Source of the DNA: Escherichia phage vB_EcoM_JS09 | Length of the DNA stretch: 64,000 nucleotides | Strand: one strand, 5' to 3' | Sequence record: NC_024124.2 | Part shown: piece after piece, positions 1 through 64,000 of the stretch | Layout: each line of letters starts with the position of its first letter | How positions within the stretch are numbered: the stretch's first letter is position 1 | The notes under the pieces: model-generated | The model's database searches: none | Seen by the model: only the letters and a program-made list of their open reading frames with translations | Told to the model about the DNA's origin: nothing | Program-made: the position numbers and the translations under genes

Positions 1-1
1 T

Positions 2-313
2 GAAGCGATGCCAGAAGCAGTTAATGCCATGGTAGAATTTCTTCAAAACAATTTGACTAAATATGACGCTAATGTGTTCATTAATATTAGTCAACCAAAT
101 GTACATATCGCAGGTATAAAATTCTACATTATTTGCGACCCTCTTACCGACAAATTCAACCGCCTCGGAATTTCAAGTCCGTATCATACAGCAGAAGAGT
201 TGTGTGTATTGTTTGAATCGTACAAAATCCAGTGCGATGGTCCGAAAACCGTTCTTATCAATGGATTATCCCGAGATGAAATCATTGAGATTATTAAAAC
301 ATGCTTAAAGTAA
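2..313 (+). CDS. hypothetical protein; frame open to window edge, possibly 5' truncated
   Basis: ORF track 8..313; no stop in frame back to nt 2; lies where alc sits upstream of the spanins in T4, identity not verifiable. Confidence 0.45.
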   Translation, partial: EAMPEAVNAMVEFLQNNLTKYDANVFINISQPNVHIAGIKFYIICDPLTDKFNRLGISSPYHTAEELCVLFESYKIQCDGPKTVLINGLSRDEIIEIIKTCLK

Positions 314-657
314 ATCCGATTTATACTATAGTAGCAGCTTTTGCTCTAGTTTCTACGGTAACAATAGTTGTCTTAAACAACAAAGTTGATTCGTTGAATA
401 CTGAATTAGCTTCTGTCAAAGAGACCGCTAAAAACAATGCTAAAGTATTAGACGACTTCAAGGTTCAGTATCAGTCAATCGAAGAAATGACTTATAAGAA
501 CCGTGTTTTAGTTGACCAACTTAAGGCCGAAAATGAAAAGCTCCGTAAGGATTCGAAGAAGAAGAACGTGGTGGCGAGTAAGCCAGGATTGGTCGAAAAA
601 CAAATCAACAAGTCCTTCGATTCCTTTGCAGAAGACCTCAGGAAGCTCTCAGAATGA
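301..657 (+). CDS. pseT.3: i-spanin (Rz-like), N-terminal TM helix plus coiled coil
   Basis: 118 aa; hydrophobic segment IYTIVAAFALVSTVTIVVL then charged coiled-coil; synteny upstream of pseT as in T4. Confidence 0.6.
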   Translation: MLKVNPIYTIVAAFALVSTVTIVVLNNKVDSLNTELASVKETAKNNAKVLDDFKVQYQSIEEMTYKNRVLVDQLKAENEKLRKDSKKKNVVASKPGLVEKQINKSFDSFAEDLRKLSE

Positions 658-944
658 TTAAATTAACCGCAGTTGTATTATCTATTGGCATTTTGGCCGG
701 ATGTGCCCAGGATGTGCCTTTAAGCCCTAAAGAAACTTTACATCCGCCATGGCCAGAATCTATTGTTGAATATAACCAGAAATGGCAAGTAAAGGTTATT
801 GATGGTAATCCATGGGTTGGAATGCCATTTGAAGACTCTCAAGAATTTCGTATCTGGTTAAACGACGTAAAAAGATATGTACATGACCAGAAGACTATGT
901 TATGTTATTATCGTAGTGGTTTAAAAGAGGAAAAATGCCAATGA
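654..944 (+). CDS. pseT.2: o-spanin (Rz1-like) outer-membrane lipoprotein
   Basis: 96 aa; signal peptide ending in lipobox LAGC; start overlaps i-spanin stop; Pro-rich mature region. Confidence 0.6.
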   Translation: MIKLTAVVLSIGILAGCAQDVPLSPKETLHPPWPESIVEYNQKWQVKVIDGNPWVGMPFEDSQEFRIWLNDVKRYVHDQKTMLCYYRSGLKEEKCQ

Positions 945-1159
945 CTAAAGAACAGCATGAATACATTAAAGGGCTTATCTATGAATCTGAAATGGCGGCC
1001 ATGATTTACGGGCGACAGATTCAACGATTAGAATCTTTGCCTCCGACTAATGACCGATTGTTAGTTCAGTCTCGTGCTAATCTGAAAAATGAATATCAGA
1101 ATAAGTGGGCAGTAGCGACTAAAGCTCTTCACGAGTATATTGAATCTTTAGTAAAATAG
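935..1159 (+). CDS. hypothetical protein
   Basis: 74 aa ORF, ATG preceded by AAAGAGGAAAA; overlaps stop of upstream gene. Confidence 0.5.
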   Translation: MPMTKEQHEYIKGLIYESEMAAMIYGRQIQRLESLPPTNDRLLVQSRANLKNEYQNKWAVATKALHEYIESLVK

Positions 1160-1188
1160 TTTACAAACTCTCAGGAGCAGAGTATAAT
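1159..1188 (+). promoter_or_regulatory. T4-type early promoter (GTTTAC -35, TATAAT -10) nested in inverted repeat AGGAGCA/TGCTCCT
   Basis: GTTTAC 1159-1164, TATAAT 1183-1188, inverted repeat flanks -10; followed by GAGGAA RBS and ATG 1217. Confidence 0.6.
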
Positions 1189-1216
1189 GCTCCTATGGAT
1201 AATTGAGGAAATCTAA

Positions 1217-1515
1217 ATGAAAACATTACTAGAGAATTACATCAAACGGTCTGATGAGTATATTGATATCTGTCGTGGAATGTCACTCGGCAATTATGAC
1301 AAAGATGCAGCAAAGGCACTAGATGAAGCAGGTAAAGCTCTTCGTAAAGCTGCTAAAGAAAAAGGGTTGGATTTGCAACAACTCAAAAGTCATATGATTA
1401 AATTTATTTCTTCAAACGTTAGAAGTACGTCAATTAATAAAAACGTTGCTGAAATTAATAAAGACCGGCGCGAGCATAACATTCGTATTCTTGAAATTTT
1501 CTTAGGAATAAAATA

Positions 1516-1516
<1 letters not shown>
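1217..1516 (+). CDS. hypothetical protein
   Basis: 99 aa ORF behind early promoter module and GAGGAA RBS. Confidence 0.55.
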
Positions 1517-2602
<1,086 letters not shown>

Positions 2603-2603
<1 letters not shown>

Positions 2604-2794
2604 TGAAACGATTATATGAAGTGATTGAGGCCATCGAACAGCATAAAGAATATTTGTTTGTAGCCTGGCCTTTAGTAAATGGACAGTTCGGTATTGATGT
2701 GCTGGACTATGAGCATGAAGAACGTTTGGACGGTGGTATATTTGATAACGTCGACCAGGCAATTGAATGGTTAAATGAAAACTATGTACGATAA
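2603..2794 (+). CDS. hypothetical protein (cd.x region)
   Basis: 63 aa ORF, taATG overlap with pseT stop. Confidence 0.5.
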
Positions 2795-2999
2795 ACATCA
2801 TGAAATCGAAGATGAAGCATACAAAATGCTTCGTAAACTAGTGGGACTTAATATGAGTCCTACATTAATCAACAAACTCGCAGGAATTCGTAATGATCTG
2901 AATACTCGTTACAAAGGCGAATATCATGTAGAGTTTGTTCCTGTAGGTGAACCGACCGAGCGATTTGTTGTTCGAGTTAAAGTAAATACTGTACACTGA
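2775..2999 (+). CDS. hypothetical protein (cd.x region)
   Basis: 74 aa ORF; start uncertain (ATG 2775 or 2784). Confidence 0.45.
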   Translation: MKTMYDKHHEIEDEAYKMLRKLVGLNMSPTLINKLAGIRNDLNTRYKGEYHVEFVPVGEPTERFVVRVKVNTVH

Positions 3000-3006
3000 G
3001 GTAATT

Positions 3007-3282
3007 ATGTTCCCAACTTATTCTGAAATTGTAAAGGTAGTCTTCAGTCAGATTATTGCTAATAATATGTTTGAAGTGCTTGATAATGCAGCCGAACTCA
3101 GAGTTCATGCTCAACTAACTCATGTACTCAATGCTTTGCTCCCAGACCAAGTAGATTCTATTGCTATTACTCTTCTCCCTGGGTCTGCGCACGTCATAGT
3201 GGTATTTGATCTTGATGGTGATTTAGTTATCCAGTGTGATATCAATTTCGGTACACAAAAAATTGAATGCAAAGCAATTTAA
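3007..3282 (+). CDS. hypothetical protein (cd.x region)
   Basis: 91 aa ORF with GAGGT RBS. Confidence 0.5.
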   Translation: MFPTYSEIVKVVFSQIIANNMFEVLDNAAELRVHAQLTHVLNALLPDQVDSIAITLLPGSAHVIVVFDLDGDLVIQCDINFGTQKIECKAI

Positions 3283-3284
3283 TG

Positions 3285-3314
3285 GTTTACAACATGGTGG
3301 AGTTGTGATACTAT
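3285..3314 (+). promoter_or_regulatory. T4-type early promoter nested in inverted repeat GGTGGAGTT/AACTCTACC
   Basis: GTTTAC 3285-3290, -10 region GATACTATA about 3307-3315; followed by GAGGAA RBS and ATG 3343. Confidence 0.6.
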
Positions 3315-3342
3315 AACTCTACCAACAAATGAGGAAATAGAA

Positions 3343-3579
3343 ATGCTAAGTGAAAACCCAATTACAGTACACGAATTTCAGATTAAAGTAAAAGAATTTG
3401 CTCAAGCACTCATCAATAAAGTGTCTGAACGTTTCCAAGATGCAACATTACGAGTTATTCAAGAATCTCCACGTTCTTTTCTCATAATCGTTAATCCTAA
3501 AGATGGTGACCAAATTACTAATCTTAAATTAGGCAGTGACGGTCTTGTTGAAGCAACTCGAGTATATGGAACACTATAA
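3343..3579 (+). CDS. hypothetical protein
   Basis: 78 aa ORF behind early promoter module. Confidence 0.55.
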   Translation: MLSENPITVHEFQIKVKEFAQALINKVSERFQDATLRVIQESPRSFLIIVNPKDGDQITNLKLGSDGLVEATRVYGTL

Positions 3580-3699
3580 TGAGAGCTATCTCATTACTAT
3601 CGAGAATGGTCATAAATCTGAGCACTACCAACTTAGCCTGTCTAATCCGGTTAAAGGTATTGTTGAATCAGAATCTGTTTATATCTCCTAAGGATTGTT

Positions 3700-4692
3700 A
3701 TGTTACCTGTCATCAGAAAACTTATTTCTCCAAAAGAACTGGCTGAGATTATTCCTTTGTCGGAAGCTTACGCATCACAAGTGGCTTCTCATCGCGAACA
3801 AGTTAATTCGATTATGAACGGTGAAGACCCACGCAAACTTATTGTTGTAGGTCCTTGTTCAATTCATGACCCTATTGCTGCTGTTGAATACGGCAAACGT
3901 CTGGCTGAACTTCAAACTCGTCTTCCTAATGTTCTGTTAGTGATGCGCGTTTATTTTGAAAAGCCTCGAACTACCGTAGGTTGGAAAGGTCTTGTAAATG
4001 ATCCATATCTTGACGGAAGTTTTGATATGAACCACGGTCTTATAGTTGCACGAACATTGTGTCGTAAACTTCTACGTATAGGACTTCCATTAGCAACTGA
4101 AGTATTAGACCCATTCACGATTAAGTATCTTTCTGGTATTTTCTCATGGGTTGCTATTGGCGCCCGTACGACTGAAAGTCAGACACATCGTGAAATTGCT
4201 TCAGGTCTACCGATGTGCGTAGGCTTCAAGAACGCAACCAATGGTTCTATTAAAGTAGCTACAGACGCGATGTATAGTGCCGCCTGGCCTCATCGGTATA
4301 TGGGTATGGACGTCGATGGTACTGTAGGCATTGTTGAAGCTGAAGGTAATCAGAATACGCATATCGTATTGCGTGGCGGGACCAACGGCCCGAACTATCA
4401 TTCTTCTGATATTCAAGAAGCTTCTAACAAAGCAAGGGCAGTAGGTCTGAATCATTATGTAATGGTTGACTGTAGCCATGCAAACGCTGATGGACATTAT
4501 AGCAATCAAATTGGTATTGGTAAAAATTTAGCAGCTAATGATTTGGTCAAAGGAATTATGATAGAATCATTCCTACATGAAGGAAATCAAAAAATTTCCG
4601 ATAATATGTCCTATGGCGTTTCCGTTACCGATGCGTGCATCAGTTGGGAACAAACTAAAGAGCTGTTAACTTATATTAATAAGGTTCAATAA
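3700..4692 (+). CDS. 3-deoxy-D-arabino-heptulosonate-7-phosphate (DAHP) synthase, class I (AroG/AroF/AroH-like)
   Basis: 330 aa; full-length colinearity with E. coli AroG as recalled: VVGPCSIHD, MRVYFEKPRTTVGWKGL, GARTTESQTHRE, GFKN, DCSHAN, ESFLHEGNQ, TDACISWE; stop overlaps cd start. Confidence 0.85.
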   Translation: MLPVIRKLISPKELAEIIPLSEAYASQVASHREQVNSIMNGEDPRKLIVVGPCSIHDPIAAVEYGKRLAELQTRLPNVLLVMRVYFEKPRTTVGWKGLVNDPYLDGSFDMNHGLIVARTLCRKLLRIGLPLATEVLDPFTIKYLSGIFSWVAIGARTTESQTHREIASGLPMCVGFKNATNGSIKVATDAMYSAAWPHRYMGMDVDGTVGIVEAEGNQNTHIVLRGGTNGPNYHSSDIQEASNKARAVGLNHYVMVDCSHANADGHYSNQIGIGKNLAANDLVKGIMIESFLHEGNQKISDNMSYGVSVTDACISWEQTKELLTYINKVQ

Positions 4693-5273
4693 TGAAAGCT
4701 AGCACATACCTTCAGATTGCATATCTGATTTCTCAAGAATCAAAATGTTGTTCATGGAAAGTTGGCGCAGTCATTGAAAAAGATGGGCGCATTATTTCTA
4801 CTGGGTATAACGGTTCACCTGCAGGTGGCGTTAACTGTTGCGAACATGCATCTGAAAATGGTTGGTTGAAGAATAAACCAATCCCAGTCATCGTTGCTGG
4901 GCATAAAGAAGGCACTACAGCATTTGGACGGGCAGATAATTTTGTTTTGGCTAAAGAACATCGGGCCGCTCATAGTGCATGGTCTGCTAATAACGAAATC
5001 CATGCAGAATTGAATGCAATTTTGTTTGCAGCTCGTAAAGGTAATTCTATTGAAGGTGCTACGTTGTATACGACACTTTCTCCATGTCCTGATTGCACTA
5101 AAGCTATTACGCAGTCAGGTATTAAAAAGGTTGTATACGCAGAATTATATGACAGATCTCCTGAAAATTGGGCAGACATTCTTAAACAAGCTGGTATTGA
5201 AGTAATTCAGTACTCTCGTAATAATCTTCGTTCTCTGAATTGGGAACAAATCCGAAACTTTTGTGGTGAATAA
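4692..5273 (+). CDS. cd: dCMP deaminase
   Basis: 193 aa; near-identical to T4 Cd (MKASTYLQIAYLISQESKCCSWKVGAV..., HAELNAI, SPCPDC zinc motif). Confidence 0.95.
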   Translation: MKASTYLQIAYLISQESKCCSWKVGAVIEKDGRIISTGYNGSPAGGVNCCEHASENGWLKNKPIPVIVAGHKEGTTAFGRADNFVLAKEHRAAHSAWSANNEIHAELNAILFAARKGNSIEGATLYTTLSPCPDCTKAITQSGIKKVVYAELYDRSPENWADILKQAGIEVIQYSRNNLRSLNWEQIRNFCGE

Positions 5274-5274
5274 T

Positions 5275-5571
5275 ATGATTTTAACCGAACAAGAAACTAT
5301 GGTTCTTCGTGAACGTATTAAAACTATTCTGTCTGTAGGCGTTCATTGTGTTGTATTTGAAAAGGCTAACGGTGAGGTACGCACTATGTTTGCTTCGCGC
5401 GATGAACTTGAAGTCAAATATGAAAATAACAATCCGGCAACAGAAGTTCGTTATGAACCTCGTGAATCAGTTCGAGCATTCGATACCAAGTTAGGTCAGT
5501 GGCGTTCTTTCCGCCTTGATAAAGTAATTTCGGTTGATGGTACTCCGGTGGAACGTTTGCTTCTTATGTAA
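5275..5571 (+). CDS. hypothetical protein (31.x region)
   Basis: ORF track 5263..5571 starts on GTG; first ATG at 5275 directly after cd stop with GGTGAA RBS. Confidence 0.5.
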   Translation: MILTEQETMVLRERIKTILSVGVHCVVFEKANGEVRTMFASRDELEVKYENNNPATEVRYEPRESVRAFDTKLGQWRSFRLDKVISVDGTPVERLLLM

Positions 5572-5598
5572 TATGCTTTACGAATAGTATAGTATTAT
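5571..5598 (+). promoter_or_regulatory. candidate MotA-dependent middle promoter (MotA box ATATGCTTTA + -10 TATTAT)
   Basis: TGCTTTA 5574-5580, TATTAT 5593-5598, 12 nt spacing; upstream of gene 31. Confidence 0.5.
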
Positions 5599-5628
5599 TA
5601 ATCTATCGTCAAACAACAAGGAAATAAG

Positions 5629-5961
5629 ATGTCTGAAGTACAACTCCCAATTCGTGCTGTTGGTGAATATGTCATTCTGGTTTCTGAACCCGCTCAAGCA
5701 GGTGATGAAGAAGTTACAGAATCAGGACTTGTGATTGGTAAACGTGTTCAAGGTGAAGTTCCTGAACTATGTGTAGTTCATTCTGTAGGTCCTGATGTTC
5801 CTGAAGGTTTTGTTGAAGTCGGTGATTTGACTCCACTACCAGTTGGACAAATTCGAAATGTTCCACATCCATTTGTGGCTTTGGGACTTAAACAACCTAA
5901 AGAAATTAAACAGAAATTCGTAACATGCCACTATAAAGCTATTCCGTGTCTTTATAAGTGA
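5629..5961 (+). CDS. 31: co-chaperonin (GroES analogue) for capsid folding
   Basis: 110 aa; near-identical to T4 gp31 as recalled ([34 protein letters not shown]...). Confidence 0.95.
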
Positions 5962-6085
5962 TATAAATAACTATATGAAGAGAACACTCTTCTAAGCGGT
6001 AGCCTACAACTGAGAGACTTGTCGAAAGAAGGTGAAATTCAGACGAACGTGGCTACTAAATATTATCTCGAATTGAGAATTTAAA

Positions 6086-6334
6086 ATGATTAAACAATTA
6101 CAACACGCTCTTGAACTGCAACGCAACGCATGGAATAACGGTCACGAAAACTATGGCGCGTCGATTGATGTTGAAGCCGAAGCACTGGAAATCCTGCGTT
6201 ATTTCAAACACCTGAATCCTGCTCAGGCTACTCTGGCTTCTGAACTGGAAGCTAAAGATGAATTGAAATATGCTAAGCCTCTGGCTTCTGCAGCACGCAA
6301 AGCAGTTCGTCATTTTGTTATTACCCTGAAGTAA
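6086..6334 (+). CDS. rIII: rIII lysis-inhibition accessory protein
   Basis: 82 aa, same length and position as T4 rIII between 31 and the 30.x genes. Confidence 0.8.
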   Translation: MIKQLQHALELQRNAWNNGHENYGASIDVEAEALEILRYFKHLNPAQATLASELEAKDELKYAKPLASAARKAVRHFVITLK

Positions 6335-6356
6335 GTTAAATCGAGGAGCCGTCGAA

Positions 6357-6584
6357 TTGTCTGATTATCGATTTGCGAATCGGTATGTTTTAGAAGTACC
6401 GCCCCGACAATTTTACGGTGTACCTCTTGAATGTTACTATCATGCGTCAGAAAAGTGTTATCTGTGTAAGTCTTGGTGGTATGATGACGAGGTTTATGGT
6501 TATCCTGTCGTTAAATATCCAAAACCTATGTTCCCCTTGAGGGCTTGCGCAGGCAATGTCAATAAGTCCTGCATTTTCATTTAA
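6357..6584 (+). CDS. hypothetical Cys-rich small protein, TTG start
   Basis: 75 aa ORF; no in-frame ATG near 5' end; TTG 6357 lies 8 nt after GAGGAG. Confidence 0.4.
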   Translation: MSDYRFANRYVLEVPPRQFYGVPLECYYHASEKCYLCKSWWYDDEVYGYPVVKYPKPMFPLRACAGNVNKSCIFI

Positions 6585-6596
6585 AGAGAATTTATA

Positions 6597-6776
6597 ATGG
6601 CAAAACAAGCTAAAGCAAAGAAAGCAGTTGAAAAGAAAGTTGATGGTACCTCTAAACGCGCTGGATACAAGCGTGGGTCGAACTCTCGTATTAATCAAAC
6701 AGTTGAGAAGATCATGCGCAGAGCACGTGCAGTTCTTCGAGATGATGCTTCTCGTTTTGGAAAGGTTGTTGCATAA
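6597..6776 (+). CDS. hypothetical small basic protein (59 aa)
   Basis: Hand-translated MAKQAKAKKAVEKK...GKVVA; below 60-aa cutoff of ORF track; ends 5 nt before hairpin terminator. Confidence 0.5.
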   Translation: MAKQAKAKKAVEKKVDGTSKRAGYKRGSNSRINQTVEKIMRRARAVLRDDASRFGKVVA

Positions 6777-6781
6777 TTTTA

Positions 6782-6803
6782 GGGAGACTTCGGTCTCCCT
6801 TTT
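6782..6803 (+). terminator. rho-independent terminator, C(UUCG)G hairpin
   Basis: GGGAGAC-TTCG-GTCTCCC followed by TTTT. Confidence 0.75.
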
Positions 6804-6836
6804 GTGCGTTTAGGGCAGAAAAAGTTTAAAAAAGAT

Positions 6837-6865
6837 GTTTACTCTCCTGTAGGATGTGTTACTAT
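6837..6865 (+). promoter_or_regulatory. T4-type early promoter (GTTTAC ... TACTAT)
   Basis: GTTTAC 6837-6842, TACTAT 6860-6865 (17-nt spacer); GGAGAATAAAATG RBS/start at 6907. Confidence 0.6.
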
Positions 6866-6906
6866 AGACTTGTACCACCTAATCAATAAAACAATCGGAG
6901 AATAAA

Positions 6907-7275
6907 ATGAAAATCAATCTGAACTCATACATCAAATGTAAAGACCACGACGGTTATAAAGCTATCGAAATTAAAGAATTCCAGTGGATGTTATACAAAG
7001 AGCAATTTGAGTTCGTAGGTTGTATGACCCCTGAAGGTCCTTCAGATGATTTCTCTTGGAAAATTGTGTTAGCAAACTTTTTCACAGGTGACACATACGA
7101 ATTAAAAACTATTATTACCGGTAAAATTCGTTCAGAAACATATGTTGACGAAGAAACTGGTTACTCTGAAGATGTTACATGGTATCAAAATGGACGCATT
7201 ACAGCAGATAACCTGATCGAAAAAATGAAAGCCAAAGGTGTTTTAAATTTAGACAATTGGATTAAAGTTGCATAA
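6907..7275 (+). CDS. hypothetical protein (30.x region)
   Basis: 122 aa ORF behind early promoter and GGAG RBS. Confidence 0.6.
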   Translation: MKINLNSYIKCKDHDGYKAIEIKEFQWMLYKEQFEFVGCMTPEGPSDDFSWKIVLANFFTGDTYELKTIITGKIRSETYVDEETGYSEDVTWYQNGRITADNLIEKMKAKGVLNLDNWIKVA

Positions 7276-7279
7276 AACA

Positions 7280-7308
7280 GTTTACTTTGGTACAGGTTAT
7301 GTTATTAT
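7280..7308 (+). promoter_or_regulatory. T4-type early promoter nested in inverted repeat TGGTACAGGT/ACCTGTACCA
   Basis: GTTTAC 7280-7285, TATTAT 7303-7308; same GGAGAATAAAATG module as at 6907. Confidence 0.6.
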
Positions 7309-7349
7309 AGACCTGTACCAACAAACAACTTAAACATCTGGAGAATAAA

Positions 7350-7715
7350 ATGAACTACACCAACTTCGAACGCAAATATGTTTCTAACGGTATCGCTGGT
7401 TCTATCGATATGGTTTGTTTGTGGAAGCATAAAAATGGTTCAGTATGTGAAATTGAGCAGTGCATGACTCCTAATTATGTTTATATGCGATTTGAAAATG
7501 GCATCACGGTTTCAATCACGATGGAAGGTTCAAATTTTAAAATTGCATTAGATGATGATTTCCGTCAGCGTGATTTAGGTACTCATCCTTGCTGGAACGG
7601 CGTTAATCGTAAACTTCTGGTTAAAACTTGGATTCGTCATATCCTGAGTAACCGAGCTAAACATGAACATCTCGAAGCAATCTTTGATGTAGTTCTTAAC
7701 GAATTTGATATCTAA
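7350..7715 (+). CDS. hypothetical protein (30.x region)
   Basis: 121 aa ORF; shares CMTP motif and size with neighbouring 122-aa ORF. Confidence 0.6.
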   Translation: MNYTNFERKYVSNGIAGSIDMVCLWKHKNGSVCEIEQCMTPNYVYMRFENGITVSITMEGSNFKIALDDDFRQRDLGTHPCWNGVNRKLLVKTWIRHILSNRAKHEHLEAIFDVVLNEFDI

Positions 7716-7722
7716 TTTAACT

Positions 7723-7738
7723 GGGAGCTTCGGCTCCC
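7723..7738 (+). other. C(UUCG)G stem-loop without U-tract
   Basis: GGGAGC-TTCG-GCTCCC immediately before GAGGAA RBS of next gene. Confidence 0.5.
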
Positions 7739-7750
7739 ATTGAGGAAATT

Positions 7751-8365
7751 ATGTTTAAAGTTAATACTTTTTATAAAATGAATTTTAAAAATGGGGATAT
7801 TACTCCACGCCTTAAAAACATGTTCTCATATGACCTTATCGAGCCTTTTGAAGTTTTAGAAGTTACTGATGCCGGCTCGGTTTGTGAAATTAGAACGTCT
7901 GAAGGTAAAATTTATCAGGCAGGTGTTGGTAAATTCAGTAATTGTTTTACTTTAATATTCTCGACTGATTTAGATGAACATTTTATTGAATGTCATAACC
8001 ATAAGGTCTACGAAGTTCCACATCAAGAAACTAAGAAAAATGGCCCACATGAATATACGAAGGTTGAAACTCCTCACGGTGTGATGTGGCGTCATAACTC
8101 TCCTTTTGGAAGTAAAGGAACATTTGCTCAACTGCCTAAACCGTATGACGATGAAAAATACATCGTCGCCTTTTTATCTGAACAGGGTACTCAAGACCGT
8201 GGATGCCAAAGAAGTGGTTTACTAAGTGAACTTGAAGCTCATAACCAAGCACGTGAATTCGTTGAGAAAAATCCTGGTTCTGAAGCTCTAGTCATGAAAG
8301 CAGTTACTCAATATATCACTGCTCAACCTGTTGTTCATCCGGTAGAAATTAATTTCATTAAGTAG
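7751..8365 (+). CDS. hypothetical protein
   Basis: 204 aa ORF with GAGGAA RBS. Confidence 0.6.
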   Translation: MFKVNTFYKMNFKNGDITPRLKNMFSYDLIEPFEVLEVTDAGSVCEIRTSEGKIYQAGVGKFSNCFTLIFSTDLDEHFIECHNHKVYEVPHQETKKNGPHEYTKVETPHGVMWRHNSPFGSKGTFAQLPKPYDDEKYIVAFLSEQGTQDRGCQRSGLLSELEAHNQAREFVEKNPGSEALVMKAVTQYITAQPVVHPVEINFIK

Positions 8366-8395
8366 TTTACATCCAAGGACGGATTAGAGTATAAT
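8365..8395 (+). promoter_or_regulatory. T4-type early promoter
   Basis: GTTTAC 8365-8370 overlapping upstream stop codon, TATAAT 8390-8395. Confidence 0.5.
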
Positions 8396-8419
8396 GATTT
8401 CTTTAGTAAGTGGAAAAAT

Positions 8420-8617
8420 ATGAAATTTTTAATAGCACAAACAGTCCAATTAAAAGGTGTTGGAATTCCTGGGGTGATTTTTAAAGTTCTCCCTGAATTT
8501 AAAACCGCCGCTGGAATTATCAATGAAGCGTATGCTGTTCAATGGGTTGATTGGACTTCTGACATACGTATGGGTAAAGAGTTATCTCCTATTAAAGGGT
8601 TGAAACATGTTGAATAA
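8420..8617 (+). CDS. hypothetical protein
   Basis: 65 aa ORF downstream of early promoter. Confidence 0.5.
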   Translation: MKFLIAQTVQLKGVGIPGVIFKVLPEFKTAAGIINEAYAVQWVDWTSDIRMGKELSPIKGLKHVE

Positions 8618-8819
8618 ATTAATCCAGAAATTGTTAGGTACAGAAATGGTTGAAGTTACGTATCGTGTGACTGACTGCTCGCCTATTCATCCACAGGATG
8701 AACCATTTATCAAGACAATTAAAATGCTTAAAAACGATGGTGGTTTATCTATTGAAGACCGTCTGCCTAGTTACGGTCATTGGGCTGATGTTGAAATTAT
8801 AAGTGTTAAAGATGTCTGA
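8607..8819 (+). CDS. hypothetical protein
   Basis: 70 aa ORF overlapping neighbours at both ends. Confidence 0.5.
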   Translation: MLNKLIQKLLGTEMVEVTYRVTDCSPIHPQDEPFIKTIKMLKNDGGLSIEDRLPSYGHWADVEIISVKDV

Positions 8820-9270
8820 ATTAGAAATAAGAAGCAATTTCAAATGGCCGTCATGCGCATTAAGTAATTTCGCCCAATGGCCTTTTGTTATGGATGGTAT
8901 TCAATTCGGAGGACTTGAAGGATTTCTCCAAGGATGTAAGGTGAAAAACGTTGAACAACAAAAACGTATATTTGGGTTGTCTGGATTGGCTGCACAGCAA
9001 GCTGGAAGGTCTTATGCAAGAGCTCAGGACCGTGGGACTCTCTTCTGGTTAGGAGTTCCATTTTCAAGATACTCTGAAGCGTGGAAAGAATTATACACAA
9101 ATGCATATTTTGAAGCCGCGATCCAAAACAAGGGGTTTCGTGATGCCTTACAAGCCTCTAAAGGAAAAATTTTGAAGCACAGCATGGCCAGCCACCTAAC
9201 AAAAGATGATACAATATTAACCGAAGCTGAATTTATTGATGTGTTAAACCTATTAAGAGACTCTTTATGA
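8812..9270 (+). CDS. NADAR / YbiA-like (DUF1768) domain protein
   Basis: ORF track 8803..9270 starts on GTG; ATG at 8812 overlaps upstream stop; motif SNFAQWPFVMDGIQF...EGFLQGCK matches recalled YbiA signature. Confidence 0.7.
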   Translation: MSELEIRSNFKWPSCALSNFAQWPFVMDGIQFGGLEGFLQGCKVKNVEQQKRIFGLSGLAAQQAGRSYARAQDRGTLFWLGVPFSRYSEAWKELYTNAYFEAAIQNKGFRDALQASKGKILKHSMASHLTKDDTILTEAEFIDVLNLLRDSL

Positions 9271-10082
9271 AACCTACTATTTTGACTGATATTGATGGTG
9301 TATGTTTAAGCTGGCAATCTGGACTTCCTTATTTTGCCCAAAAATATAATCTTCCATTAGAACATATTTTAAAAATGATTCAGGACGAAAAATTTATTTC
9401 TCCTGGTAAACTATTCAATACCGACGATGACCTCGGTAAACAATTAATAGAAAAATATAATCGCTCTGATTTTATTCGTTACTTAGCGCCTTATTCGGAT
9501 GCTCTTCGAGTTATCAATAAACTAAAAGAAGACTATAATTTTGTAGCCGTGACGGCGCTAGGTGATTCAATTGATGCTCGATTGAATAGACAATTTAATT
9601 TGAATGCTTTGTTCCCAGGCGCTTTCTCTGAAGTAATGATGTGTGGTCATGATTCTTCAAAGGAACAATTATTTGAACTAGCTAAAACAAAATATAACGT
9701 GATTTGTTATGTTGACGATTTAGCTCATCACTGTGACCATGCGGCAGAAATTCTTAATGTACCGATTTATTGGTTGGCCCGTGGTGAACGTGATGATATT
9801 CCTCGCACTGCACAACGTGTACACACGTGGGATGATATTGAATCTCGTTTGGTTCCACCCGAGCATAATTCAGATTCAGATCGTGAAGACCTTTTAAAAC
9901 GATTGGCGGATTTACTTAAAGAATCTGGTGCAACAAGTCCAGGTGCATGGCCTAATCAAATTGGCGCTCCGTCGAATCCGTATACCTGGCGAACCCCAGG
10001 ACCAACCGATATGCGGCCATGGTGGACGATTCAAAACTTTCCTTTAGATTCGTCTAAATGGACTTGGTCTATAAATTGTTAA
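9267..10082 (+). CDS. HAD-like hydrolase-fold protein
   Basis: 271 aa; N-terminal DIDGV motif resembles HAD motif I; position of T4 30.2. Confidence 0.55.
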   Translation: MKPTILTDIDGVCLSWQSGLPYFAQKYNLPLEHILKMIQDEKFISPGKLFNTDDDLGKQLIEKYNRSDFIRYLAPYSDALRVINKLKEDYNFVAVTALGDSIDARLNRQFNLNALFPGAFSEVMMCGHDSSKEQLFELAKTKYNVICYVDDLAHHCDHAAEILNVPIYWLARGERDDIPRTAQRVHTWDDIESRLVPPEHNSDSDREDLLKRLADLLKESGATSPGAWPNQIGAPSNPYTWRTPGPTDMRPWWTIQNFPLDSSKWTWSINC

Positions 10083-10091
10083 GGGATACTT

Positions 10092-10361
10092 ATGTTTGTA
10101 GTTCATGATATTACAGATGGCAAAAACACCACACGTGACTACGGTCACGTTAACATGTTCTTTCGAGACTGGCCGTTGTTTCGTTCAGTAAAAGACGCAG
10201 AAATATTTAAAGAGTGTGTTGAACAAGGGTTCATCTACATTTCAGAATACTATGTTGAAGGGCTCGGTAAATGGATTACCACTTATCAGAAAACTCTGAA
10301 ATCGCTTCTAGATGAAGTGGCTTATAATAGAACCGTAACCAAAATCGAGGACATCAAATGA
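10092..10361 (+). CDS. hypothetical protein (position of T4 30.1)
   Basis: 89 aa ORF, AAGGGA RBS, stop overlaps ligase start. Confidence 0.55.
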   Translation: MFVVHDITDGKNTTRDYGHVNMFFRDWPLFRSVKDAEIFKECVEQGFIYISEYYVEGLGKWITTYQKTLKSLLDEVAYNRTVTKIEDIK

Positions 10362-11851
10362 TTTTAGATATTTTAAACCAAATAGCTGCGATCGGTTCTA
10401 CTAAAACAAAACAAGAAATCCTTAAGAAAAATAAGGACAACAAATTACTTGAACGTGTGTATCGTTTAACATATGCACGTGGTATCCAGTATTATATTAA
10501 GAAATGGCCAGGACCAGGTGAAAGGTCTCAAGCGTATGGTCTTCTTGAATTAGATGACATGTTGGATTTTATTGAGTTCACATTAGCCACTCGTAAACTC
10601 ACTGGTAATGCTGCAATTAAAGAGCTCATGGGTTATATCGCTGACGGTAAACCTGATGATGTAGAAGTCCTTCGTCGTGTAATGATGCGCGACCTTGAAG
10701 TAGGTGCTTCAGTGTCTATCGCGAATAAGGTGTGGCCTGGACTTATTCAATTGCAACCACAGATGTTAGCATCTGCATATGACGAGAAATTGATTACTAA
10801 AAATATTAAATGGCCTGCATTTGCTCAATTAAAAGCCGATGGTGCTCGTTGTTTTGCTGAAGTTCGTGATGATGGTGTTCAATTCTTTTCTCGTGCTGGT
10901 AATGAATACCATGGTCTTACCCTATTAGCAGATGAACTAATGGAAATGACTAAAGAAGCTCGTGAAAGACACCCTAATGGGGTTTTAATCGACGGTGAAT
11001 TAGTTTATCATTCATTTGATATTAAAAAGGCTGTGAGCTCAGGAAATGACCTGTCGTTCTTATTTGGTGATAATGAAGAATCCGAAGAAGTACAAGTTGC
11101 AGACCGTAGCACTTCAAATGGTTTAGCAAATAAATCTCTTCAAGGGACTATTTCTCCTAAAGAAGCGGAAGGTATGGTTCTTCAAGCCTGGGACTATGTT
11201 CCTTTAGATGAAGTCTATTCTGATGGCAAAATTAAAGGTCAGAAATACGATGTTCGTTTTGCTGCTCTTGAAAATATGGCTGAAGGCTTTAAACGAATTG
11301 AGCCAATTGAAAATCAGTTAGTTCGTAATCTTGACGAAGCTAAAGTGGTTTATAAAAAATATGTTGACCAAGGTCTTGAAGGTATTATCCTTAAAAACCG
11401 TGATTCATATTGGGAAAACAAACGCTCTAAGAATCTAATTAAATTTAAAGAAGTTATTGATATCGCTTTAGAAGTTGTAGGATACTATGAACACTCTAAA
11501 GACCCTAACAAATTAGGTGGTGTCGAACTCGTATCACGTTGTCGTCGTATTACAACTGATTGTGGTTCAGGTTTTAAAGATACAACTCATAAAACAGTTG
11601 ATGGTGTAAAGGTTCTTATTCCTTTAGATGAGCGTCATGATTTAGACCGTGAACGATTAATGGCTGAAGCTCGTGAAGGTAAATTGATTGGACGTATTGC
11701 TGATTGTGAATGCAATGGTTGGGTTCATTCTAAAGGACGTGAAGGCACTGTAGGTATTTTCCTTCCAATTATTAAAGGGTTCCGTTTTGATAAAACAGAA
11801 GCGGATTCATTTGAAGACGTATTTGGACCGTGGTCCCAGACAGGTTTATAA
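10358..11851 (+). CDS. 30: ATP-dependent DNA ligase
   Basis: 497 aa; near-identical N-terminus to T4 DNA ligase (MILDILNQIAAIGSTKTKQEILKKNKDN...), KADGAR adenylation motif. Confidence 0.95.
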   Translation: MILDILNQIAAIGSTKTKQEILKKNKDNKLLERVYRLTYARGIQYYIKKWPGPGERSQAYGLLELDDMLDFIEFTLATRKLTGNAAIKELMGYIADGKPDDVEVLRRVMMRDLEVGASVSIANKVWPGLIQLQPQMLASAYDEKLITKNIKWPAFAQLKADGARCFAEVRDDGVQFFSRAGNEYHGLTLLADELMEMTKEARERHPNGVLIDGELVYHSFDIKKAVSSGNDLSFLFGDNEESEEVQVADRSTSNGLANKSLQGTISPKEAEGMVLQAWDYVPLDEVYSDGKIKGQKYDVRFAALENMAEGFKRIEPIENQLVRNLDEAKVVYKKYVDQGLEGIILKNRDSYWENKRSKNLIKFKEVIDIALEVVGYYEHSKDPNKLGGVELVSRCRRITTDCGSGFKDTTHKTVDGVKVLIPLDERHDLDRERLMAEAREGKLIGRIADCECNGWVHSKGREGTVGIFLPIIKGFRFDKTEADSFEDVFGPWSQTGL

Positions 11852-12039
11852 TGAAAGCTTATTTAGAAACAGTTATTGTAGCTAAGAAGGATGGTGGAGA
11901 TGTTTCCACCTCTTGCTCTCAGATTATATTAGATTTTCCTAATGAAAATTCGTATCGGGTTTTCGTAGATAATGTTAATGGGTACGAAAAAGGCCCTAAT
12001 TTTGAAGTTTATCGTACTTTGCTCCCGATTGTGGATTAA
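11851..12039 (+). CDS. hypothetical protein
   Basis: ORF track 11830..12039 starts on GTG; ATG 11851 overlaps ligase stop; followed by terminator. Confidence 0.45.
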   Translation: MKAYLETVIVAKKDGGDVSTSCSQIILDFPNENSYRVFVDNVNGYEKGPNFEVYRTLLPIVD

Positions 12040-12058
12040 GAGCCTTCGGGCTCTTTTT
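12038..12058 (+). terminator. rho-independent terminator, C(UUCG)G hairpin
   Basis: AAGAGCC-TTCG-GGCTCTT followed by TTT. Confidence 0.7.
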
Positions 12059-12094
12059 GGCATAAATATAAATTATTACTAAAAGGAAAACACT

Positions 12095-14182
12095 ATGTCT
12101 GAACAATTAAATGAAGTGTTTGAATCTGAAGGCAGTCTTCCTGTCGTCAATTTGAACCCTAAAGCTAAAGTTCCACAAGTCTGGAAAATTGGTGATATCG
12201 ATACAAACATCGTAGTTCGCTTATTCTCTTATCTTTCTGAAGGCGATGCTGTAAAACAAGTTAAACTTGGCGACAAATATGCTCATGTTGTTATTATGAG
12301 TCTGTCTGAAAAGGGTAATCTCGCTGAATTGAAAAATGGCCTTGGTCCTGCTCCTATTGATGCAATCAACACCATTTTCAATACAGTGTATGAACAGGTT
12401 AAAGCTCTTCGTATGGATGCAGTTCTGTTCCGATTCCCTACCAAGAAATTGAAAGGACGTGGACAACAGCTTCAAACTCTTCTTGCTCGTTTAGTTTCTA
12501 CTAAAACCGGTGGTCGTTTTAAAGTATTGTCGGCAATGTATCAATTCACAGGTAAACACACCTATGTGATGATGGTTCGTAAAAATGCCAACATTGAAGA
12601 TATTAAAGGCATCCCTAACATTAACACAGAGTTGTACACGAAAGTAGATTCTGATGTTGGCGAAGTTTATGTGAGTAAAAAGACTGGCGAAAAGGTCACC
12701 AAAGAAACGGCTATCGCTGGTTCTATTGCTGCTGTAGAAGAAAAACGTAAAGATAAGCCTGTTATTGCTCGTACTAAAATTTCTCGTCGTGCTATTGCAG
12801 CAAGTCAATCTTTAGAAGCTGACCGCCAAGAAGGTGAGTTATTCCAGAAATACGAAAATTCTGCTAAAGAAGTTAGTGGCCCAGCTACGGCCGAATTACT
12901 TCCCGAAGCATATGAAATCGTACTAGCCCAAGCATCGTCCACAGCAAAAGGCACTTTAGTTGCTGATATCGAAAATAAGATTTATAATCGTATTGATGAA
13001 TCCTTTAGATTTGCTGATGAAGTTTCTTATGGTAGTGTTATTAAGCCAACTTTAGAAAAGTTTGCTAAGAAAATTAAAACCGAAAAAACAACATCTGTTA
13101 AAGCATTAGCTGCTTTTGTTGAAGCTGCAAATGAAATTGCAGACTCTATTAAAGACGAATGGTTTGAAGATTTTAGACGAGATAATTTCCAACTGACAGA
13201 CGACGTTTTAGCTGAAGTATCTGAAAAAACTTGGAAACAACGTAAATCAGCGTTCTTGTCTAATGTGATGTATACTTATGCACGAGAATCGGCCAGAGGC
13301 ACCTTTAATATAACAATGAATCGGGACCCTAAACAATACTCTGTTGCTGAAAAACGAGCTATTCGTGAATATGCCTCTTCTGCGTATACCGATATCAATA
13401 ATATGTTGTTAGGTCGTTATAAACCGGATTTTTACGATGTTGCAGATGAAGATGAAGTTAAACGCGCTATTGATGGTCTTGATTCGGCGTTTTTAAATGG
13501 AGACCGTTTACCTGAAGGACTAACGTTATATAGAGCTCAGTCTATCAGAATGCCTATTTACGAAGCAATGGTTAAAAATAAGGTATTCTACTTCAGAAAC
13601 TATGTTTCCACTTCACTAGCTCCTATTATTTTCGGTGGGTTTAAAGAGAACGTTGCCCTTGGACTTGCTCCTGAAGAAGTTCGCAAAGAGCTTAACATTG
13701 ATAATAATGACGAAGGTGTTACTATTTCTCCTAGTCAAGTAAGAACAGCTATGCATGCACCAGAACAAATCCGTGTTAACGTTGGATGGGCTATTGATGG
13801 CGCCCATAAAGTTAACGTGATTTATCCAGGACAGTTGAGTAATCACCCTAATGAGCAAGAAATTATTTTGCCTAGAGGCATTCTCTTGCAGATAAATAAA
13901 ATTACAGATGCGTCATCTGATACTGGTGCAGGTTTAGAATCCAACCTTAAATTTATTCAAGCTGAAGTCATGTCCTCAGACCAGTTAGATGAAGCTGTCA
14001 TTTATGATGGTGATGTTCTCATGGAAACAGGCGAGGTAGTTGCTATGACAGGTGAAATCGAATCAGATGAGCCGGTATCTTTTGCCTCATTTGTAGAAAA
14101 AACTAGTGCACCTAAAGGTTTGAAATTGTTAGCATCTTTAATGGATTTAGAATCAGTTCCGTTTAAATTTGTCCAAGGATAG
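12095..14182 (+). CDS. alt: ADP-ribosyltransferase Alt (virion-packaged)
   Basis: 695 aa; position next to ligase and shared stretches with T4 Alt as recalled (ISRRAIA.SQSLE). Confidence 0.85.
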   Translation: MSEQLNEVFESEGSLPVVNLNPKAKVPQVWKIGDIDTNIVVRLFSYLSEGDAVKQVKLGDKYAHVVIMSLSEKGNLAELKNGLGPAPIDAINTIFNTVYEQVKALRMDAVLFRFPTKKLKGRGQQLQTLLARLVSTKTGGRFKVLSAMYQFTGKHTYVMMVRKNANIEDIKGIPNINTELYTKVDSDVGEVYVSKKTGEKVTKETAIAGSIAAVEEKRKDKPVIARTKISRRAIAASQSLEADRQEGELFQKYENSAKEVSGPATAELLPEAYEIVLAQASSTAKGTLVADIENKIYNRIDESFRFADEVSYGSVIKPTLEKFAKKIKTEKTTSVKALAAFVEAANEIADSIKDEWFEDFRRDNFQLTDDVLAEVSEKTWKQRKSAFLSNVMYTYARESARGTFNITMNRDPKQYSVAEKRAIREYASSAYTDINNMLLGRYKPDFYDVADEDEVKRAIDGLDSAFLNGDRLPEGLTLYRAQSIRMPIYEAMVKNKVFYFRNYVSTSLAPIIFGGFKENVALGLAPEEVRKELNIDNNDEGVTISPSQVRTAMHAPEQIRVNVGWAIDGAHKVNVIYPGQLSNHPNEQEIILPRGILLQINKITDASSDTGAGLESNLKFIQAEVMSSDQLDEAVIYDGDVLMETGEVVAMTGEIESDEPVSFASFVEKTSAPKGLKLLASLMDLESVPFKFVQG

Positions 14183-14211
14183 TTTACAAACACATGGATG
14201 TGTGATACTAT
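14182..14211 (+). promoter_or_regulatory. T4-type early promoter
   Basis: GTTTAC 14182-14187, TACTAT 14206-14211; GAGGAA RBS then ATG 14241. Confidence 0.55.
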
Positions 14212-14240
14212 CATCCCATCAACAACATGAGGAAAACGTT

Positions 14241-14534
14241 ATGAAATCTATGCTTCGCTTTAATGGTCAAGAACTAGTAGTTGAAGATGCTATCCCAGCG
14301 GATGATGTTTTTAACGAAGCTGTGATTGATGAATTGAATCGAGTATTCCCAGGTGCATTCCATATTGCTATGGAACCTCTTAAAAACTTTCGTGACCCTG
14401 AGCACACTGATCAAATTTTTGTCGGTGTAGTGACAGGTCATTTAGAAACAGAGGTACCAATGGTCGTATTAGTTAAATACTCTAAAGATGATACTCCATT
14501 CCGAGCACCAGCATTCCTTTCATTCCGTAAATAA
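14241..14534 (+). CDS. hypothetical protein
   Basis: ORF track 14169..14534; upstream part overlaps promoter, so ATG 14241 after GAGGAA preferred. Confidence 0.5.
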   Translation: MKSMLRFNGQELVVEDAIPADDVFNEAVIDELNRVFPGAFHIAMEPLKNFRDPEHTDQIFVGVVTGHLETEVPMVVLVKYSKDDTPFRAPAFLSFRK

Positions 14535-14543
14535 ACCCCTAAA

Positions 14544-14565
14544 GGGAGACAACGTCTCCCTTTTT
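14544..14565. terminator. bidirectional terminator between convergent genes
   Basis: GGGAGAC-AAC-GTCTCCC with TTTTT on + side and A-rich run on the other. Confidence 0.6.
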
Positions 14566-14566
14566 C

Positions 14567-15529
14567 TTATAGTCCTAAAACTCTTGACGCAGAATTCACC
14601 ACACCTGTCAATGTGTTTATATTAGACACACCACCAGCAGTCCCACCTAATCTAGAAAGTCTTGATACTGCACTTCCTAGTCCAGAATCATTCTGATTAT
14701 TTCCAAACATTCCTGAAACACTACTAATAAGTCCTGATTCCAGCCATTCTAAAGCAGCCTGTCTATTTACAGCACCTGATTGCATAACGCGATAAGCAAA
14801 TGTTACATCAAAAACTGTTATCTGATTATCACCATCATACGTTAACTCAGGAGAAGAGACACTAACAGGAATACATCCTGTGAACATGACAGCGGTATGT
14901 GGTAAACCATTTCGTGCGTGTAAATTAACCTGAATATCTGCTTCGACGTCTTGTGGTAAAGCACGAAGACCTGTTACAGGGTCTTGGACTGAGTTTACCC
15001 AGTCTTGCATTGCTCTAAAGTTAGATGCTTCGGAATCCATTCTAAAGCTTATTACTAACGGGTCCATTTCACGACCGGTAATTCGGATGTTCGGGGAGTT
15101 ATAGTTGAAATCCGTTTCATAGGATAATCGGTTCTCAGGCATTTTTACAGAATAAATCATTAAACCTGTATTATTATATGCCATATTGAAGAAGTCTATC
15201 AGATAAGTTCCTACTGTGAACTCACCTAACAAGCTTTGTACCGTACGTTGACTCATTGCTCCAATCAGATATTTACTTGCACCCGATTTTCGAATTAATT
15301 TCTGTGTTCCTGCTGTAATCAGGGTTGTTACGCCCTGATTGATATCACCTTGAGACAATCCTAGCCAATCTGAATCCAACCCTAAGTTATTATAAGCAAA
15401 ACTACCAATTGACGAAATTAGTGAAGATGATTTGGTCGATGGGGTAGTAGCAAATACACAACTAAACATATTGTTTCGTTGGAAATCCGCATTTATAGCG
15501 TGGTTATTAAATTCTTCTAAAGAGTACAT
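14567..15529 (-). CDS. 54: baseplate tail-tube initiator
   Basis: 320 aa, T4 gp54 length and position. Confidence 0.9.
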   Translation of the reverse strand: MYSLEEFNNHAINADFQRNNMFSCVFATTPSTKSSSLISSIGSFAYNNLGLDSDWLGLSQGDINQGVTTLITAGTQKLIRKSGASKYLIGAMSQRTVQSLLGEFTVGTYLIDFFNMAYNNTGLMIYSVKMPENRLSYETDFNYNSPNIRITGREMDPLVISFRMDSEASNFRAMQDWVNSVQDPVTGLRALPQDVEADIQVNLHARNGLPHTAVMFTGCIPVSVSSPELTYDGDNQITVFDVTFAYRVMQSGAVNRQAALEWLESGLISSVSGMFGNNQNDSGLGSAVSRLSRLGGTAGGVSNINTLTGVVNSASRVLGL

Positions 15530-16638
15530 TAGAAAGTCCCCGCATAAAGTGAAGAACGGTTTAATGTAATAATTTCTCGCATTGTTATCTCTAACGTAAA
15601 TGTTGATGGTAAGTTAGGAGCAACAGCGAGACCATTAAATTGTCCATTTGGAGTTTTATCAAAACGTACGCTTTGAATTTGACATGGGCCAAATACGTCA
15701 GTTAATCCGTCAAATTTAGATGTATAACCAAAGTTTTTAACCATCCAAATTGTAGGGTTGCTTACAACTAATACATTTGTTAATGACGCAGTAATCTTTT
15801 CAAACAATGTCTTATTTTTTACTGCATCATCTGGCGTCATAGGCTCAATAAACGTTGAACGGTACCATTCGTCTAAATAACTTTTAATCTCTTGAGCGTA
15901 CTGTGATTTACCGGTCTCACCATATGAGAAATAGTTAAAATACTGGTAAATGTTTATAATAGCCATAAGGTCTTCAGTTGAACGTGGAGTTAAATCCCAT
16001 GTAAAGACTTTAGTACGGTTCTCAGCACCGCCATACATACTACGAGAAGTCGTATAAATCTGTTCGTTATTATCAGCCATAAGCCCTTGAGTAATAGAAT
16101 CTAATGCACCAAAAACTGCAGTAGAAGCAATGTTACTTAAAACACCCGTAGCAGTACCTCCACCTTTAGTAATAAGGCTATCACCGACATCATTAAAACG
16201 ATGCGAAGTTGTATCAACGTCGGATTTGGAACGTGGCAAAAGTATATTAGCAACAGGAGTTTTGTTTATAGTAGACTTATTAGCTCCGGCAGGAAGCAAT
16301 CCATTTGAGAATTTAGTCACTGCATCTTTCACATTATCAGTTAAATCTGATATGATACCATTAGATGAAGTCCCGGCATACGCCGGACGTAAATTCCTGA
16401 GGGATCCTGAATCGCGTGCAGACATATTGTACGCGGTAAATAATAATCCATTCTTATAAAGGTCTGTTACCTGGAAGTCTCCTGTGGAGTCATTTCCGGC
16501 TGCTCTTCCTGTAGGAAATTGAGCAACATAAGTTTTAGTAGTTGTTTCTGTTTTAGTGCTTTGCCCGGCACTTTCTGAGACTGGGATTGCTTTATTTAAA
16601 TCCTTTGCATCTACTACTATTTCTTTTACACTAATCAT
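15529..16638 (-). CDS. 48: baseplate tail-tube cap
   Basis: 369 aa, T4 gp48 position. Confidence 0.9.
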   Translation of the reverse strand: MISVKEIVVDAKDLNKAIPVSESAGQSTKTETTTKTYVAQFPTGRAAGNDSTGDFQVTDLYKNGLLFTAYNMSARDSGSLRNLRPAYAGTSSNGIISDLTDNVKDAVTKFSNGLLPAGANKSTINKTPVANILLPRSKSDVDTTSHRFNDVGDSLITKGGGTATGVLSNIASTAVFGALDSITQGLMADNNEQIYTTSRSMYGGAENRTKVFTWDLTPRSTEDLMAIINIYQYFNYFSYGETGKSQYAQEIKSYLDEWYRSTFIEPMTPDDAVKNKTLFEKITASLTNVLVVSNPTIWMVKNFGYTSKFDGLTDVFGPCQIQSVRFDKTPNGQFNGLAVAPNLPSTFTLEITMREIITLNRSSLYAGTF

Positions 16639-16646
16639 AATAATCC

Positions 16647-18419
16647 TTAATTAACACCGGTGGCATGGAAAATTCCAGGAGCCGTTGTACTTGTTACAGG
16701 GGTCATATTCTGGACTACGGTATTCTTTTTGACGACATTATTTGTGTTACTAATCGCCGCTACCGGTTGCTGTTGTTTAGATTCAGAAGCACGTCCTTTC
16801 TCTATTGACTGAACTTGTTTTGCTTCTGGAGATTTAGACGAAGATTCAGGCTTAACTGTTGTCTGAGCCTTTTTGGCTTCAGCCATTTTATTATTTAGCT
16901 TTTCAAATCTAGCATCTAATTCCTTTTTAACAACAGGAGTTTTATTAAGTTCAGGGTCTTTAATAAGTTTACTTAAATCAGCATAAGACTTCTCGACGTT
17001 TTTAGCATTTTCTGGATTAGTCATATCGATTTTATCGATATAATCCTCAAATCTAACTAGTGCCGCACGAGTTTCATTAGCTTTTATATACGCCTCTTTA
17101 CGCTCCTCTTCAGGTAACTCTTTTAATTTTGCTGATTCCGCAGCACGCTCATCGCTTGTACTAAACTCTTCTTTATTGTCATTACCACGAACCCAGTTAG
17201 TAACGAATGTTTTGCCGCGTTGTAACATATCAAGACCTTTAGAAACGGTTCCTAATTCCCCATCGTCACGCTTCATTTGATATTTAGCGACTTTCTCTTG
17301 GTCTTCTTTCTTTAATGTGTTCCCAGTAGTTTCTTGGAATCCTTCCAAAGCACGTCCTTCTATTTCGTCCGCGGTATCACCAAAACCTATAGCACGCAAT
17401 ATAGACGCAGAGAGTTTAGCCATTCCTAATTGAATTAGTTCACCTAAGTTCATTAATGCTGTTCCTACACCTTTGACAATAGCAACGGTTAAACCACCCC
17501 AGTCTCCAGCTTCCCACAATTGTTTTATAGAGTCAATAGAAGTGAATATATCACTTAAGAATTTACCCCACTCTTTAGCTTCATCAGAGAATTTAGTAAA
17601 GTTTTCATCAAATAAATCCCAGGCAGAAGTGAACTTGTCTGTCCAATATTTGAAATGGACTATCAATAAATCAATACCGATAACAATACCAAGAATAAGT
17701 GCGGCCAATTTTGCTGCTTCAATAGCAGCCGTTATAGTGTATTTGAAAAGCATTCCAGCAATTCTGTCTGAAATTGATATTGATTTATTAAACCCGGTTT
17801 GAACTGTTTTGGTGAGCATTGCAATTTTATCGCTCAATTTAAAGCTAATTCCGCCTTTAGAATCGGAAGTAGAATTAGCACTTTCTTGAACCGGGGCTGG
17901 GAAGAAATCTTCGTCTGGCTTATTATCAATCTTTTCAGGTGTAGGGAATGCTTTAAACAACTCATCAGAAGTTTCATTCTCAACCACTTTAACAGGTATC
18001 GCGTTCTCAATTACTTCAAGAGAGGTGCCTCCTGTATTTTGAATAGCGGTAGATGTTTGTAATTTTTGCTCTAATAATGTAGCTAATCGGTCTAACTTAG
18101 AGCTTATTGCACTAGAAACTTCGTTTATACTTTTAGTGACTTCAGTTTGTTTTTCAATAACTTCTGCGATAAGCTCTGTGCCTTCAGCAGTATTATCTGT
18201 CGAATTCTTTAAGTCTCCAATTGATTCAATAATTCCATTGCCTTTATCTTCTACACTTTGTGATGTGAGTTCAGACGCGGCTTGGACATCGTCTAGTTTT
18301 GATGAAATATCATTCAATGCTTCTAATGAATCAGTAGCTGCTGTTGCAGCTACTTTTTGTGGTTTATTATCGGCAATGACCTTATTTCTACGCATGGATT
18401 TCATTTCTTCAGGTTTCAT
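16647..18419 (-). CDS. 29: tail length tape measure / baseplate hub protein
   Basis: 590 aa, T4 gp29 length and position. Confidence 0.9.
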   Translation of the reverse strand: MKPEEMKSMRRNKVIADNKPQKVAATAATDSLEALNDISSKLDDVQAASELTSQSVEDKGNGIIESIGDLKNSTDNTAEGTELIAEVIEKQTEVTKSINEVSSAISSKLDRLATLLEQKLQTSTAIQNTGGTSLEVIENAIPVKVVENETSDELFKAFPTPEKIDNKPDEDFFPAPVQESANSTSDSKGGISFKLSDKIAMLTKTVQTGFNKSISISDRIAGMLFKYTITAAIEAAKLAALILGIVIGIDLLIVHFKYWTDKFTSAWDLFDENFTKFSDEAKEWGKFLSDIFTSIDSIKQLWEAGDWGGLTVAIVKGVGTALMNLGELIQLGMAKLSASILRAIGFGDTADEIEGRALEGFQETTGNTLKKEDQEKVAKYQMKRDDGELGTVSKGLDMLQRGKTFVTNWVRGNDNKEEFSTSDERAAESAKLKELPEEERKEAYIKANETRAALVRFEDYIDKIDMTNPENAKNVEKSYADLSKLIKDPELNKTPVVKKELDARFEKLNNKMAEAKKAQTTVKPESSSKSPEAKQVQSIEKGRASESKQQQPVAAISNTNNVVKKNTVVQNMTPVTSTTAPGIFHATGVN

Positions 18420-18949
18420 TCAAGCAATCCAATAATTTCTGCTATACCCTTAATAGGGCCATTAGGGCCTGGAATAGCAATAGTTGTCGAAAGGTCTTCT
18501 GCCCATTTGATTACAAAAGCAGGCATCTCAAGGAAAGAAATTTCTTTCTCTTCGTCATTAACTTTTATTAAGCAATTTGATAGCATTTCACTGATTGTAG
18601 CGAATTGTTCAAATTTGCCTGGGGGTCTAAAATAAAAAGTATTACCTTGAAATTGGAATTCTGTTCGTTGGCATACATAGACGTCATCTAGTTTATAAGT
18701 GAATCCATCTTTTTCAACTTCAGACTTAAGTTTGTTATTAAATTCCAATATGTGTAGACATGCAAAATCAAAATCTGCGGGACTCATATTTTTACAAATA
18801 GAATCAGCTAAGATTTTCATGTTTTCGTCAGGACCTTTAACGTCCTTTAAAAGATTATAATGTTTGAGCCCTAATTTGGGAATCATTACCTTTTTATTAG
18901 ACTGTGGTAGAATTATTTTCTTTAGAGGTAGAATCAGATTTAAGTTCAT
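18416..18949 (-). CDS. 28: baseplate distal hub subunit
   Basis: 177 aa, T4 gp28 length and position; 53-nt overlap with gene 27 makes start uncertain. Confidence 0.8.
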
Positions 18950-20069
18950 TTTTAACCTTAACTGGGTTAACAGGTTCTAACACCATTGAGTTGGTAAACA
19001 TGTACAGATGAGTTTGTGAGTTGTTATTTGATAACTCATGAATAACTTCATCCACGTAAAATTCGGATTTGAATTGGTTCTTTTGGTCGACAAATATAAT
19101 TTTAGTAGCAGGCGTTATGTTAAAATTACCTGTAGTAGTGCATTTAGCATATCCGTCATATTGAGCCATTGTCTGAAGACGACTTGCTTCTTCAAATCCA
19201 TTACGATAGGTCATTTCGGAATATCCACCTGATCTTGACACAAGAATAGCATTATCACCATCACCTGTAACAATAACCGGAATAGATGTATCTAAAAATG
19301 AATGAGCGAATATCGTGGCGTTTTTAATAGGGTCTCTTGTAAATTGGTTAGCTTTAGTCATCCAGGTGAAATCCCATACTAATGGATACTCAAGCTCTTG
19401 AATATACTGACCTACAGTATTTGGCTCGCCTACAATCATCTTAATGCCTTCCTGACCAATAAGAGTATCATAGTCAATCATGTTTACGCCTAAAATATCT
19501 TGCCATACGAATACGAACTTATCACTCGCTGTAGCAAGTCCTAATTCTCTGACATATGCCAAATAATCATCAAATGTGCTTGTCCAAGGAATATCAGGAA
19601 CATAAGCATTAATAGTGTTTATTGGCGGAGTAATTAACGTACGGTCTTTATATATGACACCTAACATTTCACGTATAGATTCTCCTGCGTCTGAGAAGAA
19701 TGGTCGCCCGAATTTAAGGTTCTCTATAGAATGTATTGTTCCAAGCTCAATTGCAATAATATTGTCACCTTTTGAGTCCACAGACACAGAATAATGTCTA
19801 CATCCATAAATTCGAGTTCTAACTTGGAGAGGTGTGTTTGAATTTGAAACAGAGATTTGGACTATCTGTCTACCATCCATTTTAGTGTGGATGTTTTTAG
19901 TGTCATAAAATTGAAGAATCCCTTCATTTCTTCCATATAGCGAATCTCGCATGGTTAAAGTTGTTATTGTTGCTGCGAGTTCAACATATCTATTTTCTTG
20001 CCAAGCCGAATAATCTTGATATAATTTAACGCTTAAGTTAGGATATCCTGGACGTTGGAATACTGTCAT
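18897..20069 (-). CDS. 27: baseplate hub subunit
   Basis: 390 aa, T4 gp27 length and position. Confidence 0.9.
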
Positions 20070-20818
20070 TTTTTATGGTCCTTTTCTACTAATGTTAAAG
20101 CAATACCACGTTCAACAGGAATCATTTGCATAATAGAATCCAATGTGTATTGACTCTTTACTAGTGAATGGTTTATCTGATAGAATGTAAAAATCTCATC
20201 AGGGTTAACTAACAATTTAAAAACCTCTAAGATATCAGTATATGTTTTAACATGACGTTCACAACAACCTAATCTAAGGGTCAAATTAATAGGGTTCATA
20301 GAAGCAATAACCTTCTCGAGCGAGTCAATGTCTATTGCTTCTATTACTTGGATTTGGTTCTCTTCAGTCAAATCATTCCATGGGTACCATTCATCATTAT
20401 AATATATTTCTTTTATGTTTTCACTTATCATTAATGCTTTATTGTCATAAAACTTTTCAGGGAAAGAAAAACGTATTTTTATACCAGCAACATCAAGTTC
20501 AGGTTCGACTAGTTCTTTTTGATATATCTCAAATGGTGCAGTTTTTTCTTTAGAGCATTTAGGGCAAGTGAAAATAACGGGAACTTTTGTTTTGCCTATA
20601 GAGCCTGCAAAAACTTGCAGGAATATAAATGGTTGCCATGTTTTAGGGTACTCGCCAAAATAATCATCAATCAGATCGGCAATTATTTCTTTTTGTTCTT
20701 GCGGCGAACGATGTTCGATATCATTTCTAACTAGTAAAAAGTCTCTATAATCCGCCACAGTGAACGGCTTAAAACGATGAACACCATCCGGTAATTTACA
20801 ACGAATTATATTAGCCAT
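20066..20818 (-). CDS. 51: baseplate hub assembly catalyst
   Basis: 250 aa, T4 gp51 length and position. Confidence 0.85.
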
Positions 20819-20835
20819 AATTACTCCTTTTCTAT

Positions 20836-20843
20836 TATTTATA
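20836..20843 (-). promoter_or_regulatory. late promoter TATAAATA (minus strand) for gene 51
   Basis: TATTTATA on + strand, overlapping the divergent + strand TATAAATA. Confidence 0.5.
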
Positions 20844-20847
20844 AATA
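20840..20847 (+). promoter_or_regulatory. late promoter TATAAATA for gene 26
   Basis: TATAAATA 19 nt upstream of AAGGAG RBS and ATG 20866. Confidence 0.65.
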
Positions 20848-20865
20848 CACAATAAAGGAGTTAAC

Positions 20866-21492
20866 ATGTACAAATATACGTTTACCGTACGTTTAGGCGA
20901 TAAAGAAGTGAATTGTAGAGCCTTTACTTTAAAAGAATATTTAGGACTCATTGGTGCGCGGGCTACCGGTACTATTGAATCAGCAGTGAACAATATTATC
21001 ACTAATTGCTCTAACGCTAAAAACTTGACTAAACAAGAAGCCGAGTTATTGTTGGTAAATCTGTGGGCACATTCGTTAGGTGAAGTGAATCAAGAACACA
21101 CCTGGAATTGTTCCTGTGGGCATTCATTTCAAGTCTATATGAATTTATTGCACACTCAATTAGATGAACAGGCCGATCCCTGGTATTCGTTCAGTGGTAT
21201 TAAAATTAAGTTCCGTCAACCTAAATTATTTGACGATAAAAATATCGCATTAATGATTGCTTCATGTATTGAGGCCGTTTTTGTCAATGGAGAGTCCATC
21301 CCTGTTGAAGATTTAACTGAAGCAGAAATAAATGACCTTTACGGCCTTATAACAGAAGATGACATGATCAATATTAAAAATCTTTTAGTAACGCCATCAA
21401 TTTATCTGGCAACCCCTATTAAATGTCCCAAATGTGGGGCTGCACACGTTCACACAATACGAGGCCTCAAAGAATTCTTTGAGTTACTATAA
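20866..21492 (+). CDS. 26: baseplate hub subunit
   Basis: 208 aa, T4 gp26 length and position. Confidence 0.85.
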   Translation: MYKYTFTVRLGDKEVNCRAFTLKEYLGLIGARATGTIESAVNNIITNCSNAKNLTKQEAELLLVNLWAHSLGEVNQEHTWNCSCGHSFQVYMNLLHTQLDEQADPWYSFSGIKIKFRQPKLFDDKNIALMIASCIEAVFVNGESIPVEDLTEAEINDLYGLITEDDMINIKNLLVTPSIYLATPIKCPKCGAAHVHTIRGLKEFFELL

Positions 21493-21890
21493 TGTCTAAT
21501 ATCAATAAACTTTATTCAGATATCGACCCAGAAATGCGTATGGATTGGAACAAGGACGTTGCTCGTTCTGTAGGACTTCGTTCTATTAAAAATAGTCTTC
21601 TTGGCATAGTGACAACTAGAAAAGGCTCACGCCCATTCGACCCTGAATTTGGATGCGATTTGGTCGACGAACTTTTCGAGAACATGACACCACTTACAGC
21701 CGATACGATTGAGCGTAATATCCAGGCAGCCGTCCGTAACTATGAGCCACGCATCGACAAACTTTCTGTAAGTGTAACGCCAGTATATGATGACTATACG
21801 GTTATAGTAGAGATTAGATTTTCGGTCGTAGACAACCCTGACGATATTGAACAAATTAAACTTCAGTTAGCGTCAAGCAATAGAGTATAA
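21492..21890 (+). CDS. 25: baseplate wedge subunit / sheath initiator
   Basis: 132 aa; near-identical to T4 gp25 as recalled (INKLYSDIDPEM.MDWNKDV...). Confidence 0.95.
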   Translation: MSNINKLYSDIDPEMRMDWNKDVARSVGLRSIKNSLLGIVTTRKGSRPFDPEFGCDLVDELFENMTPLTADTIERNIQAAVRNYEPRIDKLSVSVTPVYDDYTVIVEIRFSVVDNPDDIEQIKLQLASSNRV

Positions 21891-21970
21891 TGCTTCAAGG
21901 CAACCTATGTATAATGGTTTTAGGTCCTTCCGATACAGCCGGGAGATTATTAGTTAAAAGAGAGAACATT

Positions 21971-22384
21971 ATGAAGCTGGAAGATTTACAGGAAGAGTTA
22001 GACGCAGACTTAGTTATTGATATGACAAAGTTGCAATATGAGACGGCGAATAATGTTAAGTTATACAGCAAATGGCTACGTAAGCACTCATTTATTCGTA
22101 AAGAAATGTTGCGTATAGAGACTCAGAAGAAAACTGCTCTAAAAGCAAGATTAGACTACTACTCGGGACGAGGTGACGGTGATGAATTTAGTATGGACCG
22201 ATACGAGAAATCTGAAATGAAAACTGTCCTGGCTGCAGATAAAGATGTGCTTAAAATAGAGACTACTTTACAATACTGGGGAATTTTACTTGAGTTCTGT
22301 AGTGGTGCACTTGACGCAGTTAAGTCTCGTAGTTTTGCGCTTAAACATATCCAGGATATGCGAGAATTTGAAGCGGGGCAATAA
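21971..22384 (+). CDS. uvsY: recombination mediator UvsY
   Basis: ORF track 21890..22384; T4 UvsY (137 aa) aligns from internal Met (MKLEDLQEEL...) at 21971. Confidence 0.9.
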   Translation: MKLEDLQEELDADLVIDMTKLQYETANNVKLYSKWLRKHSFIRKEMLRIETQKKTALKARLDYYSGRGDGDEFSMDRYEKSEMKTVLAADKDVLKIETTLQYWGILLEFCSGALDAVKSRSFALKHIQDMREFEAGQ

Positions 22385-22608
22385 TGCGTTATTCAATTGA
22401 AGATGCCTTTAATAATGATGAAGAATTTGAAACTGAAATTAAATTCTTAATGGAAAAGTATCGTCTACGTCGTCAGGATATTCGTATTCTGGCAGACCAC
22501 CCTTGTGGCGAAGACGTCCTTTATATTAAAGGGAAGTTTGCTGGGTACATCGACGAGTATTTTTATACAAAAGATATGGGTATCGATATGTGCATGCGAA
22601 TGGTATAA
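22384..22608 (+). CDS. uvsY.-1: hypothetical protein
   Basis: 74 aa ORF, taATG overlap with uvsY stop; position as in T4. Confidence 0.6.
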   Translation: MRYSIEDAFNNDEEFETEIKFLMEKYRLRRQDIRILADHPCGEDVLYIKGKFAGYIDEYFYTKDMGIDMCMRMV

Positions 22609-22611
22609 ATA
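22604..22611 (+). promoter_or_regulatory. late promoter TATAAATA
   Basis: Exact TATAAATA 30 nt upstream of ATG 22641, overlapping upstream stop codon. Confidence 0.55.
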
Positions 22612-22640
22612 GATATGTAATTTCAACTTAGGAGGCAATC

Positions 22641-22808
22641 ATGTCAGATAAGATTTGTGTTGTCTGTAAAACTCCAATCGATTCTGCATTGGTTGTTGAA
22701 ACAGACAAAGGTCCAGCACATCCTGGTCCTTGTTATAATTATGTCCAACAAATGCCGGTTTCAGAAAGTTCAGAAGAGCAATTGAACGAAACCCAACTTT
22801 TACTATAG
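22641..22808 (+). CDS. uvsY.-2: hypothetical small protein (55 aa)
   Basis: Hand-translated MSDKICVVCKTPIDS...; strong AGGAGG RBS; below ORF-track cutoff; followed by terminator. Confidence 0.55.
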   Translation: MSDKICVVCKTPIDSALVVETDKGPAHPGPCYNYVQQMPVSESSEEQLNETQLLL

Positions 22809-22832
22809 TGTTACCTTTTTGCCTATGGTTTT

Positions 22833-22862
22833 GGCCCTTCCAAAAAGGTCGGGCCTTTTTTT
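22833..22862 (+). terminator. rho-independent terminator
   Basis: GGCCC...GGGCC stem followed by TTTTTTT. Confidence 0.6.
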
Positions 22863-22864
22863 AA

Positions 22865-23098
22865 TTAGAAGTCTTCTTCCTCATCCTCATCATCGTCGCC
22901 TTCAAGTTCGGCACGCTTACCTGCTAAGGCATCCCTGACAGAAATATCATCTGTATCTTTTAATTCCGTTTCTTTTATACGTTTCTTATAATAAGCTTCC
23001 AATTCTTCAAGCCCTTCTAAGGTATGACAACTAGCAATTTTGCCCATGAATTCGTCAATAGATGCTTCGTATAAAAATTGTTTAAATTCAAGTACCAT
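22865..23098 (-). CDS. uvsW.1: UvsW.1 small acidic protein
   Basis: 77 aa with acidic C-terminus, immediately downstream of uvsW as in T4. Confidence 0.8.
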   Translation of the reverse strand: MVLEFKQFLYEASIDEFMGKIASCHTLEGLEELEAYYKKRIKETELKDTDDISVRDALAGKRAELEGDDDEDEEEDF

Positions 23099-23109
23099 TT
23101 TTATCTCCT

Positions 23110-23125
23110 AAGGGCCGAAGCCCTT
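23110..23125 (-). other. C(UUCG)G stem-loop between uvsW and uvsW.1
   Basis: AAGGGC-CGAA-GCCCTT on + strand (UUCG loop in transcript), directly upstream of uvsW.1 RBS. Confidence 0.5.
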
Positions 23126-24638
23126 ATAAATTAATTGTTTTCATTACATAGTTAAATTTCTCATCAGCGTAACGTTGGATACGATCAATACCGTGTTTTA
23201 ACAAGTAATTAAGATGAGTATACTTCTTTTTAGTATTTAATGATTTAGGTTTTACACCTGCGTCATCGATGAGATCCCAAACTGTAGCAACAGCTTTAGA
23301 ACCATGCTTACGAAGCACGCGACCTACGGTTTGAAGTACGATAATTTTTGATTTAACACCATGAGCAAAAATAACATGATGAAGATTCTTGACTGAAATA
23401 CCAGTAGAGAATACTCCGTATGATGCGACAATAATAATGCCTTTACCATTTTCTGCCATGACTTTAAGCGCGTTACGTGTTTCAGTATCAACTTCGCCTG
23501 ATACGTAATAAACTTTTTCGTATCCAAGCTCTTTAATAGCTTCAAATATTTCTTTACCGTGTGTAACGTGTTTAAACATTACAAAGGCGTTCTCGTCTTT
23601 CTTAGCCAATTTGACTGAAAGTTGAGCAATCCACTTTGTACGTCGTTTTAGTCCGGTAATAATTTTAACTTCTTCTTGGTATGTTTTACCTTTTAATTTA
23701 ACGGTGAATTCGTCCGGATAACGAAGGAAAATACTATTAATCTTAAGCTCAGTTACCTGTCCGTCTTCCATTAATTTAGACGTGCTAACAGGACGGAAGA
23801 TTTCGCCGAACATACCTACGTACTGCATTACATTGGCTTTTCCGTCTCTTAATGAGCCAGATAAACCGAATTTAAACATGCAATTATTTAATCCTGAGAT
23901 GATTGAAGAAATACTTTTGCCTGTTGCTAAGTGGCATTCATCGTTCATCATCATACCGAACTGAGAGAACCATTCTTTAGGCTGCTTAACTACCGTTTGC
24001 CATGTGCCAACAATAATTGGAGCGTCATTTTTAGATTTGTCCGCTTTATCAGCGCCACCGCCAATTTTCTTAATCATCGAATGACTAAACAAGCGATAAT
24101 CAACAAAATCATTAGCCATCTGGGTTGTCAATGCTGTTGTAGGGACGATAATGAGAATTTTACCTTCATAGTTCTCTAGATAATACCGAGCTAAAAGTGC
24201 TTGGATTAGTGATTTACCTGCTGATGTCGGAAGGTTTAAAATTCGACGACGATTAACTAGTCCTTCATATACTGCATCTTTTTGATACCAATGCGGTTCG
24301 ATTTTGGCGTTGCCTGAATAAATTTCTTGTTTAGAAAGCCATGCGTCAAAATCTTCCCTGGTAAGGTCTTCGGTCTCAAAGATTTTAGGGTCAATCCATA
24401 CAGAATAACTCATATTGTTACAGAACTTTTTTATTTGTCCTACAAGTCCATATGGTAACAAACGGTTGTAATCTAAAAGTCGAATTCTACCATCCCATTG
24501 CCCATAGCGATATTTTGGGTTAAATTTATACCCGTCAGCTTCAAAGCTAAAAAAGTCACGAAGTTCGTAAAACGTACTTTCGTCGCATTCAATGCGCACG
24601 TGACTAAAATCATAAAAATGTACTTTAATGTCAGTCAT
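23124..24638 (-). CDS. uvsW: RNA-DNA / DNA-DNA helicase UvsW (SF2)
   Basis: 504 aa; helicase motifs (LPTSAGKS Walker A, DECH box); T4 position. Confidence 0.9.
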   Translation of the reverse strand: MTDIKVHFYDFSHVRIECDESTFYELRDFFSFEADGYKFNPKYRYGQWDGRIRLLDYNRLLPYGLVGQIKKFCNNMSYSVWIDPKIFETEDLTREDFDAWLSKQEIYSGNAKIEPHWYQKDAVYEGLVNRRRILNLPTSAGKSLIQALLARYYLENYEGKILIIVPTTALTTQMANDFVDYRLFSHSMIKKIGGGADKADKSKNDAPIIVGTWQTVVKQPKEWFSQFGMMMNDECHLATGKSISSIISGLNNCMFKFGLSGSLRDGKANVMQYVGMFGEIFRPVSTSKLMEDGQVTELKINSIFLRYPDEFTVKLKGKTYQEEVKIITGLKRRTKWIAQLSVKLAKKDENAFVMFKHVTHGKEIFEAIKELGYEKVYYVSGEVDTETRNALKVMAENGKGIIIVASYGVFSTGISVKNLHHVIFAHGVKSKIIVLQTVGRVLRKHGSKAVATVWDLIDDAGVKPKSLNTKKKYTHLNYLLKHGIDRIQRYADEKFNYVMKTINL

Positions 24639-24667
24639 GTCAAATTACCATGTAATAAATATAATTA

Positions 24668-24675
24668 TATTTATA
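24668..24675 (-). promoter_or_regulatory. late promoter TATAAATA (minus strand) for uvsW
   Basis: TATTTATA on + strand 30 nt upstream of uvsW start; uvsW is a late gene in T4. Confidence 0.6.
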
Positions 24676-24688
24676 ATGAGGAAATATC

Positions 24689-25357
24689 ATGATCGATAAA
24701 GACTATATTGAAGAGTTACGTGCTCTTTCTGATAAAAAGGAAGCCAAAGCTAAACTGTTTGAATATGCGGAACAATTTGGCATTAGTGTTAAGAAATCAA
24801 AATCATTCGATAATATTGTTATTGATATCGAAGAAGCTCTTAACGCACTGGCTGATGAACCATTACCTGAAACTGATGGATTATCTATCACCGATTTAAT
24901 TACTGCCGCAGATGATGTAGACGGTGTTAATTTCACCAACGAAGAAGTTAAAGAAGAAGCTATTCTTTTGTTTGATTCTCCAACAGAACAAGTTGAAGTA
25001 TTAGAAGTTGTCGAACAAGAAAAAGAATTCGACCATGATAAATTCGAAGAAGCAATTACTCAGGTTGTTGAATCTGAAAAAGAGCCTGAGGCAGAGGTAA
25101 ATAAAGAAGTAAAATTTGTTCTGCCTGAAAATTTTAGTCCTACACTCATTAAATTAGGCAAAGGCCCAGGATATGTTACTGTTCCTTGGTGGATTTATCA
25201 ATGGATAGCCGAAACCCCAGATTGGAAATCTCGCCCAACTAGTTTTGTGCATGCTTCTGCTCACCAAACATTATTTAGCTTAATTTATTATATTAATCGC
25301 GATGGATCAGTTCTAATTCGTGAAACTCGTAATTCTTCTTTCGTAACATTAAAATAA
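24689..25357 (+). CDS. inh: inhibitor of prohead protease
   Basis: 222 aa ORF in the T4 inh position between uvsW and hoc; acidic. Confidence 0.7.
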   Translation: MIDKDYIEELRALSDKKEAKAKLFEYAEQFGISVKKSKSFDNIVIDIEEALNALADEPLPETDGLSITDLITAADDVDGVNFTNEEVKEEAILLFDSPTEQVEVLEVVEQEKEFDHDKFEEAITQVVESEKEPEAEVNKEVKFVLPENFSPTLIKLGKGPGYVTVPWWIYQWIAETPDWKSRPTSFVHASAHQTLFSLIYYINRDGSVLIRETRNSSFVTLK

Positions 25358-25366
25358 GGATAACTT

Positions 25367-26497
25367 ATGGCTTTTACAGTTGATATAACTCCTAAAACAC
25401 CTACTGGAGTTATAGATGAGACTAAGCAGTTTACTGCTACTCCCAGTGGTGAAACTGGAGGTGGAACTATTACATATGCTTGGACTGTAGATGATGTTCC
25501 ACAAGATGGAGCTGAAGCAACTTTTAGTTATGTACTAAAAGGACCTGCCGGTCAAAAGACTATTAAAGTAGTTGCAACAAATACAGTTCCAGAAGCTGAA
25601 GCTGAAACAGCAGAAGCTTCTACAACTATCACAGTTCAAAACAAGACACAAACGACTACCTTAGCTGTAACTCCCAATAGTCCTTCAGCCGGAGTAATTG
25701 GAACCCCAGTTCAATTTACTGCTGCCTTAGCTTCTCAACCGGTTGGAGCGTCTGCTACGTATCAGTGGTATGTAGATGATTCACAGGTTGGTGGAGAAAC
25801 TAACTCTACATTTAGCTATACTCCGACTACAAGTGGAGTAAAAAGAATTAAATGTGTAGCCCAAGTAACCGCGACAGATTATGATGCAAAGGAAGTTACT
25901 TCGAATGAAGTATCATTAACGGTTAATAAGAAGACAATGAATCCACAGATTACATTGACTCCTCCTTCTATTAATGTTCAACAAGATGCTTCGGCTACAT
26001 TTACTGCTAATGTTACTGGCGCACCTGCCGCAGCACAAATTACTTACTCGTGGAAGAAAGATTCTTCTCCTGTAGAAGGGTCAACTAATGTATATACTGT
26101 TGATACTTCATCTATTGGAAGTCAAACTATTGAAGTTACTGCAACTATTACTGCAACTGATTACGATAGCAAAACTATTACAGCAGAAGGTCAAGTTCAG
26201 GTAACTGATAAAGTTGCTCCAGAACCAGAAGGTGAACTACCTTATGTTCATCCTCTTCCACATCGTACTTCAGCTTACATCTGGTGCGGATGGTGGGTTA
26301 TGGATGAAATCCAAAAAATGGCCGAAGAAGGTAAAGATTGGAAAACTGAAGATCCAGATAGTAAGTACTACTTGCATCGTTACACACTTCAGAAGATGAT
26401 GAAAGACTATCCAGAAGTTGATGTTCAAGAATCACGTAATGGATACATCATCCATAAAACTGCTTTGGAAACTGGTATCATCTATACATATCCATAA
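25367..26497 (+). CDS. hoc: highly immunogenic outer capsid protein (Ig-like domains)
   Basis: 376 aa (T4 Hoc length); repeated Thr/Val-rich Ig-like segments. Confidence 0.9.
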   Translation: MAFTVDITPKTPTGVIDETKQFTATPSGETGGGTITYAWTVDDVPQDGAEATFSYVLKGPAGQKTIKVVATNTVPEAEAETAEASTTITVQNKTQTTTLAVTPNSPSAGVIGTPVQFTAALASQPVGASATYQWYVDDSQVGGETNSTFSYTPTTSGVKRIKCVAQVTATDYDAKEVTSNEVSLTVNKKTMNPQITLTPPSINVQQDASATFTANVTGAPAAAQITYSWKKDSSPVEGSTNVYTVDTSSIGSQTIEVTATITATDYDSKTITAEGQVQVTDKVAPEPEGELPYVHPLPHRTSAYIWCGWWVMDEIQKMAEEGKDWKTEDPDSKYYLHRYTLQKMMKDYPEVDVQESRNGYIIHKTALETGIIYTYP

Positions 26498-26501
26498 TCG
26501 T

Positions 26502-26530
26502 AAGGGGCTTCGGCCCCTTTCTTCGTTTTT
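26502..26530 (+). terminator. rho-independent terminator, C(UUCG)G hairpin
   Basis: AAGGGGC-TTCG-GCCCCTT followed by T-rich run. Confidence 0.7.
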
Positions 26531-26598
26531 AAAGCATACAAAACACAACCTGGGATTGATGTATATAATGGCACAAACCAAATAATACGGGATTGATT

Positions 26599-26793
26599 AT
26601 GAGAGCTGAAGTTGAAGTTTATACATTACATGAGGCGGGATTTTCATTCGTAGAAATTGCTCAAAAAATTGGTTTACAACCTAAAGAAGTTGGATTACTA
26701 TGGACTAAAGCCGAGACAGCTCGGTCAAAGTTTAAAGCAAAAGAAAAAGTTGTATACCGTAAACGTTTGATTAACAAAAAGGTGAAGAAATGA
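26599..26793 (+). CDS. hypothetical protein
   Basis: ORF track 26593..26793 starts on TTG; first ATG at 26599. Confidence 0.5.
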   Translation: MRAEVEVYTLHEAGFSFVEIAQKIGLQPKEVGLLWTKAETARSKFKAKEKVVYRKRLINKKVKK

Positions 26794-27041
26794 GTTTTGC
26801 ACAGGAATTAAGAGAAAGGGCTCTGGCCACTAAAGCTAATTTGTTGAGTGATTTTATTACTAACTTCTCTGTGATGGCAGAGAAAGCCGCTGATAAAGGC
26901 CAGACACAATTCACGTACTACCCGTCAAAGAATGATTTAACTATCACTGAGCAAGTCGGGCAGTGGTTACGTGATAATGGCTTTCAGTATAAAATTAATC
27001 ACGACCAGCGTGATGGTCATTGGATAGAAATCAAGTTCTAA
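26790..27041 (+). CDS. hypothetical protein
   Basis: 83 aa ORF, start overlaps upstream stop. Confidence 0.5.
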   Translation: MSFAQELRERALATKANLLSDFITNFSVMAEKAADKGQTQFTYYPSKNDLTITEQVGQWLRDNGFQYKINHDQRDGHWIEIKF

Positions 27042-27069
27042 TATGCTTTACATTTTTTGATGGTATAAT
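27041..27069 (+). promoter_or_regulatory. candidate MotA-dependent middle promoter
   Basis: ATATGCTTTA 27041-27050, TGnTATAAT 27061-27069, 13-nt spacing; upstream of rnlB. Confidence 0.5.
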
Positions 27070-27160
27070 GAATCTAGGTTCTATCCATTCAAATTAAACA
27101 TTGGGCCAGAGATAGAGTCTCTGCTAATTATTTTGATATTATTATTTATAATGGTGATTT

Positions 27161-27880
27161 ATGTTTAAGAAATACAGCAGTCTTGAAAACCACTACAACT
27201 CTAAGTTTATTGAAAAACTCTACACTAATGGTTTGACTACCGGTGTTTGGGTAGCACGTGAGAAAATCCATGGGACCAACTTCTCGTTAATAATTGAACG
27301 TGACAACGTCACATGCGCCAAGCGCACAGGCCCTATTCTTCCAGCAGAAGATTTTTATGGTTATGAAATCGTACTCAAGAAGTATGATAAAGCTATTAAA
27401 GCCGTTCAGGAATTCATGTACACAGCTCGAGCCGTATCATATCAAGTATTCGGTGAATTCGCTGGTGGTGGAATCCAGAAAGGTGTTGACTACGGTGAAA
27501 AAGATTTTTACGTGTTCGATATCCTTATCAATACAGAAAGTGGTGATAATACATATTTGACCGATTACGAAATGCAAGATTTCTGTAATGAATTCGGTTT
27601 TAAAATGGCACCAATGCTCGGTCGTGGAACATTCGATGCTCTTATCACGATTCCAAACGACCTTGATTCTGTCTTAGCCGCTTATAATGCTACTGCGTCA
27701 GAAGATCTTGTAGAAGCAAATAATTGTGTATTTGACGCTAATGTTATTGGTGATAATACTGCCGAAGGTTATGTTCTGAAGCCTTGTTTCCCTAAATGGC
27801 TGCCAAACGGTACTCGTGTAGCTATTAAGTGCAAGAACTCTAAATTCAGTGAAAAGAAAAAGTCTGATAAAGCCTATTAA
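27161..27880 (+). pseudogene. rnlB: RNA ligase 2 (Rnl2), N-terminal fragment ended by frameshift
   Basis: 239 aa; near-identical to T4 Rnl2 N-terminus with KIHGTN motif; frame ends ...[10 protein letters not shown] where T4 continues PIKAK. Confidence 0.85.
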
Positions 27881-28160
27881 AACTCAGGTTCCATTAACCG
27901 AAATTGACAAAAACTTGCTTGATGTTCTAGCTTGTTATGTTACATTAAATCGTGTTAATAATGTGATTTCTAAGATTGGGACTGTAACGCCAAAAGATTT
28001 TGGCAAAGTGATGGGATTGACTGTTCAAGATATTCTGGAAGAAACTTCTCGTGAAGGTATTGTATTAACAACATCTGATAATCCGAATCTTGTTAAGAAA
28101 GAATTAGTCCGAATGGTGCAAGATGTTCTGCGTCCTGCATGGATTGAATTAGTATCATAA
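27849..28160 (+). pseudogene. rnlB: RNA ligase 2 (Rnl2), C-terminal fragment in the +1 frame
   Basis: Frame continues [16 protein letters not shown]...RPAWIELVS, matching T4 Rnl2 C-terminus; no ATG, ORF track starts on GTG. Confidence 0.8.
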
Positions 28161-28162
28161 CG

Positions 28163-28192
28163 AAAAAAGGGACCTTACGGTCCCTTTTTTTT
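28163..28192. terminator. bidirectional rho-independent terminator
   Basis: AAAAAA-GGGACC-TTAC-GGTCCC-TTTTTTTT between convergent rnlB and gene 24. Confidence 0.8.
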
Positions 28193-29474
28193 ATTCATCA
28201 ATGATAATTTTTGGTAGCTTAACACCGAGTAAAACAGACAAGTCTGAACGTCCTGCCATTTTATCCATGTCCCCGCCATCAATTATTCTCGCTTCTTTTT
28301 CATCTTTTGCTACTGTGTAAGGATTTGCTGATAAGGCATATCTAACCAATAATCCGATAGACGGTTGCAAGCTTTCTGGATCAACTACAACTTTAAAAGC
28401 ACCGACATGTTCCGGGTCATCTAAATCTACTCCTTCAGTGTATGGAGCATAAAAGATGGACCCTACAATTTCTTTTTCGCCGATATTTTCTACAACACCT
28501 ACAATAACATAATCTAACGGACTGTTGGTATCGCAGTAAAGAGGTAATCCATTTGCCAAGAATCCATAAGCATTTTGTGAAAGATACTTGTCATCTTCTG
28601 GCTTATGTTTTAACCAACCGGAAGCAGCAAGAATAGCAGCCGCACGAGCTGAGGCTACACAAAACGTTGCAGTATAAGTCGTCTCTTTTTGAATGTGCGA
28701 TACCATTTCACACACCATTCGATATAATGAACGACCTGCTTCTGGAGCGGATGCATAGCTCAAGTCAATAAATCCGGTATCGGTAATTCCAGTAACTTTA
28801 TAACGTTTCGATACAGTAATTAAAGACTGAAGAATATCTTTATTAATTTCATCAGCCATTTCAGTAGCAAGCAAATCTTCTAAGAAGTTAGGGGCATCAA
28901 ATCCATTCGCTTCCAAATCTTGCGCTAATTCGACCGTGAGGCCAGTTTTAAGTTTACGTGATTTGACTGAAGTTTGCCATTTATTAATCTGGAATCTTGC
29001 ATCAGAAATTTCGCTATCGGAGCTTTCAAATTTGCTTGTTACCGCTGCATCTGAAAATAACCGTACCTTTAAATGAACGACTGCAATCTGAAGAGCTAGT
29101 TCTAGATCACTTTCTTGAATATCTGCAAATGGTGTATCTTCTAACACTTTATAGACGATATTATTATATTTGAAAAAATCACCTTTATTTAGTGTGACTT
29201 TTGATTCTTCTGTTAGCTCAGTAATTTTTTCTCGGTCTACATATCCAACTTCACCCGCATAAGTAGCGCCAGTTTTAAATGTGAATTCGTTATCTGGGTT
29301 AAGATATTTGATACCATAAAAAGCAGCAACAGGTTGATTAGTTCTTTGTGTTGCTACAATGTCAGAATATATTAATTTAGTCGTAGCGCGAGTCAAAGCA
29401 ACGAGATTTGGGCGACCAATTGAGTTGCTAGTAGACGTTGTAGATTCACGCAATAATTTTTGGATTTTACTCAT
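28191..29474 (-). CDS. 24: head vertex protein
   Basis: 427 aa; near-identical to T4 gp24 as recalled. Confidence 0.95.
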   Translation of the reverse strand: MSKIQKLLRESTTSTSNSIGRPNLVALTRATTKLIYSDIVATQRTNQPVAAFYGIKYLNPDNEFTFKTGATYAGEVGYVDREKITELTEESKVTLNKGDFFKYNNIVYKVLEDTPFADIQESDLELALQIAVVHLKVRLFSDAAVTSKFESSDSEISDARFQINKWQTSVKSRKLKTGLTVELAQDLEANGFDAPNFLEDLLATEMADEINKDILQSLITVSKRYKVTGITDTGFIDLSYASAPEAGRSLYRMVCEMVSHIQKETTYTATFCVASARAAAILAASGWLKHKPEDDKYLSQNAYGFLANGLPLYCDTNSPLDYVIVGVVENIGEKEIVGSIFYAPYTEGVDLDDPEHVGAFKVVVDPESLQPSIGLLVRYALSANPYTVAKDEKEARIIDGGDMDKMAGRSDLSVLLGVKLPKIIIDE

Positions 29475-29501
29475 TGCATTTTTTCCTTATGTGATATAGA
29501 T

Positions 29502-29509
29502 TATTTATA
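29502..29509 (-). promoter_or_regulatory. late promoter TATAAATA (minus strand) for gene 24
   Basis: TATTTATA on + strand 28 nt upstream of gene 24 start. Confidence 0.65.
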
Positions 29510-29515
29510 AAGATT

Positions 29516-29545
29516 GTTTACAACGTATTTGGTATGTGATACTAT
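29516..29545 (+). promoter_or_regulatory. T4-type early promoter
   Basis: GTTTAC 29516-29521, TACTAT 29540-29545; AGAGGAG RBS then ATG 29576. Confidence 0.55.
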
Positions 29546-29575
29546 AGACTTATCAACTACAGAGGAGTAAACAAA

Positions 29576-29845
29576 ATGACTAAAGCACGTTTCTTACGAG
29601 ATACTTTAAAAGTTCTAGAAGCTGAAGCAGTTAAGTTAGTAGAAAAATATGGTGCAAAAGTTAATGGTAATGCCTTCAACAAAGTATGGATGAAAGTTGA
29701 TTCTGAAGCTCGAGCTAAAGGTTATTGGGCCACTGATAAACTTGCATCATTCAAAAACAAAGACGGTTCTCTAGCATATGTCCAAGAAGGTATGCCTAAT
29801 TGGCAAAATATTTTGAAAACTTACATCGAAATTGCACAGAAATAA
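29576..29845 (+). CDS. hypothetical protein, + strand ORF between genes 24 and 23
   Basis: 89 aa ORF with own early promoter and strong RBS, converging on gene 23 terminator. Confidence 0.6.
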   Translation: MTKARFLRDTLKVLEAEAVKLVEKYGAKVNGNAFNKVWMKVDSEARAKGYWATDKLASFKNKDGSLAYVQEGMPNWQNILKTYIEIAQK

Positions 29846-29873
29846 AACCAAAAATGGGAGACCGAAGTCTCCC
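29846..29873 (-). terminator. rho-independent terminator after gene 23, C(UUCG)G hairpin
   Basis: Minus-strand transcript: GGGAGAC-UUCG-GUCUCCC then AUUUUUGGUUUU. Confidence 0.75.
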
Positions 29874-29897
29874 AAAATAAGATTTAATCAATTAAGA

Positions 29898-31466
29898 TTA
29901 GATGCCTTTTACATATACACGGCGGAAGTAAGCGTTCTTACCAAGGCTGTTCAGGATAGACGGCATACCGGACTGGATGCGAGCACCTGGAGCCTGCAGG
30001 GAACTTTCAGCAAACGGGTTAACACCGATACCGTAACGAGTTTTAAAGCCCATTACCGGCTGGAAGTTCTTAGGATCGGAACCACGCAGTGGGGTAAGTG
30101 CAACGTAAGGAGCATAGTAAATACCTGCATCCATTTCGTTAGCGCCTTTGTAACCAACGGTGAAGTAATCCTGTTTAGCATACTGGTCGATGTATACGCG
30201 GTATTTACCACCAAGTACACCGGCAAATACGGACTTAGTAGTGTCGGTATTAAAACCAGAAGCCAGACCCTGTGCAGCATAAGAAATACCAGTATCAACT
30301 GAAGCCAGTACGTTAACTACGTTACGGGAAGCGATAATGAAGTTACCTTCACCACGACCGGTTTGACGAGCAATTTCAACTGCTTCTTTATCAATCTGGA
30401 ACAACAGAGATTTAAAGCTTTCACCGGCCCAACGAGCACCACGGATATCAATCGGGTCCTGGAAGTCAAATACACCAGCTTTAGAACCCGGAGTCAGGGT
30501 CATACCAGATTTACCAACCTGTGCTGAGTAGTTAATCCAATCAACAACTTCACGGTTGATTTCTAGCATAATTTCTGTAGCCAGAATACCGCTCAGTTCA
30601 GCATCAGCATCCATACCGTGTACTGCACGGAGGTCTTGTGCTAATTCGATAGAGTAAGCAGCTTTCAGCTGGCGAGATTTAGCTTCAATAACTTGTTTAT
30701 CGATACGGAAGCCCATTTCATTCCATGGGTTATCGGTAGAACCGTTGAAACCTTCCTGGAGTTCAGCGATAGAAGTAGCCATACCTTCAGCGATTTCTAC
30801 CAGTGCACCAGCTTCCATTTGTTTCTTAACTTCTGCATCTAATTTAGCTGCATCAGTTGCACCAGAATCAAGTGTTACGATAGCAGAAGCTTGCAGATAT
30901 ACAGTACCAGTTTCTTGGAAGAAGTGAGTATAGATATCACCTACAACAGTAGTAGTGTCAGCAGCCAGAGCTGGGAATTTCTTAGCAGCACCCTGACCAG
31001 AGAACATCGCGTCTGGGGCATACATCGGATGGAAAGCTTCTTTAGCGCCAGCAGCGATAGGGTCTTTACCATATACTGCACGGAGAGCAAATACCTGACC
31101 GGTCGGGCTGTTCATAGGCTGAACACCACAAATATCAAAAGCGATCAGATTAGGAATAGCACGACGAACCATACCCATAACTGCCGGCCCAATTTGGGTT
31201 ACTGCACCAGAGGTTTGACCTGCTGCGATGTTCTGAGCATTATAACCATGGTCACCACCAATTTCAGCTTCGGTCAAGAAAGAACCAAATGCCTGAGCGA
31301 TTTTCTCGTCTTTATATTCAGGGGATACTTCGAAATCTTTTTCCTGGTTTTCGAAGATTTTAGCGATAATAGCCTGCTTGCTATTAGCGATTTCCGGCAG
31401 GCCTTCACCTTCCAGCAGTTCTTTCCATTTGTCTACGAGCTGAGCTTTAGTTTTGATAGTAGTCAT
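29898..31466 (-). CDS. 23: major capsid protein
   Basis: 522 aa; near-identical to T4 gp23 as recalled. Confidence 0.97.
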   Translation of the reverse strand: MTTIKTKAQLVDKWKELLEGEGLPEIANSKQAIIAKIFENQEKDFEVSPEYKDEKIAQAFGSFLTEAEIGGDHGYNAQNIAAGQTSGAVTQIGPAVMGMVRRAIPNLIAFDICGVQPMNSPTGQVFALRAVYGKDPIAAGAKEAFHPMYAPDAMFSGQGAAKKFPALAADTTTVVGDIYTHFFQETGTVYLQASAIVTLDSGATDAAKLDAEVKKQMEAGALVEIAEGMATSIAELQEGFNGSTDNPWNEMGFRIDKQVIEAKSRQLKAAYSIELAQDLRAVHGMDADAELSGILATEIMLEINREVVDWINYSAQVGKSGMTLTPGSKAGVFDFQDPIDIRGARWAGESFKSLLFQIDKEAVEIARQTGRGEGNFIIASRNVVNVLASVDTGISYAAQGLASGFNTDTTKSVFAGVLGGKYRVYIDQYAKQDYFTVGYKGANEMDAGIYYAPYVALTPLRGSDPKNFQPVMGFKTRYGIGVNPFAESSLQAPGARIQSGMPSILNSLGKNAYFRRVYVKGI

Positions 31467-31483
31467 TTGTGTTAACCTTTAAA

Positions 31484-32296
31484 TTAGAAACGAGATGCGA
31501 CTTTCGCATATAAACTTACATTAGAATTCTGTTCTACCTGAGTTGTGGTAGTGTCAACTGCTTCGGCAACAAAATTAAGACCGGCAGCGTCATTGTCAAC
31601 TGTATTTATACTTTCGGTAATAGCGGCTTCTTCTTTAGTAGAACCTTTAACCATTTCTACAATAGCAGTTAACTTAGTACCAAATGCGTCAGAATAATCC
31701 ATACCTTCAACCAGGCCAATAACTTTTTCTTTCTGAGATTCAGTCAGGTCTTTTACGCTTTCATTAATAGCGGTTTCACGCTGAACGTAATTGATATATG
31801 CATCACGTTTGGTAACTTCTTCGAACAAACGAGCGGTTTCTTCTTTATGTTCGGCCAGCTCTTCTTCCATTTCTGCTACAACATCTACAGATTCTTCTGG
31901 AACAACAACGTTATGTTCAACAAACAGTTCTTTCAGACCACCAAGCATGGATTCGAACAAATCAGCTTTAATGCCTTTATCAACTGCGATTTGGTTTTCT
32001 GCGAGCCATTCTTTTGCAAGATGGTCTAGGAATTTAGAAGCTTGTTCAGCCAATTTTTTATCAGCTTTCTCTTCAGCATCTTCTTTAGCCTTTTCAACTT
32101 CTTCTTCGGCTTTTTCGGCGATGGCTTTGATATGAGATTCAGCCAGTTTGACTGCTTCCTGCTTAACGGTGGCTTCGAATACAGTGCTGAAATTAGCTTT
32201 AACGTCCGGAGACAGTTCTACTGATTCGAAAACACTATTAAGAGCAACTGAAGTCTCGATGTTCTGAGCTTCTTTCAAAAGTTGTTCTTTGATCAT
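31484..32296 (-). CDS. 22: prohead core scaffold protein
   Basis: 270 aa, acidic coiled-coil, T4 gp22 length and position. Confidence 0.9.
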   Translation of the reverse strand: MIKEQLLKEAQNIETSVALNSVFESVELSPDVKANFSTVFEATVKQEAVKLAESHIKAIAEKAEEEVEKAKEDAEEKADKKLAEQASKFLDHLAKEWLAENQIAVDKGIKADLFESMLGGLKELFVEHNVVVPEESVDVVAEMEEELAEHKEETARLFEEVTKRDAYINYVQRETAINESVKDLTESQKEKVIGLVEGMDYSDAFGTKLTAIVEMVKGSTKEEAAITESINTVDNDAAGLNFVAEAVDTTTTQVEQNSNVSLYAKVASRF

Positions 32297-32326
32297 TTTA
32301 GTGTCCTGTGGTTTAGATTACATTAT

Positions 32327-32334
32327 TATTTATA
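32327..32334 (-). promoter_or_regulatory. late promoter TATAAATA (minus strand) for gene 22
   Basis: TATTTATA on + strand 31 nt upstream of gene 22 start, inside 3' end of gene 21. Confidence 0.6.
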
Positions 32335-32971
32335 ATGCTTTTAAACTCTCTGCGAGAGCTTTAAATGCTTCATCAGCACTGTTTTTGGTGGTTTCCACCG
32401 AATTTTCTGATTCTGATATTTGTTTAGGAGTAACCCAAGCATCTGGAGCAGAAGGTCCCCATACGGCATCTACGCCGACGGTTAATTTAAATCCTTCGTT
32501 CACGATACGGTACCCTTTATTGGTGTCGGTTAAAGAACCAAGACCACGAGAGGAAACACCTGGAATCCAACCAGCTCGTATATTAGCAGCTAATTTATCG
32601 CCGGGACCATGGTCGCCTTCAATAATTCTAGCACGTCCATATACATCGTTTCCTTTCCACCACATATCTTCAATAATGATAGCGGCTTGCATAGGGTCAA
32701 CATTTGCACGAGGTGGATGGTTTAATTCTCCAAGGGCTTGTTTGGTTGCGACTTGTTCTTTAATATAGTCACTTACTGCTTTTTCCAAAACGCGTTTAGG
32801 ATATAAACGTTTATTTCGGTTAACAACCTCTGCCTGAAGAAAAATACCTTCTATATAAAGCCCTGGTTTTAAGCCAGAATCTTTTCCATCATGAGATTCC
32901 AACATTGGAACGCCATCAATAATCTCACCGGGTTGACCCCAAGTTTCAATAAGTAACTCGGGTTTATTCAT
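32330..32971 (-). CDS. 21: prohead protease
   Basis: 213 aa; near-identical to T4 gp21 as recalled (LLIETWGQPGEIIDGVPMLESHDGKD...). Confidence 0.95.
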   Translation of the reverse strand: MNKPELLIETWGQPGEIIDGVPMLESHDGKDSGLKPGLYIEGIFLQAEVVNRNKRLYPKRVLEKAVSDYIKEQVATKQALGELNHPPRANVDPMQAAIIIEDMWWKGNDVYGRARIIEGDHGPGDKLAANIRAGWIPGVSSRGLGSLTDTNKGYRIVNEGFKLTVGVDAVWGPSAPDAWVTPKQISESENSVETTKNSADEAFKALAESLKAL

Positions 32972-33396
32972 TAGCTTAATCCTAATGCTTTACGACGTTT
33001 AAGAGCCTTTTTACGCTTACGCAAGCCTTTAACTTGGCCTGAAGGGTTAGCTTTTTTAGCTTTAACGACCTTACGAGCGATTTGTCTACGTTTTGCTTTA
33101 GAAAGACCAGTGGTTTGGAACGCGTTACGTTCACGAGTTTTACGGTCTTTAGTGCGGGTGACTTCACCACGAGAAGAAACATGTTTAACGATAAACTCAT
33201 TTAACTGTTCTTCATTAATAATGGAAGCCATTGCAACAGCTAAATCCGTTTCAGTTTCAAGCATGTTCTCGATAATAGTATTTATATCGTCAATATCGAG
33301 AGCAGAAGACAATGCATCGATTCGGCCCTGTGCTTCAGGAATAAGTGCTTCGACATTTTCGAGTACCAATTCATAAGATTCAGGGATAAGATACAT
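32971..33396 (-). CDS. 68: prohead core protein
   Basis: 141 aa, T4 gp68 length and position. Confidence 0.85.
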
Positions 33397-33632
33397 TATT
33401 CATCGTCCTCATCATCTTCGTCTTCGTCGTCATCGCCTTCATCAGCGTCGTCTTCCGAAGCTTTAGCTTTCTTTTCTTCTTCAGGTTCTTCGCCTTCAAT
33501 TAAAAATTGAGAAGCGATTTCTGCTTTGCGTGCTTCAATCAAACGAACCGTTTTTTCTGCCATTGCACTTTCAAAAAACTTTCGAGTAGCAACGAGGTCG
33601 TTTGATTTAATAGCTTGAATTAAATCGTCCAT
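33396..33632 (-). CDS. 67: prohead core protein with acidic tail
   Basis: 78 aa with poly-Asp/Glu C-terminus, T4 gp67 position. Confidence 0.85.
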
Positions 33633-35203
33633 TAAAAATCCTCTTGTTCTTGGTCGGGGTCTTGGAAACGAGCCTCTTTCGACTCTTCTTCAATTTGCTT
33701 AGCCTCTTGTTCAATTTCCTCGTCAGACATCTGAAGAATATCTTTCATAGCTGTTCTGTGAGAAATATATTTACCAATAAATGGTTCGGCCATCTGAAGC
33801 ATATTAATGCGGCGCTCCAGAATCTCAGCATCCTTTAATTCCGAGAAATAACTATCCCGATGAAATTTTATCTTAATATTATTTATTTCATCATTCCACT
33901 CATCTTCTGTAATAATTCCTTTAAGAATTAAATTAGTTTTAAGCGGGTCTAGGAATATCTCTTCAAATTTATGTTGCAGCTCACGAATAAATTTACCAAA
34001 CGACAATTCATCTCGTGTAATAGAAGTACCAGCATCAAACTGTATACCACCTTGGTCACTTGGAATACGGGTAATAGGAATACGTAAAGCCATATAAAGC
34101 GCATTACGGAACCAACGTACATCTTCCATATTTCCAGTATTATCTGCACCTGGTAATGTATCAACTTCTGTTACTGCTTTACCATCACGTCGTTGTAACC
34201 AATAATCTTCGGTCATCGACATAATATGCTGCTGGTTTTTAATCTTACCTGTAGTAGCATCATATGCAATACGGTTTTTCATCGTATTCATAACATGTTG
34301 CATATGTTCTGCTGCTTTTCTTGAAGGCATATTACCTGTATCAACGTACCATACACGACGATCTGGAGCACGAGTAATACGATAAATTACAACGGCATCT
34401 TCAAGAAGTTTTAATTGGTTCGCCGGCTTAATAGCCCGATGCAAATAACCAATGATATTTTTACCACAACAATCAACTAAACCAGAATGGGCATAAACAA
34501 TCGCGGCTTTAGGGATTTTTATTTTTGTGCCAGCTTCATATATGCGACCATCACAAGCATAAGATTCGTGTGATGTGTCATAAATGAAATATTCTTTATA
34601 ACCCTTGACTATTTTAACACCGGCTTCAGTGGTTGTAATAACTTCACGGACATATTGAACTTGGCGTGGGTCTAAACGACGAAGCTCTTTAATACCTTCT
34701 TTAGGGCGTTTAGGGTCAATAATTTTATGGAAGAAAATTCGAGAATCTACATACCAACGCCTAAAATGGTCTGAACCTTTACGTTGGAAAGATAAATGAT
34801 TCAACACTTCGTTAAATTCATCCAACATCATTGATTTTATATTTGGACTAAATTTTGTGTTGTCTAAATTTATAGAAACGACTTCTGTATCATCTTCATA
34901 TACGATAGCATCGGAAACTATTTCAGAGACTGCATTATCCACTTCATAGTTCGTCATCAAATTTCGATACGTATCGATTAATTCACGGGTTGATTTGAGC
35001 CCTGGTTCTTGACTACCAAACATTCTCTGAAACATAGCATTATATGTTTGCTGTGCTTCATTTTCAGATACTTCGTATTCTTTAGCACCATCGTCTAATT
35101 TTGGTGTAGTGATAGATTCTAAATTTTCTTTTTCTTGGTCTTTGTAATCACGTTCGTCCATTTTTGCCCATGGAGCAAACAAACTTAAGATATTAAATTT
35201 CAT
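33632..35203 (-). CDS. 20: portal vertex protein
   Basis: 523 aa, T4 gp20 length and position. Confidence 0.95.
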
Positions 35204-35231
35204 TGTATTCTCCGAATGGGAATTATAGTTA

Positions 35232-35239
35232 TATTTATA
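35232..35239 (-). promoter_or_regulatory. late promoter TATAAATA (minus strand) for gene 20
   Basis: TATTTATA on + strand 29 nt upstream of gene 20 start. Confidence 0.65.
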
Positions 35240-35287
35240 TGGACTTCTCCGTCATCACGGGAAGCTGGGGATTTCTCCCCAACCAGA

Positions 35288-35779
35288 TTATTCCCACCAA
35301 TCAAGAGCAAGAGTTACTTCGAACGTTTCAATCTCGTTATTGCTGTCCCAGTCAAGAGATACTTCGCCAACGTTAGTAGGCCACAAGCCGACAATTTCAA
35401 CTTCTTTAGTGACCGTTTTAGCATCACGAGCAAATTGACGAACGATAGCAGTCTTTTTATATTCAGCAGGTTTACCACCGGTAATTTCATTACCTTGTCC
35501 TGCTGCAATACCTTGCCAATCAACAAATTTCTGACGAATGCTATGAGCATCATCGTTCATTACTGTAATAGTCCAATCATCGAATGTACGATCACCGGCC
35601 ACGTTAATTTTACGGTTCATATAAGAAACAGGAACCTTTTCAACGATCGCAGCAGGAAGAGCCGTAGCACGACACTGGAAGCTAAAGTTTTGCCCAAGAT
35701 AAGAGATTTCTACTTCGAACAGGTTAGGGCGAGCGAAATCACCTGATTCGAAGGCACGAGTTACGTCATCTACAAACAT
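35288..35779 (-). CDS. 19: tail tube protein
   Basis: 163 aa, T4 gp19 length and position. Confidence 0.95.
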   Translation of the reverse strand: MFVDDVTRAFESGDFARPNLFEVEISYLGQNFSFQCRATALPAAIVEKVPVSYMNRKINVAGDRTFDDWTITVMNDDAHSIRQKFVDWQGIAAGQGNEITGGKPAEYKKTAIVRQFARDAKTVTKEVEIVGLWPTNVGEVSLDWDSNNEIETFEVTLALDWWE

Positions 35780-35858
35780 ATTAGCCTCTGTAGTAATATG
35801 GGCTTAGGATTAACCTGATGCCCATAGAATTAATTTTTAAACGATATAATATATTTAT

Positions 35859-35880
35859 ATGGGCTACCGAAATAGCCCAT
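35859..35880 (-). other. stem-loop after gene 18 stop (possible terminator) overlapping a TATAAATA motif
   Basis: ATGGGCTA-CCGAAA-TAGCCCAT; TATTTATA at 35852-35859 on + strand. Confidence 0.4.
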
Positions 35881-35891
35881 CAGGCGTCTTA

Positions 35892-37874
35892 TTAACCACC
35901 TACAGCACCAATTAGTTCGTCGAAATCGGCACCAGTTGCTGTTGCTACAAAGTTCAACGTAATATAATTTATCGAGCGGGCAGGTTGTAAGTAGAAAGTA
36001 GCTACAAATTCATTACGGTCGATAACTGCTGGGGTGTTATTGGTAGTATCACAAACAACTTTAAAGTTATATACACCGCCGAGAGCTTTAATACCCTGTA
36101 GATATTGAGAAGTCTCTGTACGGAAAGAAGAACGGGTGAATGCGTTGTTCAATTCAAACAGGCGATATTTGGATGCTGAACCAATGTTCGTTTTAACCAT
36201 ATTGAACAAACGACGAACGTTAATACGGTCAAATGGTGAAGGAACAGAAGTGGCAGTTTTATCACCGTACAGAACATACCCATCACCACCGGTACCAGTA
36301 ACAGGGTTAATAGCTTCTTGATACAAACGATCACGCTGTGGTTGGCGAGTTTCAATTGCAAGCTTAATAACGTTAAGAATTTGACCACGGTTATAACCAG
36401 CAGGAGACATCCAAGGCTGAGAAATATTGTCTGTGCGAGCACAAAGACCAGCAATATCAGCAGCTAACGGAACCCAACGATTCACATCATTATATTTGTC
36501 ATATTGATATTTATAGTTACCGTCAATAGCCGCGTAAGTAGAACTTACATTAAAGTTATTATCAGTGTAAGTTCCTGACGCAGTACGCCAATCAACCAGA
36601 TTATCAACTGCACGATTAACAGGAATACCGACTATAGTTGCACGTGGCGGTGAGCAAAGAACCAAGCAATCTTGGCGAGAATCACCAATTGCTACAACAT
36701 GTTTCTGAACTGTAGAAGCAACTTCTAAAGATTCACCTGCACAAGAACCGGCAATAAACAACTGCGCATTAACAGATTCGCGGTCAGCAAACAAATCCCA
36801 AGCTTCCATTAAATCACCAGCGTCAACCGTTTCATTAGATGATAAGCCGCCACCCAGTTTGATTACGCCAGAGAAACCTTTTGGCCAACCTTGTGCAGTA
36901 GCGAAAATATAATTGCTTGCGCCTTTAGCAAAGAAATCATCAATAAAGATATTACTACCATAAATATCGCGTTCACCACGTTTAGTAGAAAGAATTACGC
37001 TCTGAACTACAGCATCGTTACGACGAACGATAATTGCATATTGGTCATCAGTTTGTGGGCCATACCCAAAGATTGCTTTAGCAGTAGATGCACGAGTACC
37101 ACCATCAGGATAAATTTTTAACTGGGCTGAAGCACCTTTGTCATAGTCTGCTTTAGATACGATTTCAATTTCGAGCTGGTCGCCAAGTTCACCAGGATAA
37201 AGAGCAACTACGCCTGGGACACCATATTTTTTAATAGATTCTTGGAAAGTTAGAGAAGTAATAGCTTCTTCAGAAGTTTCAACTTCAGTTAACAGAATAC
37301 CTGAATCGGTTACGATAGAACCAATTGTAATAACGCCAGAGAGTCCAGAAGAAGAACTGGCAACTTCGGCGGTCCAGTTAGAACCCAATGCCGGATATTC
37401 ATTAATTTCTTTTGCACGAGCAATAATTTTACCGGTTGGGATATAAATGTTAAGAATTTTACCATCGACATCAACTGAAGTGACATAACCATCTGCTTCA
37501 ACAGTTTCGGTCAAATACTTAACGATAATTTTATCACCAACTGCATAGTTACTACCAGCAGCAGAGATTGTGAATTCAATATTGCCTGCTACAGGAGATG
37601 AGTTCTTAGCAGTATCACGATCAACTGCGCGTACAACACGAAGGTCATTACCATATTGAAGGAAGTTCATAGCAGACATGAAATAATCTGCTGTATCTGT
37701 ATTAGGAGTACCAAACATATCAACTAATGCAACTTCATCAGTGATTTGTTTAATCTGGAATGCAGGTCCCCATTGGAATTTTCCAGCCAGGGCAGCAGTA
37801 CCAGTGGAGTTATTAACTACAGTACTCTGTACGGTAGTTTCTTTGAGCTCAACGCCCGGAGAGAGAAGTGCCAT
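35892..37874 (-). CDS. 18: tail sheath protein
   Basis: 660 aa, T4 gp18 length and position. Confidence 0.95.
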   Translation of the reverse strand: MALLSPGVELKETTVQSTVVNNSTGTAALAGKFQWGPAFQIKQITDEVALVDMFGTPNTDTADYFMSAMNFLQYGNDLRVVRAVDRDTAKNSSPVAGNIEFTISAAGSNYAVGDKIIVKYLTETVEADGYVTSVDVDGKILNIYIPTGKIIARAKEINEYPALGSNWTAEVASSSSGLSGVITIGSIVTDSGILLTEVETSEEAITSLTFQESIKKYGVPGVVALYPGELGDQLEIEIVSKADYDKGASAQLKIYPDGGTRASTAKAIFGYGPQTDDQYAIIVRRNDAVVQSVILSTKRGERDIYGSNIFIDDFFAKGASNYIFATAQGWPKGFSGVIKLGGGLSSNETVDAGDLMEAWDLFADRESVNAQLFIAGSCAGESLEVASTVQKHVVAIGDSRQDCLVLCSPPRATIVGIPVNRAVDNLVDWRTASGTYTDNNFNVSSTYAAIDGNYKYQYDKYNDVNRWVPLAADIAGLCARTDNISQPWMSPAGYNRGQILNVIKLAIETRQPQRDRLYQEAINPVTGTGGDGYVLYGDKTATSVPSPFDRINVRRLFNMVKTNIGSASKYRLFELNNAFTRSSFRTETSQYLQGIKALGGVYNFKVVCDTTNNTPAVIDRNEFVATFYLQPARSINYITLNFVATATGADFDELIGAVGG

Positions 37875-37901
37875 TTTAATTCCTCTTAATTTGCTTTATT
37901 T

Positions 37902-40218
<2,317 letters not shown>

Positions 40219-40227
40219 ATTTACCTC

Positions 40228-41052
40228 TTATTGTTTTCTAGGACCAGGAGGGGTTGGTGGAGTCGGGATTGGAATATCATGAGTATAAGTTTGTTCAACT
40301 TCGCCATTCCAATCTTGTGCTTCAACGTCTCTCGGTTTAATTTCTGTATCAACTGATTCAAAAACACTGGCGGCTGTTTGAAGGTCTCGTTCGTTAGCAT
40401 GAAAATCAAGATAAGTCGTTTTAATAAGGCCTTCAGCTGCGCCTACCGGAGGATACATCCATCCATTTACTTCAAATGTTAATGACCACTCTAAACGTCG
40501 ACGGGATAAATTATCACCGTCTATTTGTTCATCCATTGCTGCTGCCATCCATACGACTTTAATATCCCTTTCAAATGGAATATCCTGCCCATATTGCTCA
40601 ATCATAGTCGTATTAAAATGCGGCTGAAAATATGGAATAATTTGCTCAACGATTTGGAACATATCATCTTCATAACGAGTAAAGATGCTCAGTTCAAAAA
40701 TCATTTTAATTGGTGATGGGTTGTATTGGTCTACAATATCCTTAGTCGATTTACTCAAAAGAGAGTTATTCAATATATTCGTTTTAAACGTCGGGTTATA
40801 AACGAAATCTACCATTTGGAGATTTATACGTGGTAGAATAGTTTCGACTTTAGCCACATCTTCTTGTGAGTTTATAGAGGTCCATTTATTAAGTTTCATC
40901 ATAAAGTGCTCTTTAGATGCATACGTAATAGGAACTCTAATTAATTTATTGCCTGTAGACAATTGACGGTTAACTTGGATATTTGAAAACAAATCGCCCA
41001 TCATTGTGATATATCGCCTGAACGACGAGTTGTAAAAATAGCCAAACATCAT
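40228..41052 (-). CDS. 15: tail sheath stabilizer / tail completion protein
   Basis: 274 aa, T4 gp15 position. Confidence 0.9.
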   Translation of the reverse strand: MMFGYFYNSSFRRYITMMGDLFSNIQVNRQLSTGNKLIRVPITYASKEHFMMKLNKWTSINSQEDVAKVETILPRINLQMVDFVYNPTFKTNILNNSLLSKSTKDIVDQYNPSPIKMIFELSIFTRYEDDMFQIVEQIIPYFQPHFNTTMIEQYGQDIPFERDIKVVWMAAAMDEQIDGDNLSRRRLEWSLTFEVNGWMYPPVGAAEGLIKTTYLDFHANERDLQTAASVFESVDTEIKPRDVEAQDWNGEVEQTYTHDIPIPTPPTPPGPRKQ

Positions 41053-41101
41053 TTCTCCTAACCGGCCTTTCGACCGGTGTTTGCTTTATCTTATCTATTT
41101 A

Positions 41102-41866
41102 TTAATTCATAAACCCATCGTCAAATGGTGAATTTTGTCTACCACGGTTGTTAACTACTACATACGGCTCAACGTATTCACTTGCCTCTGAATTGATTTG
41201 CTCAACTTCAGAATATTCATCGATATTAATGTCATGGATACCGTCAAGATTTCTAACAGGGTTAAGTTCCAAGTCACTAAATTCAGGTATATTGATACCT
41301 TCATTTTTCTGAAGCACCGGATTGATTTCTTCGCCAGAGTAAATAAACTTGCCTGCAGTAATTTTACGAATCGCATTTTTACCTACTTGATAGAATGGGT
41401 CATATGGTTCAACCCAGTTAATCTCAAACAAACTATTGTCCATTGGGAAGTATATTAAATCACCTTCCTTGGGCTCCTGATTGTTGACCTGGTGTTTGAA
41501 AAGACCCGGGTTAATAGATAATGTAACTTCGTCTTGAACTTGCATTCCGAAGTTGCTGAAGAAGGATTTCGCTCCTTCATAACCTTCAAAAGAGTTCAGA
41601 TATGCAGCAAATTTCCATGCTTTAGTAAATTTATTTTTAAGGTCCTCACCAAAGATAAGGTCCACGGCAACATATTCACGTGGAACATAAAAACATTCAA
41701 TACCGCGCATCTGTATGCTTTCTGCCACTAGAACATCGGCTAATGTCTGACTATTCTCATAATTATTAAAATTGACAAATGGATTGAGGATTTCAGTTTC
41801 ATTTGTCTGAGAATACCCACCACGATTTTCTAGTTTGGCGAAAAGATTTTTATCATAAGTTGTCAT
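41102..41866 (-). CDS. 14: neck protein
   Basis: 254 aa, T4 gp14 position. Confidence 0.9.
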
Positions 41867-41867
41867 A

Positions 41868-42794
41868 TTAACCTACCAAAATACCTGCAGGAGGGTCCAG
41901 TAAATATAACTCTTCTCGTAAAGCTTCTTTCTCTAAACGAGCTTCTTCAATTAATCGAACACCATCGACAGTGACGCCACCAGGTAACATCATACCTTGA
42001 TGTTTAGCAAGAATTTGTCCATTAAGCTCTTTAGCTAATGCAGTTGCATAATCTTTAACCCAGCGGTTGTTATATGCGCCTTGTTTAGTTGCAGGATCTT
42101 CACCAACTCGACGTCCGACCAAATTATGGTCTGGATTATCATAACGTTCAGAAATAGACCATGAATCACGAGGACCGACCTGTCCGTACCCTACTGTATT
42201 TCCTACCATCTTATGGGTCTCGATATAAGAGCGAACGTATGATTCAACGATAATGACATCTTTCTGTCTAAAGTTACCCATCACTTTTAATTGCTCGTTT
42301 GCAGAGTTAAACCAAAAATCTGGAAGAGGAGCAATCATATCTTGAAGCATACCCATATAAGATACTAATTGAGAATAATACCCGAGATCAGCGCCAAAAG
42401 CGTTCGGGCCGTAGAATTTACCACAATTACTACCCATACCACCTGAAACACCTGCCATTCCTAAAAGGAAATCAGTGAACCATGGATAAGTTGCATTACC
42501 ATCCATTGAAGTAATAGAGCCAACATTTGTTCTTATAATTCTTGTTACAGCAAATACGTTAGAACCGCGCATATCAAATACGCCGTGACGGTATTTTTCT
42601 TCGTCATCAACAAAAAATACATGGAAACCTTTATTCAACCCGTCAAAATGGTATTCGCCATAAAGTTCTAACGCTCGTGAAATACAATCATAAATTTGGT
42701 CTGTAGTTAATTCAACATTTACAATAGGAGCGCCTAAACGACGTAATATTACGTCCTTTAATTCTTTAGGGTTTTGTGCATTATAACCTGACAT
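41868..42794 (-). CDS. 13: neck protein
   Basis: 308 aa, T4 gp13 position. Confidence 0.9.
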
Positions 42795-42805
42795 ATAAAT
42801 CCTTT

Positions 42806-42821
42806 AGGGCCCGAAGGCCCT
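42806..42821 (-). other. C(UUCG)G stem-loop between wac and gene 13
   Basis: AGGGCC-CGAA-GGCCCT on + strand (UUCG loop in minus transcript). Confidence 0.5.
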
Positions 42822-42826
42822 TTTCA

Positions 42827-44275
42827 TTAAGCTGTAGGAAGTTCAACCCATGCACCATCTTTGCGAACATAGAATTTACCGTCTGAAGGAGCATCTTCAA
42901 TATATCCAGCTTCCTTAAGAGTTTGGATTTCAGCTTCTGCAGCGGCCAAATCAGTTTCAAGAGTAGCAATTCTAGAAGTTAAACCATTAATTGTCGTATC
43001 ATGACTTTTAACTGTAGGCAATATACCACGTTCTTCAACAGTCGAACCATTTGGGTTGGTGCCATTTATAAGAGTATTTAATGTGTTTACAGAACCCTTA
43101 ATTCCTGTGCTATTAGTCCCAACATCAGTTTGAATGTTCTGAATGTCATTACTCAGCCCACTGATAGTTCCTTCAAGCTCTCGAGTACGATAAAGCAAAG
43201 AGCCGTCTGGTTCCGGTTTCCCGCCTGAAGCGTCAACACCGACTACGTTATTTAACCATGACACATTAAAACGCAATCCTGACGAAGAATCAGAGCCGAC
43301 AACAGTGTTCAATGCTCCGATAGCATCAGTATTGAGTTTAATACGTCCTTGGATTGTAGTAGGCAAATCATCAGCGCCAATGGCAGTTTCTACTGTAGTC
43401 AAACGAGGTTTAATACCACCTGATTGATTGAGCTCAAGATTAATGTCATTTATTGCTGAACTATTTGCATTAGTTGTAGTAATAATAGAAGTCGTATTAG
43501 GATACCCAATAGACTGTTTAATGCCGTCCAAGTCAGCATTTTGACGCGACAAAGTTAAATCAATACCGGAAAGACGACTAAACACTGGAGTAGTGAAAGA
43601 AGTGCGAGGCCCCATTTCTTCGCGCAAGTGTTCAACTTCAACAGTTAAAGAGCCGACGTCAGAATCAGCAAATTTAGTTTCCAAATCAGTTAATCGAACA
43701 CCGTGGTCAACAATTACGGAGCTATTAGTCATAATACGGCGTTTCATACCAGTGCTATCATTTCCTGGAGTAGGAACCCCATTAATATCTTGACCGGTAT
43801 ATTGTCCTAATTCATTTTTAATCCAAAGCAGGTCGTTACGAACCGTTCTATAAACTGAATCTGTTTCCTGATTATAAACACCAATATCGTCAGTATTCGC
43901 ATCAATATGTTCATTCAAATCATTCAATTCACTGGCATGGGTTTGAACTGTGACTTTAATGACATCGATATCTTGGGTGTTCTGGCCTATCTGTGCAAGA
44001 GCATCAACATCCCCAGAAACATCTAAAATACCTTGAATAGCTTTGATATCTTCATTGGCCGTATTCAAAGAAGATGCTATAGTTTTAATATTAACATCTA
44101 ACGCTTCTACGTTACGTTGAACTTCAACAATAGGACGGTTCATTACACCTTCAGAACCGTATTTTGTGTCAGCACCTGTTATTTCTTCATCGTTTTTAAT
44201 CCATTCAATACGACTCTGACCCGCGTCTGGTGGGCCGTCAACATATGGTAAATCTACCAGAGTTATATCAGTCAT
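42827..44275 (-). CDS. wac: fibritin (whisker antigen control, trimeric coiled coil)
   Basis: 482 aa, heptad-rich; T4 wac position between 12 and 13. Confidence 0.9.
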   Translation of the reverse strand: MTDITLVDLPYVDGPPDAGQSRIEWIKNDEEITGADTKYGSEGVMNRPIVEVQRNVEALDVNIKTIASSLNTANEDIKAIQGILDVSGDVDALAQIGQNTQDIDVIKVTVQTHASELNDLNEHIDANTDDIGVYNQETDSVYRTVRNDLLWIKNELGQYTGQDINGVPTPGNDSTGMKRRIMTNSSVIVDHGVRLTDLETKFADSDVGSLTVEVEHLREEMGPRTSFTTPVFSRLSGIDLTLSRQNADLDGIKQSIGYPNTTSIITTTNANSSAINDINLELNQSGGIKPRLTTVETAIGADDLPTTIQGRIKLNTDAIGALNTVVGSDSSSGLRFNVSWLNNVVGVDASGGKPEPDGSLLYRTRELEGTISGLSNDIQNIQTDVGTNSTGIKGSVNTLNTLINGTNPNGSTVEERGILPTVKSHDTTINGLTSRIATLETDLAAAEAEIQTLKEAGYIEDAPSDGKFYVRKDGAWVELPTA

Positions 44276-45948
44276 TATTTTACCTTAATGATATAGTTTA
44301 AAGAAATATTCCATGGGCGAGTTTCATTTCCAATTAATTCTGGACGATTCAGGGTATATTTAGAGTTACGCTGAGACGCTGGATCAATTTCATATCCATC
44401 GTTAGTAAAATACGAACGGTTATCTTCTGGACGATTCAGGGTATATTTAGAGTTACGCTGAGACGCTGGATCAATTTCATATCCATCGTTAGTAAAATAC
44501 GAACGGTTATCCCACCAGTCAAGTCCTTTACGAGTACCAACAAAGTTTGAACGACGAGTATTACCGAATGCTCCTGCATCGCCATGTTCACCAAAACCGC
44601 CAGCATGCTTATGATATGACATCTGTTGTTTTTGCACCTCACCAACATATCCACCGGTACAACCTACCGCCAGACGAGGCTTACCGAATTGGTCATTACC
44701 ATTAACATTAGGGTTAGTTAAATGGTTACCACGACCGGAGCCGCGAACAAATAATCCACGCATATCGGGCAAGCCTGGGTTAGAAGAACTACCACCATAT
44801 CGTGTCCCAATTCTGGAAGCATATACCGGACATTCTGAAGCAGAAACGGTCCCACCGTGACAGAAACGCCAGTCCGAACTCGGCAAACTATCTGCAGCCC
44901 ACATTGTAATAGCGCCAACTGGAAGAATTCGGTCTAATTCATTTTGAGTCACAATACGATTGCCTTGAATATAACCACCGGTCATATTGACATTACCCGT
45001 TATATTAGCACCACCAGAACCAACCGTCAACGTATTATTAATGCGAAGAGTGCCATTAATAGTTTGACCGCCTCGTTGGTGGATAACATCAGCATTCCAA
45101 GCAAGGGCAGAAGAACCATCACCACCTGATTGGCTACCCGCTTGTGTAGTTAAACGAACAACTCCACGTAAAGAAGTTGTAGCCCCACGCCCGTTTAATG
45201 TTGCGCCGGTCACTACAACTGAAGAGTTGTTACTATTTACTTCAGTCTGTGTCCCTAGTTTAACGACACCTTTATTAGTTTCTGATGCTACTGAATTCAT
45301 AAAGGTATAAGGTGAAATTGCATAGCCTTCACGCAGGGTGCCTTGTTGTGCTTGTGCAACTGTAGCTAAACGAACAACACCTGTAATAGATTCGGTGGCG
45401 TCACTATTATTTGGAGCAATTTGCGAAATAAGTTTAATTGCTAATTGTTGCGTTTTTAACGGAGTCATTGCCGTTGTATCGTCAGAACCAGCTAATGCCG
45501 CAGCAGAAGTTGAAATTTTAATTACACCATTTGTTGCTTCTGTTGATACTTTTGTCTGGAATACATTGTCTATTTTTTGATTCAATTTAAGCGGAGTAAT
45601 TGATGCATCGTCAATAGCTCCGGCTACTGCTTCATCTTCAGTAGCATAACGAGTTAAACCATATTGAGTTTCGGTTGCATTAGGATATTGTAGACGAGCA
45701 TTCAGTGATGCCGGAGTAACAGCTTTACTATTATCTAATCCATCAATAACTTCTTGTGGAGTGGCTATTTGAATAATTCCAGGTGTAGTAGTTGTTGCTT
45801 CCGGTACGCCATTAACACCTGAAGGAGAAATAGCAGCTAATGCGGCTTGGACATTAGTGACTGTATCTGGAAAATTCGACCCAGTAGGGTCGAATTCAAC
45901 GTAAATAGATTCATTTGAAACGTGTTGGTATGTATTGTTATTACTCAT
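44275..45948 (-). CDS. 12: short tail fiber protein, with internal 29-aa tandem duplication near C-terminus
   Basis: 557 aa versus about 527 in T4; C-terminus matches T4 gp12 but segment [29 protein letters not shown] occurs twice. Confidence 0.9.
44338..44511 (-). repeat. perfect 87-bp tandem direct repeat (2.0 copies), in frame within gene 12
   Basis: 44338-44424 and 44425-44511 identical base for base; flanking bases differ so exactly two copies. Confidence 0.95.
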
Positions 45949-46622
45949 GAGGCTCTCACAAAGTGGTAGAAAACGGTAGGAGTATCATGGTTATCAAGAG
46001 TAACCGTTTGGGCACCTAATAAATTCCATGTTCCGTATCCGGATTTTGCTTCAGACAAAATTTCTTGCGAAATTGTTACACCAAACGAAGCATATGTTGG
46101 CAACACATGACGTTGGTTATCTAAATATGTCACCTGAAGTTTATTACCTTCAGACGGATGGTCTTTATAAGAAGAAATAGCGATTTGATTAGCAATGGCT
46201 TCTTGTAAAGCTATACGAACTTGTGCCGTTAATTCGTTATCAGTCATACCGATTGTTGCTTTAACAGCAAGTCCAAATACGTTAATAACGACTGGCGTTC
46301 CAGTGGTCAAAGTATCGTCGAGAACATCACCAGAAAAAGTCCAATAATCAACTTGTGCTGTACCTTCAGGCGATACGCCTGAAGTGTTTGTGACAACAGT
46401 ACCAATATCAGCTCGTGCCATATTATGGACATCATTTATTGCAGATTCTACGTTAGCATCATAAAAACCGCGAGCTAACTGAGAAATAGTCACGGAACCT
46501 ACAGCTTGGTTGTTTAAAACATCAATTTGAGCTGGATTTTTTCTGTAATTCAAAAAATCAGCATGACGGGAAATAACTCCCGCCTTTGTATTAAGTACAG
46601 TCATTATGCAATCCTTACCCAA
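45945..46622 (-). CDS. 11: baseplate wedge subunit and short-fiber attachment
   Basis: 225 aa, T4 gp11 position. Confidence 0.9.
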
Positions 46623-48409
46623 CGGTATACAGTTATAGATGGCTGAATATTAGTTATAGAACGCGCTGGAACATGAGATCCATTAGTCTTTGCATGGTCT
46701 TCACGATATTTAGTGTAAATAGGACCTTCTTCATCCGGGTCATATTGGCAACCGCCTATAATTACTGTACCATTATCATCAGAAATAAGAACCTTTTCAT
46801 CGGTTTGTGTAGCTGGTAAATCAGCATTTTCTAATGTGATGGTTGTTACACCAACGGTACCACCTGCGGTATGAGTAGGGTTACCATTGACGTCAAGGTC
46901 ATTATTATTTAATGCAAAATTAGGATCGGATGCGTCGTCATTCCAACCTGCTAATACTTTGCCTTGTCCCCAAATTTTCCACAAACCAAAACCTAAATAA
47001 GTTGCCGGATTATTAGGGTTAACCGCATTTTCGTAAATAGTCCCGACAGGATAAATTGTATCAAATATTGCTGAGATAGTCGAGAATTCACGTTCATACT
47101 TAGGAACAGGTTCTACATTAGGCCATCCAATTTTATCGAAATCGGTTAATGCAACGTCACCAGTAATTTCAATGTTAGACCCTTGAGAAACATATTTCTC
47201 ATCAGCGACATCAAGGATTTCTTCCATTTCGAGAAGAGTTCCTAAATCGTTATTAAACCATGTGATGGTAATAATGTCTTGGTCTTCAAATTGACGGTCA
47301 AATAGAATTGCGCTAGGGATATTATCAGTATATTCAATCGCATAATCTGTATACGATTGAGTCCATGTCCCACCGAGATTAGTGCATGACTCTTCAGAAT
47401 CAGCATCCACACCTTCACAACGGAAAATAGGAGTTCCAACAGTACCAGCTAATTCTTGGAGAATACCATTGAAGCGAACTTCTAATGAATTCGGGTTAGG
47501 TGGTTCTGTAGGATTAATACCAAATGCTGTAAATGGAATAGACCTGAACGTACTCAAATCAGTGACGTAAATACTTCCGTCAATAGACTTTTTAGCAGTC
47601 AATTTACTATCTAAAATGCGAACTTGGCGACGAGTATATGAACTACGCCACTGAGAAACACCATCTAGGAATGTCTCAATTTGTACAGTGTCCCCAACAT
47701 TACACGGTTGGCGTAATCTAATATTAAATCCATCGAGTGCAACCAGTTCACCAGGATTAGCGCCTGGAGAACCAAAATCACTATTATCACTGAATACATC
47801 ACCATAGTACAATTCGTTGCCACGATGTTTTACGCGAATGTTGTTAACATTATAAGAGGTCCCGTTAAAAACATCCATGAAATCGGTCTGACCTTGGGTT
47901 TCAACCAGATATTCTCTACGAGCAACATTACTAATGTCAGAGCTAACTATTTTATCAATTTGTTTGTTCTTGATGTATTCCCAACGTCCAGGAGCACAAT
48001 AAACTAATTCTAAATCAGAGAACTGGACGTTAATTTCTACCGGAGATGAAGAACCTTTAATCGTGTCTCCATTTGCCGGAATTAAAGTAACAGGGTTAAT
48101 GTTCCAAGTTGCAAATACGTCACGAGCACGAATAACTTTATTATAGTCTGCAATTGTCCCTTTAGGAAGATTTACCGAAACTCGCCCAGAAGTAGTATTA
48201 ATTGCATAAGATTTACCCCAAGCGGCCTTAAGATTAAGACCATCAGCCGCATCATAAGTCTTCCATGCGCCAGCGGCATAAGGAACTTCACCATCACCTA
48301 ATTCATAATAGATTTCGTCAAAGTTCTCATTTATTTTTTCACCACCTCGACGAAGGTAATCGCCTTGTCCGTCATCAACGACGTTACCAATTTTAATATT
48401 TTGTTTCAT
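46604..48409 (-). CDS. 10: baseplate wedge subunit and tail pin
   Basis: 601 aa, T4 gp10 length and position. Confidence 0.9.
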
Positions 48410-49281
48410 TATTGAGCGACCCCAATTTTCTGTGTTGAGATAATTTTAACTGCTGAACGTAATCCAATAATATCGGATGTAATCGTCATAGTAGCAAAGT
48501 TGTTAATAATACTAAAGCTAATATTAGCAATCTCGTCGGTTTCATCTACATTACCAACTCGCATTACTGCAAATTCGGTAGAAAGAACTTCTGAGTTAAT
48601 TGTATCTATTAGAATATTTATTTCGCATGTTTTTATTTTTCTACCGTCGGCGGATTGGCATGTAACAAGCAATTTAGCCATGTTATAATCCGTGCGATAA
48701 AACAGAGGAATAGAAACTGTGTTTCCTGTAAGACTCCAAGTCCCATCGACAGGAGATTCTTTCTGCCCAAACATGCTATCAGTAGAATAATTCCATACTG
48801 AAGTTGGCCCATTAAGTTCAATACAACGAAGAACAACATGGGTATAAGGGGTGGAAATAACAAGATTATTAAGAACGCCTTTAATTGAACCATCGGTTAC
48901 TTGGATACTTAAAGGATTGTTAACAGAAATAGACCCATTAGAGTTTATGAATTCTACAGAGTCACCTAATTCAGGACGGTCAATAATAACAATCACACCA
49001 CCATCAGAAGCATCAATATCATGCATGGTGCCTGGTTTAATAGGAGTTTGATAATCGACAGCCTTTCCTTTTTGATAATAGCCTGTGGCATGAATAGTTT
49101 GACCTGTAGGTCCGGTTCCATCTGCTACAGCCATTTTACGTTGATCGCCAAATGCATTGTAAATAGCGTTGATATCGTCATTTATTTTATTACCACCGTC
49201 GAATAAGATATCACCTGTTGAGGCATTACCAATTTCGCCGGTATCGATTAATTGTTTAGGAGTTTGCTTAAAAAATGCCAT
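48409..49281 (-). CDS. 9: baseplate wedge, long tail fiber socket
   Basis: 290 aa, T4 gp9 length and position. Confidence 0.9.
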   Translation of the reverse strand: MAFFKQTPKQLIDTGEIGNASTGDILFDGGNKINDDINAIYNAFGDQRKMAVADGTGPTGQTIHATGYYQKGKAVDYQTPIKPGTMHDIDASDGGVIVIIDRPELGDSVEFINSNGSISVNNPLSIQVTDGSIKGVLNNLVISTPYTHVVLRCIELNGPTSVWNYSTDSMFGQKESPVDGTWSLTGNTVSIPLFYRTDYNMAKLLVTCQSADGRKIKTCEINILIDTINSEVLSTEFAVMRVGNVDETDEIANISFSIINNFATMTITSDIIGLRSAVKIISTQKIGVAQ

Positions 49282-49313
49282 AATTCTGCCTTTTGTTGTC
49301 CGATATTATATTC

Positions 49314-49321
49314 TATTTATA
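49314..49321 (-). promoter_or_regulatory. late promoter TATAAATA (minus strand) for gene 9
   Basis: TATTTATA on + strand 33 nt upstream of gene 9 start. Confidence 0.55.
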
Positions 49322-49350
49322 GATACAAAAATGGGAGCCCGAAGGCTCCC
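49322..49350 (-). terminator. rho-independent terminator after gene 8, C(UUCG)G hairpin
   Basis: Minus transcript: GGGAGCC-UUCG-GGCUCCC then AUUUUUGUAU. Confidence 0.75.
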
Positions 49351-49353
49351 TAA

Positions 49354-50358
49354 TTAAAACATAAACAAAATGTTAATTTCTTCTGTTTGGTCCATTGCCA
49401 TAATAACAGGTGGTCGGTTTTCCATATAAATCATTTCACCTGAATGACGCTGCAGGTCTCTAGGGTCGTAATAATCCTTTTCTGCTTTAACATTAGGGTC
49501 ATTTGGATTTTTCTTAGCTTCTAAAGGGTTTGCGATAATTGATATCTGTCTAAAACCCTTGTTACCAGGCAAAGCTGCCTCAGGGAAATAAACAGAATCA
49601 AAATATGCTTTAAACCGCATCGTATTGGCTTTAACACGGTAAATCAAGCCGTAGTCATCTTGTTGCCAAGTTAAGTTATTTTCATATCCCCAACGGGTGG
49701 GGTCTTCTTTAATTTCTTCCGGCCATGGAACTACAAGATATTCATTAGTGCAACGGTTAATTGACACATCTGCAGGAATCTCATAAAGATATTCCCAAAT
49801 ATATCCATCACCGGTTTCTATAACCCCATTAGCATCGCCTCTGCCTTCAGGAGGAGACATAGAACGAACAGACGGGGTCCATTTACCACCTAATTTAAGA
49901 CATTCATCTTTATTATCTAAAGATTCTATTGAACAGAGCCCTACGTCAGGGACATCTAAACAACGGTAAATTAACCAACCAGCTCCAACTTCTGTCGCGT
50001 TGTACGGAGCAGTATTACATGCGACTATATCGTTAATTCTAAACGTGTAAGGGTCTGGATATCGCACATCTCCCCAATCACGTCTAGGAATAACAGAATC
50101 TAACATTGAAGGTAAAACTTTAACGGTGCCCATCATATGGGTCCACATATCAGTAACACCAAGAACAGAATCTGTAGGATAAGGTGGGGCGAAGCCCACC
50201 TCATTTTCATTTGACGCCCAAGGCTCTGAACGTCCAAACGTAATATAAATGGAGTTCTTATCATCTCCATCCCCAACTGAATTATAAAAATTCAGCATTT
50301 TCTCTGTTCTAAATTTTGATGTAACTATTGCACGATAGATAACACTTGAATCATTCAT
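49354..50358 (-). CDS. 8: baseplate wedge subunit
   Basis: 334 aa, T4 gp8 length and position. Confidence 0.9.
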   Translation of the reverse strand: MNDSSVIYRAIVTSKFRTEKMLNFYNSVGDGDDKNSIYITFGRSEPWASNENEVGFAPPYPTDSVLGVTDMWTHMMGTVKVLPSMLDSVIPRRDWGDVRYPDPYTFRINDIVACNTAPYNATEVGAGWLIYRCLDVPDVGLCSIESLDNKDECLKLGGKWTPSVRSMSPPEGRGDANGVIETGDGYIWEYLYEIPADVSINRCTNEYLVVPWPEEIKEDPTRWGYENNLTWQQDDYGLIYRVKANTMRFKAYFDSVYFPEAALPGNKGFRQISIIANPLEAKKNPNDPNVKAEKDYYDPRDLQRHSGEMIYMENRPPVIMAMDQTEEINILFMF

Positions 50359-53300
50359 CTAATTTAACCTGTGGTGGATTCACGGGGTCTCTTGGATTTC
50401 CTACATTATCGATTAACCGTTGTTCAACCAAATCTCTAAATCTAGAGAATGTTGTTCCGGACGCATCAAATAATGGGCTCATCAGTTTACGACGTTCCGA
50501 TGGAAGTTGACCTTGAAATACAGAGTTATTGTTTTCAGCGTTATAATCTTCAGGCAATGGATAATCTTGACCAGCCATAGGGCCTATTTCATATATCGCT
50601 TTACCTGTAATAGGGTCAAACTCAACATTTCCTTGTGGGTCTAATTTAGCCACTCGGTCTGCATATTTAGTCGGTAATCCAGAATCCCACTTATAGTTTT
50701 TGTATTTATTAATAATGGTTTCAACATGTTTAAGTGTTAATCCGGTGTTAATAAACATTGTGAGAAGGGTAATTGCGATAAATCCAAATCCAACCGGATG
50801 AACAAAACGTAATACGTCTGATTTCCAACGAGATGATGGAAGTTTAGATTTAATCTTCATTACGTAGTATGCTCTACCACGATTTATGTAATCGATGTTG
50901 TTCTGAGAAAGCTCTTTACCTTTAATACCACGAACAATTTCACCTTCAAAACCAGGGAGTCTTTCAGCTTTAACTTCCTGTCCTTGAATTAAACGACCTA
51001 AGAGGTTGTGAATTGTTACGGTCCATTGTAATTTACCTTTAGAGTAACTTCTCTCGATATACGTCACATTACAACGTCCTGTAGCGGTGTATATAGTTTG
51101 TCCGACCAAATCTTCTGTCAACGAATCAGATTCAATGATGATATCGTATTCGGTCCCGGAACTAGATTCAATTTCAATTTCAACATCTTCGTTATAAAGC
51201 ACTTTAAACAAGAATTTATATGATGCTTCAGTTCCTTTAGTTGAATAGAAGTCATAACTTCTTGATTCAAAGAAACGAGACACTAAATCGCGTTTTTCAG
51301 CGTTTAAGTAAATGTTTCGTTTATAAATCTCAGACCATAAATATTCCCACGCATGTTCTTCGCGTGGATATTGATTTTTAATAAGATTTAAAAGGTTGTT
51401 ATAATGTGTCCCATAACCGTCAGAAAGATATTGAATATAAGCCTCGCAGAATGCTTCGAAGTTTGTATTATCTAAAAGATAAGACTCTGGCATCATTGTA
51501 GTGAGTAATGGACGTAAATCTGGGTCCGCGATACCATTCTCTTCCACAGGAGTCCATGTGGTATCTTTTTCTTGGTTTTGTAACGATGCTGTTAAGAATA
51601 TATTAGTAGGCTTCCAAATTATAGAAACATTATCTCTAACACGGTAACTAAAATCATAATAAGAAATAATCTCACCTGATGCTTTATAGAAAATCATGCC
51701 AGATGCATATTTTTTAAATCCGGTGAAATCTACGTTAGGCATCACTATTGTACAGTCACCGTCATTCCAATATTCATGAACTTCACGGTCTGAAGAACTA
51801 AGTGGATGATTCTCAATAACCTTAGTGTAAAGTAAATCAGAATAAATTACAACGGCCTTGTCTGAGTTATTAATCCAACACCGAGTACCAGACTTTCTAG
51901 AATAACTAAAGAACGGCTCAGCATAGTATTCCATCGGTTGAGGAGTGAACGATTCCCATTGAGAGTCTTCAGTTGAAATAAATGCCATCATATGATAATG
52001 TTTATCAGCCAACCATTCGCGAGGATACTCATATTTAACAGCACCGATTAAACCGTACTTGACTTGTGTTTTTGGGTCATCAACAATATCTGATTCTAAA
52101 AATTTAAAATTACTAGATGAAATAGATAACTCAACACCATCAGTAGACATACTGGTGTACCCAGGTTCAATACGACGGCGTTCTTCTTCAGTATTACCAA
52201 ACACACGTTTAAATGTGCCAGCGTCATGGTCTAGAACGTAAACACCCTTATCAACAGAATCAACAATAGGAGTGGTCCTCGGGTCGTCGTTAAGATTAAC
52301 AACTTCGCCGATAATCAGTGCAAATATTTTACCACCGACAGAATCCATTTTATAGCAAACTGCCTTAGGGTTACCTGTGATGTTAAATGTTTCTTGTTCA
52401 AACAAACGTTCGGAATATGTCGGAGATAACGGGTCTGAATCAATAGGGGCATTACTAGTTTTAATAAAACGAACTTTATCTCGAGCAGCAACGTATACAT
52501 AATCGTCATTGCAAACGATAGCTTCTGCAATACGTGATACGTTAGCAGGTAATGATGCATAGTTACCAAATATTTCTACATCAAATCCTAAATTTAACTG
52601 GTCACCAATTTTAGCAAATGTTATATCTTGAGAACTAAATCTCACATCATCAGCGGACCAACGAACGTCTGTTGATTTACGGCCGTAAAATAATTTATCA
52701 TACCCAAGAACATATGTGGTGTGATCTGTCTGGTAATACACTGTTCTTGATACAGGGTACCCTACACGGTCATTAAACAATTTAACCGATTTCCAGGTTT
52801 GTCCCTTATCATTAGAGACTTTAACCACAGGCTGATATCGTTCAAACAAATAAAGAATTCCTTCGGATTCCATCAAATAAACACGGTTTATATCATGACA
52901 CACCTGTTGAATCGAACCTTGAATTTCATGATACTCATTTTCGCCAATAATGAAATTTTTAATAGATGAAATATCAGCATAAGCAGGGCTAAATTGGAAC
53001 GATTCATTCATTAGAGCTGCCATTATAGTGTCGTTATTAAAATCGACATAAGCCATGTTATTATTTGTAAATTTTTCTCTAATAAAAGTGTTAGCCAATT
53101 GCATTTCAATCATATGTTGAAATGTATACGCGTTAGTCTGAAATGATTCAAATATTTCGGTATATACCCAATCAGATCTCTCGAATCCTTCAGCGGCAGT
53201 TGATACACGAATAATATAAGAAGTTAATGGGTCTAAGCTACTTTCGAACCAGTCGCTATTAGGAGTATATCCTAAATTTACCCATCTGTAGCTGGCAGGG

Positions 53301-53449
53301 GGAATTATTTCCCCGTCTGCCGTTTTAGTCTCAGCGATTTCTACGAAATAGTAGAAATTAGCACCAACGTCATCCCAGCGTATTTGAACTTGGTTAGCGG
53401 ACAACTTGGATATTCTGAGACTTGTGACTGCTGGCGCTTTTACTGTCAT
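50351..53449 (-). CDS. 7: baseplate wedge initiator
   Basis: 1032 aa, same length as T4 gp7. Confidence 0.95.
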   Translation of the reverse strand: MTVKAPAVTSLRISKLSANQVQIRWDDVGANFYYFVEIAETKTADGEIIPPASYRWVNLGYTPNSDWFESSLDPLTSYIIRVSTAAEGFERSDWVYTEIFESFQTNAYTFQHMIEMQLANTFIREKFTNNNMAYVDFNNDTIMAALMNESFQFSPAYADISSIKNFIIGENEYHEIQGSIQQVCHDINRVYLMESEGILYLFERYQPVVKVSNDKGQTWKSVKLFNDRVGYPVSRTVYYQTDHTTYVLGYDKLFYGRKSTDVRWSADDVRFSSQDITFAKIGDQLNLGFDVEIFGNYASLPANVSRIAEAIVCNDDYVYVAARDKVRFIKTSNAPIDSDPLSPTYSERLFEQETFNITGNPKAVCYKMDSVGGKIFALIIGEVVNLNDDPRTTPIVDSVDKGVYVLDHDAGTFKRVFGNTEEERRRIEPGYTSMSTDGVELSISSSNFKFLESDIVDDPKTQVKYGLIGAVKYEYPREWLADKHYHMMAFISTEDSQWESFTPQPMEYYAEPFFSYSRKSGTRCWINNSDKAVVIYSDLLYTKVIENHPLSSSDREVHEYWNDGDCTIVMPNVDFTGFKKYASGMIFYKASGEIISYYDFSYRVRDNVSIIWKPTNIFLTASLQNQEKDTTWTPVEENGIADPDLRPLLTTMMPESYLLDNTNFEAFCEAYIQYLSDGYGTHYNNLLNLIKNQYPREEHAWEYLWSEIYKRNIYLNAEKRDLVSRFFESRSYDFYSTKGTEASYKFLFKVLYNEDVEIEIESSSGTEYDIIIESDSLTEDLVGQTIYTATGRCNVTYIERSYSKGKLQWTVTIHNLLGRLIQGQEVKAERLPGFEGEIVRGIKGKELSQNNIDYINRGRAYYVMKIKSKLPSSRWKSDVLRFVHPVGFGFIAITLLTMFINTGLTLKHVETIINKYKNYKWDSGLPTKYADRVAKLDPQGNVEFDPITGKAIYEIGPMAGQDYPLPEDYNAENNNSVFQGQLPSERRKLMSPLFDASGTTFSRFRDLVEQRLIDNVGNPRDPVNPPQVKLDE

Positions 53450-55419
53450 TGTGAAATAGGCTCCAAATCTATAGTTAAGTACTGAGGACGTAAGTCATTT
53501 TCGAATACGATTAAAGAACCATCCTTTGTAAAAATAATATCATCTGCAGGGTCGGAATAAAGTTCAATTGTTTGAACTTCAAAACGGTCTGAAGTGAGGT
53601 CAATTTTAGCAATGTTCCAATAAATCGAATCGGCAGGATAATTCACTTCACCAATTGAATAGTATTTGTTTCGTCCGTCAGTAACAGTAAGTTTATTAAA
53701 ATCATTACCTGTATAAGGTTGTATATTTTCGTTTTCAACAACATCGCCGTCTGCAAATGGACCAATAATAACTTGACCTATGCCACGGTCATTACGGTCA
53801 GAAGATACTATGCGAACACCGTATTTAATAGTTTCGTTTGCATTTTCTGGATTAGGTCTGTGCGAATCAAACGAGAATATATTAGATTCCATCGATCTAT
53901 CTTTAATCTGATTATTGTATTTAATACCGGCCTCAGGCGTTTTATAGAAGTTTTGTACTTCGCGAACCATTTGAATAGTAGCTGAAGAACCAATAATAGA
54001 AATATCTGCATCATCGACATAAGTTAGCATTTTAGATTTTGCAAACGATGAGTTAAAAATTTCTACATCTTCAATATAATAACGGTCAATTTTATTAATA
54101 ATCTGCCCTTCAAGATATTGTTCTGATTCTTGGAGTTTATTCAACGCGTATGTAACTTTGATATTCATTTTGATAAACAAATAATCAGGCGAAATAACAA
54201 CAGGTGTAATAGTCCCTAAGTTATAATCATTCAAATAGTTTTTGATATCATCTCGTTGGACGGAAGTCAAATACAACCCAGACTTAGGTTTAGCAGCAAT
54301 AAATGCGTACCCAGGCTTAGATGAATCTGTGAATGTTTGAACCGCTTGAATAATAGAACCAAACCGCTCAGAGACGAATGTGTCATAGTCAGAAGCGGTT
54401 ACACAACGTTGTTGAGTTTCGCGTTTAATTGTGCCTAATTCGCGGATACGTTCAATATCTTCAGGGTCGCCACCGCCATCAGCCCCAACAAAGTCTGGGT
54501 TATTGCTAGGGTTCTCGTTAATATCGATTACCGTGATATTAGCTAATGTATCAGCATAAGAAAATCCTACAGCACCGTTAGCATCTGCACCATTAGTAGA
54601 AATATACTCAATTACGATTTTAGAACCCTGAACAGGTTTAAGGCCACCAATATAGTTAGATGTTAACGCACCTTCTGATGTGTTAATAGAGATTTCACCT
54701 TCACCAAAATAAAATTCAGTGTTCCCATCAACTGTTTCACGCATATAATAGATTGTTGACGTAGAACCAGCGTGAACCATCGACTTACGAGTCCAGTTAA
54801 TCCATTCTGCTCCGTCAACATACAACTTAACTAAATTACGGTCAATGTTCTTATCACGAATAATGATAGGTTTTAATCTATCAAATGTTAATTCAGTGCG
54901 AACAATACGACCCTGAGCTAATCGAAGACGTGGAAAATATTGGTTATTTTTGTCTTTAACTACAATGACATCTTCAGTAGAAACAAAGTTATACGGGTTA
55001 ACAGAAGTATCTTTAGCGTATGCTAAGAAACGAGTGCCACGTGGAATGGTGATATAGTTTCTATTTAATGCATCCGTACATGTGAGCATAATTTCTGTTT
55101 GTGCTGCTGATTTAGATGAAGGCAGATATCCGTTATCTTGAGCCGCTTGTACAACAGAACTACGCAAGTTTGCAGTACGCATAAAACTTTCATACACTGC
55201 ACTATTACTGAACTGTTGGATGTAAAGAGTGTTATATGCTAAAAGGTCACACAATACGTTTAAACGCGAACCTTCAAAATCATAATCAAGAAATTCATTC
55301 TGCCCGTTGAGCCATTCGATAATGTTCTGTTTGATTTCGGCAAATGTGCCCCCGATAAAAATCTCGGGAATAGCATTCGCTGTTCGGGTTAATTGATAAT
55401 TTACAGGAGTGTTTGCCAT
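53446..55419 (-). CDS. 6: baseplate wedge subunit
   Basis: ORF track 53446..55476; T4 gp6 N-terminus MANTPVNYQLTRTANAIPEIF begins at internal Met (55419). Confidence 0.9.
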   Translation of the reverse strand: MANTPVNYQLTRTANAIPEIFIGGTFAEIKQNIIEWLNGQNEFLDYDFEGSRLNVLCDLLAYNTLYIQQFSNSAVYESFMRTANLRSSVVQAAQDNGYLPSSKSAAQTEIMLTCTDALNRNYITIPRGTRFLAYAKDTSVNPYNFVSTEDVIVVKDKNNQYFPRLRLAQGRIVRTELTFDRLKPIIIRDKNIDRNLVKLYVDGAEWINWTRKSMVHAGSTSTIYYMRETVDGNTEFYFGEGEISINTSEGALTSNYIGGLKPVQGSKIVIEYISTNGADANGAVGFSYADTLANITVIDINENPSNNPDFVGADGGGDPEDIERIRELGTIKRETQQRCVTASDYDTFVSERFGSIIQAVQTFTDSSKPGYAFIAAKPKSGLYLTSVQRDDIKNYLNDYNLGTITPVVISPDYLFIKMNIKVTYALNKLQESEQYLEGQIINKIDRYYIEDVEIFNSSFAKSKMLTYVDDADISIIGSSATIQMVREVQNFYKTPEAGIKYNNQIKDRSMESNIFSFDSHRPNPENANETIKYGVRIVSSDRNDRGIGQVIIGPFADGDVVENENIQPYTGNDFNKLTVTDGRNKYYSIGEVNYPADSIYWNIAKIDLTSDRFEVQTIELYSDPADDIIFTKDGSLIVFENDLRPQYLTIDLEPISQ

Positions 55420-55427
55420 TTTAATTC

Positions 55428-55721
55428 CTATTTTATAAAGACTTTTGACGAGGCCTGAGAAACAGTATCCCCGCATGAAATTGGGTCGGCCATTTGAACG
55501 GCCTTTTTACCGGTGACGTATACTTTGGATGTACGAGGTTCAGTAACACCTCCATGAGTCTCGTATGGTTTTTTAATTTCTGTATGAGGTGTTATTTGGT
55601 CTCCTGCCACAAGAACAGGAATACCACCGGTGAACACTTTAGATTGGGAAGCATTTATTACAGTAGGAGGCCATGCTTCATGACCTGTTGTAACGCACTT
55701 GTCGTAACTTAAGCCAGACAT
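55428..55721 (-). CDS. 5.4: PAAR-repeat spike tip protein
   Basis: ORF track 55428..55775; T4 gp5.4 (97 aa, [11 protein letters not shown]...) aligns from internal Met (55721). Confidence 0.9.
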
Positions 55722-55723
55722 TT

Positions 55724-56239
55724 TCACGGCCTCACATAAACATAGTTTCGTAATTGTTGAGCCCATTTGCTCCAATTTCCTACTATAGTTTTTGTATAAA
55801 CCTTAGTAAGAGTTTTTTGTACTGGAGCCGGTGGAGGTTCTGTACCAGAGTCACTTCTAGAACCGCCTGATGAACTTTCTTCTTGGTAGTTATAAATCAT
55901 TTCAACCGTATAACTAAACACTTTACGAAGATTCTGAGGAGCTCTCCACAAATATAACTGTGTGGATTCATCTTTTGGTAAATCATCCCATGAAGATGCG
56001 GTTTCAAAATCATCATTTAATCGGTATTTCAATGCATCCGAAGAAAAGCTAAACACACTTTCATATGTTCCATATAAACGATTACCATCTACCGTAATGC
56101 CTTGTGTCGGTTCATAATCTGTTATATTTATTGACACTAAAGTTTCGGTTGGTTCTAACTGTGGAGTAAAAAGGACGTCAATAGACGCCCCTTCCATGTC
56201 TTCTCCTAAGTCGGTATTTAAAGGAAGTATTTGTGCCAT
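55724..56239 (-). CDS. 5.1: hypothetical protein (position of T4 5.1)
   Basis: 171 aa ORF between gene 5 and 5.4. Confidence 0.7.
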
Positions 56240-56242
56240 ATA

Positions 56243-57976
56243 TTACCCAATATCAATACGAGATCCGTCAACAGTGTATTGTCCTGAAGCTACTGAGCTC
56301 ATTGTAGACATTGTTTCTGCCCAATCCCCAGCAACAGTCATATCAACATTACCATTAACAGTCCATTTGACGTTTCCGTTGACGGTGTAATCATGATTCC
56401 CTTCGACCTGAGTTTTAGCATCACCTTTAACAAGAATATCCGCATTTCCGTCAACGACTATTTTGATATTACCCTTAACGTAAAGAGTTCCATCGCCTTC
56501 AACAGTTTTAGATTGGTTACCACGAATAAAGATTGTATCATTGCCGTCTATTTGATGGAGGCGGTCTGCCATGTTATAATATATTTCATTAGCACCAACG
56601 TTAACAAGTTTATCACCGGAAATCAAGAAGTTCCCATCGCCATTAGTGATGTCAAAAAGGTCTTCTACAGTTTTACGAGTACGACGCCCAGACGGAGAAA
56701 CTTCCTCATATGACCCTGTTGGATGAACTAAGCGATAACGTTCATTACCTGGAGTATCGTCAAATTCTTGGATATGACCGCTTTCCGTTTCCATAGCATG
56801 AACGTATGGATACTCACCACGATAACTTGATTCAGGTTCTTTAAAAAGGATACGTGAATCTAACGGAACAGGAGGACCAGCTGGGTCTTCTGGATCAGTA
56901 TTTCTAGTAACTAAATCGGCACCAACTCCTGGTGAAGGTGGTGTTTTAACAGGAACGCCATATGATTCCATGTTACCAGTTAAAATAATTGTTGTTACAC
57001 GTGAAGCACGCCCTTTAGTCTGTTGGAACCATAACGAATCACGCCCAGATTTGTATGCGGTTTTCCAATCACCTGTGGCCATTGCTTTAAGCATAGTATT
57101 GAATTTTGCTACACCGCCGACGCCCATCTGGAAGCACATGTTTTCTAATGCCATTTGGCGAGATCTGTTCATTTTAGCATAAACAGGACCTACTTTAGAA
57201 TTAGAACGAATGTCTTTCTGCATCTTAGCAAGGTCCTTCTCAAATAACGCTGTTGCTTCTTCTAATGTAATAGTTCCCGGATTTCCTGTTACTTCACGCC
57301 CTACTTGATCAGATAACAATTTATTAATTCGAGACATATCTCTGGTCTTTTCCATTACGATAAGGTGTCCAATACCTACTGTAGGATACCCGAGATGGTC
57401 CCAATACACTTTATCACGAAGACCTTCGTCACGACGTAACATTTCTGTTATTGTAAAATTAGGGTCATCATCTTCTGGAATATTTGCTAAATCTGTATCA
57501 TCTGGGTTTATACCATAATCCAAGTTGTTATCTTGAATTACGTTAGAGTTCGAATAATAACCAGCTTCACCACCTTGGTTTAGTACGTTCGTATCATTAC
57601 CTAAACGTCGCGGATACTGGCCTGTCGGGTCTGAAAAACCTTCAAGTCTATTAGGCTTTTCACGTACTATTCCGCCGTATGTACCAAGTACAATCCCGTT
57701 TGTTTTCCATTTGTCTAAGAAATGACCATATACTCGAGTTCCTTCAACAGGACCTGTAACAGAACCACCAATACCTGACATTGATGCAGACGTAATAGGT
57801 TGAATAACAGTCATCCATGGAAGTTTTTCTGTAGGAATACCTTGTACATCACCTTGTGTTCTCTGCGCTGGATGAAGACCAACGACTCGAACTCGAACTC
57901 GCCCTTGTTTTAACGGGTCCATTCTGTCCTCGACAACACCCACGAACCAATTAAGGCTACTGCTAATCATTTCCAT
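56243..57976 (-). CDS. 5: baseplate hub / cell-puncturing device with lysozyme domain and beta-helix
   Basis: 577 aa; central lysozyme-like region and C-terminal VxGxxxxx repeats; T4 gp5 length. Confidence 0.95.
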   Translation of the reverse strand: MEMISSSLNWFVGVVEDRMDPLKQGRVRVRVVGLHPAQRTQGDVQGIPTEKLPWMTVIQPITSASMSGIGGSVTGPVEGTRVYGHFLDKWKTNGIVLGTYGGIVREKPNRLEGFSDPTGQYPRRLGNDTNVLNQGGEAGYYSNSNVIQDNNLDYGINPDDTDLANIPEDDDPNFTITEMLRRDEGLRDKVYWDHLGYPTVGIGHLIVMEKTRDMSRINKLLSDQVGREVTGNPGTITLEEATALFEKDLAKMQKDIRSNSKVGPVYAKMNRSRQMALENMCFQMGVGGVAKFNTMLKAMATGDWKTAYKSGRDSLWFQQTKGRASRVTTIILTGNMESYGVPVKTPPSPGVGADLVTRNTDPEDPAGPPVPLDSRILFKEPESSYRGEYPYVHAMETESGHIQEFDDTPGNERYRLVHPTGSYEEVSPSGRRTRKTVEDLFDITNGDGNFLISGDKLVNVGANEIYYNMADRLHQIDGNDTIFIRGNQSKTVEGDGTLYVKGNIKIVVDGNADILVKGDAKTQVEGNHDYTVNGNVKWTVNGNVDMTVAGDWAETMSTMSSVASGQYTVDGSRIDIG

Positions 57977-58551
57977 TATGCAATCTCCATCTCACGAATC
58001 AAATCTGTGATAAACGAGTTTATATCTTCTTTTGCAACAATTTTTATTTTACGAAGTTTTTCGTTATCTAATACTGCCGCTTCATAAGTATCTACTGCAG
58101 CTAAAGGTCCTTTATATTGCGGATACTTACGAGCTTCATCACCTTTATCGTACCACACTAAAGGCTCGTCCGGATATGAAACCAAATTGTAAAATTTCTC
58201 ACGGTTCTCGTTAATATGATAAAGAATTTGGTCTCCGCCGGCATTTGCATATTTCTGAATAGAAGCTTGATACGCTGCTTCCTGAGATGTAATCCAACCA
58301 TAATACGGGTCATAGTTATCGTTGCACATCAAAAGAACCCAGTATAATTGTGGGTTTCCATAAATTATGTTTGCTAGTTCTTCAGGACGTGGAGAGCCTT
58401 TAATGTAATAAGAACGTAATCTATAATTGGCAGCCACACGCTTAAAGTACTCTTTATAGTTACGAAATATGTCTGTCATAGGAATAGTAGGTGCATTCTT
58501 ATTAACTGTTTTAGCACTATATCCTATTGGGTCGAAGAATGTAAATAACAA
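57976..58551 (-). CDS. 53: baseplate wedge subunit
   Basis: 191 aa; MLFTFFDP N-terminus as in T4 gp53; start codon appears to be TTG 7 nt after GGAAGGAG. Confidence 0.85.
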   Translation of the reverse strand: MLFTFFDPIGYSAKTVNKNAPTIPMTDIFRNYKEYFKRVAANYRLRSYYIKGSPRPEELANIIYGNPQLYWVLLMCNDNYDPYYGWITSQEAAYQASIQKYANAGGDQILYHINENREKFYNLVSYPDEPLVWYDKGDEARKYPQYKGPLAAVDTYEAAVLDNEKLRKIKIVAKEDINSFITDLIREMEIA

Positions 58552-58578
58552 GATAGTCTCCTTCCAATATGAAATTGG

Positions 58579-58586
58579 TATAAATA
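58579..58586 (+). promoter_or_regulatory. late promoter TATAAATA for gene 4
   Basis: TATAAATA 27 nt upstream of ATG 58613; a minus-strand TATAAATA lies at 58594-58601. Confidence 0.6.
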
Positions 58587-58612
58587 ATAATACTATTTAT
58601 AAGGAGGACAAC

Positions 58613-59062
58613 ATGGCCTACTCTGGTAAATGGGTCCCAAAAAATTTAAAAAAATACCGTGGAGACCATACCAAAATAACGTATCGTTCAAACTGGGAAA
58701 AATTCTTTTTCGAATGGTTGGATAAAAATCCAGAAATTATTGCATGGGGTAGTGAAACAGCAGTAATTCCATATTTTTGTAATGCTGAAGGTAAGAAACG
58801 TCGATACTATATGGACATATGGATGAAAGATGCATCAGGTCAAGAGTTCTTTGTAGAAATAAAACCAAAGAAAGAAACTCAGCCACCTATTAAACCGGTG
58901 AATCTTACAACTGCGGCTAAGAAACGTTATATGAATGAAATCTACACGTGGTCTGTGAACTGTGACAAATGGAAAGCTGCCTCAGCTGTTGCTGAAAAGA
59001 GAAATATAAAATTTCGAGTTCTAACCGAAGACGGACTTAGAAAACTCGGATACAAGGGGTAA
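58613..59062 (+). CDS. 4: head completion protein
   Basis: ORF track 58469..59062; T4 gp4 ([11 protein letters not shown]...) begins at internal Met after AAGGAGGA. Confidence 0.95.
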
Positions 59063-59064
59063 TT

Positions 59065-59886
59065 ATGAGCATATTCCAAATTATATCTGAAGGCGTACAA
59101 GCCCCTAAGATTGCTCAGTCTATGAATGAAAGAAAATGGATTGAGATAGGATTAGAATACAGGAAAGCTAAAGAGAAAGGAATCACTGCAAAAGCATTTG
59201 CAGAATCAAAAGGAATAAAATACTCGTCGTTTACATCTGCAATGTCTAGATATGCATCATCTATTAAGACTGCACAGAAAATTGAAACGCTTGAATCTAA
59301 ACCTAAAAATAAACTCAATAAGCAAGAACGTCAACTTCTGATGATAAACTCGTTTCGCAGTTCAATACGAGAAAAGATTAGAAATGAAGGCGCAGCAGTA
59401 AACAACAAATCATCTAAGTGGTTTGTTGAAACAATTAAGAAAAGTGTAAAAGGTCATAAAGTAGTCAAGCCTACGCCAGGCAAAATTTATACTTACGTTT
59501 ATGATGCTAAACATAAAGATACTCTGCCATACTGGGACCGATATCCTTTGATTATTTATTTAGGATTAGGTAAACATAATTTGATGTATGGGTTAAACTT
59601 GCACTATATCCCACCTAAAGCACGTCAACAGTTTCTTGAAGAATTGCTGAAGCAATATGCTAGCACAACTACTATTACTAATAACACAAAGTTGAAGATA
59701 GACTGGAGCAAGGTGAAAGGATTTCAAGGTGCTGACAAAATGATTAAAGCATACCTGCCAGGCCACATTAGAGGAACAATAACAGAAATAGCTCCTAAAG
59801 ACTGGGCTAACATAATCATGTTACCTACTCAGCAGTTTATGTCAAAAGGAAAACGTTTCTCTGCGAATACTGTTTGGAAATCTTAA
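59065..59886 (+). CDS. 2: DNA end-protector protein
   Basis: 273 aa, T4 gp2 length and position. Confidence 0.9.
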
Positions 59887-59988
59887 TTCTATTCTCTTCC
59901 GTTCGTCTGATATTCTATTGAACCGGATTAATGGAAGAGACCTAAAACCATTATACTGCATTTTTATTAAAGCGTTTTTGAGGTGCTT

Positions 59989-60573
59989 ATGACTCGTCCA
60001 GCGAGACAGATTTTTAACCAAACAAATATAACAAACTTTGTTGTGGATATCCCAGATAGTACACGAACTTCAGGTTTTGTGCTCAATGCCCAAACGGCTC
60101 CATTGCCAGGTGTGAGAATTCCTGTTGTTGAAACTGTGACAGGCACAATGGGGCTAGGGCGTGCAATGCGTGCAGGCACCACATTTGAATATGACCCTTT
60201 TATTGTACGATTTATAGTTGATGAAGACATGACGTCCTGGATGAACATGTATAAATGGATGCTCAGCACTAATAACTATATAACCGGCCATAATACGGCC
60301 CACTCTGATGGTCCTGAGTTTGTTACTTTGCACATTTTAAACAACAATAAGACCGAAGTAGTTTTGACGGCAAATTTCTATAAACCATGGATTTCTGATT
60401 TGAGTGAAATTGAATTTAGTTACACTGAAGACTCTGACCCTGCCGTTACGTGCGTAGCAACTATTCACTACGCGTATATGACGATAGAAAAAGATGGCGA
60501 AGTCATTGTATCTCAACAACCACGTCAAGCGGTCGAATCTAAATCCATTTCTAGACACCCTTCCTTGCGTTAA
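59989..60573 (+). CDS. 3: tail tube terminator / tail completion protein
   Basis: ORF track 59983..60573 starts on GTG; ATG 59989 follows GAGGTG RBS. Confidence 0.85.
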   Translation: MTRPARQIFNQTNITNFVVDIPDSTRTSGFVLNAQTAPLPGVRIPVVETVTGTMGLGRAMRAGTTFEYDPFIVRFIVDEDMTSWMNMYKWMLSTNNYITGHNTAHSDGPEFVTLHILNNNKTEVVLTANFYKPWISDLSEIEFSYTEDSDPAVTCVATIHYAYMTIEKDGEVIVSQQPRQAVESKSISRHPSLR

Positions 60574-60626
60574 TCGCTTCTAGCTCCGTATGTTATAATC
60601 GCTCATAAATTATATGAGGAAAACCT

Positions 60627-61361
60627 ATGGAGCTAATCTTTTTAAGCGGTATCAAACGTAGTGGTAAAGACACCACTGCTGATTATATCAATTCAAACTT
60701 TAAATCCGTAAAATACCAATTGGCATATCCGATTAAAGACGCTCTAGCAATAGCCTGGGGACGTAGGCATGCTGAAAATCCTGATGTATTCACAGAGTTG
60801 AAATACGAATACTTTGAAGGCATTGGATACGACCGTGAAACACCATTAAATCTCAATAAGTTGGATGTTATTGAATTATTGGAAGAAGCGCTAATTTATT
60901 TGCAAAGTCACTATTTACCAATTAATAATGTTAAAGTATTATCATCGTTAGAAGGTGGATATTCGTATCTAGATATTAAACCATATGAAGCCCTGCGTGA
61001 AGCTATAAATAATATCAACGACACATGGTCAATCCGCCGTCTTATGCAAGCCCTCGGTACGGATGTTGTCGTTAATTTATTTGACCGTATGTATTGGGTT
61101 AAACTTTTTGCATTAAACTATATGGATTATATTGGAAGTGATTTCGATTACTATGTTGTGACCGATACACGCCAAGTCCATGAAATGGAAACCGCTAGAG
61201 CGATGGGTGCTACAGTTATTCATGTGGTTCGCTCTGGTACGGAATCCACCGATAAACATATTACAGAAGCTGGGTTGCCTATTGAAGAAGGCGATTTAGT
61301 TATTACAAACGACGGCTCTTTAGAAGAGCTTTATTCTAAAATTGAAACAATCTTAAGGTAA
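60627..61361 (+). CDS. 1: deoxynucleoside monophosphate kinase
   Basis: 244 aa; N-terminus like T4 gp1 (M.LIFLSGIKRSGKDTTAD...). Confidence 0.95.
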   Translation: MELIFLSGIKRSGKDTTADYINSNFKSVKYQLAYPIKDALAIAWGRRHAENPDVFTELKYEYFEGIGYDRETPLNLNKLDVIELLEEALIYLQSHYLPINNVKVLSSLEGGYSYLDIKPYEALREAINNINDTWSIRRLMQALGTDVVVNLFDRMYWVKLFALNYMDYIGSDFDYYVVTDTRQVHEMETARAMGATVIHVVRSGTESTDKHITEAGLPIEEGDLVITNDGSLEELYSKIETILR

Positions 61362-61365
61362 TAAA

Positions 61366-62051
<686 letters not shown>

Positions 62052-62064
62052 TTTTCACAAAACA

Positions 62065-62094
62065 GTTTACATAAGGATGATGGTGTGTTACTAT
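62065..62094 (+). promoter_or_regulatory. T4-type early promoter nested in inverted repeat AGGATGAT/ATCATCCT
   Basis: GTTTAC 62065-62070, TACTAT 62089-62094; RBS AAGGAA then ATG 62129. Confidence 0.55.
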
Positions 62095-62128
62095 CATCCT
62101 ATCAAATAAACAACCTCAAGGAAATAAA

Positions 62129-62416
62129 ATGAAAACCTATAAAGAATTTATATCACCTGTTGCTAACGTTTCTACTCTGACTGAAGCAACCCTTACTTCC
62201 GAAGTTATTAAAGCAAACAAAGGCCGTGAGGGTAAACCAATGATTAGTCTAGCTGACGGCGAAGAAGTAAAAGGTACTGTTTACTTAGGAGACGGGTGGT
62301 CCGCTAAGAAAGATGGCGCTACTATTGTTATCTCTCCGGCTGAAGAGACTGCACTGTTTAAAGCTAAGCACATTTCTGTAGCTCAGCTTAAAATTATTGC
62401 AAAAACTCTTCTGTAA
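62129..62416 (+). CDS. ipI: internal protein I precursor with capsid-targeting sequence
   Basis: 95 aa; N-terminal MKTYKEFIS resembles T4 CTS MKTYQEFIAE; L-T-E at residue 19 fits gp21 cleavage motif. Confidence 0.85.
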   Translation: MKTYKEFISPVANVSTLTEATLTSEVIKANKGREGKPMISLADGEEVKGTVYLGDGWSAKKDGATIVISPAEETALFKAKHISVAQLKIIAKTLL

Positions 62417-62419
62417 GTA

Positions 62420-62449
62420 GTTTACACGCTGATAGGACTATGTTATAGT
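62420..62449 (+). promoter_or_regulatory. T4-type early promoter nested in inverted repeat TGATAGGACTA/TAGTCCTATCA
   Basis: GTTTAC 62420-62425, TATAGT 62444-62449. Confidence 0.55.
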
Positions 62450-62487
62450 AGTCCTATCAAAACAAAATGAGTAAATGGAGAAATAAA

Positions 62488-62673
62488 ATGAAACGCGCTG
62501 AACTGATTCGTAATGTTGCTGTAGTAATTGCTTCAATGGCTTTTAGTTTTTCGATGTTTGTAGGATTCATTTGTGGACTACTGACAACAACAGAAAATTC
62601 TATCTCATTGGTAGTAGCATTTCTAATCGGCTTAATCGCTATCGTTATGGATAAAATTGCAAAAGGTGAGTAA
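62488..62673 (+). CDS. hypothetical small membrane protein (two predicted TM helices)
   Basis: ORF track 62467..62673; ATG 62488 follows GGAG RBS; two hydrophobic stretches. Confidence 0.5.
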   Translation: MKRAELIRNVAVVIASMAFSFSMFVGFICGLLTTTENSISLVVAFLIGLIAIVMDKIAKGE

Positions 62674-62674
62674 A

Positions 62675-63037
62675 ATGAAATATCACGTATATGCGGATTT
62701 TGAAGCAAATCCTTCTAAAGACCCTGATTGTCGTTTGATACGCAGACCATTTGATTCAGCAGCTCAAGCATGGGCTTGGATTAAATCTAAATCGCCTGGT
62801 TATATGTTCTTTGAAGTAGTCGATGACAATGGTACACTGCATCCAGCCCCTACGGAAACTATTAATTTCCTTCTGTTTGCCGGTTACGACTGTTATCCTC
62901 TTGGCGGTATTGACGACCTTGTTGCTACAGGAAAAACTGTTGAGGCTCTTCGCGAAATTTGTAAAAACGCAGAAGAAAATTTTGACTGGTATCATATTGT
63001 TGATGCTCATACCTTTGAAATGGTGGAACATTCATGA
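62675..63037 (+). CDS. hypothetical protein
   Basis: ORF track 62657..63037; ATG 62675 right after upstream stop with AAGGTGAG RBS. Confidence 0.5.
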   Translation: MKYHVYADFEANPSKDPDCRLIRRPFDSAAQAWAWIKSKSPGYMFFEVVDDNGTLHPAPTETINFLLFAGYDCYPLGGIDDLVATGKTVEALREICKNAEENFDWYHIVDAHTFEMVEHS

Positions 63038-63324
63038 TTCTTTATGCTAAGGTAAAATCCGTTGAGAATGGATATGAAAGCGACCGAGCTGCAGCTAAAG
63101 CACTAGTCGATTACTATGGTATTTTGACCCACTTTGAAGTTGAAAAGGTTTACGTCGACCGTTCATCTTCACAGGTTAAATTACTTTGGGAAGACCGCAA
63201 ATTTAATAGTGTGAACTTTGATTTCTTTATTGAAACAGAAAAAGGTCCTCTTGAATATGATATTTTCAAGAATCCTTTGAAATTATGTTGCATTGAATAT
63301 AATTACATTAATATGGTACGGTGA
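63034..63324 (+). CDS. hypothetical protein
   Basis: 96 aa ORF, start overlaps upstream stop. Confidence 0.5.
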   Translation: MILYAKVKSVENGYESDRAAAKALVDYYGILTHFEVEKVYVDRSSSQVKLLWEDRKFNSVNFDFFIETEKGPLEYDIFKNPLKLCCIEYNYINMVR

Positions 63325-63328
63325 GTAA

Positions 63329-63844
63329 ATGAATATTTGTTTAGGCAGTACAATTCCTAAAGGTTACGTAATTGATGTCACTACTTGGGAAAATGACGGC
63401 GACAACTATAAAACCAAAACATTATTTGGTGTAGAAGAGCATGAGCTCCAACAGTTTAAATATCTCTTGAAGAAATTTAAGAGTCGTCATTCTAGCACTA
63501 AAGCTGAACGTTACTGTGGTAATACACCATTCAGTGATTGCTCGCTTTTAATCTATGAATACTTGGTTGAAGGACTGTTCTCAGACCAGCTTTATCCAGA
63601 ATTCATTAAAAAGGTCTTTGATATTGAAGTCGACCTTGGTAATAAATCTGAAGAAGACGAATCGCGTGTATTCGACCTGTTCTTTGTGAAAGGCGATGAG
63701 ATATCCCAAGGCCTTATTGATATTCTTGGCTATGCTTCTGAATACTACGACTATGATTTCTTGCGTGTAGTTGAACGTGTTGAATTCGCTTATATTGAAG
63801 AAGAAATTGTTTTGCCGACTGTTAAAATGATTGATTTGCTTTAA
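63329..63844 (+). CDS. hypothetical protein
   Basis: 171 aa ORF. Confidence 0.55.
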   Translation: MNICLGSTIPKGYVIDVTTWENDGDNYKTKTLFGVEEHELQQFKYLLKKFKSRHSSTKAERYCGNTPFSDCSLLIYEYLVEGLFSDQLYPEFIKKVFDIEVDLGNKSEEDESRVFDLFFVKGDEISQGLIDILGYASEYYDYDFLRVVERVEFAYIEEEIVLPTVKMIDLL

Positions 63845-63923
63845 GAATTATGTGTTATTATTAATTCATACCCTCTATTACCAAAGGTGCTCTAAAGTGC
63901 CTTTCATAATAGAAAGTTATTTA

Positions 63924-63998
63924 GGCCCTGTAGCTCAATGGGAGAGCTGTCAGCTCATAACTGATAGGTAGCTGGATCGAAACCAGCCAGGGTCACCA
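63924..63998 (+). tRNA. tRNA with anticodon CAU (Met or lysidine-type Ile), encoded CCA
   Basis: Hand-folded cloverleaf: acceptor GGCCCTG/CAGGGTC, D-arm GCTC/GAGC, anticodon loop CTCATAA, T-arm GCTGG/CCAGC, then A+CCA. Confidence 0.8.
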
Positions 63999-64000
63999 AT

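What the first reader, a model, noticed from the sequence alone, without database searches (positions are those of the whole stretch)
3283..4692. Intact-looking DAHP synthase (shikimate pathway entry enzyme) as phage cargo directly upstream of cd
The 330-aa ORF at 3700..4692 is colinear with class I DAHP synthase. The residues I recall as AroG metal ligands and substrate contacts are all present (Cys in GPCSIHD, His in DCSHAN, Glu in ESFLHEGNQ, Asp in TDACISW, KPRTT, GARTTESQ). The T4 reference has only small cd.x ORFs at this locus, to my knowledge. The gene reads AT-rich like its phage neighbours, overlaps the cd start (taATG) and sits behind the early promoter module at 3285 plus a 78-aa ORF, so it looks like an established early-expressed cassette. 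Its N-terminus is about 8 residues shorter than E. coli AroG and lacks the N-terminal acidic residues implicated in Phe feedback inhibition; a feedback-insensitive enzyme is speculation from alignment only.
Basis: partly seen in the sequence, partly recalled or inferred. Interest (0 to 1): 0.8.

Follow-up and report, generated by a model that had tools for sequence, protein, structure and literature searches.

The report
Phage-borne DAHP synthase, likely feedback-insensitive
The phage gene really does encode an intact first enzyme of the aromatic amino-acid (shikimate) pathway, but it is already annotated in over 200 sequenced T4-like phages; the part worth pursuing is that its feedback-inhibitor site has been consistently rebuilt, so it probably ignores the host's brake.

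Summary
Window 3700..4692 (+) encodes a 330-aa type I-alpha DAHP synthase: Pfam PF00793 E=5e-75, TIGR00034 428 bits, and an AlphaFold model with TM 0.95 to E. coli AroG. All 14 metal, PEP and E4P residues are intact. The stop codon overlaps the cd start.

It is not new. The window is a Mosigvirus, 99.7% identical to phage Mizar. The gene is annotated in 138 near-identical records and 211 phage records overall. It lies between pseT and cd in all five genera inspected, and it is PHROG 5045 (category: moron/auxiliary metabolic gene). T4 lacks it, and so does RB69.

First, all 29 phage-clade proteins have a short N-terminus and I/K/P/Y at AroG positions P150/Q151/S180/F209. The 98 closest bacterial homologues keep P/Q/S/F. 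Substitutions at these positions make AroG and AroF feedback-resistant. The pocket is nevertheless more conserved than the rest of the protein, and dN/dS between genera is 0.14-0.20. Second, a fragment of a foreign cd.2 gene next to the enzyme gene, and very low synonymous divergence within Mosigvirus, suggest the cassette was imported from a Kanagawavirus-like relative.

The best reading is an early-expressed, feedback-insensitive enzyme at the pathway entry point. This has not been tested biochemically. Interest is modest.

The parts
3286..3314 (+). Sigma-70-type, T4-early-like promoter: TTTACA, 17-nt spacer, TACTAT, with an extended -10 TG.
   Evidence: The consensus scan found it. The scan total itself is not above chance: 7 sites found against 11.7 expected. 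The whole cd.3-cd.2 intergenic stretch aligns with T4 (GGTTTAC...GAGTTGTGATAxTATA), where the T4 record annotates early promoter Pe133295. No terminator-like site lies on the + strand between here and cd.
3343..3579 (+). cd.2 homologue, 78 aa, function unknown; first gene of the inferred early transcription unit.
   Evidence: Pfam DUF7320 at E=1.5e-35 and phrog_1504. It is 95% identical to RB69 Cd.2 and 65% to T4 Cd.2.
3577..3597 (.). Degenerate copy of the cd.2-stop/cd-start junction (TAATGAGAGCTATCTCAT...). It marks the left edge of the roughly 1.1-kb segment that RB69 lacks.
   Evidence: BLAST of the window against RB69 aligns window 3001-3594 and 4689-4900 to contiguous RB69 sequence, with a 19-nt overlap. 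A three-way alignment shows the RB69 junction equals the window's left flank plus its right flank.
3536..3691 (+). Small 51-aa ORF whose last 34 residues are a 3' fragment of a foreign cd.2 gene; most likely a scar of the cassette's import.
   Evidence: It matches phrog_15876, and weakly phrog_1504 positions 41-76. The fragment is 55-56% identical to the cd.2 C-terminus of Kanagawavirus CIP9 and Marfavirus VAC36, but only 29% to the window's own cd.2 and to T4 and RB69 cd.2.
3690..3694 (+). Shine-Dalgarno-like AAGGA, 5 nt upstream of the enzyme's ATG.
   Evidence: Read directly from the sequence. The Mizar record annotates a ribosome binding site at the same place.
3700..4692 (+). Type I-alpha DAHP synthase (3-deoxy-7-phosphoheptulonate synthase), 330 aa. 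Catalytic residues are C53, H260, E289 and D311, with K88-T91, R83, R156, K177 and R225. The remodelled regulatory residues are I141, K142, G146, P171, Y200 and A214, and the N-terminus is truncated.
   Evidence: dN/dS against four other genera is 0.14-0.20.
4692..5273 (+). cd, dCMP deaminase; its ATG overlaps the DAHP synthase stop codon (TAATG).
   Evidence: PF00383 at E=1.5e-26. Annotated as cd in Mizar, RB69 and T4.

Best explanation
The gene encodes a catalytically competent, metal-dependent type I-alpha DAHP synthase. The enzyme condenses phosphoenolpyruvate and erythrose 4-phosphate, which is the committed and flux-controlling step of the shikimate pathway.

It is transcribed early, from the promoter between cd.3 and cd.2, together with cd.2 and dCMP deaminase. 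Its stop codon overlaps the cd start, which would permit translational coupling.

The host isozymes AroF, AroG and AroH are each inhibited by one aromatic amino acid. The phage enzyme has lost the parts that bind that inhibitor. These are the N-terminal residues that complete the site from the neighbouring subunit, and the contacts equivalent to AroG P150, Q151, D155, S180 and F209.

The most likely result is an unregulated entry enzyme. It would keep carbon flowing to chorismate, and so to Phe, Tyr, Trp and the folate and quinone precursors, in an infected cell. In such a cell the host's own DAHP synthases are feedback-inhibited, and they cannot be re-induced once the phage has shut off host transcription.

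Shown here: enzyme family, fold, intact active site, remodelled regulatory site, purifying selection, synteny, and homology of the promoter region to T4. Inferred: catalytic activity, feedback insensitivity, early timing, and the physiological benefit.
For: **Family and fold.** PF00793 at E=5e-75. TIGR00034 at 427.7 bits against a cut-off of 173, and PRK12755 at 454.5 against 343. AroF 6agm at E=1.6e-104. The AlphaFold model has pLDDT 87 and TM 0.95 / rmsd 1.7 A to AroG 5cks and 1gg1, with two consecutive strands predicted at 198-203 and 209-214, where I recall the beta6a/6b hairpin of this class.

**Active site.** All 14 checked residues are invariant in 29 of 29 phage-clade sequences.

**Regulatory site.**
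- At AroG P150, Q151, S180 and F209 the phage clade has I, K, P and Y in 28-29 of 29 sequences. The closest bacterial homologues have P, Q, S and F in 91-97 of 98.
- 9 of the 13 clade-discriminating columns fall in or near the regulatory region: AroG 144, 150, 151, 155, 156, 160, 180, 209 and 223.
- The N-terminus before the conserved Pro is 8-12 aa in the phage clade, against 16 or more in bacteria.

**Published mutants.** AroG P150L, S180F, F209A/S and Q151 variants are feedback-resistant. Q151/Q152 and S180/S181 contact the inhibitor's main chain (PMC9529685). AroF P148 and Q152 substitutions and deletion of Ile11 give Tyr-insensitive enzyme (PMC5791370).

**Selection.** dN/dS against CIP9, VAC36, X20 and PM2 is 0.14-0.20, similar to cd. 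No copy examined has an internal stop.

**Synteny.** The gene lies between pseT and cd in Mosig-, Kanagawa-, Marfa-, Winkler- and Bragavirus.

**Promoter.** The promoter region aligns with the T4 gap that holds early promoter Pe133295.

**Independent phage copy.** Aeromonas phage HJ05 carries a separately acquired DAHP synthase with A, H, P and V at the same four positions and an intact active site.
Against: - No enzyme assay, expression data or phage knockout exists in the paper library searched.
- Feedback insensitivity is inferred from sequence alone. Lys for Gln and Tyr for Phe are fairly conservative changes and might still bind a ligand.
- Within the phage clade the former inhibitor pocket is more conserved than the rest of the protein (mean entropy 0.21 against 1.01, p about 5e-4). 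A simply discarded site would not look like this.
- The gene is dispensable. RB69, moha and one mar005P1 record are close relatives without it.
- The specificity-position residue is Gly, as in Tyr-sensitive AroF. Many depositors accordingly label the protein Tyr-sensitive.
- Host DAHP synthase protein should persist through a short lytic cycle, so the size of any benefit is unknown.
Confidence: 0.6

Rival explanations
1. It is an ordinary Tyr-inhibited AroF-type isozyme. It only adds catalytic capacity and stays under normal feedback control.
For: The best solved match is Tyr-sensitive AroF. The residue at the AroG S211 position is Gly, as in AroF. Automatic annotations call it 'aroF, Tyr-sensitive'.
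Against: The AroF Q152 equivalent is Lys, S181 is Pro, P151 is Ile, and the N-terminus is 9 residues shorter than AroF, in all 29 clade members. Substitutions at AroF Q152 and deletion of Ile11, and substitutions at the AroG positions equivalent to P151 and S181 (P150L, S180F), abolish inhibition in the E. coli enzymes. The protein is below the NCBIfam cut-offs for the AroG and AroH equivalogs.
Confidence: 0.13
2. The allosteric site has been repurposed rather than lost. The conserved I-K-P-Y/G/A pocket binds a different effector, for example a pathway intermediate or a nucleotide linked to the phage dCMP deaminase pathway, or it forms a protein-protein contact.
For: Pocket residues are significantly more conserved than the protein average within the phage clade (entropy 0.21 against 1.01, p about 5e-4; 64% invariant against 36%). 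The same replacement residues are fixed across lineages only 56-77% identical overall. The gene abuts cd, with overlapping stop and start codons.
Against: No candidate ligand is known. The same segments lie close to the active site (minimum 8.5 A in the C. glutamicum AroF model) and, from my own knowledge of the AroG structure, near the dimer interface. Structural constraint could therefore explain the conservation. The N-terminal half of the site is missing.
Confidence: 0.12
3. The benefit lies in consuming the substrates, not in the aromatic products. Draining erythrose 4-phosphate and PEP would pull the non-oxidative pentose-phosphate pathway toward pentose phosphates for nucleotide synthesis.
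For: The gene sits in a nucleotide-metabolism neighbourhood: pseT, then cd immediately downstream. An unregulated enzyme would be an effective sink. Mosigviruses also divert ribulose 5-phosphate for DNA arabinosylation (PMC13326640).
Against: This is purely inferential. RB69 makes the arabinosylated DNA without this gene. No flux data exist. The drain would cost one PEP per E4P.
Confidence: 0.08
4. The enzyme has shifted substrate, for example to arabinose 5-phosphate or another phosphosugar, and supplies a sugar acid for DNA or surface modification.
For: From my own knowledge, E. coli DAHP synthase weakly accepts 5-carbon phosphosugars. [quoted passage not shown]
Against: The KPRTT E4P-phosphate motif and all substrate contacts are invariant. 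RB69 arabinosylates its DNA without the gene. None of the 13 clade-specific columns is one of the 14 checked active-site residues; 9 lie in or near the regulatory region.
Confidence: 0.03
5. It is a decaying, functionless passenger gene picked up from a host.
For: It is dispensable in RB69-type relatives.
Against: dN/dS is 0.14-0.20 at saturating dS. The reading frame is intact in all copies examined. GC3 has adapted to the phage. The position is conserved in five genera. The nearest bacterial homologue is only about 55% identical.
Confidence: 0.02

Closest known systems
PHROG 5045, the 'phospho-2-dehydro-3-deoxyheptonate aldolase' of T4-like phages (for example Escherichia phages Mizar, HX01, PhAPEC2 and phiC120; Enterobacter phage CIP9; Klebsiella phage KLB31)
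   Same: This is the same gene family, and in Mosigvirus the same allele (98-99.7% identity). The locus is the same, between pseT and cd. It is already listed as an auxiliary metabolic gene (PMC11845039; PMC8022965).
   Different: Nothing material differs; the window copy is a member. I found no published note of the remodelled inhibitor site, the N-terminal truncation or the lateral-import scar.
E. coli AroF (Tyr-sensitive DAHP synthase, PDB 6agm), AroG (1kfl, 5cks) and AroH
   Same: The fold matches (TM 0.95), as do the metal ligands, the PEP and E4P sites, and the two strands predicted where the beta6a/6b hairpin lies. Identity is 44-50%, and the residue at the Tyr/Phe specificity position is Gly as in AroF.
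   Different: The N-terminus is 8-9 residues shorter, so the AroG D6/D7 equivalents are absent. P150 is Ile, Q151 is Lys, D155 is Gly, S180 is Pro, F209 is Tyr and T223 is Ala. The gene is phage-encoded with phage-like codon composition, and it has no TyrR or TrpR-controlled context.
Engineered feedback-resistant DAHP synthases (AroG P150L, S180F, D146N, F209A, Q151 variants; AroF P148L, Q152I, delta-Ile11)
   Same: The natural phage enzyme is altered at the same positions that laboratory selection and design change to abolish inhibition.
   Different: The phage enzyme carries several changes at once together with an N-terminal truncation. They are fixed by natural selection and conserved across genera. 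The replacement residues are not those used in engineering, and the phenotype is untested.
Classical phage auxiliary metabolic genes at flux-control points (for example cyanophage transaldolase talC and psbA) - cited from general knowledge
   Same: A lytic phage carries a single host-type enzyme for a rate-controlling step rather than a whole pathway.
   Different: The pathway is different (shikimate entry), the hosts are enterobacteria, and here the regulatory site rather than the kinetics appears to have been altered.

Membership tests
DAHP synthase type I-alpha (AroF/G/H family, PF00793 / TIGR00034) | Profile match above the curated cut-offs | tested here: met
   PF00793 scores 252 bits against a cut-off of 25.5. 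TIGR00034 scores 427.7 against 173.2, and NF009395 scores 454.5 against 343.
DAHP synthase type I-alpha (AroF/G/H family, PF00793 / TIGR00034) | Metal ligands Cys, His, Glu and Asp (AroG C61, H268, E302, D326) | tested here: met
   C53, H260, E289 and D311 are invariant in 29 phage and 98 bacterial sequences.
DAHP synthase type I-alpha (AroF/G/H family, PF00793 / TIGR00034) | PEP and E4P binding residues (R92, K97-P98-R99-T100, G163-A164-R165, K186, R234) | tested here: met
   All are present and invariant in the phage clade.
DAHP synthase type I-alpha (AroF/G/H family, PF00793 / TIGR00034) | (beta/alpha)8 barrel with the inserted beta6a/6b hairpin | tested here: met
   The AlphaFold model has pLDDT 87.2 and predicts two consecutive strands at 198-203 and 209-214, where I recall the hairpin of this class. 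TM is 0.95 and rmsd 1.7 A to AroG 5cks and 1gg1. This is a prediction, not a solved structure.
DAHP synthase type I-alpha (AroF/G/H family, PF00793 / TIGR00034) | Catalysis of PEP + E4P to DAHP | not testable with these tools
   Needs an enzyme assay or complementation of an aroF aroG aroH mutant.
Feedback-inhibited isozyme (AroF Tyr-, AroG Phe- or AroH Trp-sensitive) | N-terminal extension that completes the inhibitor site of the neighbouring subunit | tested here: not met
   The phage clade has 8-12 residues before the conserved Pro. AroH, AroG and AroF have 17-19, and all 98 bacterial homologues have 16 or more.
Feedback-inhibited isozyme (AroF Tyr-, AroG Phe- or AroH Trp-sensitive) | Inhibitor main-chain contacts Gln151/152 and Ser180/181, plus Pro150 and Phe209 | tested here: not met
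   The window protein has K142, P171, I141 and Y200. The phage clade has these in 28-29 of 29 sequences, and bacteria have Q, S, P and F in 91-97 of 98.
Feedback-inhibited isozyme (AroF Tyr-, AroG Phe- or AroH Trp-sensitive) | Score above the NCBIfam equivalog cut-offs for AroG or AroH | tested here: not met
   AroG NF006723 scores 363.6 against 568. AroH NF009396 scores 386.5 against 463.
Feedback-inhibited isozyme (AroF Tyr-, AroG Phe- or AroH Trp-sensitive) | Measured inhibition by Tyr, Phe or Trp | not testable with these tools
   Needs enzyme kinetics with and without each amino acid.
T4-type early transcription unit | Sigma-70 early promoter upstream, no intervening terminator, same strand as neighbouring early genes | tested here: met
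   TTTACA-17-TACTAT with TG lies at 3286-3314. The region aligns with the T4 gap that holds the annotated Pe133295. No terminator-like site is on the + strand. Actual timing was not measured.
Phage auxiliary metabolic gene | A host-type metabolic enzyme kept in phage genomes under purifying selection | tested here: met
   PHROG 5045 is in the 'moron, auxiliary metabolic gene and host takeover' category. dN/dS is 0.14-0.20. The phage clade is monophyletic with 29 tips.

The most novel reading that the evidence does not exclude
The phage enzyme is more than a deregulated copy. Its former Tyr/Phe pocket has been rebuilt into a new, strongly conserved site (I141, K142, G146, P171, Y200, A214). That site would sense a different signal, or dock a partner, tying entry into the shikimate pathway (or E4P/PEP consumption) to the phage's own nucleotide programme. 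This would explain why the gene abuts dCMP deaminase, with overlapping stop and start codons. It would be a natural example of allosteric rewiring of a central metabolic control enzyme by a virus.
Probability: 0.12. Interest if true: 0.7.

Novelty: already known. Interest (0 to 1): 0.3.

Why it matters
DAHP synthase sets how much carbon enters aromatic amino-acid, folate and quinone synthesis, and bacteria regulate it tightly. If common T4-like coliphages, including many proposed for therapy, inject an unregulated version, infected cells are metabolically rewired at this control point. That would affect phage yield in nutrient-poor or gut-like conditions.

It would also give metabolic engineers a naturally evolved feedback-resistant type I-alpha enzyme.

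The gene's existence is already on record. The value lies in the testable and apparently unreported prediction about its regulation, and in a clear case of an auxiliary metabolic gene moving between phage genera.

Tried and rejected
- **Link to RB69-type DNA arabinosylation.** I considered whether the enzyme acts on arabinose 5-phosphate. RB69, the phage in which that chemistry was worked out, lacks the gene, and the papers do not mention it. Rejected.
- **Small ORF 3536..3691 as a remnant of T4 cd.1.** No similarity was found. It is instead a fragment of a foreign cd.2.
- **Published functional work.** Seven of the nine literature searches, using different names for the enzyme, looked for phage work. 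They found only passing mentions.
- **Recent capture from the host.** The nearest bacterial proteins are at most about 55% identical and taxonomically scattered. Enterobacterial AroF is at 51-52%. The NJ sister P0120 is an ordinary bacterial chromosomal gene. No donor bacterium can be named.
- **Other 'phage' hits.** 'Acinetobacter phage MD-2021a' is a bacterial contig carrying cob genes. The fecal 'Bacteriophage sp.' scaffolds are unannotated and of unclear origin. Most IMG/VR hits are giant-virus MAG contigs that keep the normal P-Q-S-F regulatory residues.
- **Promoter scan as statistical evidence.** It is not enriched over shuffles (7 sites against 11.7 expected). The promoter call rests on homology to T4.
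- **Inhibitor pocket in three dimensions.** I could not inspect it, because model coordinates are not exposed.
Full report
**1. What is there**

Window 3700..4692 (+) is a 330-aa ORF with an ATG start. AAGGA lies 5 nt upstream. Its TAA stop overlaps the ATG of the next gene, 4692..5273, which is dCMP deaminase (cd; PF00383, E=1.5e-26).

The protein matches Pfam DAHP_synth_1 nearly end to end (E=5e-75). It passes NCBIfam TIGR00034 'aroFGH' (427.7 bits, cut-off 173) and the PRK12755 subfamily model (454.5, cut-off 343). It falls below the equivalog cut-offs for AroG and AroH. The best solved relative is E. coli Tyr-sensitive AroF (6agm, E=1.6e-104).

An AlphaFold2 model (pLDDT 87, pTM 0.88) superposes on E. 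coli AroG with TM 0.95 and rmsd 1.7 A. It predicts two consecutive strands at 198-203 and 209-214, where I recall the beta6a/6b hairpin of this class.

Aligned with AroF, AroG and AroH taken from E. coli K-12, the metal ligands are present: C53, H260, E289 and D311, matching AroG C61, H268, E302 and D326. So are the PEP and E4P contacts: R83, K88-P89-R90-T91, G154-A155-R156, K177 and R225. All 14 residues are invariant in 29 phage-clade and 98 bacterial sequences.

**2. Context**

The window is a Mosigvirus (RB69 group), not a Tequatrovirus. The best match is Escherichia phage Mizar at 99.7%.

The upstream genes are pseT (1704..2603), cd.4, an RB69ORF227c homologue, cd.3 (3007..3282, DUF7355) and cd.2 (3343..3579, DUF7320). 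The promoter-like site TTTACA-17-TACTAT with an upstream TG (3286-3314) lies in the cd.3-cd.2 gap. That gap aligns base for base with the T4 gap where the T4 record annotates early promoter Pe133295. No terminator-like site lies on the + strand before cd.

Early co-transcription of cd.2, the enzyme gene and cd is therefore inferred by homology. It has not been measured.

Gene GC is 0.41 and GC3 is 0.29. [quoted passage not shown]

**3. It is already known**

- The 1.4-kb region has 156 megablast matches among sequenced phages, 138 of them full-length.
- tblastn finds the protein in 211 phage records. Most are annotated 'phospho-2-dehydro-3-deoxyheptonate aldolase', 'DAHP synthase I alpha' or 'aroF'.
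- The gene lies between pseT and cd in Kanagawavirus CIP9 (77% aa identity), Marfavirus VAC36 (67%), Winklervirus X20 (66%) and Bragavirus PM2 (58%).
- PHROGs v4 holds it as phrog_5045, in the category 'moron, auxiliary metabolic gene and host takeover'.
- Two papers mention it in passing as a DAHP synthase domain or auxiliary metabolic gene: phiC120 (PMC8022965) and Klebsiella Kanagawavirus KLB31 (PMC11845039).
- Seven of the nine literature searches looked for phage work and found no functional study.
- RB69, the type Mosigvirus, also lacks it, with cd.2 abutting cd. Phage moha and one mar005P1 record lack it too.

**4. The regulatory site**

I aligned the 120 best database homologues with the phage and E. 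coli proteins. The 29 phage-clade sequences form one clade in a neighbour-joining tree, with no bacterial tip inside it. They share four features.

- **Short N-terminus.** There are 8-12 residues before the conserved Pro, against 16 or more in all 98 bacterial sequences and 17-19 in AroH, AroG and AroF.
- **Changed inhibitor contacts.** Ile, Lys, Pro and Tyr occupy AroG positions P150, Q151, S180 and F209 in 28-29 of 29 sequences. Bacteria have Pro, Gln, Ser and Phe in 91-97 of 98.
- **Two further fixed changes.** Gly replaces AroG D155, and Ala replaces T223.
- **Clustering.** Of the 13 columns that separate the two groups cleanly, nine lie in or next to the inhibitor-binding region.

The literature shows these positions matter. 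AroG P150L, S180F and F209A/S, and changes at Q151, give feedback resistance. Q151/Q152 and S180/S181 bind the inhibitor's main chain. D155 stabilises the site through a salt bridge (PMC9529685). AroF substitutions at P148 or Q152, or deletion of Ile11, give Tyr-insensitive enzyme (PMC5791370).

From my own recollection of the AroG-Phe structure (Shumilin et al. 2002), D6 and D7 of the neighbouring subunit bind the inhibitor's amino group. The phage protein starts at about AroG residue 9, so it has no counterpart.

One caveat is informative. Within the phage clade the pocket positions are more conserved than the protein as a whole (mean entropy 0.21 against 1.01; 0.05% of random position sets are as low). 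The site looks remodelled and constrained, not abandoned.

An unrelated 79-kb Aeromonas phage, HJ05, carries a distant DAHP synthase with A, H, P and V at the same four positions and an intact active site. Most copies in giant-virus MAG contigs keep P-Q-S-F.

**5. Selection and history**

Between genera, dN/dS is 0.14-0.20, comparable with cd at 0.10-0.30. Every copy examined is uninterrupted. The protein is under purifying selection.

Within Mosigvirus the gene is unusually uniform. Its dS against four other members is 0.004-0.027, while the adjacent cd gene has dS 0.12-0.26.

The segment missing from RB69 is window roughly 3595-4688. Its left edge carries a degenerate copy of the cd.2-stop/cd-start junction.

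The 51-aa ORF at 3536..3691 ends with 34 residues that are 55-56% identical to the C-terminus of cd.2 from Kanagawavirus and Marfavirus. They are only 29% identical to the Mosigvirus, RB69 and T4 cd.2.

Together these points suggest the Mosigvirus cassette, a foreign cd.2 fragment plus the DAHP synthase gene, was imported from a Kanagawavirus-like relative into the cd.2/cd junction. It then spread among Mosigviruses by recombination. On this reading, RB69's cd.2-cd arrangement may be the older state for the genus. This is an inference from five Mosigvirus sequences.

**6. Mechanism**

The best-supported reading (confidence about 0.6 for the whole chain) is an early-expressed, active DAHP synthase that no longer responds to aromatic amino acids. 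It would keep the flux-controlling first step of the shikimate pathway open. Host isozymes are feedback-inhibited, and they cannot be re-induced after phage shut-off of host transcription; alc lies a few genes upstream.

That the protein is an active DAHP synthase is very likely (about 0.9). That it is insensitive to Tyr, Phe and Trp is likely (about 0.65-0.7). The physiological pay-off could be aromatic amino acids, folate or quinone precursors, or an E4P/PEP drain, and remains open.

The rivals considered are:

- a normally regulated AroF-like enzyme;
- a repurposed allosteric site;
- a substrate-sink role for pentose-phosphate supply;
- altered substrate specificity;
- a decaying passenger gene.

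A link to Mosigvirus DNA arabinosylation is rejected, because RB69 performs that chemistry without the gene.

**7. Verdict**

What remains of interest is an apparently unreported and easily testable prediction: a naturally feedback-resistant, or re-wired, type I-alpha DAHP synthase conserved across T4-like enterobacterial phages. There is also a clear example of an auxiliary metabolic gene moving between phage genera. Interest 0.3; novelty: already known.

Noticed in passing
window 3536-3691: A small 51-aa ORF (phrog_15876) between cd.2 and the enzyme gene. Its last 34 residues are 55-56% identical to the cd.2 C-terminus of Kanagawavirus CIP9 and Marfavirus VAC36, but only 29% to the window's own cd.2. 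It looks like a recombination scar showing that the cassette came from another T4-like genus.
   Followed up: yes
window 3577-3597 and 4690-4710: An imperfect direct repeat of the 'TAATGA(G/A)AGCTA..CAT' cd-start junction brackets the roughly 1.1-kb segment that is absent from RB69, moha and one mar005P1 record.
   Followed up: partly
window 3700-4692 versus 4692-5273, compared with L001, L011, L012, L013: Within Mosigvirus the synonymous divergence of the DAHP synthase gene (dS 0.004-0.027) is 5-25 times lower than that of the adjacent cd gene (dS 0.12-0.26). This suggests a recent spread of a single allele. It is based on only five genomes.
   Followed up: partly
L014:3899-5062 (Aeromonas phage HJ05, 79 kb): An unrelated phage carries a 387-aa DAHP synthase annotated only as 'hypothetical protein'. 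The active site is intact, but the regulatory positions read A, H, P and V (AroG 150/151/180/209), and the protein has a His-rich N-terminal extension. It may be a second, independent case of a phage enzyme with an altered inhibitor site.
   Followed up: partly
L029:3971-5020 and L030 (IMG/VR contig of 262 kb): A large viral contig encodes a DAHP synthase with P, N, P and Y at the four regulatory positions. It sits next to a eukaryotic-type topoisomerase IB, a NUDIX protein and thymidylate kinase. Many other giant-virus MAG contigs in IMG/VR carry DAHP synthases with normal P-Q-S-F residues. By my stop-to-stop ORF calls, several of these are about 650-680 aa and may be fusions.
   Followed up: no
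L016 (CAKLQH020000056.1, 'Acinetobacter phage MD-2021a'): This 13-kb 'phage' record carries aroF next to cobS, cobT and cobU and looks like bacterial chromosome. It is probably a mislabelled contig in the phage collection.
   Followed up: no
window 4496-4524 (- strand): The best-scoring promoter-like match in the region (TTTACC-17-TATAAT with TG, 10 of 12) lies antisense inside the DAHP synthase gene. The scan as a whole is below chance expectation, so this is probably fortuitous.
   Followed up: no
window 63924-63998: A tRNA-Met (CAT) gene lies at the very end of the window. It is the only tRNA ARAGORN found in the 64 kb.
   Followed up: no
MK327943.1 (phage vB_EcoM_G53), hit H14: In this Mosigvirus the region matches in two pieces spanning 1465 bp instead of 1410, and the gene is annotated only as 'similar to hypothetical protein'. 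There may be an insertion in or near the enzyme gene.
   Followed up: no

What the first reader, a model, noticed from the sequence alone, without database searches (positions are those of the whole stretch)
6837..7715. Tandem pair of promoter-headed paralogous ORFs (122 and 121 aa) sharing a CMTP motif
The segments 6837-6906 and 7280-7349 are near-identical in layout (GTTTAC promoter, then GGAGAATAAAATG). Each precedes an ORF of almost identical length, with a shared CMTP motif (VGCMTPEGP and EQCMTPNYV) in comparable position. This looks like a duplicated and diverged cassette rather than two unrelated genes.
Basis: seen in the sequence. Interest (0 to 1): 0.55.

Follow-up and report, generated by a model that had tools for sequence, protein, structure and literature searches.

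The report
Unrelated early genes, repeated promoter heads
These are the known T4-type early genes 30.8 and 30.7: two unrelated small proteins, each behind its own copy of the phage's standard early promoter-leader cassette, which in related phages also serves as a recombination handle for deleting or swapping such genes, so the arrangement is ordinary for this phage group.

Summary
GTTTAC starts both segments, GGAGAATAAAATG ends both, the segments match at 52 of 70 bases, the ORFs are 122 and 121 aa, and CMTP sits at residues 39 and 38.

The paralogy reading fails. The window is a T4-like Mosigvirus (98.7% identical to phage HX01). The ORFs are orthologues of T4 genes 30.8 (Pfam PF06019) and 30.7 (PF06919). 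BLASTP, hhalign (probability 0.3%) and reciprocal Foldseek searches with confident AlphaFold models find no relationship. CMTP is not conserved in either family (T4 has VETT and YMTP) and fits chance.

The shared upstream layout is mostly the genus-wide early-promoter/leader consensus. Among 15 HX01 early promoters this pair ranks 9th of 105 in similarity. The heads do behave as the known PeSL-type recombination cassettes. In Dhakavirus IME341 the two leaders are identical over 49 nt. In Jiaodavirus, KPV15 lacks 30.8 through a crossover inside GGAGAATAAAA between exactly these two heads.

Seen in passing: the 30.7 promoter lies inside a hairpin (7287-7321) whose loop holds the -10 hexamer. The structure is conserved across genera with compensatory changes. 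This may be a new variant of T4's promoter-in-hairpin control.

The parts
6597..6776 (+). Gene 30.9 orthologue (59 aa, basic). It is the upstream neighbour and ends the preceding transcription unit.
   Evidence: ORF list. phrog_1427, E 2e-31. Annotated as 30.9 in ATK47 and HX01. pI 11.35.
6781..6806 (+). Intrinsic-terminator-like hairpin AGGGAGAC-UUCG-GUCUCCCU followed by UUUGUG. This is the 'stem-loop' part of a full PeSL-type cassette.
   Evidence: RNA fold -14.1 kcal/mol, z -2.9. Putative terminators are annotated at the same place in ATK47. T4 has an equivalent hairpin there.
6819..6836 (+). A-rich UP-element-like tract upstream of the 30.8 promoter.
   Evidence: Read from the sequence. 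A-rich -40 to -44 is part of the T4-like early promoter consensus (PMC1524935) and of the HX01 consensus.
6837..6865 (+). Early promoter of gene 30.8: GTTTAC (-35, 6837-6842), a 17-nt spacer, then TGT-TACTAT (extended -10, 6857-6865).
   Evidence: Matches the GTTTAC / TAYWAT early consensus (PMC1524935; PMC4122927). No transcription start has been mapped in this phage.
6897..6900 (+). Shine-Dalgarno GGAG, 6 nt before the ATG. GGAG followed by an A-rich 3' context is the RegB-type cleavage context.
   Evidence: RegB target description in PMC3014915. Cleavage here is inferred.
6907..7275 (+). Gene 30.8 orthologue: 122 aa, acidic (pI 4.9), soluble, mostly beta-strand with one C-terminal helix.
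   Evidence: Pfam PF06019, 149 bits against a cut-off of 25. phrog_1507. 37% identity to T4 gp30.8. AlphaFold pLDDT 94. pI.
7280..7308 (+). Early promoter of gene 30.7: GTTTAC (7280-7285), a 17-nt spacer, then TGT-TATTAT (extended -10, 7300-7308). It begins 4 nt after the 30.8 stop codon, with no terminator in between.
   Evidence: Found by the promoter scan as TTTACT-16-TATTAT with TG. DNA homology with T4 starts exactly at 7280.
7287..7321 (+). Inverted repeat / hairpin TTGGTACAGGTT [loop ATGTTATTATA, which holds the -10] GACCTGTACCAA. The 5' arm lies in the promoter spacer and the 3' arm just after the -10.
   Evidence: RNA fold of 7276-7352 gives -19.5 kcal/mol, z -3.4. A stem of 9-15 bp is present in 24 of 26 distinct orthologous promoters, with at least 6 unrelated arm sequences. 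RNAalifold finds 5 of 10 pairs compensatory. 81.8% of cells are paired against 32-44% when the partners are slid, and 0 of 500 shuffles reach the observed value.
7340..7343 (+). Shine-Dalgarno GGAG of gene 30.7, 6 nt before the ATG, in the same 15-mer GGAGAATAAAATGAA as for 30.8.
7350..7715 (+). Gene 30.7 orthologue: 121 aa, seven beta-strands followed by two C-terminal helices.
   Evidence: Pfam PF06919, 174 bits against a cut-off of 27. phrog_1582. 90-95% identical to T4-type gp30.7 in 539 records. AlphaFold pLDDT 86.
7722..7739 (+). Stable UUCG-tetraloop hairpin UGGGAGC-UUCG-GCUCCCA just after the 30.7 stop codon. It has no U-run and is followed at once by the SD (GAGG 7742-7745) and ATG of the next ORF.
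   Evidence: RNA fold -14.1 kcal/mol, z -3.4. Annotated as a terminator in ATK47. T4 has an equivalent hairpin.
7751..8365 (+). ORF of 204 aa (phrog_17531) that occupies the place of T4 gene 30.6. A replaced module bounded by regulatory elements.
   Evidence: No DNA homology to T4 over 7758-8419, while both flanks align.

Best explanation
The window comes from a T4-like Mosigvirus. The two ORFs are orthologues of T4 genes 30.8 and 30.7. These are two unrelated, small, soluble proteins made immediately after infection; their biochemical function is unknown.

Each ORF is headed by its own copy of the phage's standard early promoter-leader cassette:
- an A-rich UP-like tract,
- GTTTAC at -35,
- a TGn-extended -10,
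- a leader of about 30 nt,
- GGAG six bases before the ATG.

Host sigma-70 RNA polymerase should transcribe both right after infection. The GGAG plus A-rich ribosome site is the type that the phage RegB nuclease cuts to end early expression. These two steps are inferred from T4 knowledge. A terminator hairpin after 30.9 and a UUCG hairpin after 30.7 bracket the pair.

The similarity of the two heads is mainly the genus-wide early-promoter consensus. It is topped up by occasional recombination or gene conversion between the two adjacent copies. Because the heads are direct repeats flanking 30.8, they act as PeSL-type portable homology. Recombination between them deletes, inserts or replaces the gene module without disturbing expression of the neighbours.

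Shown here: gene identity, lack of paralogy, the promoter consensus, and recombination products in related genera. Inferred: actual transcription start sites, RegB cleavage, recombination in this particular genome, and any role of the proteins (most likely dispensable host-takeover or host-range accessories).
For: Identity:
- 98.7% DNA identity to phage HX01, with synteny cd-31.1-31-rIII-30.9-30.8-30.7-...-30.1-ligase.
- Pfam PF06019 (E 7e-44) and PF06919 (E 8e-52).

Not paralogues.

Early expression of the T4 orthologues at both RNA and protein level: supplement of PMC9697503.

Promoter class:
- GTTTAC -35 and A-rich UP-like region per PMC1524935.
- TTTACW-N17-TAYWAT plus SD plus ATG, with an upstream stem-loop, per PMC4122927.
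- 15 stringent and 34 relaxed copies genome-wide in HX01 share an extended consensus that includes TATAGACC.

Module boundaries against T4 fall on the regulatory elements. Homology blocks are 6119-6764, 7280-7757 and 8420-9836. The 30.8 cassette and ORF204 are replaced, and the window's 30.8 promoter aligns better with T4's 30.7 promoter than with T4's 30.8 promoter.

Recombination between exactly these two heads in relatives:
- In Dhakavirus IME341 the stretch from the -10 through ATGAA (49 nt) is identical upstream of both genes.
- Jiaodavirus L039/KLB2 has 30.9-P-30.8-ORF170-P-30.7. KPV15 (L040) has 30.9-P-30.7, with the 30.8-type promoter and leader fused to the 30.7 start. The crossover lies inside GGAGAATAAAA.
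- 33 phage records hold that 30.8-less query stretch in one place covering at least 80% of it; the 32 rows listed at full coverage are single pieces.
- PeSL crossovers between the -10 and the SD/ATG were shown experimentally in RB49/phi1 (PMC2839356).
Against: - No transcription start, RegB cut or recombination product has been observed for this phage. The recombination evidence comes from other genera.
- In this genome the pair is only the 9th most similar of 105 early-promoter pairs. Selection on a strong promoter and ribosome site could therefore maintain the resemblance without recent exchange.
- The second head lacks the upstream stem-loop that defines a full PeSL.
- The two models could not be superposed directly. 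The fold comparison rests on reciprocal database searches.
- Both proteins are beta-rich with C-terminal helices, so a very remote common origin cannot be formally excluded.
Confidence: 0.85

Rival explanations
1. One reading: an ancient tandem duplication of one promoter+ORF cassette. The two proteins would have diverged beyond sequence recognition but keep a common fold and the CMTP site.
For: - Adjacent genes on the same strand, 122 and 121 aa, with heads of identical length.
- CMTP at residues 39 and 38.
- Both models are beta-rich with C-terminal helix or helices.
Against: - hhalign probability 0.3%. BLASTP aligns only 8 residues, E 0.19.
- Reciprocal Foldseek searches against BFVD return only each protein's own family in the top 50.
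- CMTP varies within the 30.7 family (YMTP, WVSP, WEDN) and is VETT in T4 gp30.8.
- The coincidence is expected about once per window (with my estimate of the number of ORF pairs).
- T4's own two heads are much less alike: 46 of 69 positions, with a different leader.
- 30.8 occurs without an adjacent 30.7, and also in a non-Straboviridae phage.
Confidence: 0.03
2. Pure convergence. The two heads resemble each other only because every strong early promoter plus strong ribosome site in this phage is selected towards the same consensus. No exchange between the two copies ever contributed in this lineage.
For: - The consensus accounts for most identical positions.
- Eight promoter pairs from distant parts of the HX01 genome are more alike than this pair.
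- GGAG plus an A-rich tract is the commonest T4 ribosome site (PMC3014915).
Against: - Pair-specific features go beyond the consensus: TGTACCA after the -10, the identical 70-nt GTTTAC-to-ATG distance, and the identical 15-mer.
- The window's 30.8 promoter is closer to T4's 30.7 promoter than to T4's 30.8 promoter.
- A 49-nt identity tract in IME341 and the KPV15 crossover show that the two copies do exchange.
Confidence: 0.12

Closest known systems
T4 gp30.8 (Pfam PF06019, Phage_30_8; phrog_1507)
   Same: Full-length match at 149 bits. Same position between 30.9 and 30.7. Same early promoter plus GGAGAATAAAATG start.
   Different: Only 37% identical to the T4 protein, with a 10-residue insertion. 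This is the Mosigvirus/Dhakavirus allele carrying the conserved C-x-TPEG-x-SDDF stretch. Its promoter leader is of the 30.7 type rather than the T4 30.8 type.
T4 gp30.7 (Pfam PF06919, Phage_T4_Gp30_7; phrog_1582)
   Same: 174 bits, 121 aa as in T4, and 90-95% identical to Tequatrovirus copies. The promoter, hairpin and downstream stem-loop are also conserved.
   Different: Cys instead of Tyr at residue 38. That substitution creates the chance CMTP match.
PeSL cassettes (promoter-early stem-loops; Arbiol 2010 PMC2839356; Comeau 2014 PMC4122927)
   Same: AT-rich tract, TTTACW-N17-TAYWAT promoter, SD and ATG. Repeated through the variable early regions. They sit at indel and replacement boundaries, and crossovers fall between the -10 and the ATG.
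   Different: Only the first head has the upstream stem-loop. The second has a hairpin spanning the promoter itself. Mini-circles were not tested here.
T4-type early promoters (GTTTAC -35, UP-like A tract, TGn-extended -10)
   Same: All sequence features are present at both heads.
   Different: Mosigvirus copies carry an extended conserved block, TGTTAYTATAGACCTAT, running past the -10.
Promoter-inside-hairpin translational control of T4 genes e, soc, 49 and I-TevI (PMC3014915)
   Same: The 5' arm of the hairpin lies upstream of the internal promoter's start. Only read-through RNA can therefore fold it.
   Different: The internal promoter is early, not late. In this window the ribosome site lies 19 nt beyond the hairpin and is not sequestered; it is sequestered in the Karamvirus-like orthologues.

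Membership tests
Pfam PF06019 Phage_30_8 | Whole-protein HMM score above the gathering cut-off (25 bits), full-length match | tested here: met
   149.2 bits; residues 2-121 match profile positions 3-123 of 124.
Pfam PF06919 Phage_T4_Gp30_7 | Whole-protein HMM score above the gathering cut-off (27 bits), full-length match | tested here: met
   174.4 bits; residues 1-120 match profile positions 1-118 of 118.
   BLASTP E 0.19 over 8 residues. hhalign probability 0.3%, E 0.18. Neither homologue search returns the other family.
   Reciprocal Foldseek searches against BFVD hit only each protein's own family, although both families are in the library. A direct superposition was not possible with these tools.
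   C39, T41 and P42 are invariant only in the Mosigvirus-type 30.8 alignment. The position is VETT in T4 gp30.8 and CMTP, YMTP, WVSP or WEDN in the 30.7 family.
T4-type early promoter | GTTTAC at -35, about 17-nt spacer, TAnnnT -10 with a GT-rich/TGn extension, A-rich tract upstream, placed 5' of an early gene | tested here: met
   Both heads. Consensus taken from PMC1524935 and from 15 HX01 copies.
T4-type early promoter | Transcripts start there in the first minutes of infection | not testable with these tools
   Only indirect: T4 30.8 and 30.7 are classed as early RNA and early protein (PMC9697503 supplement).
PeSL cassette | Early promoter plus AT-rich tract plus SD/ATG, repeated many times in the variable regions | tested here: met
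PeSL cassette | GC-rich stem-loop (terminator) just upstream of the promoter | tested here: inconclusive
   Met for the 30.8 head (6781-6800). Not met for the 30.7 head, which starts 4 nt after the 30.8 stop codon and instead has a hairpin spanning the -10.
PeSL cassette | Sits at insertion, deletion or replacement boundaries between related phages, with crossovers inside the cassette | tested here: met
   Boundaries against T4 at 7280, 7757 and 8420. KPV15 against L039/KLB2: the crossover lies in the SD-ATG stretch of the two heads.
PeSL cassette | Forms excised mini-circles during infection | not testable with these tools
   Needs inverse PCR on infected cells (PMC2839356).
Promoter-in-hairpin translational control (T4 e/soc/49/I-TevI type) | The hairpin's 5' arm lies upstream of the internal promoter's start site | tested here: met
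   Arms at 7287-7298 and 7310-7321 enclose the -10 at 7303-7308.
Promoter-in-hairpin translational control (T4 e/soc/49/I-TevI type) | The hairpin sequesters the SD or AUG | tested here: not met
   In the window the SD (7340) lies 19 nt past the hairpin. The SD is inside the 3' arm only in the L027/28/32/41/44/45 type.

The most novel reading that the evidence does not exclude
The hairpin that encloses the -10 of the 30.7 early promoter (7287-7321), together with similar promoter-spanning hairpins at a third to a half of the early promoters in T4-like phages, may be a selected RNA element. It would form only in read-through transcripts from upstream promoters. It would mark, silence or process those transcripts, while transcripts started at the embedded promoter lack the 5' arm. 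On this reading it is an alternative to the upstream terminator for insulating portable early-gene cassettes. That would extend T4's classical late-promoter-in-hairpin control (e, soc, 49, I-TevI) to early promoters.
Probability: 0.4. Interest if true: 0.55.

Novelty: new member of a known kind. Interest (0 to 1): 0.3.

Why it matters
It describes two catalogued T4 early genes of unknown function behind standard early promoters, not a duplication.

Two things add some value:
- A clean natural example at this locus of regulatory cassettes acting as recombination handles. The KPV15 deletion junction and the IME341 leader homogenisation support the PeSL model of how T4-like phages shuffle accessory genes.
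- The conserved, covarying hairpin around the -10 of the 30.7 promoter. If functional, it would show how tandem early cassettes are insulated from each other's transcripts.

Tried and rejected
Searches that gave nothing useful:
- PDB sequence searches with both family profiles gave only noise.
- A search for gp30.7, gp30.8 and the Pfam names returned one paper, unrelated by its title and not opened. Searching the bare gene numbers mostly returned unrelated numbers. The T4 genome review (PMC150520) is not held. The T4 records carry no promoter features.

Checks that were incomplete or weaker than hoped:
- The generic promoter scanner listed only the second promoter. It also found no more promoter-like sites than in shuffles, so it could not be used as evidence.
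- One column-wise structure could not describe the hairpin in all genera, because the arms shift by 1-6 nt in the MAFFT alignment. Per-sequence folding was used instead.
- In 15 stringent HX01 promoters, those preceded by a terminator lacked the promoter-spanning hairpin and those not preceded by one had it, with complete separation. This weakened with an automated rule on larger sets: 34 promoters gave p 0.02 and 21 promoters gave p 0.06. Many promoters without a terminator also lack a hairpin.
- Control upstream regions without an early promoter are also often structured: 24% have z below -2. The genome-wide enrichment is clear only at z below -3, at 29-43% against 6%.
- The ORF between 30.8 and 30.7 in Jiaodavirus shows only marginal similarity to ORF204 (E 0.003 pairwise).

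Full report
**What is there.**
- GTTTAC lies at 6837 and 7280, and GGAGAATAAAATG at 6897 and 7340. Both heads measure 70 nt from GTTTAC to the ATG and match at 52 of 70 positions without gaps.
- The ORFs are 122 aa (6907-7275) and 121 aa (7350-7715). CMTP sits at residue 39 and residue 38.

**Whose genome.** Bases 6000-8400 are 98.7% identical to Escherichia phage HX01. At least 80% of the query is matched in 110 phage records, all T4-like. These closest relatives (HX01, ATK47) are Mosigvirus. The gene order around the finding is that of T4: cd, 31.1, 31, rIII, 30.9, then the two ORFs, then 30.5-like to 30.1 and DNA ligase.

**Identity of the two ORFs.** ORF122 is a full-length member of Pfam Phage_30_8 (PF06019, 149 bits) and phrog_1507. 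ORF121 is a full-length member of Phage_T4_Gp30_7 (PF06919, 174 bits) and phrog_1582. T4 has the same pair in the same order, with lengths of 110 and 121 aa. In T4 both are classed as early at RNA and at protein level (PMC9697503 supplement). A search for the protein and Pfam names returned one paper, unrelated by its title.

**Are they paralogues? No.**
- BLASTP aligns only EFVGCMTP with EIEQCMTP (E 0.19).
- Database searches returned 38 and 22 clusters respectively. Each carries only its own Pfam domain.
- hhalign of a 25-sequence 30.8 alignment against a 12-sequence 30.7 alignment gives probability 0.3%.
- The AlphaFold models are confident: pLDDT 94 for gp30.8 and 86 for gp30.7. Foldseek against BFVD finds three members of each protein's own family. 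It finds none of the other family within the top 50, in either direction.
- CMTP is not a family feature. In the 30.7 family that position reads CMTP, YMTP (as in T4), WVSP or WEDN. T4 gp30.8 has VETT there.
- Shuffled versions of the proteins share a 4-mer within 3 residues of the same position in 0.8% of trials. That is about one case per window of this size, on my estimate of 80-100 adjacent ORF pairs.
- The two genes have different histories. gp30.7 is 90-95% identical to Tequatrovirus copies in 539 records. gp30.8 is about 37% identical to the T4-type protein.
- A 30.8 homologue also occurs in a Justusliebigvirus, outside Straboviridae.
- Caveat: I could not superpose the two models directly.

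**Why the heads look alike.** Both are T4-type early promoters. Each has GTTTAC at -35, an A-rich tract upstream and a TGn-extended -10 after 17 nt (PMC1524935). Each is followed by a GGAG ribosome site.

I assembled the HX01 genome and extracted 15 stringent early promoters. Pairwise identity over 54 nt averages 56% (sd 14%). This pair scores 70% and ranks 9th of 105.

Three features are specific to the pair: TGTACCA after the -10, the equal 70-nt length, and the 15-mer GGAGAATAAAATGAA.

**The heads as recombination handles.** These cassettes fit the published PeSL description. That is an AT-rich tract, TTTACW-N17-TAYWAT, SD and ATG, with a stem-loop upstream; the cassettes are repeated in variable regions, and crossovers have been mapped between the -10 and the ATG (PMC4122927; PMC2839356).
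- Boundaries against T4: DNA homology runs 6119-6764, 7280-7757 and 8420-9836. The 30.8 cassette and ORF204 are therefore replaced modules whose edges fall on GTTTAC, on the SD/ATG and on an ATG. The window's 30.8 promoter aligns better with T4's 30.7 promoter than with T4's 30.8 promoter.
- Homogenised leaders: in Dhakavirus IME341 the 49 nt from the -10 through ATGAA are identical upstream of both genes.
- A deletion junction: in Jiaodavirus, L039 and KLB2 carry 30.9-P-30.8-ORF170-P-30.7. KPV15 carries 30.9-P-30.7, with the 30.8-type promoter and leader joined to the 30.7 start. The crossover lies inside GGAGAATAAAA. In 33 records one place covers at least 80% of that 30.8-less query stretch; the 32 rows listed at full coverage are single pieces.
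- Wider sample: of 33 IMG/VR loci with 30.7, 14 have 30.8 directly upstream, 16 have it separated by inserted ORFs, and 3 lack it.

**Bracketing elements.** After 30.9 there is an 8-bp UUCG hairpin followed by a U-run (6781-6806, z -2.9). After 30.7 there is a 7-bp UUCG hairpin without a U-run (7722-7739, z -3.4), followed at once by the next ribosome site. No terminator separates 30.8 from the 30.7 promoter, which starts 4 nt after the stop codon.

**A difference between the two heads.** This is the most interesting thing I saw. The 30.7 promoter sits inside a hairpin: TTGGTACAGGTT, a loop holding the -10, then GACCTGTACCAA (7287-7321). The RNA fold is -19.5 kcal/mol with z -3.4. The 30.8 head shows nothing comparable (z 0).
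- Across 26 distinct orthologous 30.7 promoters, 24 have a 9-15 bp stem in the same place, built from at least six unrelated arm sequences, with z between -3.3 and -6.6 for all but one of them.
- The two exceptions are L031 and the chimeric KPV15 promoter.
- In one group the 3' arm includes the Shine-Dalgarno GGAG. In the window the ribosome site is left free.
- RNAalifold finds compensatory changes at 5 of 10 pairs.
- On the same alignment, 81.8% of cells pair against 32-44% when the partners are slid, and 0 of 500 shuffles reach the observed covariation.
- The 30.8 promoters have no conserved hairpin.

Because the 5' arm lies upstream of the expected start site, only read-through RNA could fold it. 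That is the logic of T4 genes e, soc, 49 and I-TevI (PMC3014915), but here with an early promoter.

Genome-wide, spacer-to-leader complementarity is cognate-specific (mean longest match 6.8 against 5.0 nt; 0 of 5000 permutations, so p below 2e-4). In both genomes tested, promoters preceded by a terminator hairpin never carry such a structure. The association is only moderate in the larger sets, and control upstream regions are also often structured.

**Verdict.** The duplication reading is refuted for the genes and holds only for the regulatory heads. The locus is a standard pair of T4 early genes with PeSL-type heads.

Noticed in passing
window 7287-7321 (also L014-L046 upstream of the 30.7 match): The -10 of the gene 30.7 early promoter lies in the loop of an 11-12 bp hairpin. 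The structure is conserved in 24 of 26 distinct orthologous promoters, with at least six unrelated arm sequences. In one group the 3' arm contains the Shine-Dalgarno site. The neighbouring 30.8 promoter has no such structure.
   Followed up: partly
HX01 genome (L010-L013) and OU509536.1 (L049-L052): A third to a half of early promoters have a significantly stable fold from GTTTAC to the ATG: 29-43% have z below -3, against 6% of control upstream regions. An example is TTCTCCTCTAGTTG / CAACTAGAGGAGAA, which pairs the spacer with the ribosome site. Promoters preceded by a GC-rich terminator hairpin never show it (4 and 2 by the automated rule; 6 by eye in HX01).
   Followed up: partly
window 7751-8365: A 204-aa ORF (phrog_17531) replaces T4 gene 30.6. 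It has no promoter of its own. It starts 12 nt after a UUCG hairpin, and its stop codon overlaps the next early promoter's GTTTAC at 8365. It shows marginal similarity (E 0.003) to the ORF inserted between 30.8 and 30.7 in Jiaodavirus.
   Followed up: partly
L008 (Escherichia phage ESCO32, Justusliebigvirus) 1289-1672: A 30.8 homologue (about 40% identity) occurs in a phage outside Straboviridae, behind a different upstream region that lacks GTTTAC. This suggests transfer of the gene between phage families.
   Followed up: no
L004 (IME341) upstream of 1301; L017, L020, L022: In Dhakavirus the 30.8 head has GTGTAC instead of GTTTAC at -35, while its leader is identical or nearly identical to the 30.7 leader. 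This looks like a partly degraded promoter next to a homogenised leader.
   Followed up: no
window 6335-6596: About 260 nt between rIII and 30.9 are conserved with T4 (about 80% identity) but mostly unannotated. The stretch contains a 75-aa TTG-start ORF (6357-6584). In ATK47 an 'ori type 2 repeat' is annotated just upstream of 30.9.
   Followed up: no
window about 3700-4692, upstream of cd (from the ATK47/HX01 annotation, L001/L002 201-1193): A host-like DAHP synthase (AroG-type phospho-2-dehydro-3-deoxyheptonate aldolase) gene sits just upstream of dCMP deaminase in these relatives' records. I did not check the window sequence itself for it.
   Followed up: no

Follow-up and report, generated by a model that had tools for sequence, protein, structure and literature searches.

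The window, which is the whole 64,000-nt stretch of Escherichia phage vB_EcoM_JS09 (NC_024124.2) that was analysed, contains the 30.x early region of a T-even phage, in which genes 30.4, 30.3, 30.2, and 30.1 and the DNA ligase gene follow each other in the same order and with the same overlaps as in T4, RB69, and Bas46 (Table 1). A preliminary description of this DNA, made from the sequence alone, had singled out 30.3 as a NADAR/YbiA-like gene, and our reading of the ORF agrees with it in boundaries and length. The gene is indeed the third one upstream of the ligase gene, and alt, which had been mentioned as a nearby ADP-ribosyltransferase gene, shares its strand and lies ~2.8 kb downstream of it, with alt.1 between ligase and alt. 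The description of the region as variable is also borne out: where T4, RB69, and Bas46 have 30.6, the window has an unrelated ORF of 204 aa, with no Pfam match, no PADLOC match, and no similarity to T4 30.6. PADLOC likewise returned no matches for 30.3 and 30.2. No DarT1 gene lies beside 30.3, whose immediate neighbours are 30.4 and 30.2.

Table 1. Coordinates of gene 30.3 (adfN), its sites of interest, and its neighbours in the window
Feature	Position	Strand	Description
ORF in 30.6 slot, upstream of the 30.5-like ORF	7751..8365	+	204 aa; phrog_17531 at 1.9e-146, function unknown
30.5-like ORF	8420..8617	+	65 aa
30.4	8607..8819	+	70 aa, directly upstream of 30.3
30.4 stop/30.3 start overlap	8812..8819	+	8 nt, ATGTCTGA; read from the sequence
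adfN (gene 30.3) CDS	8812..9270	+	phage-type NADAR, predicted DNA ADP-ribosylglycohydrolase; ATG start, 152 aa, TGA stop at 9268-9270
E36, catalytic glutamate	8917..8919	+	GAA; equivalent to T4 AdfN E36, YbiA E48, PnNADAR E43, E. coli C7 NADAR E88
K43, catalytic/ADPr-binding lysine	8938..8940	+	AAG; equivalent to T4 K43, YbiA K55
H123, histidine marking the phage gp30.3 branch	9178..9180	+	CAC; assigned by invariance and hhalign position
C-terminal helix, residues 138-152	9223..9267	+	EAEFIDVLNLLRDSL; identical to T4, lost in the RB69 frameshift allele
30.3 stop/30.2 start overlap	9267..9270	+	4 nt, ATGA; read from the sequence
30.2	9267..10082	+	271 aa, weakly HAD-like; PF13419 HAD_2, E = 0.023, below cutoff
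30.1	10092..10361	+	PF11243
DNA ligase	10358..11851	+	PF01068
alt	12095..14182	+	PF03496, E = 6e-28

An in-frame GTG at 8803 would provide an alternative start and a product of 155 aa, but the annotated starts of the orthologues in T4, RB69, and Bas46 are the ATG equivalent to that at 8812. The 8-nt overlap of this start with the stop of 30.4 is also annotated in these three phages, and it makes translational coupling of 30.4 and 30.3 probable. At the other end, the ATGA that joins 30.3 to 30.2 is shared with T4 and Bas46. T4 has, in addition, an internal, out-of-frame gene annotated as 30.3'. In the window the corresponding frame (8948..9178, plus strand, frame +2 in adfN) is closed: its ATG is replaced by ACG, which leaves the AdfN sequence unaltered, and a stop follows after 34 codons. 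This argues against 30.3' being a conserved gene. Three minus-strand ORFs inside adfN (46, 72, and 53 aa) were considered as genes as well and found to be unsupported.

The best sigma-70-like site between 5.5 and 12.2 kb (8366..8395, plus strand; TTTACA, an 18-nt spacer, and TATAAT, with 11 of 12 matches) is situated within the 54-nt gap directly upstream of the 30.5-like ORF. Judged by its sequence and position, it is a possible early promoter of the string 30.5-30.4-adfN-30.2-30.1-ligase. The scan of positions 5500..12200 for promoters and terminators gave 23 sites, with 21.0 ± 4.7 expected from shuffles, and hence no enrichment.

The product of 30.3 matches the Phage_30_3 family (PF08010) over the entire profile (positions 1 to 138 of 138) with 231.9 bits (cutoff, 36; E = 2.4e-69), and in the PHROGs collection it falls into phrog_652 (E = 1.2e-51). 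It is 96% identical to T4 gp30.3 over 152 residues with no indels, the six substitutions being K11R, K51R, E89P, I120V, M125I, and H128G (window residue first). Identity is 97% to AdfN of Bas46 and 100% to the copy in phage HX01. A tblastn search with the protein matched 1,509 phage records, 1,502 of them with at least 80% coverage; identity was ~96% to the T4-type phages and 32 to 45% in phages of Aeromonas, Klebsiella, Acinetobacter, Vibrio, Caulobacter, Rhizobium, and Ralstonia, and ~40 phage records carry the window allele at an identity of at least 99%. At the DNA level, third codon positions account for 37 of the 49 nucleotide differences between the window and T4. These differences correspond to 34 synonymous and 6 nonsynonymous codon changes and give a dN/dS (NG86) of 0.06, and the gene is under purifying selection. 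As for the phage itself, the first 25 kb of the window share 98.4% identity with phages F2 and HX01, and the relative Bas46 is classified as Mosigvirus; therefore, we assign it to the RB69 group, as a Mosigvirus-type phage.

The preliminary description had based its proposal on the YbiA/NADAR signature, and this signature is present: SNFAQWPFVMDGIQF comprises residues 18 to 32, and EGFLQGCK comprises residues 36 to 43. It had also suggested an HMM search against NADAR and had counted a missing match against the whole reading. A direct match to the Pfam NADAR family (PF08719) is in fact missing at E ≤ 1, and the window protein has neither an NCBIfam match nor a match to the PADLOC DarG models, nor did phmmer find a PDB sequence. 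However, to reject the assignment on these grounds would be too strict, because the phage branch is a family of its own in Pfam (PF08010), and comparisons of profile and fold put this branch firmly in the NADAR superfamily. Of 75 full-length family members, 31 match PF08719 individually (best E = 1.5e-7), and for one family member (P0084) both PF08010 and PF08719 are among the precomputed calls. Searched against the PDB, the family profile found E. coli YbiA (2b3w) as the top entry (E = 0.0048), aligned across SNF...E...K. Alignment of the family profile with YbiA by hhalign gave a probability of 94.3% (E = 9.8e-8) for residues 15 to 122, and even pairwise BLASTP against YbiA reached E = 1e-5 over the motif. 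An AlphaFold2 model, calculated from 74 sequences in an alignment without the T4 row, had a mean pLDDT of 94.1 and a pTM of 0.89, and Foldseek with this model against the PDB retrieved 2b3w (8.8e-5), 8bau, and 8bat as the only notable entries. The predicted structure has the YbiA/NADAR fold, with a helical core and two small beta-sheets flanking it. Taken together with the residues discussed below, the profile and fold comparisons establish that 30.3 of the window belongs to the NADAR superfamily, in its gp30.3/AdfN branch. For annotation this means that the T-even branch escapes the NADAR model of Pfam, and most database records of that branch say "hypothetical protein."

NADARs have a conserved catalytic Glu and Lys, as described for the enzymes of E. 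coli C7 (E88/K95) and PnNADAR (E43/K50). Both HMMER and hhalign align E36 and K43 of the window protein to E48 and K55 of YbiA, and these two residues, as well as H123, are invariant in the alignment of 75 sequences, down to 35% identity. H123 stands opposite YbiA E125 if the hhalign alignment, which stops at K122 of the window and V124 of YbiA, is extended by one residue, and it directly follows the modelled strand 120-122. The third catalytic position is known to be His in the phage gp30.3 branch, Glu in the YbiA family, and Asp in the BC4488/DarG1 family (PMC11543638, PMC11125620). Since the window protein does not have the Asp at this position, the N-terminal extension, or an adjacent darT1, it is outside the DarG1/BC4488 branch, and since His123 takes the place of the Glu, it is outside the YbiA branch. 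Codon 128 (9193..9195) attracted attention on its own account: all three of its bases are changed between the window (CAC, His) and T4, RB69, and Bas46 (GGT, Gly), and the two codons before it have one synonymous change each. H128, five residues past the catalytic H123, is part of a loop whose sequence varies within the family.

A comparison with characterized NADARs makes the position of the window protein clearer. The members of the DarG1/BC4488 family (G. lovleyi, 8bat, and E. coli C7; PMC11543638) have roughly 220 to 234 aa including a basic N-terminal extension, compared to 152 aa in the window; the G. lovleyi chain has 219 residues, and the homology of the window protein to YbiA starts at residue 15. 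DarG1 has Asp at the third catalytic position and is encoded next to darT1, whereas 30.3 of the window has His123 and is an orphan, although its predicted activity is the same as that of DarG1. Furthermore, DarG1 is an antitoxin, and the T4 orthologue of window 30.3 does not act as an antitoxin in uninfected cells. YbiA of E. coli, a riboflavin-intermediate N-glycosidase with ~20% identity to the window protein, differs by Glu125 in place of His123 and by its location on the chromosome under LexA regulation; in vivo, YbiA gives no protection against DarT1 (PMC11125620). AdfN(Bas32), from a T5-like phage, and AdfN(Bas60), from a member of the Vequintavirinae, are, like the window protein, orphan NADARs encoded by phages; both counter DarTG1, with specificity for guanine-linked ADPr, yet they belong to other NADAR clades, were acquired independently, and do not need a T-even factor (PMC11825919). 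BLAST and PSI-BLAST searches starting from AdfN(T4) miss both of them (PMC11825919).

The main reference is the T4 protein. AdfN(T4) and the window copy have in common the gene slot between 30.4 and 30.2 upstream of ligase, the length of 152 aa, E36, K43, and H123, the C-terminal helix, and both overlaps; they differ by the six substitutions, by the phage (a Tequatrovirus in the case of T4), and by 30.3', which is annotated in T4 and closed in the window. A second reference is gp30.3 of RB69, from the same phage group and 97% identical over its 137 residues. RB69 is sensitive to DarTG1 because a T inserted near nucleotide 411 shortens its AdfN by 15 residues (PMC11825919). With a frameshifted allele in the namesake of the group, one may ask whether the window carries a decaying or inactive allele of this kind. 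The DNA alignment shows that the insertion is absent from the window: the product has its full length of 152 aa, its C-terminal end is identical to that of T4 and is modelled as a helix from residue 138 to 151 (block-mean pLDDT, 94 to 98), and the three catalytic residues are present. The full-length sequence without a frameshift and the dN/dS of 0.06 contradict an RB69-like pseudogene, and we regard this explanation as most improbable. In IMG/VR, a 38-mer spanning the RB69 frameshift had 0 exact matches and the intact version had 4; the numbers are small but agree with the RB69 lesion being an exception. On every point examined, adfN of the window is an intact orthologue of T4 gene 30.3.

What this gene does in T4 has been worked out in some detail. 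From comparative genomics, T4 gene 30.3 had been recognized as a NADAR superfamily member belonging to a phage branch (work cited in PMC11543638 and PMC11125620; compare PMC9503650). Purified T4 gp30.3 hydrolyses guanosine-linked but not thymidine-linked ADPr on DNA in vitro (PMC11125620), and it does not rescue uninfected cells from DarT1 toxicity (PMC11125620, PMC11825919). The DarTG1 resistance of T-even phages was then mapped to gene 30.3, which was renamed adfN, for anti-DarT factor NADAR (Johannesman et al. 2025, PMC11825919). According to the same study (PMC11825919), T4 and T2 without adfN do not form plaques on DarTG1 cells, RB69 is fully rescued when adfN is supplied ectopically, the E36A and K43A variants and a C-terminal truncation of T4 AdfN are impaired, and the purified T4 protein strips ADPr from DarT1-modified DNA.

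In view of these experiments, we propose, with a probability of roughly 90%, that 30.3 of the window is an intact orthologue of T4 adfN and encodes a DNA ADP-ribosylglycohydrolase that counters DarTG1. For the window copy itself, activity and counter-defence role are inferred from its 96% identity to T4 AdfN and from the fact that all features with a known importance are conserved in it. The preliminary description had suggested an eraser of DarT-type guanine ADP-ribosylation with a role in counter-defence, and the experiments with the T4 orthologue support this suggestion (PMC11125620, PMC11825919). It had added that the function followed from family membership only. The family is the right one, but "only" no longer applies, as the function has been established experimentally for the T4 orthologue. 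By the same token, the function is already published, and the window copy adds no new biology.

In our model, adfN would be expressed early, as suggested by its position in the early region and by the published account of T4-like NADARs (PMC9503650). Infection would trigger the DarTG1 system of the host, and DarT1 would ADP-ribosylate guanines in the phage DNA, by which replication would be blocked. AdfN, a single-domain NADAR with a predicted YbiA fold, would then act as an N-glycosidase, hydrolysing the N-glycosidic bond between ribose and guanine under release of ADP-ribose. Catalysis may involve Glu36 and Lys43 together with His123, which would replace the Asp or Glu of cellular NADARs. 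Unmodified DNA would be restored in this way, and replication of the phage could proceed. For DarTG1 and the T4 orthologue, modification by DarT1, removal by AdfN, and resumed replication are established (PMC11825919).

Two other roles for an intact AdfN have to be weighed against this. Since the NADAR genes of T4-like phages are early genes that accompany genes for ARTs, and their closeness to Alt has already been remarked upon (PMC9503650), AdfN could regulate the phage ARTs Alt, ModA, and ModB by erasing their marks on host proteins or RNA; in the window, too, alt is near and on the same strand. However, guanine-linked ADPr is a substrate of every NADAR tested to date and thymidine-ADPr of none (PMC11125620, PMC11543638); the NADAR papers cited here do not report activity on protein-linked ADPr. 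The linkage to alt is lost in distant homologues, and the known deletion phenotype is specific for DarTG1. Proximity is the only argument in favour of a role in reversing Alt or Mod modifications, and we consider such a role very unlikely.

The other possibility is that the main substrate of AdfN is a soluble ADPr derivative, RNA-linked ADPr, or a by-product of RNA repair, and that the activity against DarT1 is secondary. A soluble or RNA substrate has been suggested before (PMC9503650), and the failure of T4 AdfN to detoxify DarT1 in uninfected cells (PMC11825919) would be in line with it. The surroundings of distant 30.3 homologues also point in this direction. In Aeromonas phage 31 and Ralstonia phage RSP15 the homologue lies within a cluster of tRNA genes, in CcrColossus it is next to an RNA ligase gene, and on a 308-kb metagenomic contig it is near NUDIX and Thg1 genes. 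These contexts, which are unlike the ligase/alt neighbourhood of the T-even phages, hint that the substrates in those lineages may be related to RNA or nucleotides. But the four homologues are only 32 to 43% identical to the window protein and do not come from T-even phages. Moreover, deletion of adfN from T4 or T2 abolishes plaquing specifically on DarTG1 hosts, purified T4 AdfN clears DarT1-modified DNA of its ADPr, and rescue is lost in catalytic mutants (PMC11825919). A soluble or RNA-borne main substrate is the strongest rival to the anti-DarT1 function, with which it is not mutually exclusive; in T-even phages it is outweighed by the DarTG1-specific deletion phenotype, and we rate it as unlikely.

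With AdfN taken as a DNA ADP-ribosylglycohydrolase directed against DarTG1, the question of its partners arises. Full activity of T4 AdfN requires a further T-even-specific factor (PMC11825919, PMC11125620) and is independent of DNA hypermodification (PMC11825919). We considered 30.4 and the HAD-like 30.2 as candidates because both overlap adfN and because the overlaps are kept in T4, Bas46, and the window. If one of them supplied the factor, the unit of counter-defence would be a small module and not a single gene. Nevertheless, we think it unlikely that the factor is either of the two. For 30.2 in particular, the comparative data lend no support to a partnership. Aeromonas phage 31, CcrColossus, RSP15, and two metagenomic phage contigs have no HAD-like 30.2 beside 30.3, and the 254-aa gene that follows the homologue on the 308-kb contig is not related to 30.2. 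In Vibrio phage phi-Grn1 (positions 2507..3458 of the phage region that we labelled L006), the 30.3 homologue overlaps a downstream gene for a HAD-type NT5C 5'(3')-deoxyribonucleotidase (PF06941, 3e-12). This NT5C protein has only the region of the DxD motif in common with T-even 30.2, and it is the sole HAD neighbour of 30.3 among the distant phages examined. A functional pair of 30.3 and 30.2, deduced from co-conservation, was therefore rejected: 30.2 is missing in the distant phages, and the HAD gene of phi-Grn1 is the sole exception.

Because its adfN looks intact, the phage of the window is expected to resist DarTG1, in contrast to RB69, its laboratory relative. The closest relatives of RB69 offer a parallel. 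Bas46 and Bas47, the closest ones tested, have a non-functional AdfA of the RB69 type, and Bas46 is fully resistant to DarTG1 despite this (PMC11825919). If the phage of the window also had a non-functional, RB69-type AdfA (gene 61.2), AdfN would be its main or only factor against DarTG1. Recognition of intact adfN alleles may be of use in annotation and in the prediction of host ranges for phage-therapy candidates.

A further gene of the window is worth recording apart from adfN. Between pseT and the dCMP deaminase gene, a gene for a class I DAHP synthase (3700..4692, plus strand, 330 aa) is present, as evidenced by PF00793 (5.2e-75) and by the NCBIfam equivalog for aroFGH, TIGR00034 (427.7 bits; cutoff, 173). 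The same slot holds only small cd.x ORFs in T4 and RB69. DAHP synthase is found as an auxiliary metabolic gene in 211 phage records, mostly from Mosigvirus-type E. coli phages including Bas46, where it is usually annotated.

Follow-up and report, generated by a model that had tools for sequence, protein, structure and literature searches.

RNA ligase 2 of phage T4 (Rnl2, the product of rnlB or gene 24.1; PDB 2HVQ, 2HVR, and 2HVS) distributes its chemistry over two domains: the N-terminal domain (residues 1 to 243; residues 1 to 249 in the construct) performs steps 1 and 3, and the C-terminal domain serves step 2 and the binding of the nick (PMC3149579, PMC3884662). Lysine 35 is the residue that becomes adenylylated, and the catalytic roles of the residues in the Rnl2 motifs have been described (PMC3149579). 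On its own, the N-terminal domain adenylylates itself and joins AppRNA or AppDNA to a 3′-OH, and it is defective in step 2 and in overall nick sealing (PMC3149579, PMC3884662). The truncated enzyme, Rnl2(1-249) or "Rnl2 truncated" (PDB 1S68), is a laboratory construct. What Rnl2 does for the phage during infection is unknown (PMC3884662).

JS09 is an RB69-like Mosigvirus, and in its deposited genome the corresponding gene lies on the plus strand in two reading frames. In the window, i.e., the whole stretch of 64,000 nucleotides that was analyzed, hoc, 24.3, and 24.2 are found upstream of the gene, and gene 24 follows it on the opposite strand. The neighbors are the same in RB69, NBG1, SA79RD, and T4, so that the genome position is conserved. 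This locus, together with the homology to 2HVQ described below, bears out the original prediction that the gene is rnlB, the ortholog of T4 RNA ligase 2. The features of the locus, of which the promoter-like site and the terminator hairpin were read from the sequence, are as follows.

27045-27048 and 27064-27069, plus strand: putative MotA-type T4 middle promoter-like site, GCTT and TATAAT separated by 15 nt
27161-27880, plus strand: N-terminal open reading frame of rnlB, 239 aa, with the stop codon TAA at 27878-27880
27263-27280, plus strand: motif I, KIHGTN (K35), aligned at the T4 position
27827-27847, plus strand: motif V, KCKNSKF (residues 223 to 229; K223/K225 correspond to T4 K225/K227), upstream of the lesion and kept
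27869-27872, plus strand: the lesion, AAAG versus the AAG of relatives (Lys codon, ...SDK-PIK...), from the alignment with RB69, NBG1, and T4
27873-28160, plus strand: C-terminal part of rnlB in the +1 frame, 95 native residues (PIK...ELVS), with the stop codon at 28158-28160
28163-28192, both strands: putative bidirectional intrinsic-terminator hairpin between rnlB and gene 24, A6-GGGACC-TTAC-GGTCCC-T8

At the position homologous to the promoter-like site, SA79RD is annotated with a T4 middle promoter, GCTT(N13-15)TATAAT. Terminators are annotated on both strands at the equivalent place in NBG1 and SA79RD; a simple terminator scan did not pick up the rnlB/gene 24 hairpin (28163-28192), and the lengths of its A and T runs differ among most relatives. 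Upstream, hoc (25367-26497) is polymorphic in length in the Mosigviruses, encoding 376 aa in JS09 and 283, 378, 471, or 472 aa in relatives. Hoc of JK42 is called as two products of 344 and 33 aa and may be another split gene.

The N-terminal piece of rnlB aligns with residues 1 to 239 of T4 Rnl2 (PDB 2HVQ; E = 5.5e-118) and matches 1S68 (E = 3.8e-117), and the C-terminal piece aligns with positions 235 to 335 of the 2HVQ chain, whose numbering runs one residue ahead of that of T4 (E = 1.6e-46). Homology with E values below 1e-40 on either side of a single indel is not a chance pattern. Pfam family PF09414 (RNA_ligase) is matched by the N-terminal piece over profile positions 3 to 169 of 171 (84.3 bits; cutoff, 27) and PF18043 (T4_Rnl2_C) by the C-terminal piece over profile positions 4 to 81 of 82 (84.7 bits). 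The break thus separates two full Pfam domains and is located precisely in the linker between them. As had been predicted, motif I, KIHGTN, is kept in the N-terminal fragment, with K35 aligned to its counterpart in T4, and motif V is retained too. The other motifs are likewise aligned to their T4 positions, namely Ia (RTG at 55; R55), III (FGEF at 97 to 100; E99), IIIa (FYVFD at 116 to 120; F119), and IV (EGYVLK at 202 to 207). JS09 shares with T4 Rnl2 and RB69 RnlB the gene, the locus, motifs I to V, and both Pfam domains. Unlike these, it has the C-terminal domain out of frame, and no single polypeptide carries both domains. In this family, step 2 and nick sealing require both domains in one polypeptide; in JS09 as written, PF18043 lies out of frame and after the stop codon. 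As it stands in the deposited sequence, rnlB of JS09 is a disrupted member of the Rnl2 family, a pseudogene or a split gene.

Both pieces can be found in the public record. The 239-aa product is identical to GenBank AIA80219.1 (YP_009037590.1, "RNA ligase"), and an exact-protein lookup with it returned a match to JS09 alone. GenBank already gives the second piece as a 49-aa CDS, again named "RNA ligase" (AIA80220.1), which starts at an internal methionine of the C-terminal domain. With both products annotated, the split of JS09 rnlB is already known from public annotation, and it is not a new mechanism.

According to the original prediction, a +1 frameshift splits the gene into fragments of 239 and about 100 aa, and this description holds: besides the 239-aa open reading frame, the +1 frame is open from a GTG at 27849 to the stop codon at 28158-28160 (a mechanical open reading frame of 103 aa) and ends in RPAWIELVS. 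The predicted end of the first frame at 27878-27880 and the predicted resumption of the native sequence in the +1 frame from 27873 were both correct. RB69, NBG1, and T4 read GAT AAG CCT ATT AAA (D-K-P-I-K), where the JS09 window reads GATAAAGCCTATTAAA; GAT AAG CCT of the relatives has become GATAAAGCCT. The alignment with these three phages places the extra nucleotide, which had been expected near 27866-27875, at 27869-27872, where it can be read as an added A or, with the same result, as a base added within AA[A/G]. Deletion of one A restores a protein of 332 aa that differs from RB69 RnlB (AAP76090.1) at four positions, all of them in the N-terminal domain, and is 76% identical to T4 Rnl2. 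No secondary decay is seen downstream of the break, where the 95 residues encoded 3′ of the lesion are identical to those of RB69. The exact repaired 332-aa protein is present on seven Logan contigs, so that this protein is known from an intact allele as well. At the equivalent of 27866-27875, the Logan SRR5831603 locus reads GATAAACCT, with an AAA lysine codon, in contrast to T4 and every other relative, which have GATAAGCCT. AAAG of JS09 resembles a merge of the AAA and AAG alleles, and it is a matter of speculation that the consensus of a mixed population could yield such a sequence.

The N-terminal piece as read comprises 237 native residues, up to the equivalent of T4 K239, followed by Ala-Tyr and the stop codon. 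Like Rnl2(1-249), it is an N-terminal adenylyltransferase domain alone. In contrast to the construct, it is 10 residues shorter, ends 4 residues short of the domain limit (1 to 243), carries two foreign residues (AY), and arose naturally or by error and not in the laboratory. The original prediction had stated that T4 Rnl2(1-249) retains adenylyltransferase activity and the ligation of pre-adenylated substrates, in agreement with the literature (PMC3149579, PMC3884662), and it had rightly pointed out that the fragment is shorter than this construct. By analogy, the JS09 fragment could still be capable of self-adenylylation and of joining pre-adenylylated ends; from the same literature it is predicted to be null for step 2, nick binding, and nick sealing. 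Neither GTG 27849 nor the internal ATG of the 49-aa CDS is preceded by a Shine-Dalgarno sequence, which suggests that the C-terminal domain is probably not made.

A 70-nt megablast query across the lesion, run against 50,697 phage records, matched 175 records, and among the matches listed the relatives span 69 nt and not 70, with TU01 (MZ560701.1) as the sole exception. Twenty further loci were obtained through exact matches to the neighbors gp24 and gp24.2 in NCBI, ENA metagenome assemblies, and Logan; the neighbor Hoc as an exact-match query gave no match. The JS09 insertion is absent from all 20, and 23 of the 24 loci compared in all are without it. Furthermore, rnlB is intact in these 20 loci except for two from ERZ1478606, which have a separate loss of one A at codon 4. 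An exact 26-mer containing the insertion was not present in IMG/VR, JGI metagenomes, or GTDB genomes. Only the JS09 record and TU01, its apparent derivative, have the insertion, which occurs in no independent relative; the comparison with rnlB of close relatives that had been proposed with the original prediction has thereby been made.

TU01 as an independent confirmation of the extra base was considered and rejected. Positions 32001-96000 of TU01 (MZ560701.1) and positions 1-64000 of the window differ by 1,043 substitutions and 136 Ns, with 0 indels over the 64 kb and an offset of exactly 32,000; JS09 and SA79RD, which show similar divergence, are separated by 18 indel events over the same 64 kb. 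Even at the terminator homopolymers (28163-28190) TU01 equals JS09, though these are variable among most relatives. The record is labelled "partial genome," its taxonomy line names JS09 as the species (Mosigvirus JS09), and the TU01 paper describes a CLC assembly with mapping-type parameters (PMC9117343). In the simplest reading, TU01 looks like a reference-guided, substitution-only consensus on JS09. A sequence that is gap-free against JS09 over 64 kb is not independent, and one built on JS09 would copy the extra base; the split rnlB annotation of TU01 was probably inherited from JS09. A truncation was also suspected in pseT (1704-2603), since TU01 annotates 777 nt for this gene, and was ruled out: the window contains the full 299-aa open reading frame with a GTG start. 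TU01 annotates pseT from an ATG inside this frame, so that the two records differ here in annotation and not by a lesion.

Other Mosigviruses carry disrupted alleles of rnlB. Products of 113, 116, and 162 aa are encoded on Logan/ENA contigs of 142 to 169 kb, and their lesions were deduced from the protein sequences. The 113-aa product occurs on three contigs (up to 168,887 bp); its tail, VVIIRI, matches an alternative frame and fits a 58-nt deletion between CAGAAAG direct repeats at 27476 and 27534. The junction of this deletion was absent from phage records, in which all matches were wild type in two pieces. The 116-aa product ends after ...GEKDF (equivalent to about 27509), where a nonsense change would fall, and the 162-aa product leaves the native frame by a frameshift after GRG (equivalent to about 27630). 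In k87_210367 of ERZ1478606, an ENA metagenome-assembled Mosigvirus, AAGAAATAC has become AAGAATAC by loss of one A at codon 4 (equivalent to 27170-27172); gene calling yields a protein of 308 aa there. Several of these lesions are not typical sequencing errors. Like the lesion of JS09, they are independent inactivating lesions of the same gene in close relatives; unlike it, they differ in position and type (58-nt deletion, stop, frameshifts, loss of one base at codon 4), and none has the JS09 insertion. Independent lesions of this kind are consistent with rnlB being dispensable under some conditions.

Variation of other types is found in the same gene. Six of the loci compared encode a 335-aa variant with 9 extra bases (three codons) in the N-terminal domain at 27423-27432, an in-frame length polymorphism that circulates in part of the genus. 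On a 1.7-kb Logan contig, a 332-aa Rnl2 combines an N-terminal domain identical to that of JS09 with a T4-type C-terminal domain, joined at the conserved linker, and a 247-aa Rnl2 on an 80-kb Logan contig is also mosaic. Such mosaics reflect either recombination within rnlB or chimeric assembly.

Our leading explanation, which we consider to have an even chance of being right, is a recent and real one-base insertion, private to JS09, that deprives rnlB of its function as a ligase that seals nicks; on this explanation, we infer that the base is truly present in the phage DNA. Located at the Lys-Pro junction of the inter-domain linker of Rnl2, the insertion would abolish nick sealing by the rnlB product. 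Translation from the normal start would yield Rnl2(1-237) plus Ala-Tyr, a complete adenylyltransferase domain, and the C-terminal domain would still be encoded, yet out of frame and devoid of its own ribosome-binding site. The phage would tolerate the loss because rnlB is accessory, as the independent lesions in related assemblies suggest.

The strongest rival, to which we assign somewhat less than an even chance, is that the extra base entered the deposited JS09 sequence as an error of base calling, assembly, or consensus building. The phage would then have an intact rnlB of 332 aa, and the error would have been copied into TU01 via the scaffold. In keeping with an error, the allele stands alone in a comparison with about 175 Mosigvirus records (among the matches listed), 23 other loci, and three large DNA collections, and this want of independent confirmation in any collection counts against a real mutation. 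So does the rarity of real loss, with Rnl2 intact and near full length, i.e., present at at least 80% coverage in one place, in 1,386 of the 1,394 matching T4-like phage records. The only sharer, TU01, is the gap-free copy described above, down to the variable terminator homopolymers. An error is also favored by the seven contigs with the exact repaired protein and by the undecayed C-terminal domain, whose 100% amino acid identity to RB69 is the outcome expected from a sequencing error as well. The lesion site is a short A run within an A-rich stretch. Furthermore, the JS09 RefSeq protein accessions cited in the notes of SA79RD fall into two number blocks, which may weakly hint at a revision of the record.

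However, several observations speak against an error. When 176 stop-to-stop open reading frames of the 64 kb were set against SA79RD, rnlB alone was broken, and its insertion is the sole frame-breaking indel within a CDS among the 18 indel events. With a single broken gene in the window, the assembly is not riddled with indel errors, and errors are sparse at most. The change from AA to AAA does not lie within a long homopolymer, where platform errors concentrate, and the sole lesion hit an accessory, dispensable gene although structural genes fill most of the window. Moreover, genuine rnlB lesions occur in relatives. Given that all other genes in the window are whole and that decay is absent from the C-terminal coding part, the lesion is either recent or artefactual. 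The base rates of real mutation and of error are, by rough estimate, comparable.

It is unlikely, in our judgment, that the insertion is real with the wider consequence that JS09 makes only the adenylyltransferase domain of Rnl2, as a natural "Rnl2 truncated," and that, taken with the other lesions, the loss of nick sealing is repeatedly tolerated or even favored on some hosts. If this were true, the repeated loss of Rnl2 would provide a genetic handle on its unknown biological role.

We hold recoding, i.e., the production of full-length Rnl2 by +1 ribosomal frameshifting or by transcriptional slippage in the A-rich tract, to be highly improbable. Re-pairing of tRNA-Lys from AAA (27869-27871) to AAG (27870-27872), followed by CCT, would give the exact wild-type ...SDKPIK..., and the overlap at 27849-27880 is open in both frames. 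However, the arrangement is not conserved; the gene is uninterrupted at this site in all independent relatives, which means that selection has not shaped it for recoding. In the A site stands GCC (Ala), neither a stop nor a rare codon, and the TAT-TAA pair is unable to re-pair at +1. No Shine-Dalgarno-like stimulator or GGAGG-like element is present in 27850-27868, and the downstream RNA folds no better than shuffled sequences (z = −1.22). Transcriptional slippage takes about 8 to 9 or more A or T in a run, and prfB and dnaX-type signals serve as the yardstick. Near the site, the longest A run is 5 (GAAAAGAAAAAG, 27851-27862), which is too short for efficient slippage. Hence, neither the conservation nor the slippery site with stimulator of a prfB-like +1 frameshift was found, nor a homopolymer suited to slippage, which is expected at background level at most. 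It is just as hard to believe that JS09 translates each domain on its own and that the two polypeptides then come together in trans as an active ligase: the break does lie exactly in the linker with a complete Pfam domain in each piece, but Shine-Dalgarno sequences are missing at both candidate starts, the 49-aa GenBank CDS would miss half of the C-terminal domain, the split is not conserved in relatives, and PMC3149579 and PMC3884662 offer no evidence for trans-complementation of Rnl2 domains.

In sum, we retain the recent, private one-base insertion as our leading explanation for the interrupted rnlB of JS09. The split comes either from an ordinary mutation that kills the gene in JS09 alone or from a sequencing error, and as such it matters little. 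If it is an error, it is a matter of curation, with a false split gene in the JS09 record that was apparently inherited by at least one later record (TU01) through reference-guided assembly. If the base is real, JS09 would be a naturally occurring Mosigvirus with a defective rnlB that nevertheless grows well on ETEC and APEC hosts, and comparing it with relatives whose rnlB is intact could be a way to examine what Rnl2 does in infection.

Follow-up and report, generated by a model that had tools for sequence, protein, structure and literature searches.

A small accessory gene behind an early-type promoter between capsid genes 23 and 24 of Mosigvirus and related T4-like phages

Described occupants of the 23–24 gap and comparable genes

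In phage T4, the gap between capsid genes 23 and 24 holds segD, a free-standing GIY-YIG homing endonuclease gene on the strand opposite to both neighbours. According to a 2010 review, no promoter specific to segD could be identified, and its authors' guess was that transcripts of the gene are extremely scarce (PMC2988022). Time-resolved omics of T4 class segD as "early-RNA, middle-Protein" and detect the SegD protein from the first minutes (PMC9697503 supplements). Other phages fill the slot in other ways: KP15 carries a SegD-like gene on the same strand as genes 23 and 24, and GEC-3S has three tiny same-strand ORFs. In RB51 (Tequatrovirus), S16, Roth68 and Morttis, the gap is 80–120 bp long, with the terminator of gene 23 and the late promoter of gene 24 as its sole elements.

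The slot described here comes from Escherichia phage vB_EcoM_JS09 (NC_024124.2), of which one stretch of 64,000 nucleotides, hereafter the window, was analysed. The genome is that of a Mosigvirus (RB69/HX01-like), and its gap contains a plus-strand, ATG-initiated ORF for an 89-aa protein at positions 29576–29845. T4 segD occupies this slot too, flanked by the terminator of gene 23 and the late promoter of gene 24, has the same antisense orientation and follows a homologous sigma-70 site that likewise abuts the late-promoter box. The products are unrelated; the 89-aa protein has neither a GIY-YIG motif nor a nuclease signature. A preliminary description of the window named no T4 gene at this position, and was mistaken in that respect. 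No endonuclease ORF was found in the window's own 23–24 gap, and an Rfam scan of the gap returned nothing near any gathering score.

T-even phages encode small early proteins of host takeover and counter-defence, among them AsiA, Arn, Dmd and Acb2/Vs.4, which range from 60 to 100 amino acids. With these, the 89-aa ORF shares its size, early signals, dispensability, rapid divergence and lack of an enzymatic motif, but its product resembles none of them in sequence or fold. Arn and Ocr are DNA mimics; the 89-aa protein is basic, so it is not a mimic of that kind.

The arrangement also recalls morons and the 'novel ORFs' of T4-like phages (PMC1524935), which are single accessory genes with their own promoter and terminator and a patchy distribution, as is this ORF. 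Nolan et al. found that 13 of 57 predicted RB69 early promoters lie upstream of novel ORFs, this one included (PMC1524935). Like a lambdoid moron, the ORF stands with its own promoter and a terminator between conserved genes, in a slot that is empty in RB51, S16, Roth68 and Morttis. It differs from lambdoid morons in that its base composition matches the phage, with a GC content of 34.4% against 38.1% for the window and 37.5% for the gp24 gene, and a GC3 of 0.22 against 0.25 for the latter. Unlike most T4-like novel ORFs, it lies alone inside a late structural block and points against its neighbours.

Signals in the gap and the timing of expression

Gene 24, which encodes the capsid vertex protein (427-aa ORF, 28191–29474, minus strand), forms the left flank of the slot and is so annotated in all matching Mosigvirus records. 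The right flank is gene 23, which encodes the major capsid protein (522-aa ORF, 29898–31466, minus strand), is likewise annotated in relatives and is convergent with the 89-aa ORF. The T4-type late promoter of gene 24, TATAAATA, is an exact match on the minus strand at 29502–29509, 27 nt before the gene 24 ATG; this sequence occurs 18 times in the window against 7.9 expected. A plus-strand promoter of the sigma-70/T4-early type follows at 29516–29545, with GTTTAC at 29516–29521, TG at 29537–29538 and TACTAT at 29540–29545. Its spacer is 17–18 nt, and the promoter scanner reads the −35 element as TTTACA (29517–29522) with a spacer of 17. The Shine–Dalgarno sequence AGAGGAG, read directly at 29561–29567, lies 8 nt ahead of the ORF's ATG.

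Between the ORF and gene 23 lies a GC-rich hairpin, GGGAGAC-CGAA-GTCTCCC (29855–29874), which folds with −13.5 kcal/mol on the plus strand and −16.8 kcal/mol on the minus strand (z about −4.7 on each). On the minus strand it has a UUCG loop and a U-tract at 29844–29854, and is the intrinsic terminator of gene 23. No U-tract was found 3′ of the hairpin on the plus strand, where AAAAUAAG stands instead, so the hairpin is a canonical terminator for gene 23 only. The ORF transcript thus lacks the hairpin followed by a U-tract that marks an intrinsic terminator; the equivalent element in VR7 is bidirectional. As a separate observation, the hairpin (GGGAGACCGAAGTCTCCC) is almost exactly repeated at about 6782–6799 and 49326–49350, which explains a second match per genome in DNA searches.

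The cassette of promoter and ORF fits exactly between the T-run of the gene 23 terminator and the late promoter of gene 24. The preliminary description had already placed both capsid genes and the gene 23 terminator on the minus strand, recognised the gene 24 late promoter, and credited the plus-strand ORF with its own early promoter and a strong ribosome-binding site; all of this is borne out.

A generic sigma-70 scan of 1.4 kb around the ORF gave 3 matches against 3.9 expected, and a lone promoter-like match in AT-rich DNA carries little weight by itself. The more specific motif GTTTAC-N16–18-TANNAT occurs eight times in the 64-kb window, always on the plus strand (1159, 3285, 6837, 7280, 14182, 26672, 29516 and 62065), against a chance expectation of 1.12, and none of 100 shuffles reaches eight. 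All eight sites have in common an extended −10 element of the GTGaTACTAT type. With this excess over chance, the restriction to one strand and the shared element, the sites form a genuine class of promoters, of which the one at 29516 is typical. Taken together, the eight sites offer a ready map of the window's early transcription units.

The promoter is also conserved between lineages. In an alignment of upstream regions from six ORF-bearing lineages and T4 segD (seven lineages in all), the late box is invariant, and a GTTTAC-like −35, a spacer of variable length and a TG-extended −10 stand in register. Both hexamers and their position are kept in RB69, JS98, VR7, two metagenomic phages and upstream of T4 segD, and the Shine–Dalgarno sequence is kept as GAGGAG or GGAG in other ORF lineages. 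The T4 segD site (about 107253–107281 in NC_000866; 5254–5282, minus strand, in the extracted T4 locus) reads TTTACA-17-TATTAT with TG, a match at 10 of 12 positions, and the same scanner found equivalent sites in JS98 and VR7. Judged from these alignments, the early promoter belongs to the slot rather than to its cargo, which may be the ORF, the ORF with segD, or segD alone.

The ORF is probably expressed early, as suggested by its promoter class and by the early RNA of T4 segD, whose promoter is homologous. The segD RNA, the one experimental result that bears on this promoter and one obtained in another phage, supports early expression of the ORF indirectly, and could partly derive from read-through of the rnlB operon rather than from the homologous promoter. 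In the window, rnlB (RNA ligase 2; 27161–28160) is itself split into ORFs of 239 and 103 amino acids by a 1-bp insertion at about 27869 (GATAAAG against GATAAG in SA79RD). The gene is intact, at 999 bp, in HX01, ATK47 and RB69, and the split is either a real inactivation or a sequencing error.

The ORF family, its protein and its evolution

The window ORF matches PHROG 6003, a family of unknown function, over its full length (E 7.2e-45; residues 1–89 against profile positions 1–90 of 90). Members of this family in the slot include HX01 D299_gp293, JS09_0270, SA79RD_184, JS98 orf173, VR7ORF190c and the pair RB69ORF188c and 189c, and the Mosigvirus copies are the same gene in the same position and orientation, with no difference. 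Proteins identical at 100% are present in public records. A segment of 551 bp around the ORF is 100% identical in HX01, DCP548 and others, and at least 99% identical in many Mosigvirus genomes. The matching Mosigvirus records label the ORF "hypothetical protein", and every public source calls it hypothetical or uncharacterized. JGI names the metagenomic 90-aa member P0006 (4001–4273 in its extracted locus) 'NADPH-dependent curcumin reductase CurA', plainly a misannotation.

Neither the ORF nor its signals are therefore new: the ORF is annotated in about 238 phage records, and the signals were predicted for RB69 in 2006. In their RB69 supplements, Nolan et al. list Pe:109605 (score 29.9) as an early promoter, Pl:109573 as a late promoter and "23-><-RB69ORF188c" as a terminator (PMC1524935). 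In the record of phage SA79RD, both the early and the late promoter of the slot are annotated, together with the terminators. Literature searches by locus tag and accession returned no papers on the 89-aa ORF. An early-protein screen of the Mosigvirus AV110 picked its genes by homology to T4, which places this ORF outside its set, and none of the phages used for CRISPRi-ART (T4, T5, SUSP1 and PTXU04) is known as a carrier of the family.

A tblastn search found the ORF in 238 phage records, with 119 at at least 80% identity (Mosig-type) and 119 below 60%. Divergent copies occupy the same place, on the strand opposite to genes 23 and 24, in JS98 (Dhakavirus) and VR7 (Gaprivervirus), and these Dhaka/Gapriver alleles are only 31–38% identical to the Mosig-type ORF. 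Two metagenomic T4-like contigs have the ORF in this arrangement as well, with 33% and 60% identity to the window protein. Gene 24, on the left flank, is present as a tandem pair (24a/24b) in S16 and in the lineages of Dhakavirus and Gaprivervirus, as seen in JS98, VR7 and two metagenomic phages, and is single-copy in the window and in T4.

Beyond the T4-like phages, the sole sequenced carrier is ABPH49 (Vequintavirinae-type). In three metagenomic relatives (rV5-like), the ORF lies in long same-strand arrays of small ORFs without Pfam matches, where T7 0.6-like and similar early-type genes adjoin it; such an array is typical of an early or accessory block. The array neighbours are all of unknown function and gave no functional clue. 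An IMG/VR scan returned only T4-like genomes of roughly 155–172 kb, and an exhaustive profile search of 1.84 billion representative proteins gave only nine matches. Three of the nine were set aside: P0025 and P0026 are long proteins whose matches are artefacts of summation over repeats, and P0023 has the look of a chimeric fragment. To judge from these searches, the family is small and confined to phages. The window holds no paralog of the 89-aa protein.

The preliminary description had read the ORF as an inserted cargo gene. The empty gap of RB51, S16, Roth68 and Morttis, together with exchange between lineages, supports the notion of cargo; a recent foreign or genome-specific gain is not supported, because the ORF is syntenic in three genera, has a phage-typical composition and occurs in about 238 records. 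Of the checks suggested there, the protein search produced the PHROG 6003 family and no relative of known function, and the comparison of 23–24 intervals placed the ORF in Mosigvirus, Dhakavirus and Gaprivervirus but not in T4, where segD fills the slot.

An AlphaFold2 model of the 89-aa protein has a pLDDT of 94.1 and a pTM of 0.80. It consists of helices at residues 3–25, 31–48 and 76–88, with a β-hairpin (52–60/66–70) between the second and third. The same fold is predicted for the 30%-identical ABPH49-type member (TM 0.88). Across an alignment of 17 members, whose lengths are conserved at 84–93 aa, residues M1, K3, F6, N30-G31-N32, N35, A45 and Q70 are invariant and many Lys and Arg residues are conserved. 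The residues N30-G31-N32, N35 and Q70 could be helix-capping residues rather than a binding site. Family members have pI values of 8.0–9.9 (9.2–9.9 in 16 of the 17; about 9.6 for the window protein), and are hydrophilic, almost cysteine-free and without a transmembrane segment; the window protein is predicted to be soluble.

Searches with the window protein gave no lead to a function. Pfam returned only DUF4859 (E 0.003, below its cut-off), with no GIY-YIG or nuclease signature, and NCBIfam and PADLOC returned no match. Sequence and profile searches of the PDB gave chance-level hits only (the RFC1 BRCT domain at E 0.06 and de novo three-helix designs). A fold search of the PDB found no chain beyond generic helical bundles, and the BFVD yielded only a member of the protein's own family. 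Across Pfam, NCBIfam, PADLOC, the PDB and the BFVD, no characterised host-takeover or anti-defence protein resembled it in sequence or fold.

The 89-aa protein is under purifying selection. Nei–Gojobori dN/dS is 0.04 for ABPH49 against P0014, 0.10 for JS98 against VR7 and 0.15 for the window against the P0006 contig, and lies between 0.19 and 0.27 for the other unsaturated pairs. On these ratios and the conserved fold a chance ORF was rejected, and the ORF is almost certainly a real protein-coding accessory gene. Its protein also changes 3–13 times faster than those of the flanking genes: when the window is compared with JS98, the ORF reaches a dN of 0.68, with 0.12 in gp23 and 0.23 in gp24, and JS98 against VR7 gives 0.27, 0.02 and 0.07 in the same order.

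Copies broken by truncation or frameshift were found in RB69, mogra, 310Ecol104PP and some of the metagenomic contigs. The RB69 reference copy is 97% identical in DNA, but owing to a +1 insertion and a −1 deletion it reads as two ORFs, RB69ORF188c and 189c. This split reflects either laboratory-strain decay or old sequencing errors. A cluster of substitutions lies near the first indel of the RB69 copy (NC_004928; 9292–9532 in the extracted locus).

Exchange of the cassette and the role of its product

Several phages combine a backbone of one lineage with an ORF allele of another. The P0006 contig has JS98-like gp23 and gp24 (91% and 94%), yet a Mosig-type ORF that is 61% identical to the window protein and 30% to that of JS98. 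Conversely, the Mosigvirus ATK47 is 98–100% identical to the window in gp24, promoter and gp23, and its ORF allele is Dhaka-type. In ATK47, the ORF stop is followed after 3 nt by a 219-aa ORF and then the terminator, both ORFs being co-oriented behind one promoter. Along its whole length, the 219-aa protein has 58% identity with T4 SegD (E 1e-87), and a SegD ortholog at at least 95% identity is present in about 33 phage records with a Mosigvirus backbone. F2 and LF82-4 have the same arrangement as ATK47, with a Dhaka-type ORF and SegD. F2 (NC_054913) is filed as a Tequatrovirus and looks like a Mosigvirus in the 23–24 region; its gp23 agrees with that of the window in all of the last 150 residues, and, leaving aside the swapped cassette, the 5′ end of its gene 24 and the 3′ region of its gene 23 are close in DNA.

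The left junctions of the exchanged segment differ among ATK47, F2 and LF82-4, the three positions being the SD–ATG interval, a point roughly 10 nt upstream of that, and the beginning of gene 24. All three phages share one right junction, some 36 nt in from the 3′ end of gene 23. Between it and the gene 23 stop codon, eight of the last nine sense codons of the gene (29901–29927, minus strand) are synonymously recoded in the SegD-carrying relatives: ATK47, F2 and LF82-4 differ from the window by eight synonymous changes there, the rest of the gene is 98–100% identical, and the protein is unchanged (3766–3792 in the extracted locus L021; 2921–2947 in L022 and L023). At the same two gene 23 codons, T4 (segD+) and RB51 (segD−) differ as well, with TTT AGA against TTC CGC; S16, which lacks segD, is an exception to this codon pattern.

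The tract at 29901–29927 is a candidate SegD target or immunity determinant. Recoding of this kind beside SegD is what one would expect to see where an endonuclease-resistant target adjoins a homing gene, and would place the ORF within the co-conversion tract. A divergent allele accompanied by SegD in about 33 phages, with varied left junctions, points to repeated exchange of the ORF cassette between lineages, and this exchange is probably driven by homing.

The best overall explanation, with a probability of about one half, is that the locus is an early single-gene unit with a dispensable, host-binding product and that it behaves as an exchangeable module. Host sigma-70 RNA polymerase would most likely start at 29516–29545 early in infection and transcribe away from gene 24, producing a short mRNA with a strong ribosome-binding site that would end at or near the hairpin shared with gene 23. 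The 89-residue basic protein would then bind a host component, either protein or nucleic acid, and serve as a dispensable host-takeover or counter-defence factor, probably neither an enzyme nor a virion part. The conserved promoter on one side, and the terminator with the 3′ tip of gene 23 on the other, would serve as anchors for recombination. A divergent ORF allele would have come in with a downstream segD in about 33 phages of Mosigvirus backbone, and T4 has the promoter and segD without the ORF.

We infer both the action by binding and the role in host interaction. A small, fast-evolving, dispensable protein with an early-type promoter fits the profile of a host-interaction accessory gene, and its assignment as a host-takeover or counter-defence binder is tentative. 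A bolder proposal, and a doubtful one, is that the ORF represents a new early counter-defence or host-hijack family with an unseen fold, specific to T-even-like and rV5-like phages of E. coli. Its Mosig and Dhaka alleles, about 30% identical, would be kept circulating by SegD exchange and would counter different variants of a host target.

The main rival to a host-binding product is a small basic nucleic-acid binder that acts on the phage's own DNA or RNA, as an early regulator of transcription, translation or mRNA stability. The basic charge fits such a regulator just as well, given the pI of 9.2–9.9 in 16 of 17 members, the conserved Lys and Arg and the invariant Asn and Gln residues, and a compact helical domain with a β-hairpin behind an early promoter would suit it. 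Fold searches, however, gave no match to HU/IHF, winged-helix, ribbon-helix-helix or other known nucleic-acid-binding folds, the broken copies in RB69, mogra and others speak against a core regulatory role, and T4 and many other genera manage without the ORF; this reading is accordingly rated unlikely. The remaining alternatives are less likely. One of them ties the ORF to SegD, as a helper or temperer of homing or as a hitch-hiker within the co-conversion tract. The two genes do stand co-oriented, 3 nt apart and behind one promoter in ATK47, F2 and LF82-4, T4 segD follows a homologous promoter, and the ORF allele switches together with segD. Most carriers nevertheless lack segD, among them the 119 Mosig-type records and those of Dhakavirus and Gaprivervirus; in T4, segD stands without the ORF, in rV5-like phages the ORF occurs in unrelated contexts, and a dN/dS well below 1 indicates selection on the protein itself, all of which makes a tie to SegD very improbable.

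Purifying selection on amino acids bears equally on the idea that the transcription unit matters and not the protein, either by insulating gene 24 from gene 23 read-through or by producing an antisense RNA that tunes the late capsid genes. For such a spacer, that selection, a length held at 84–93 aa and a confident fold down to 27–30% identity would be unexpected, and many T4-like phages do well with an empty gap of 80–120 bp. The opposite-strand layout and the promoter are conserved whatever the cargo, and early transcripts may run antisense into gene 23 where the plus strand lacks a U-tract, but a purely transcriptional role is still given only a slim chance. Slimmer again is that of a minor head protein or internal virion protein, suggested by the location between head genes and by a weak PHROG match to the 'internal virion protein' family phrog_8765 (E 0.022, far below significance). 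The ORF runs opposite to the head genes and is preceded by a promoter of the early, not the late, type, and its rV5-like homologs are in early-type arrays, not structural modules. The N-terminus lies within a folded helix, positions of the Leu-x-Glu type are not conserved across the family, and no conserved N-terminal targeting or cleavage motif was found across the 17-member alignment. The virion reading was rejected on the promoter, the orientation and the lack of a conserved targeting motif.

For the most part, the result is a clarification: the ORF and its signals were already in databases and the literature, and the position is occupied in T4. The most useful new points are the slot's conserved early promoter, which is common to T4 segD, and the swapping of ORF alleles in association with SegD. 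One short gap between essential capsid genes holds a conserved, outward-facing early-type promoter with varying cargo, and the locus would offer a compact natural system for homing endonucleases that move neighbouring accessory genes between phage lineages. As a small, fast-evolving and well-folded protein, the product is a sensible candidate for host-interaction screens in phages of Mosigvirus and Dhakavirus, many of which are in therapy development.
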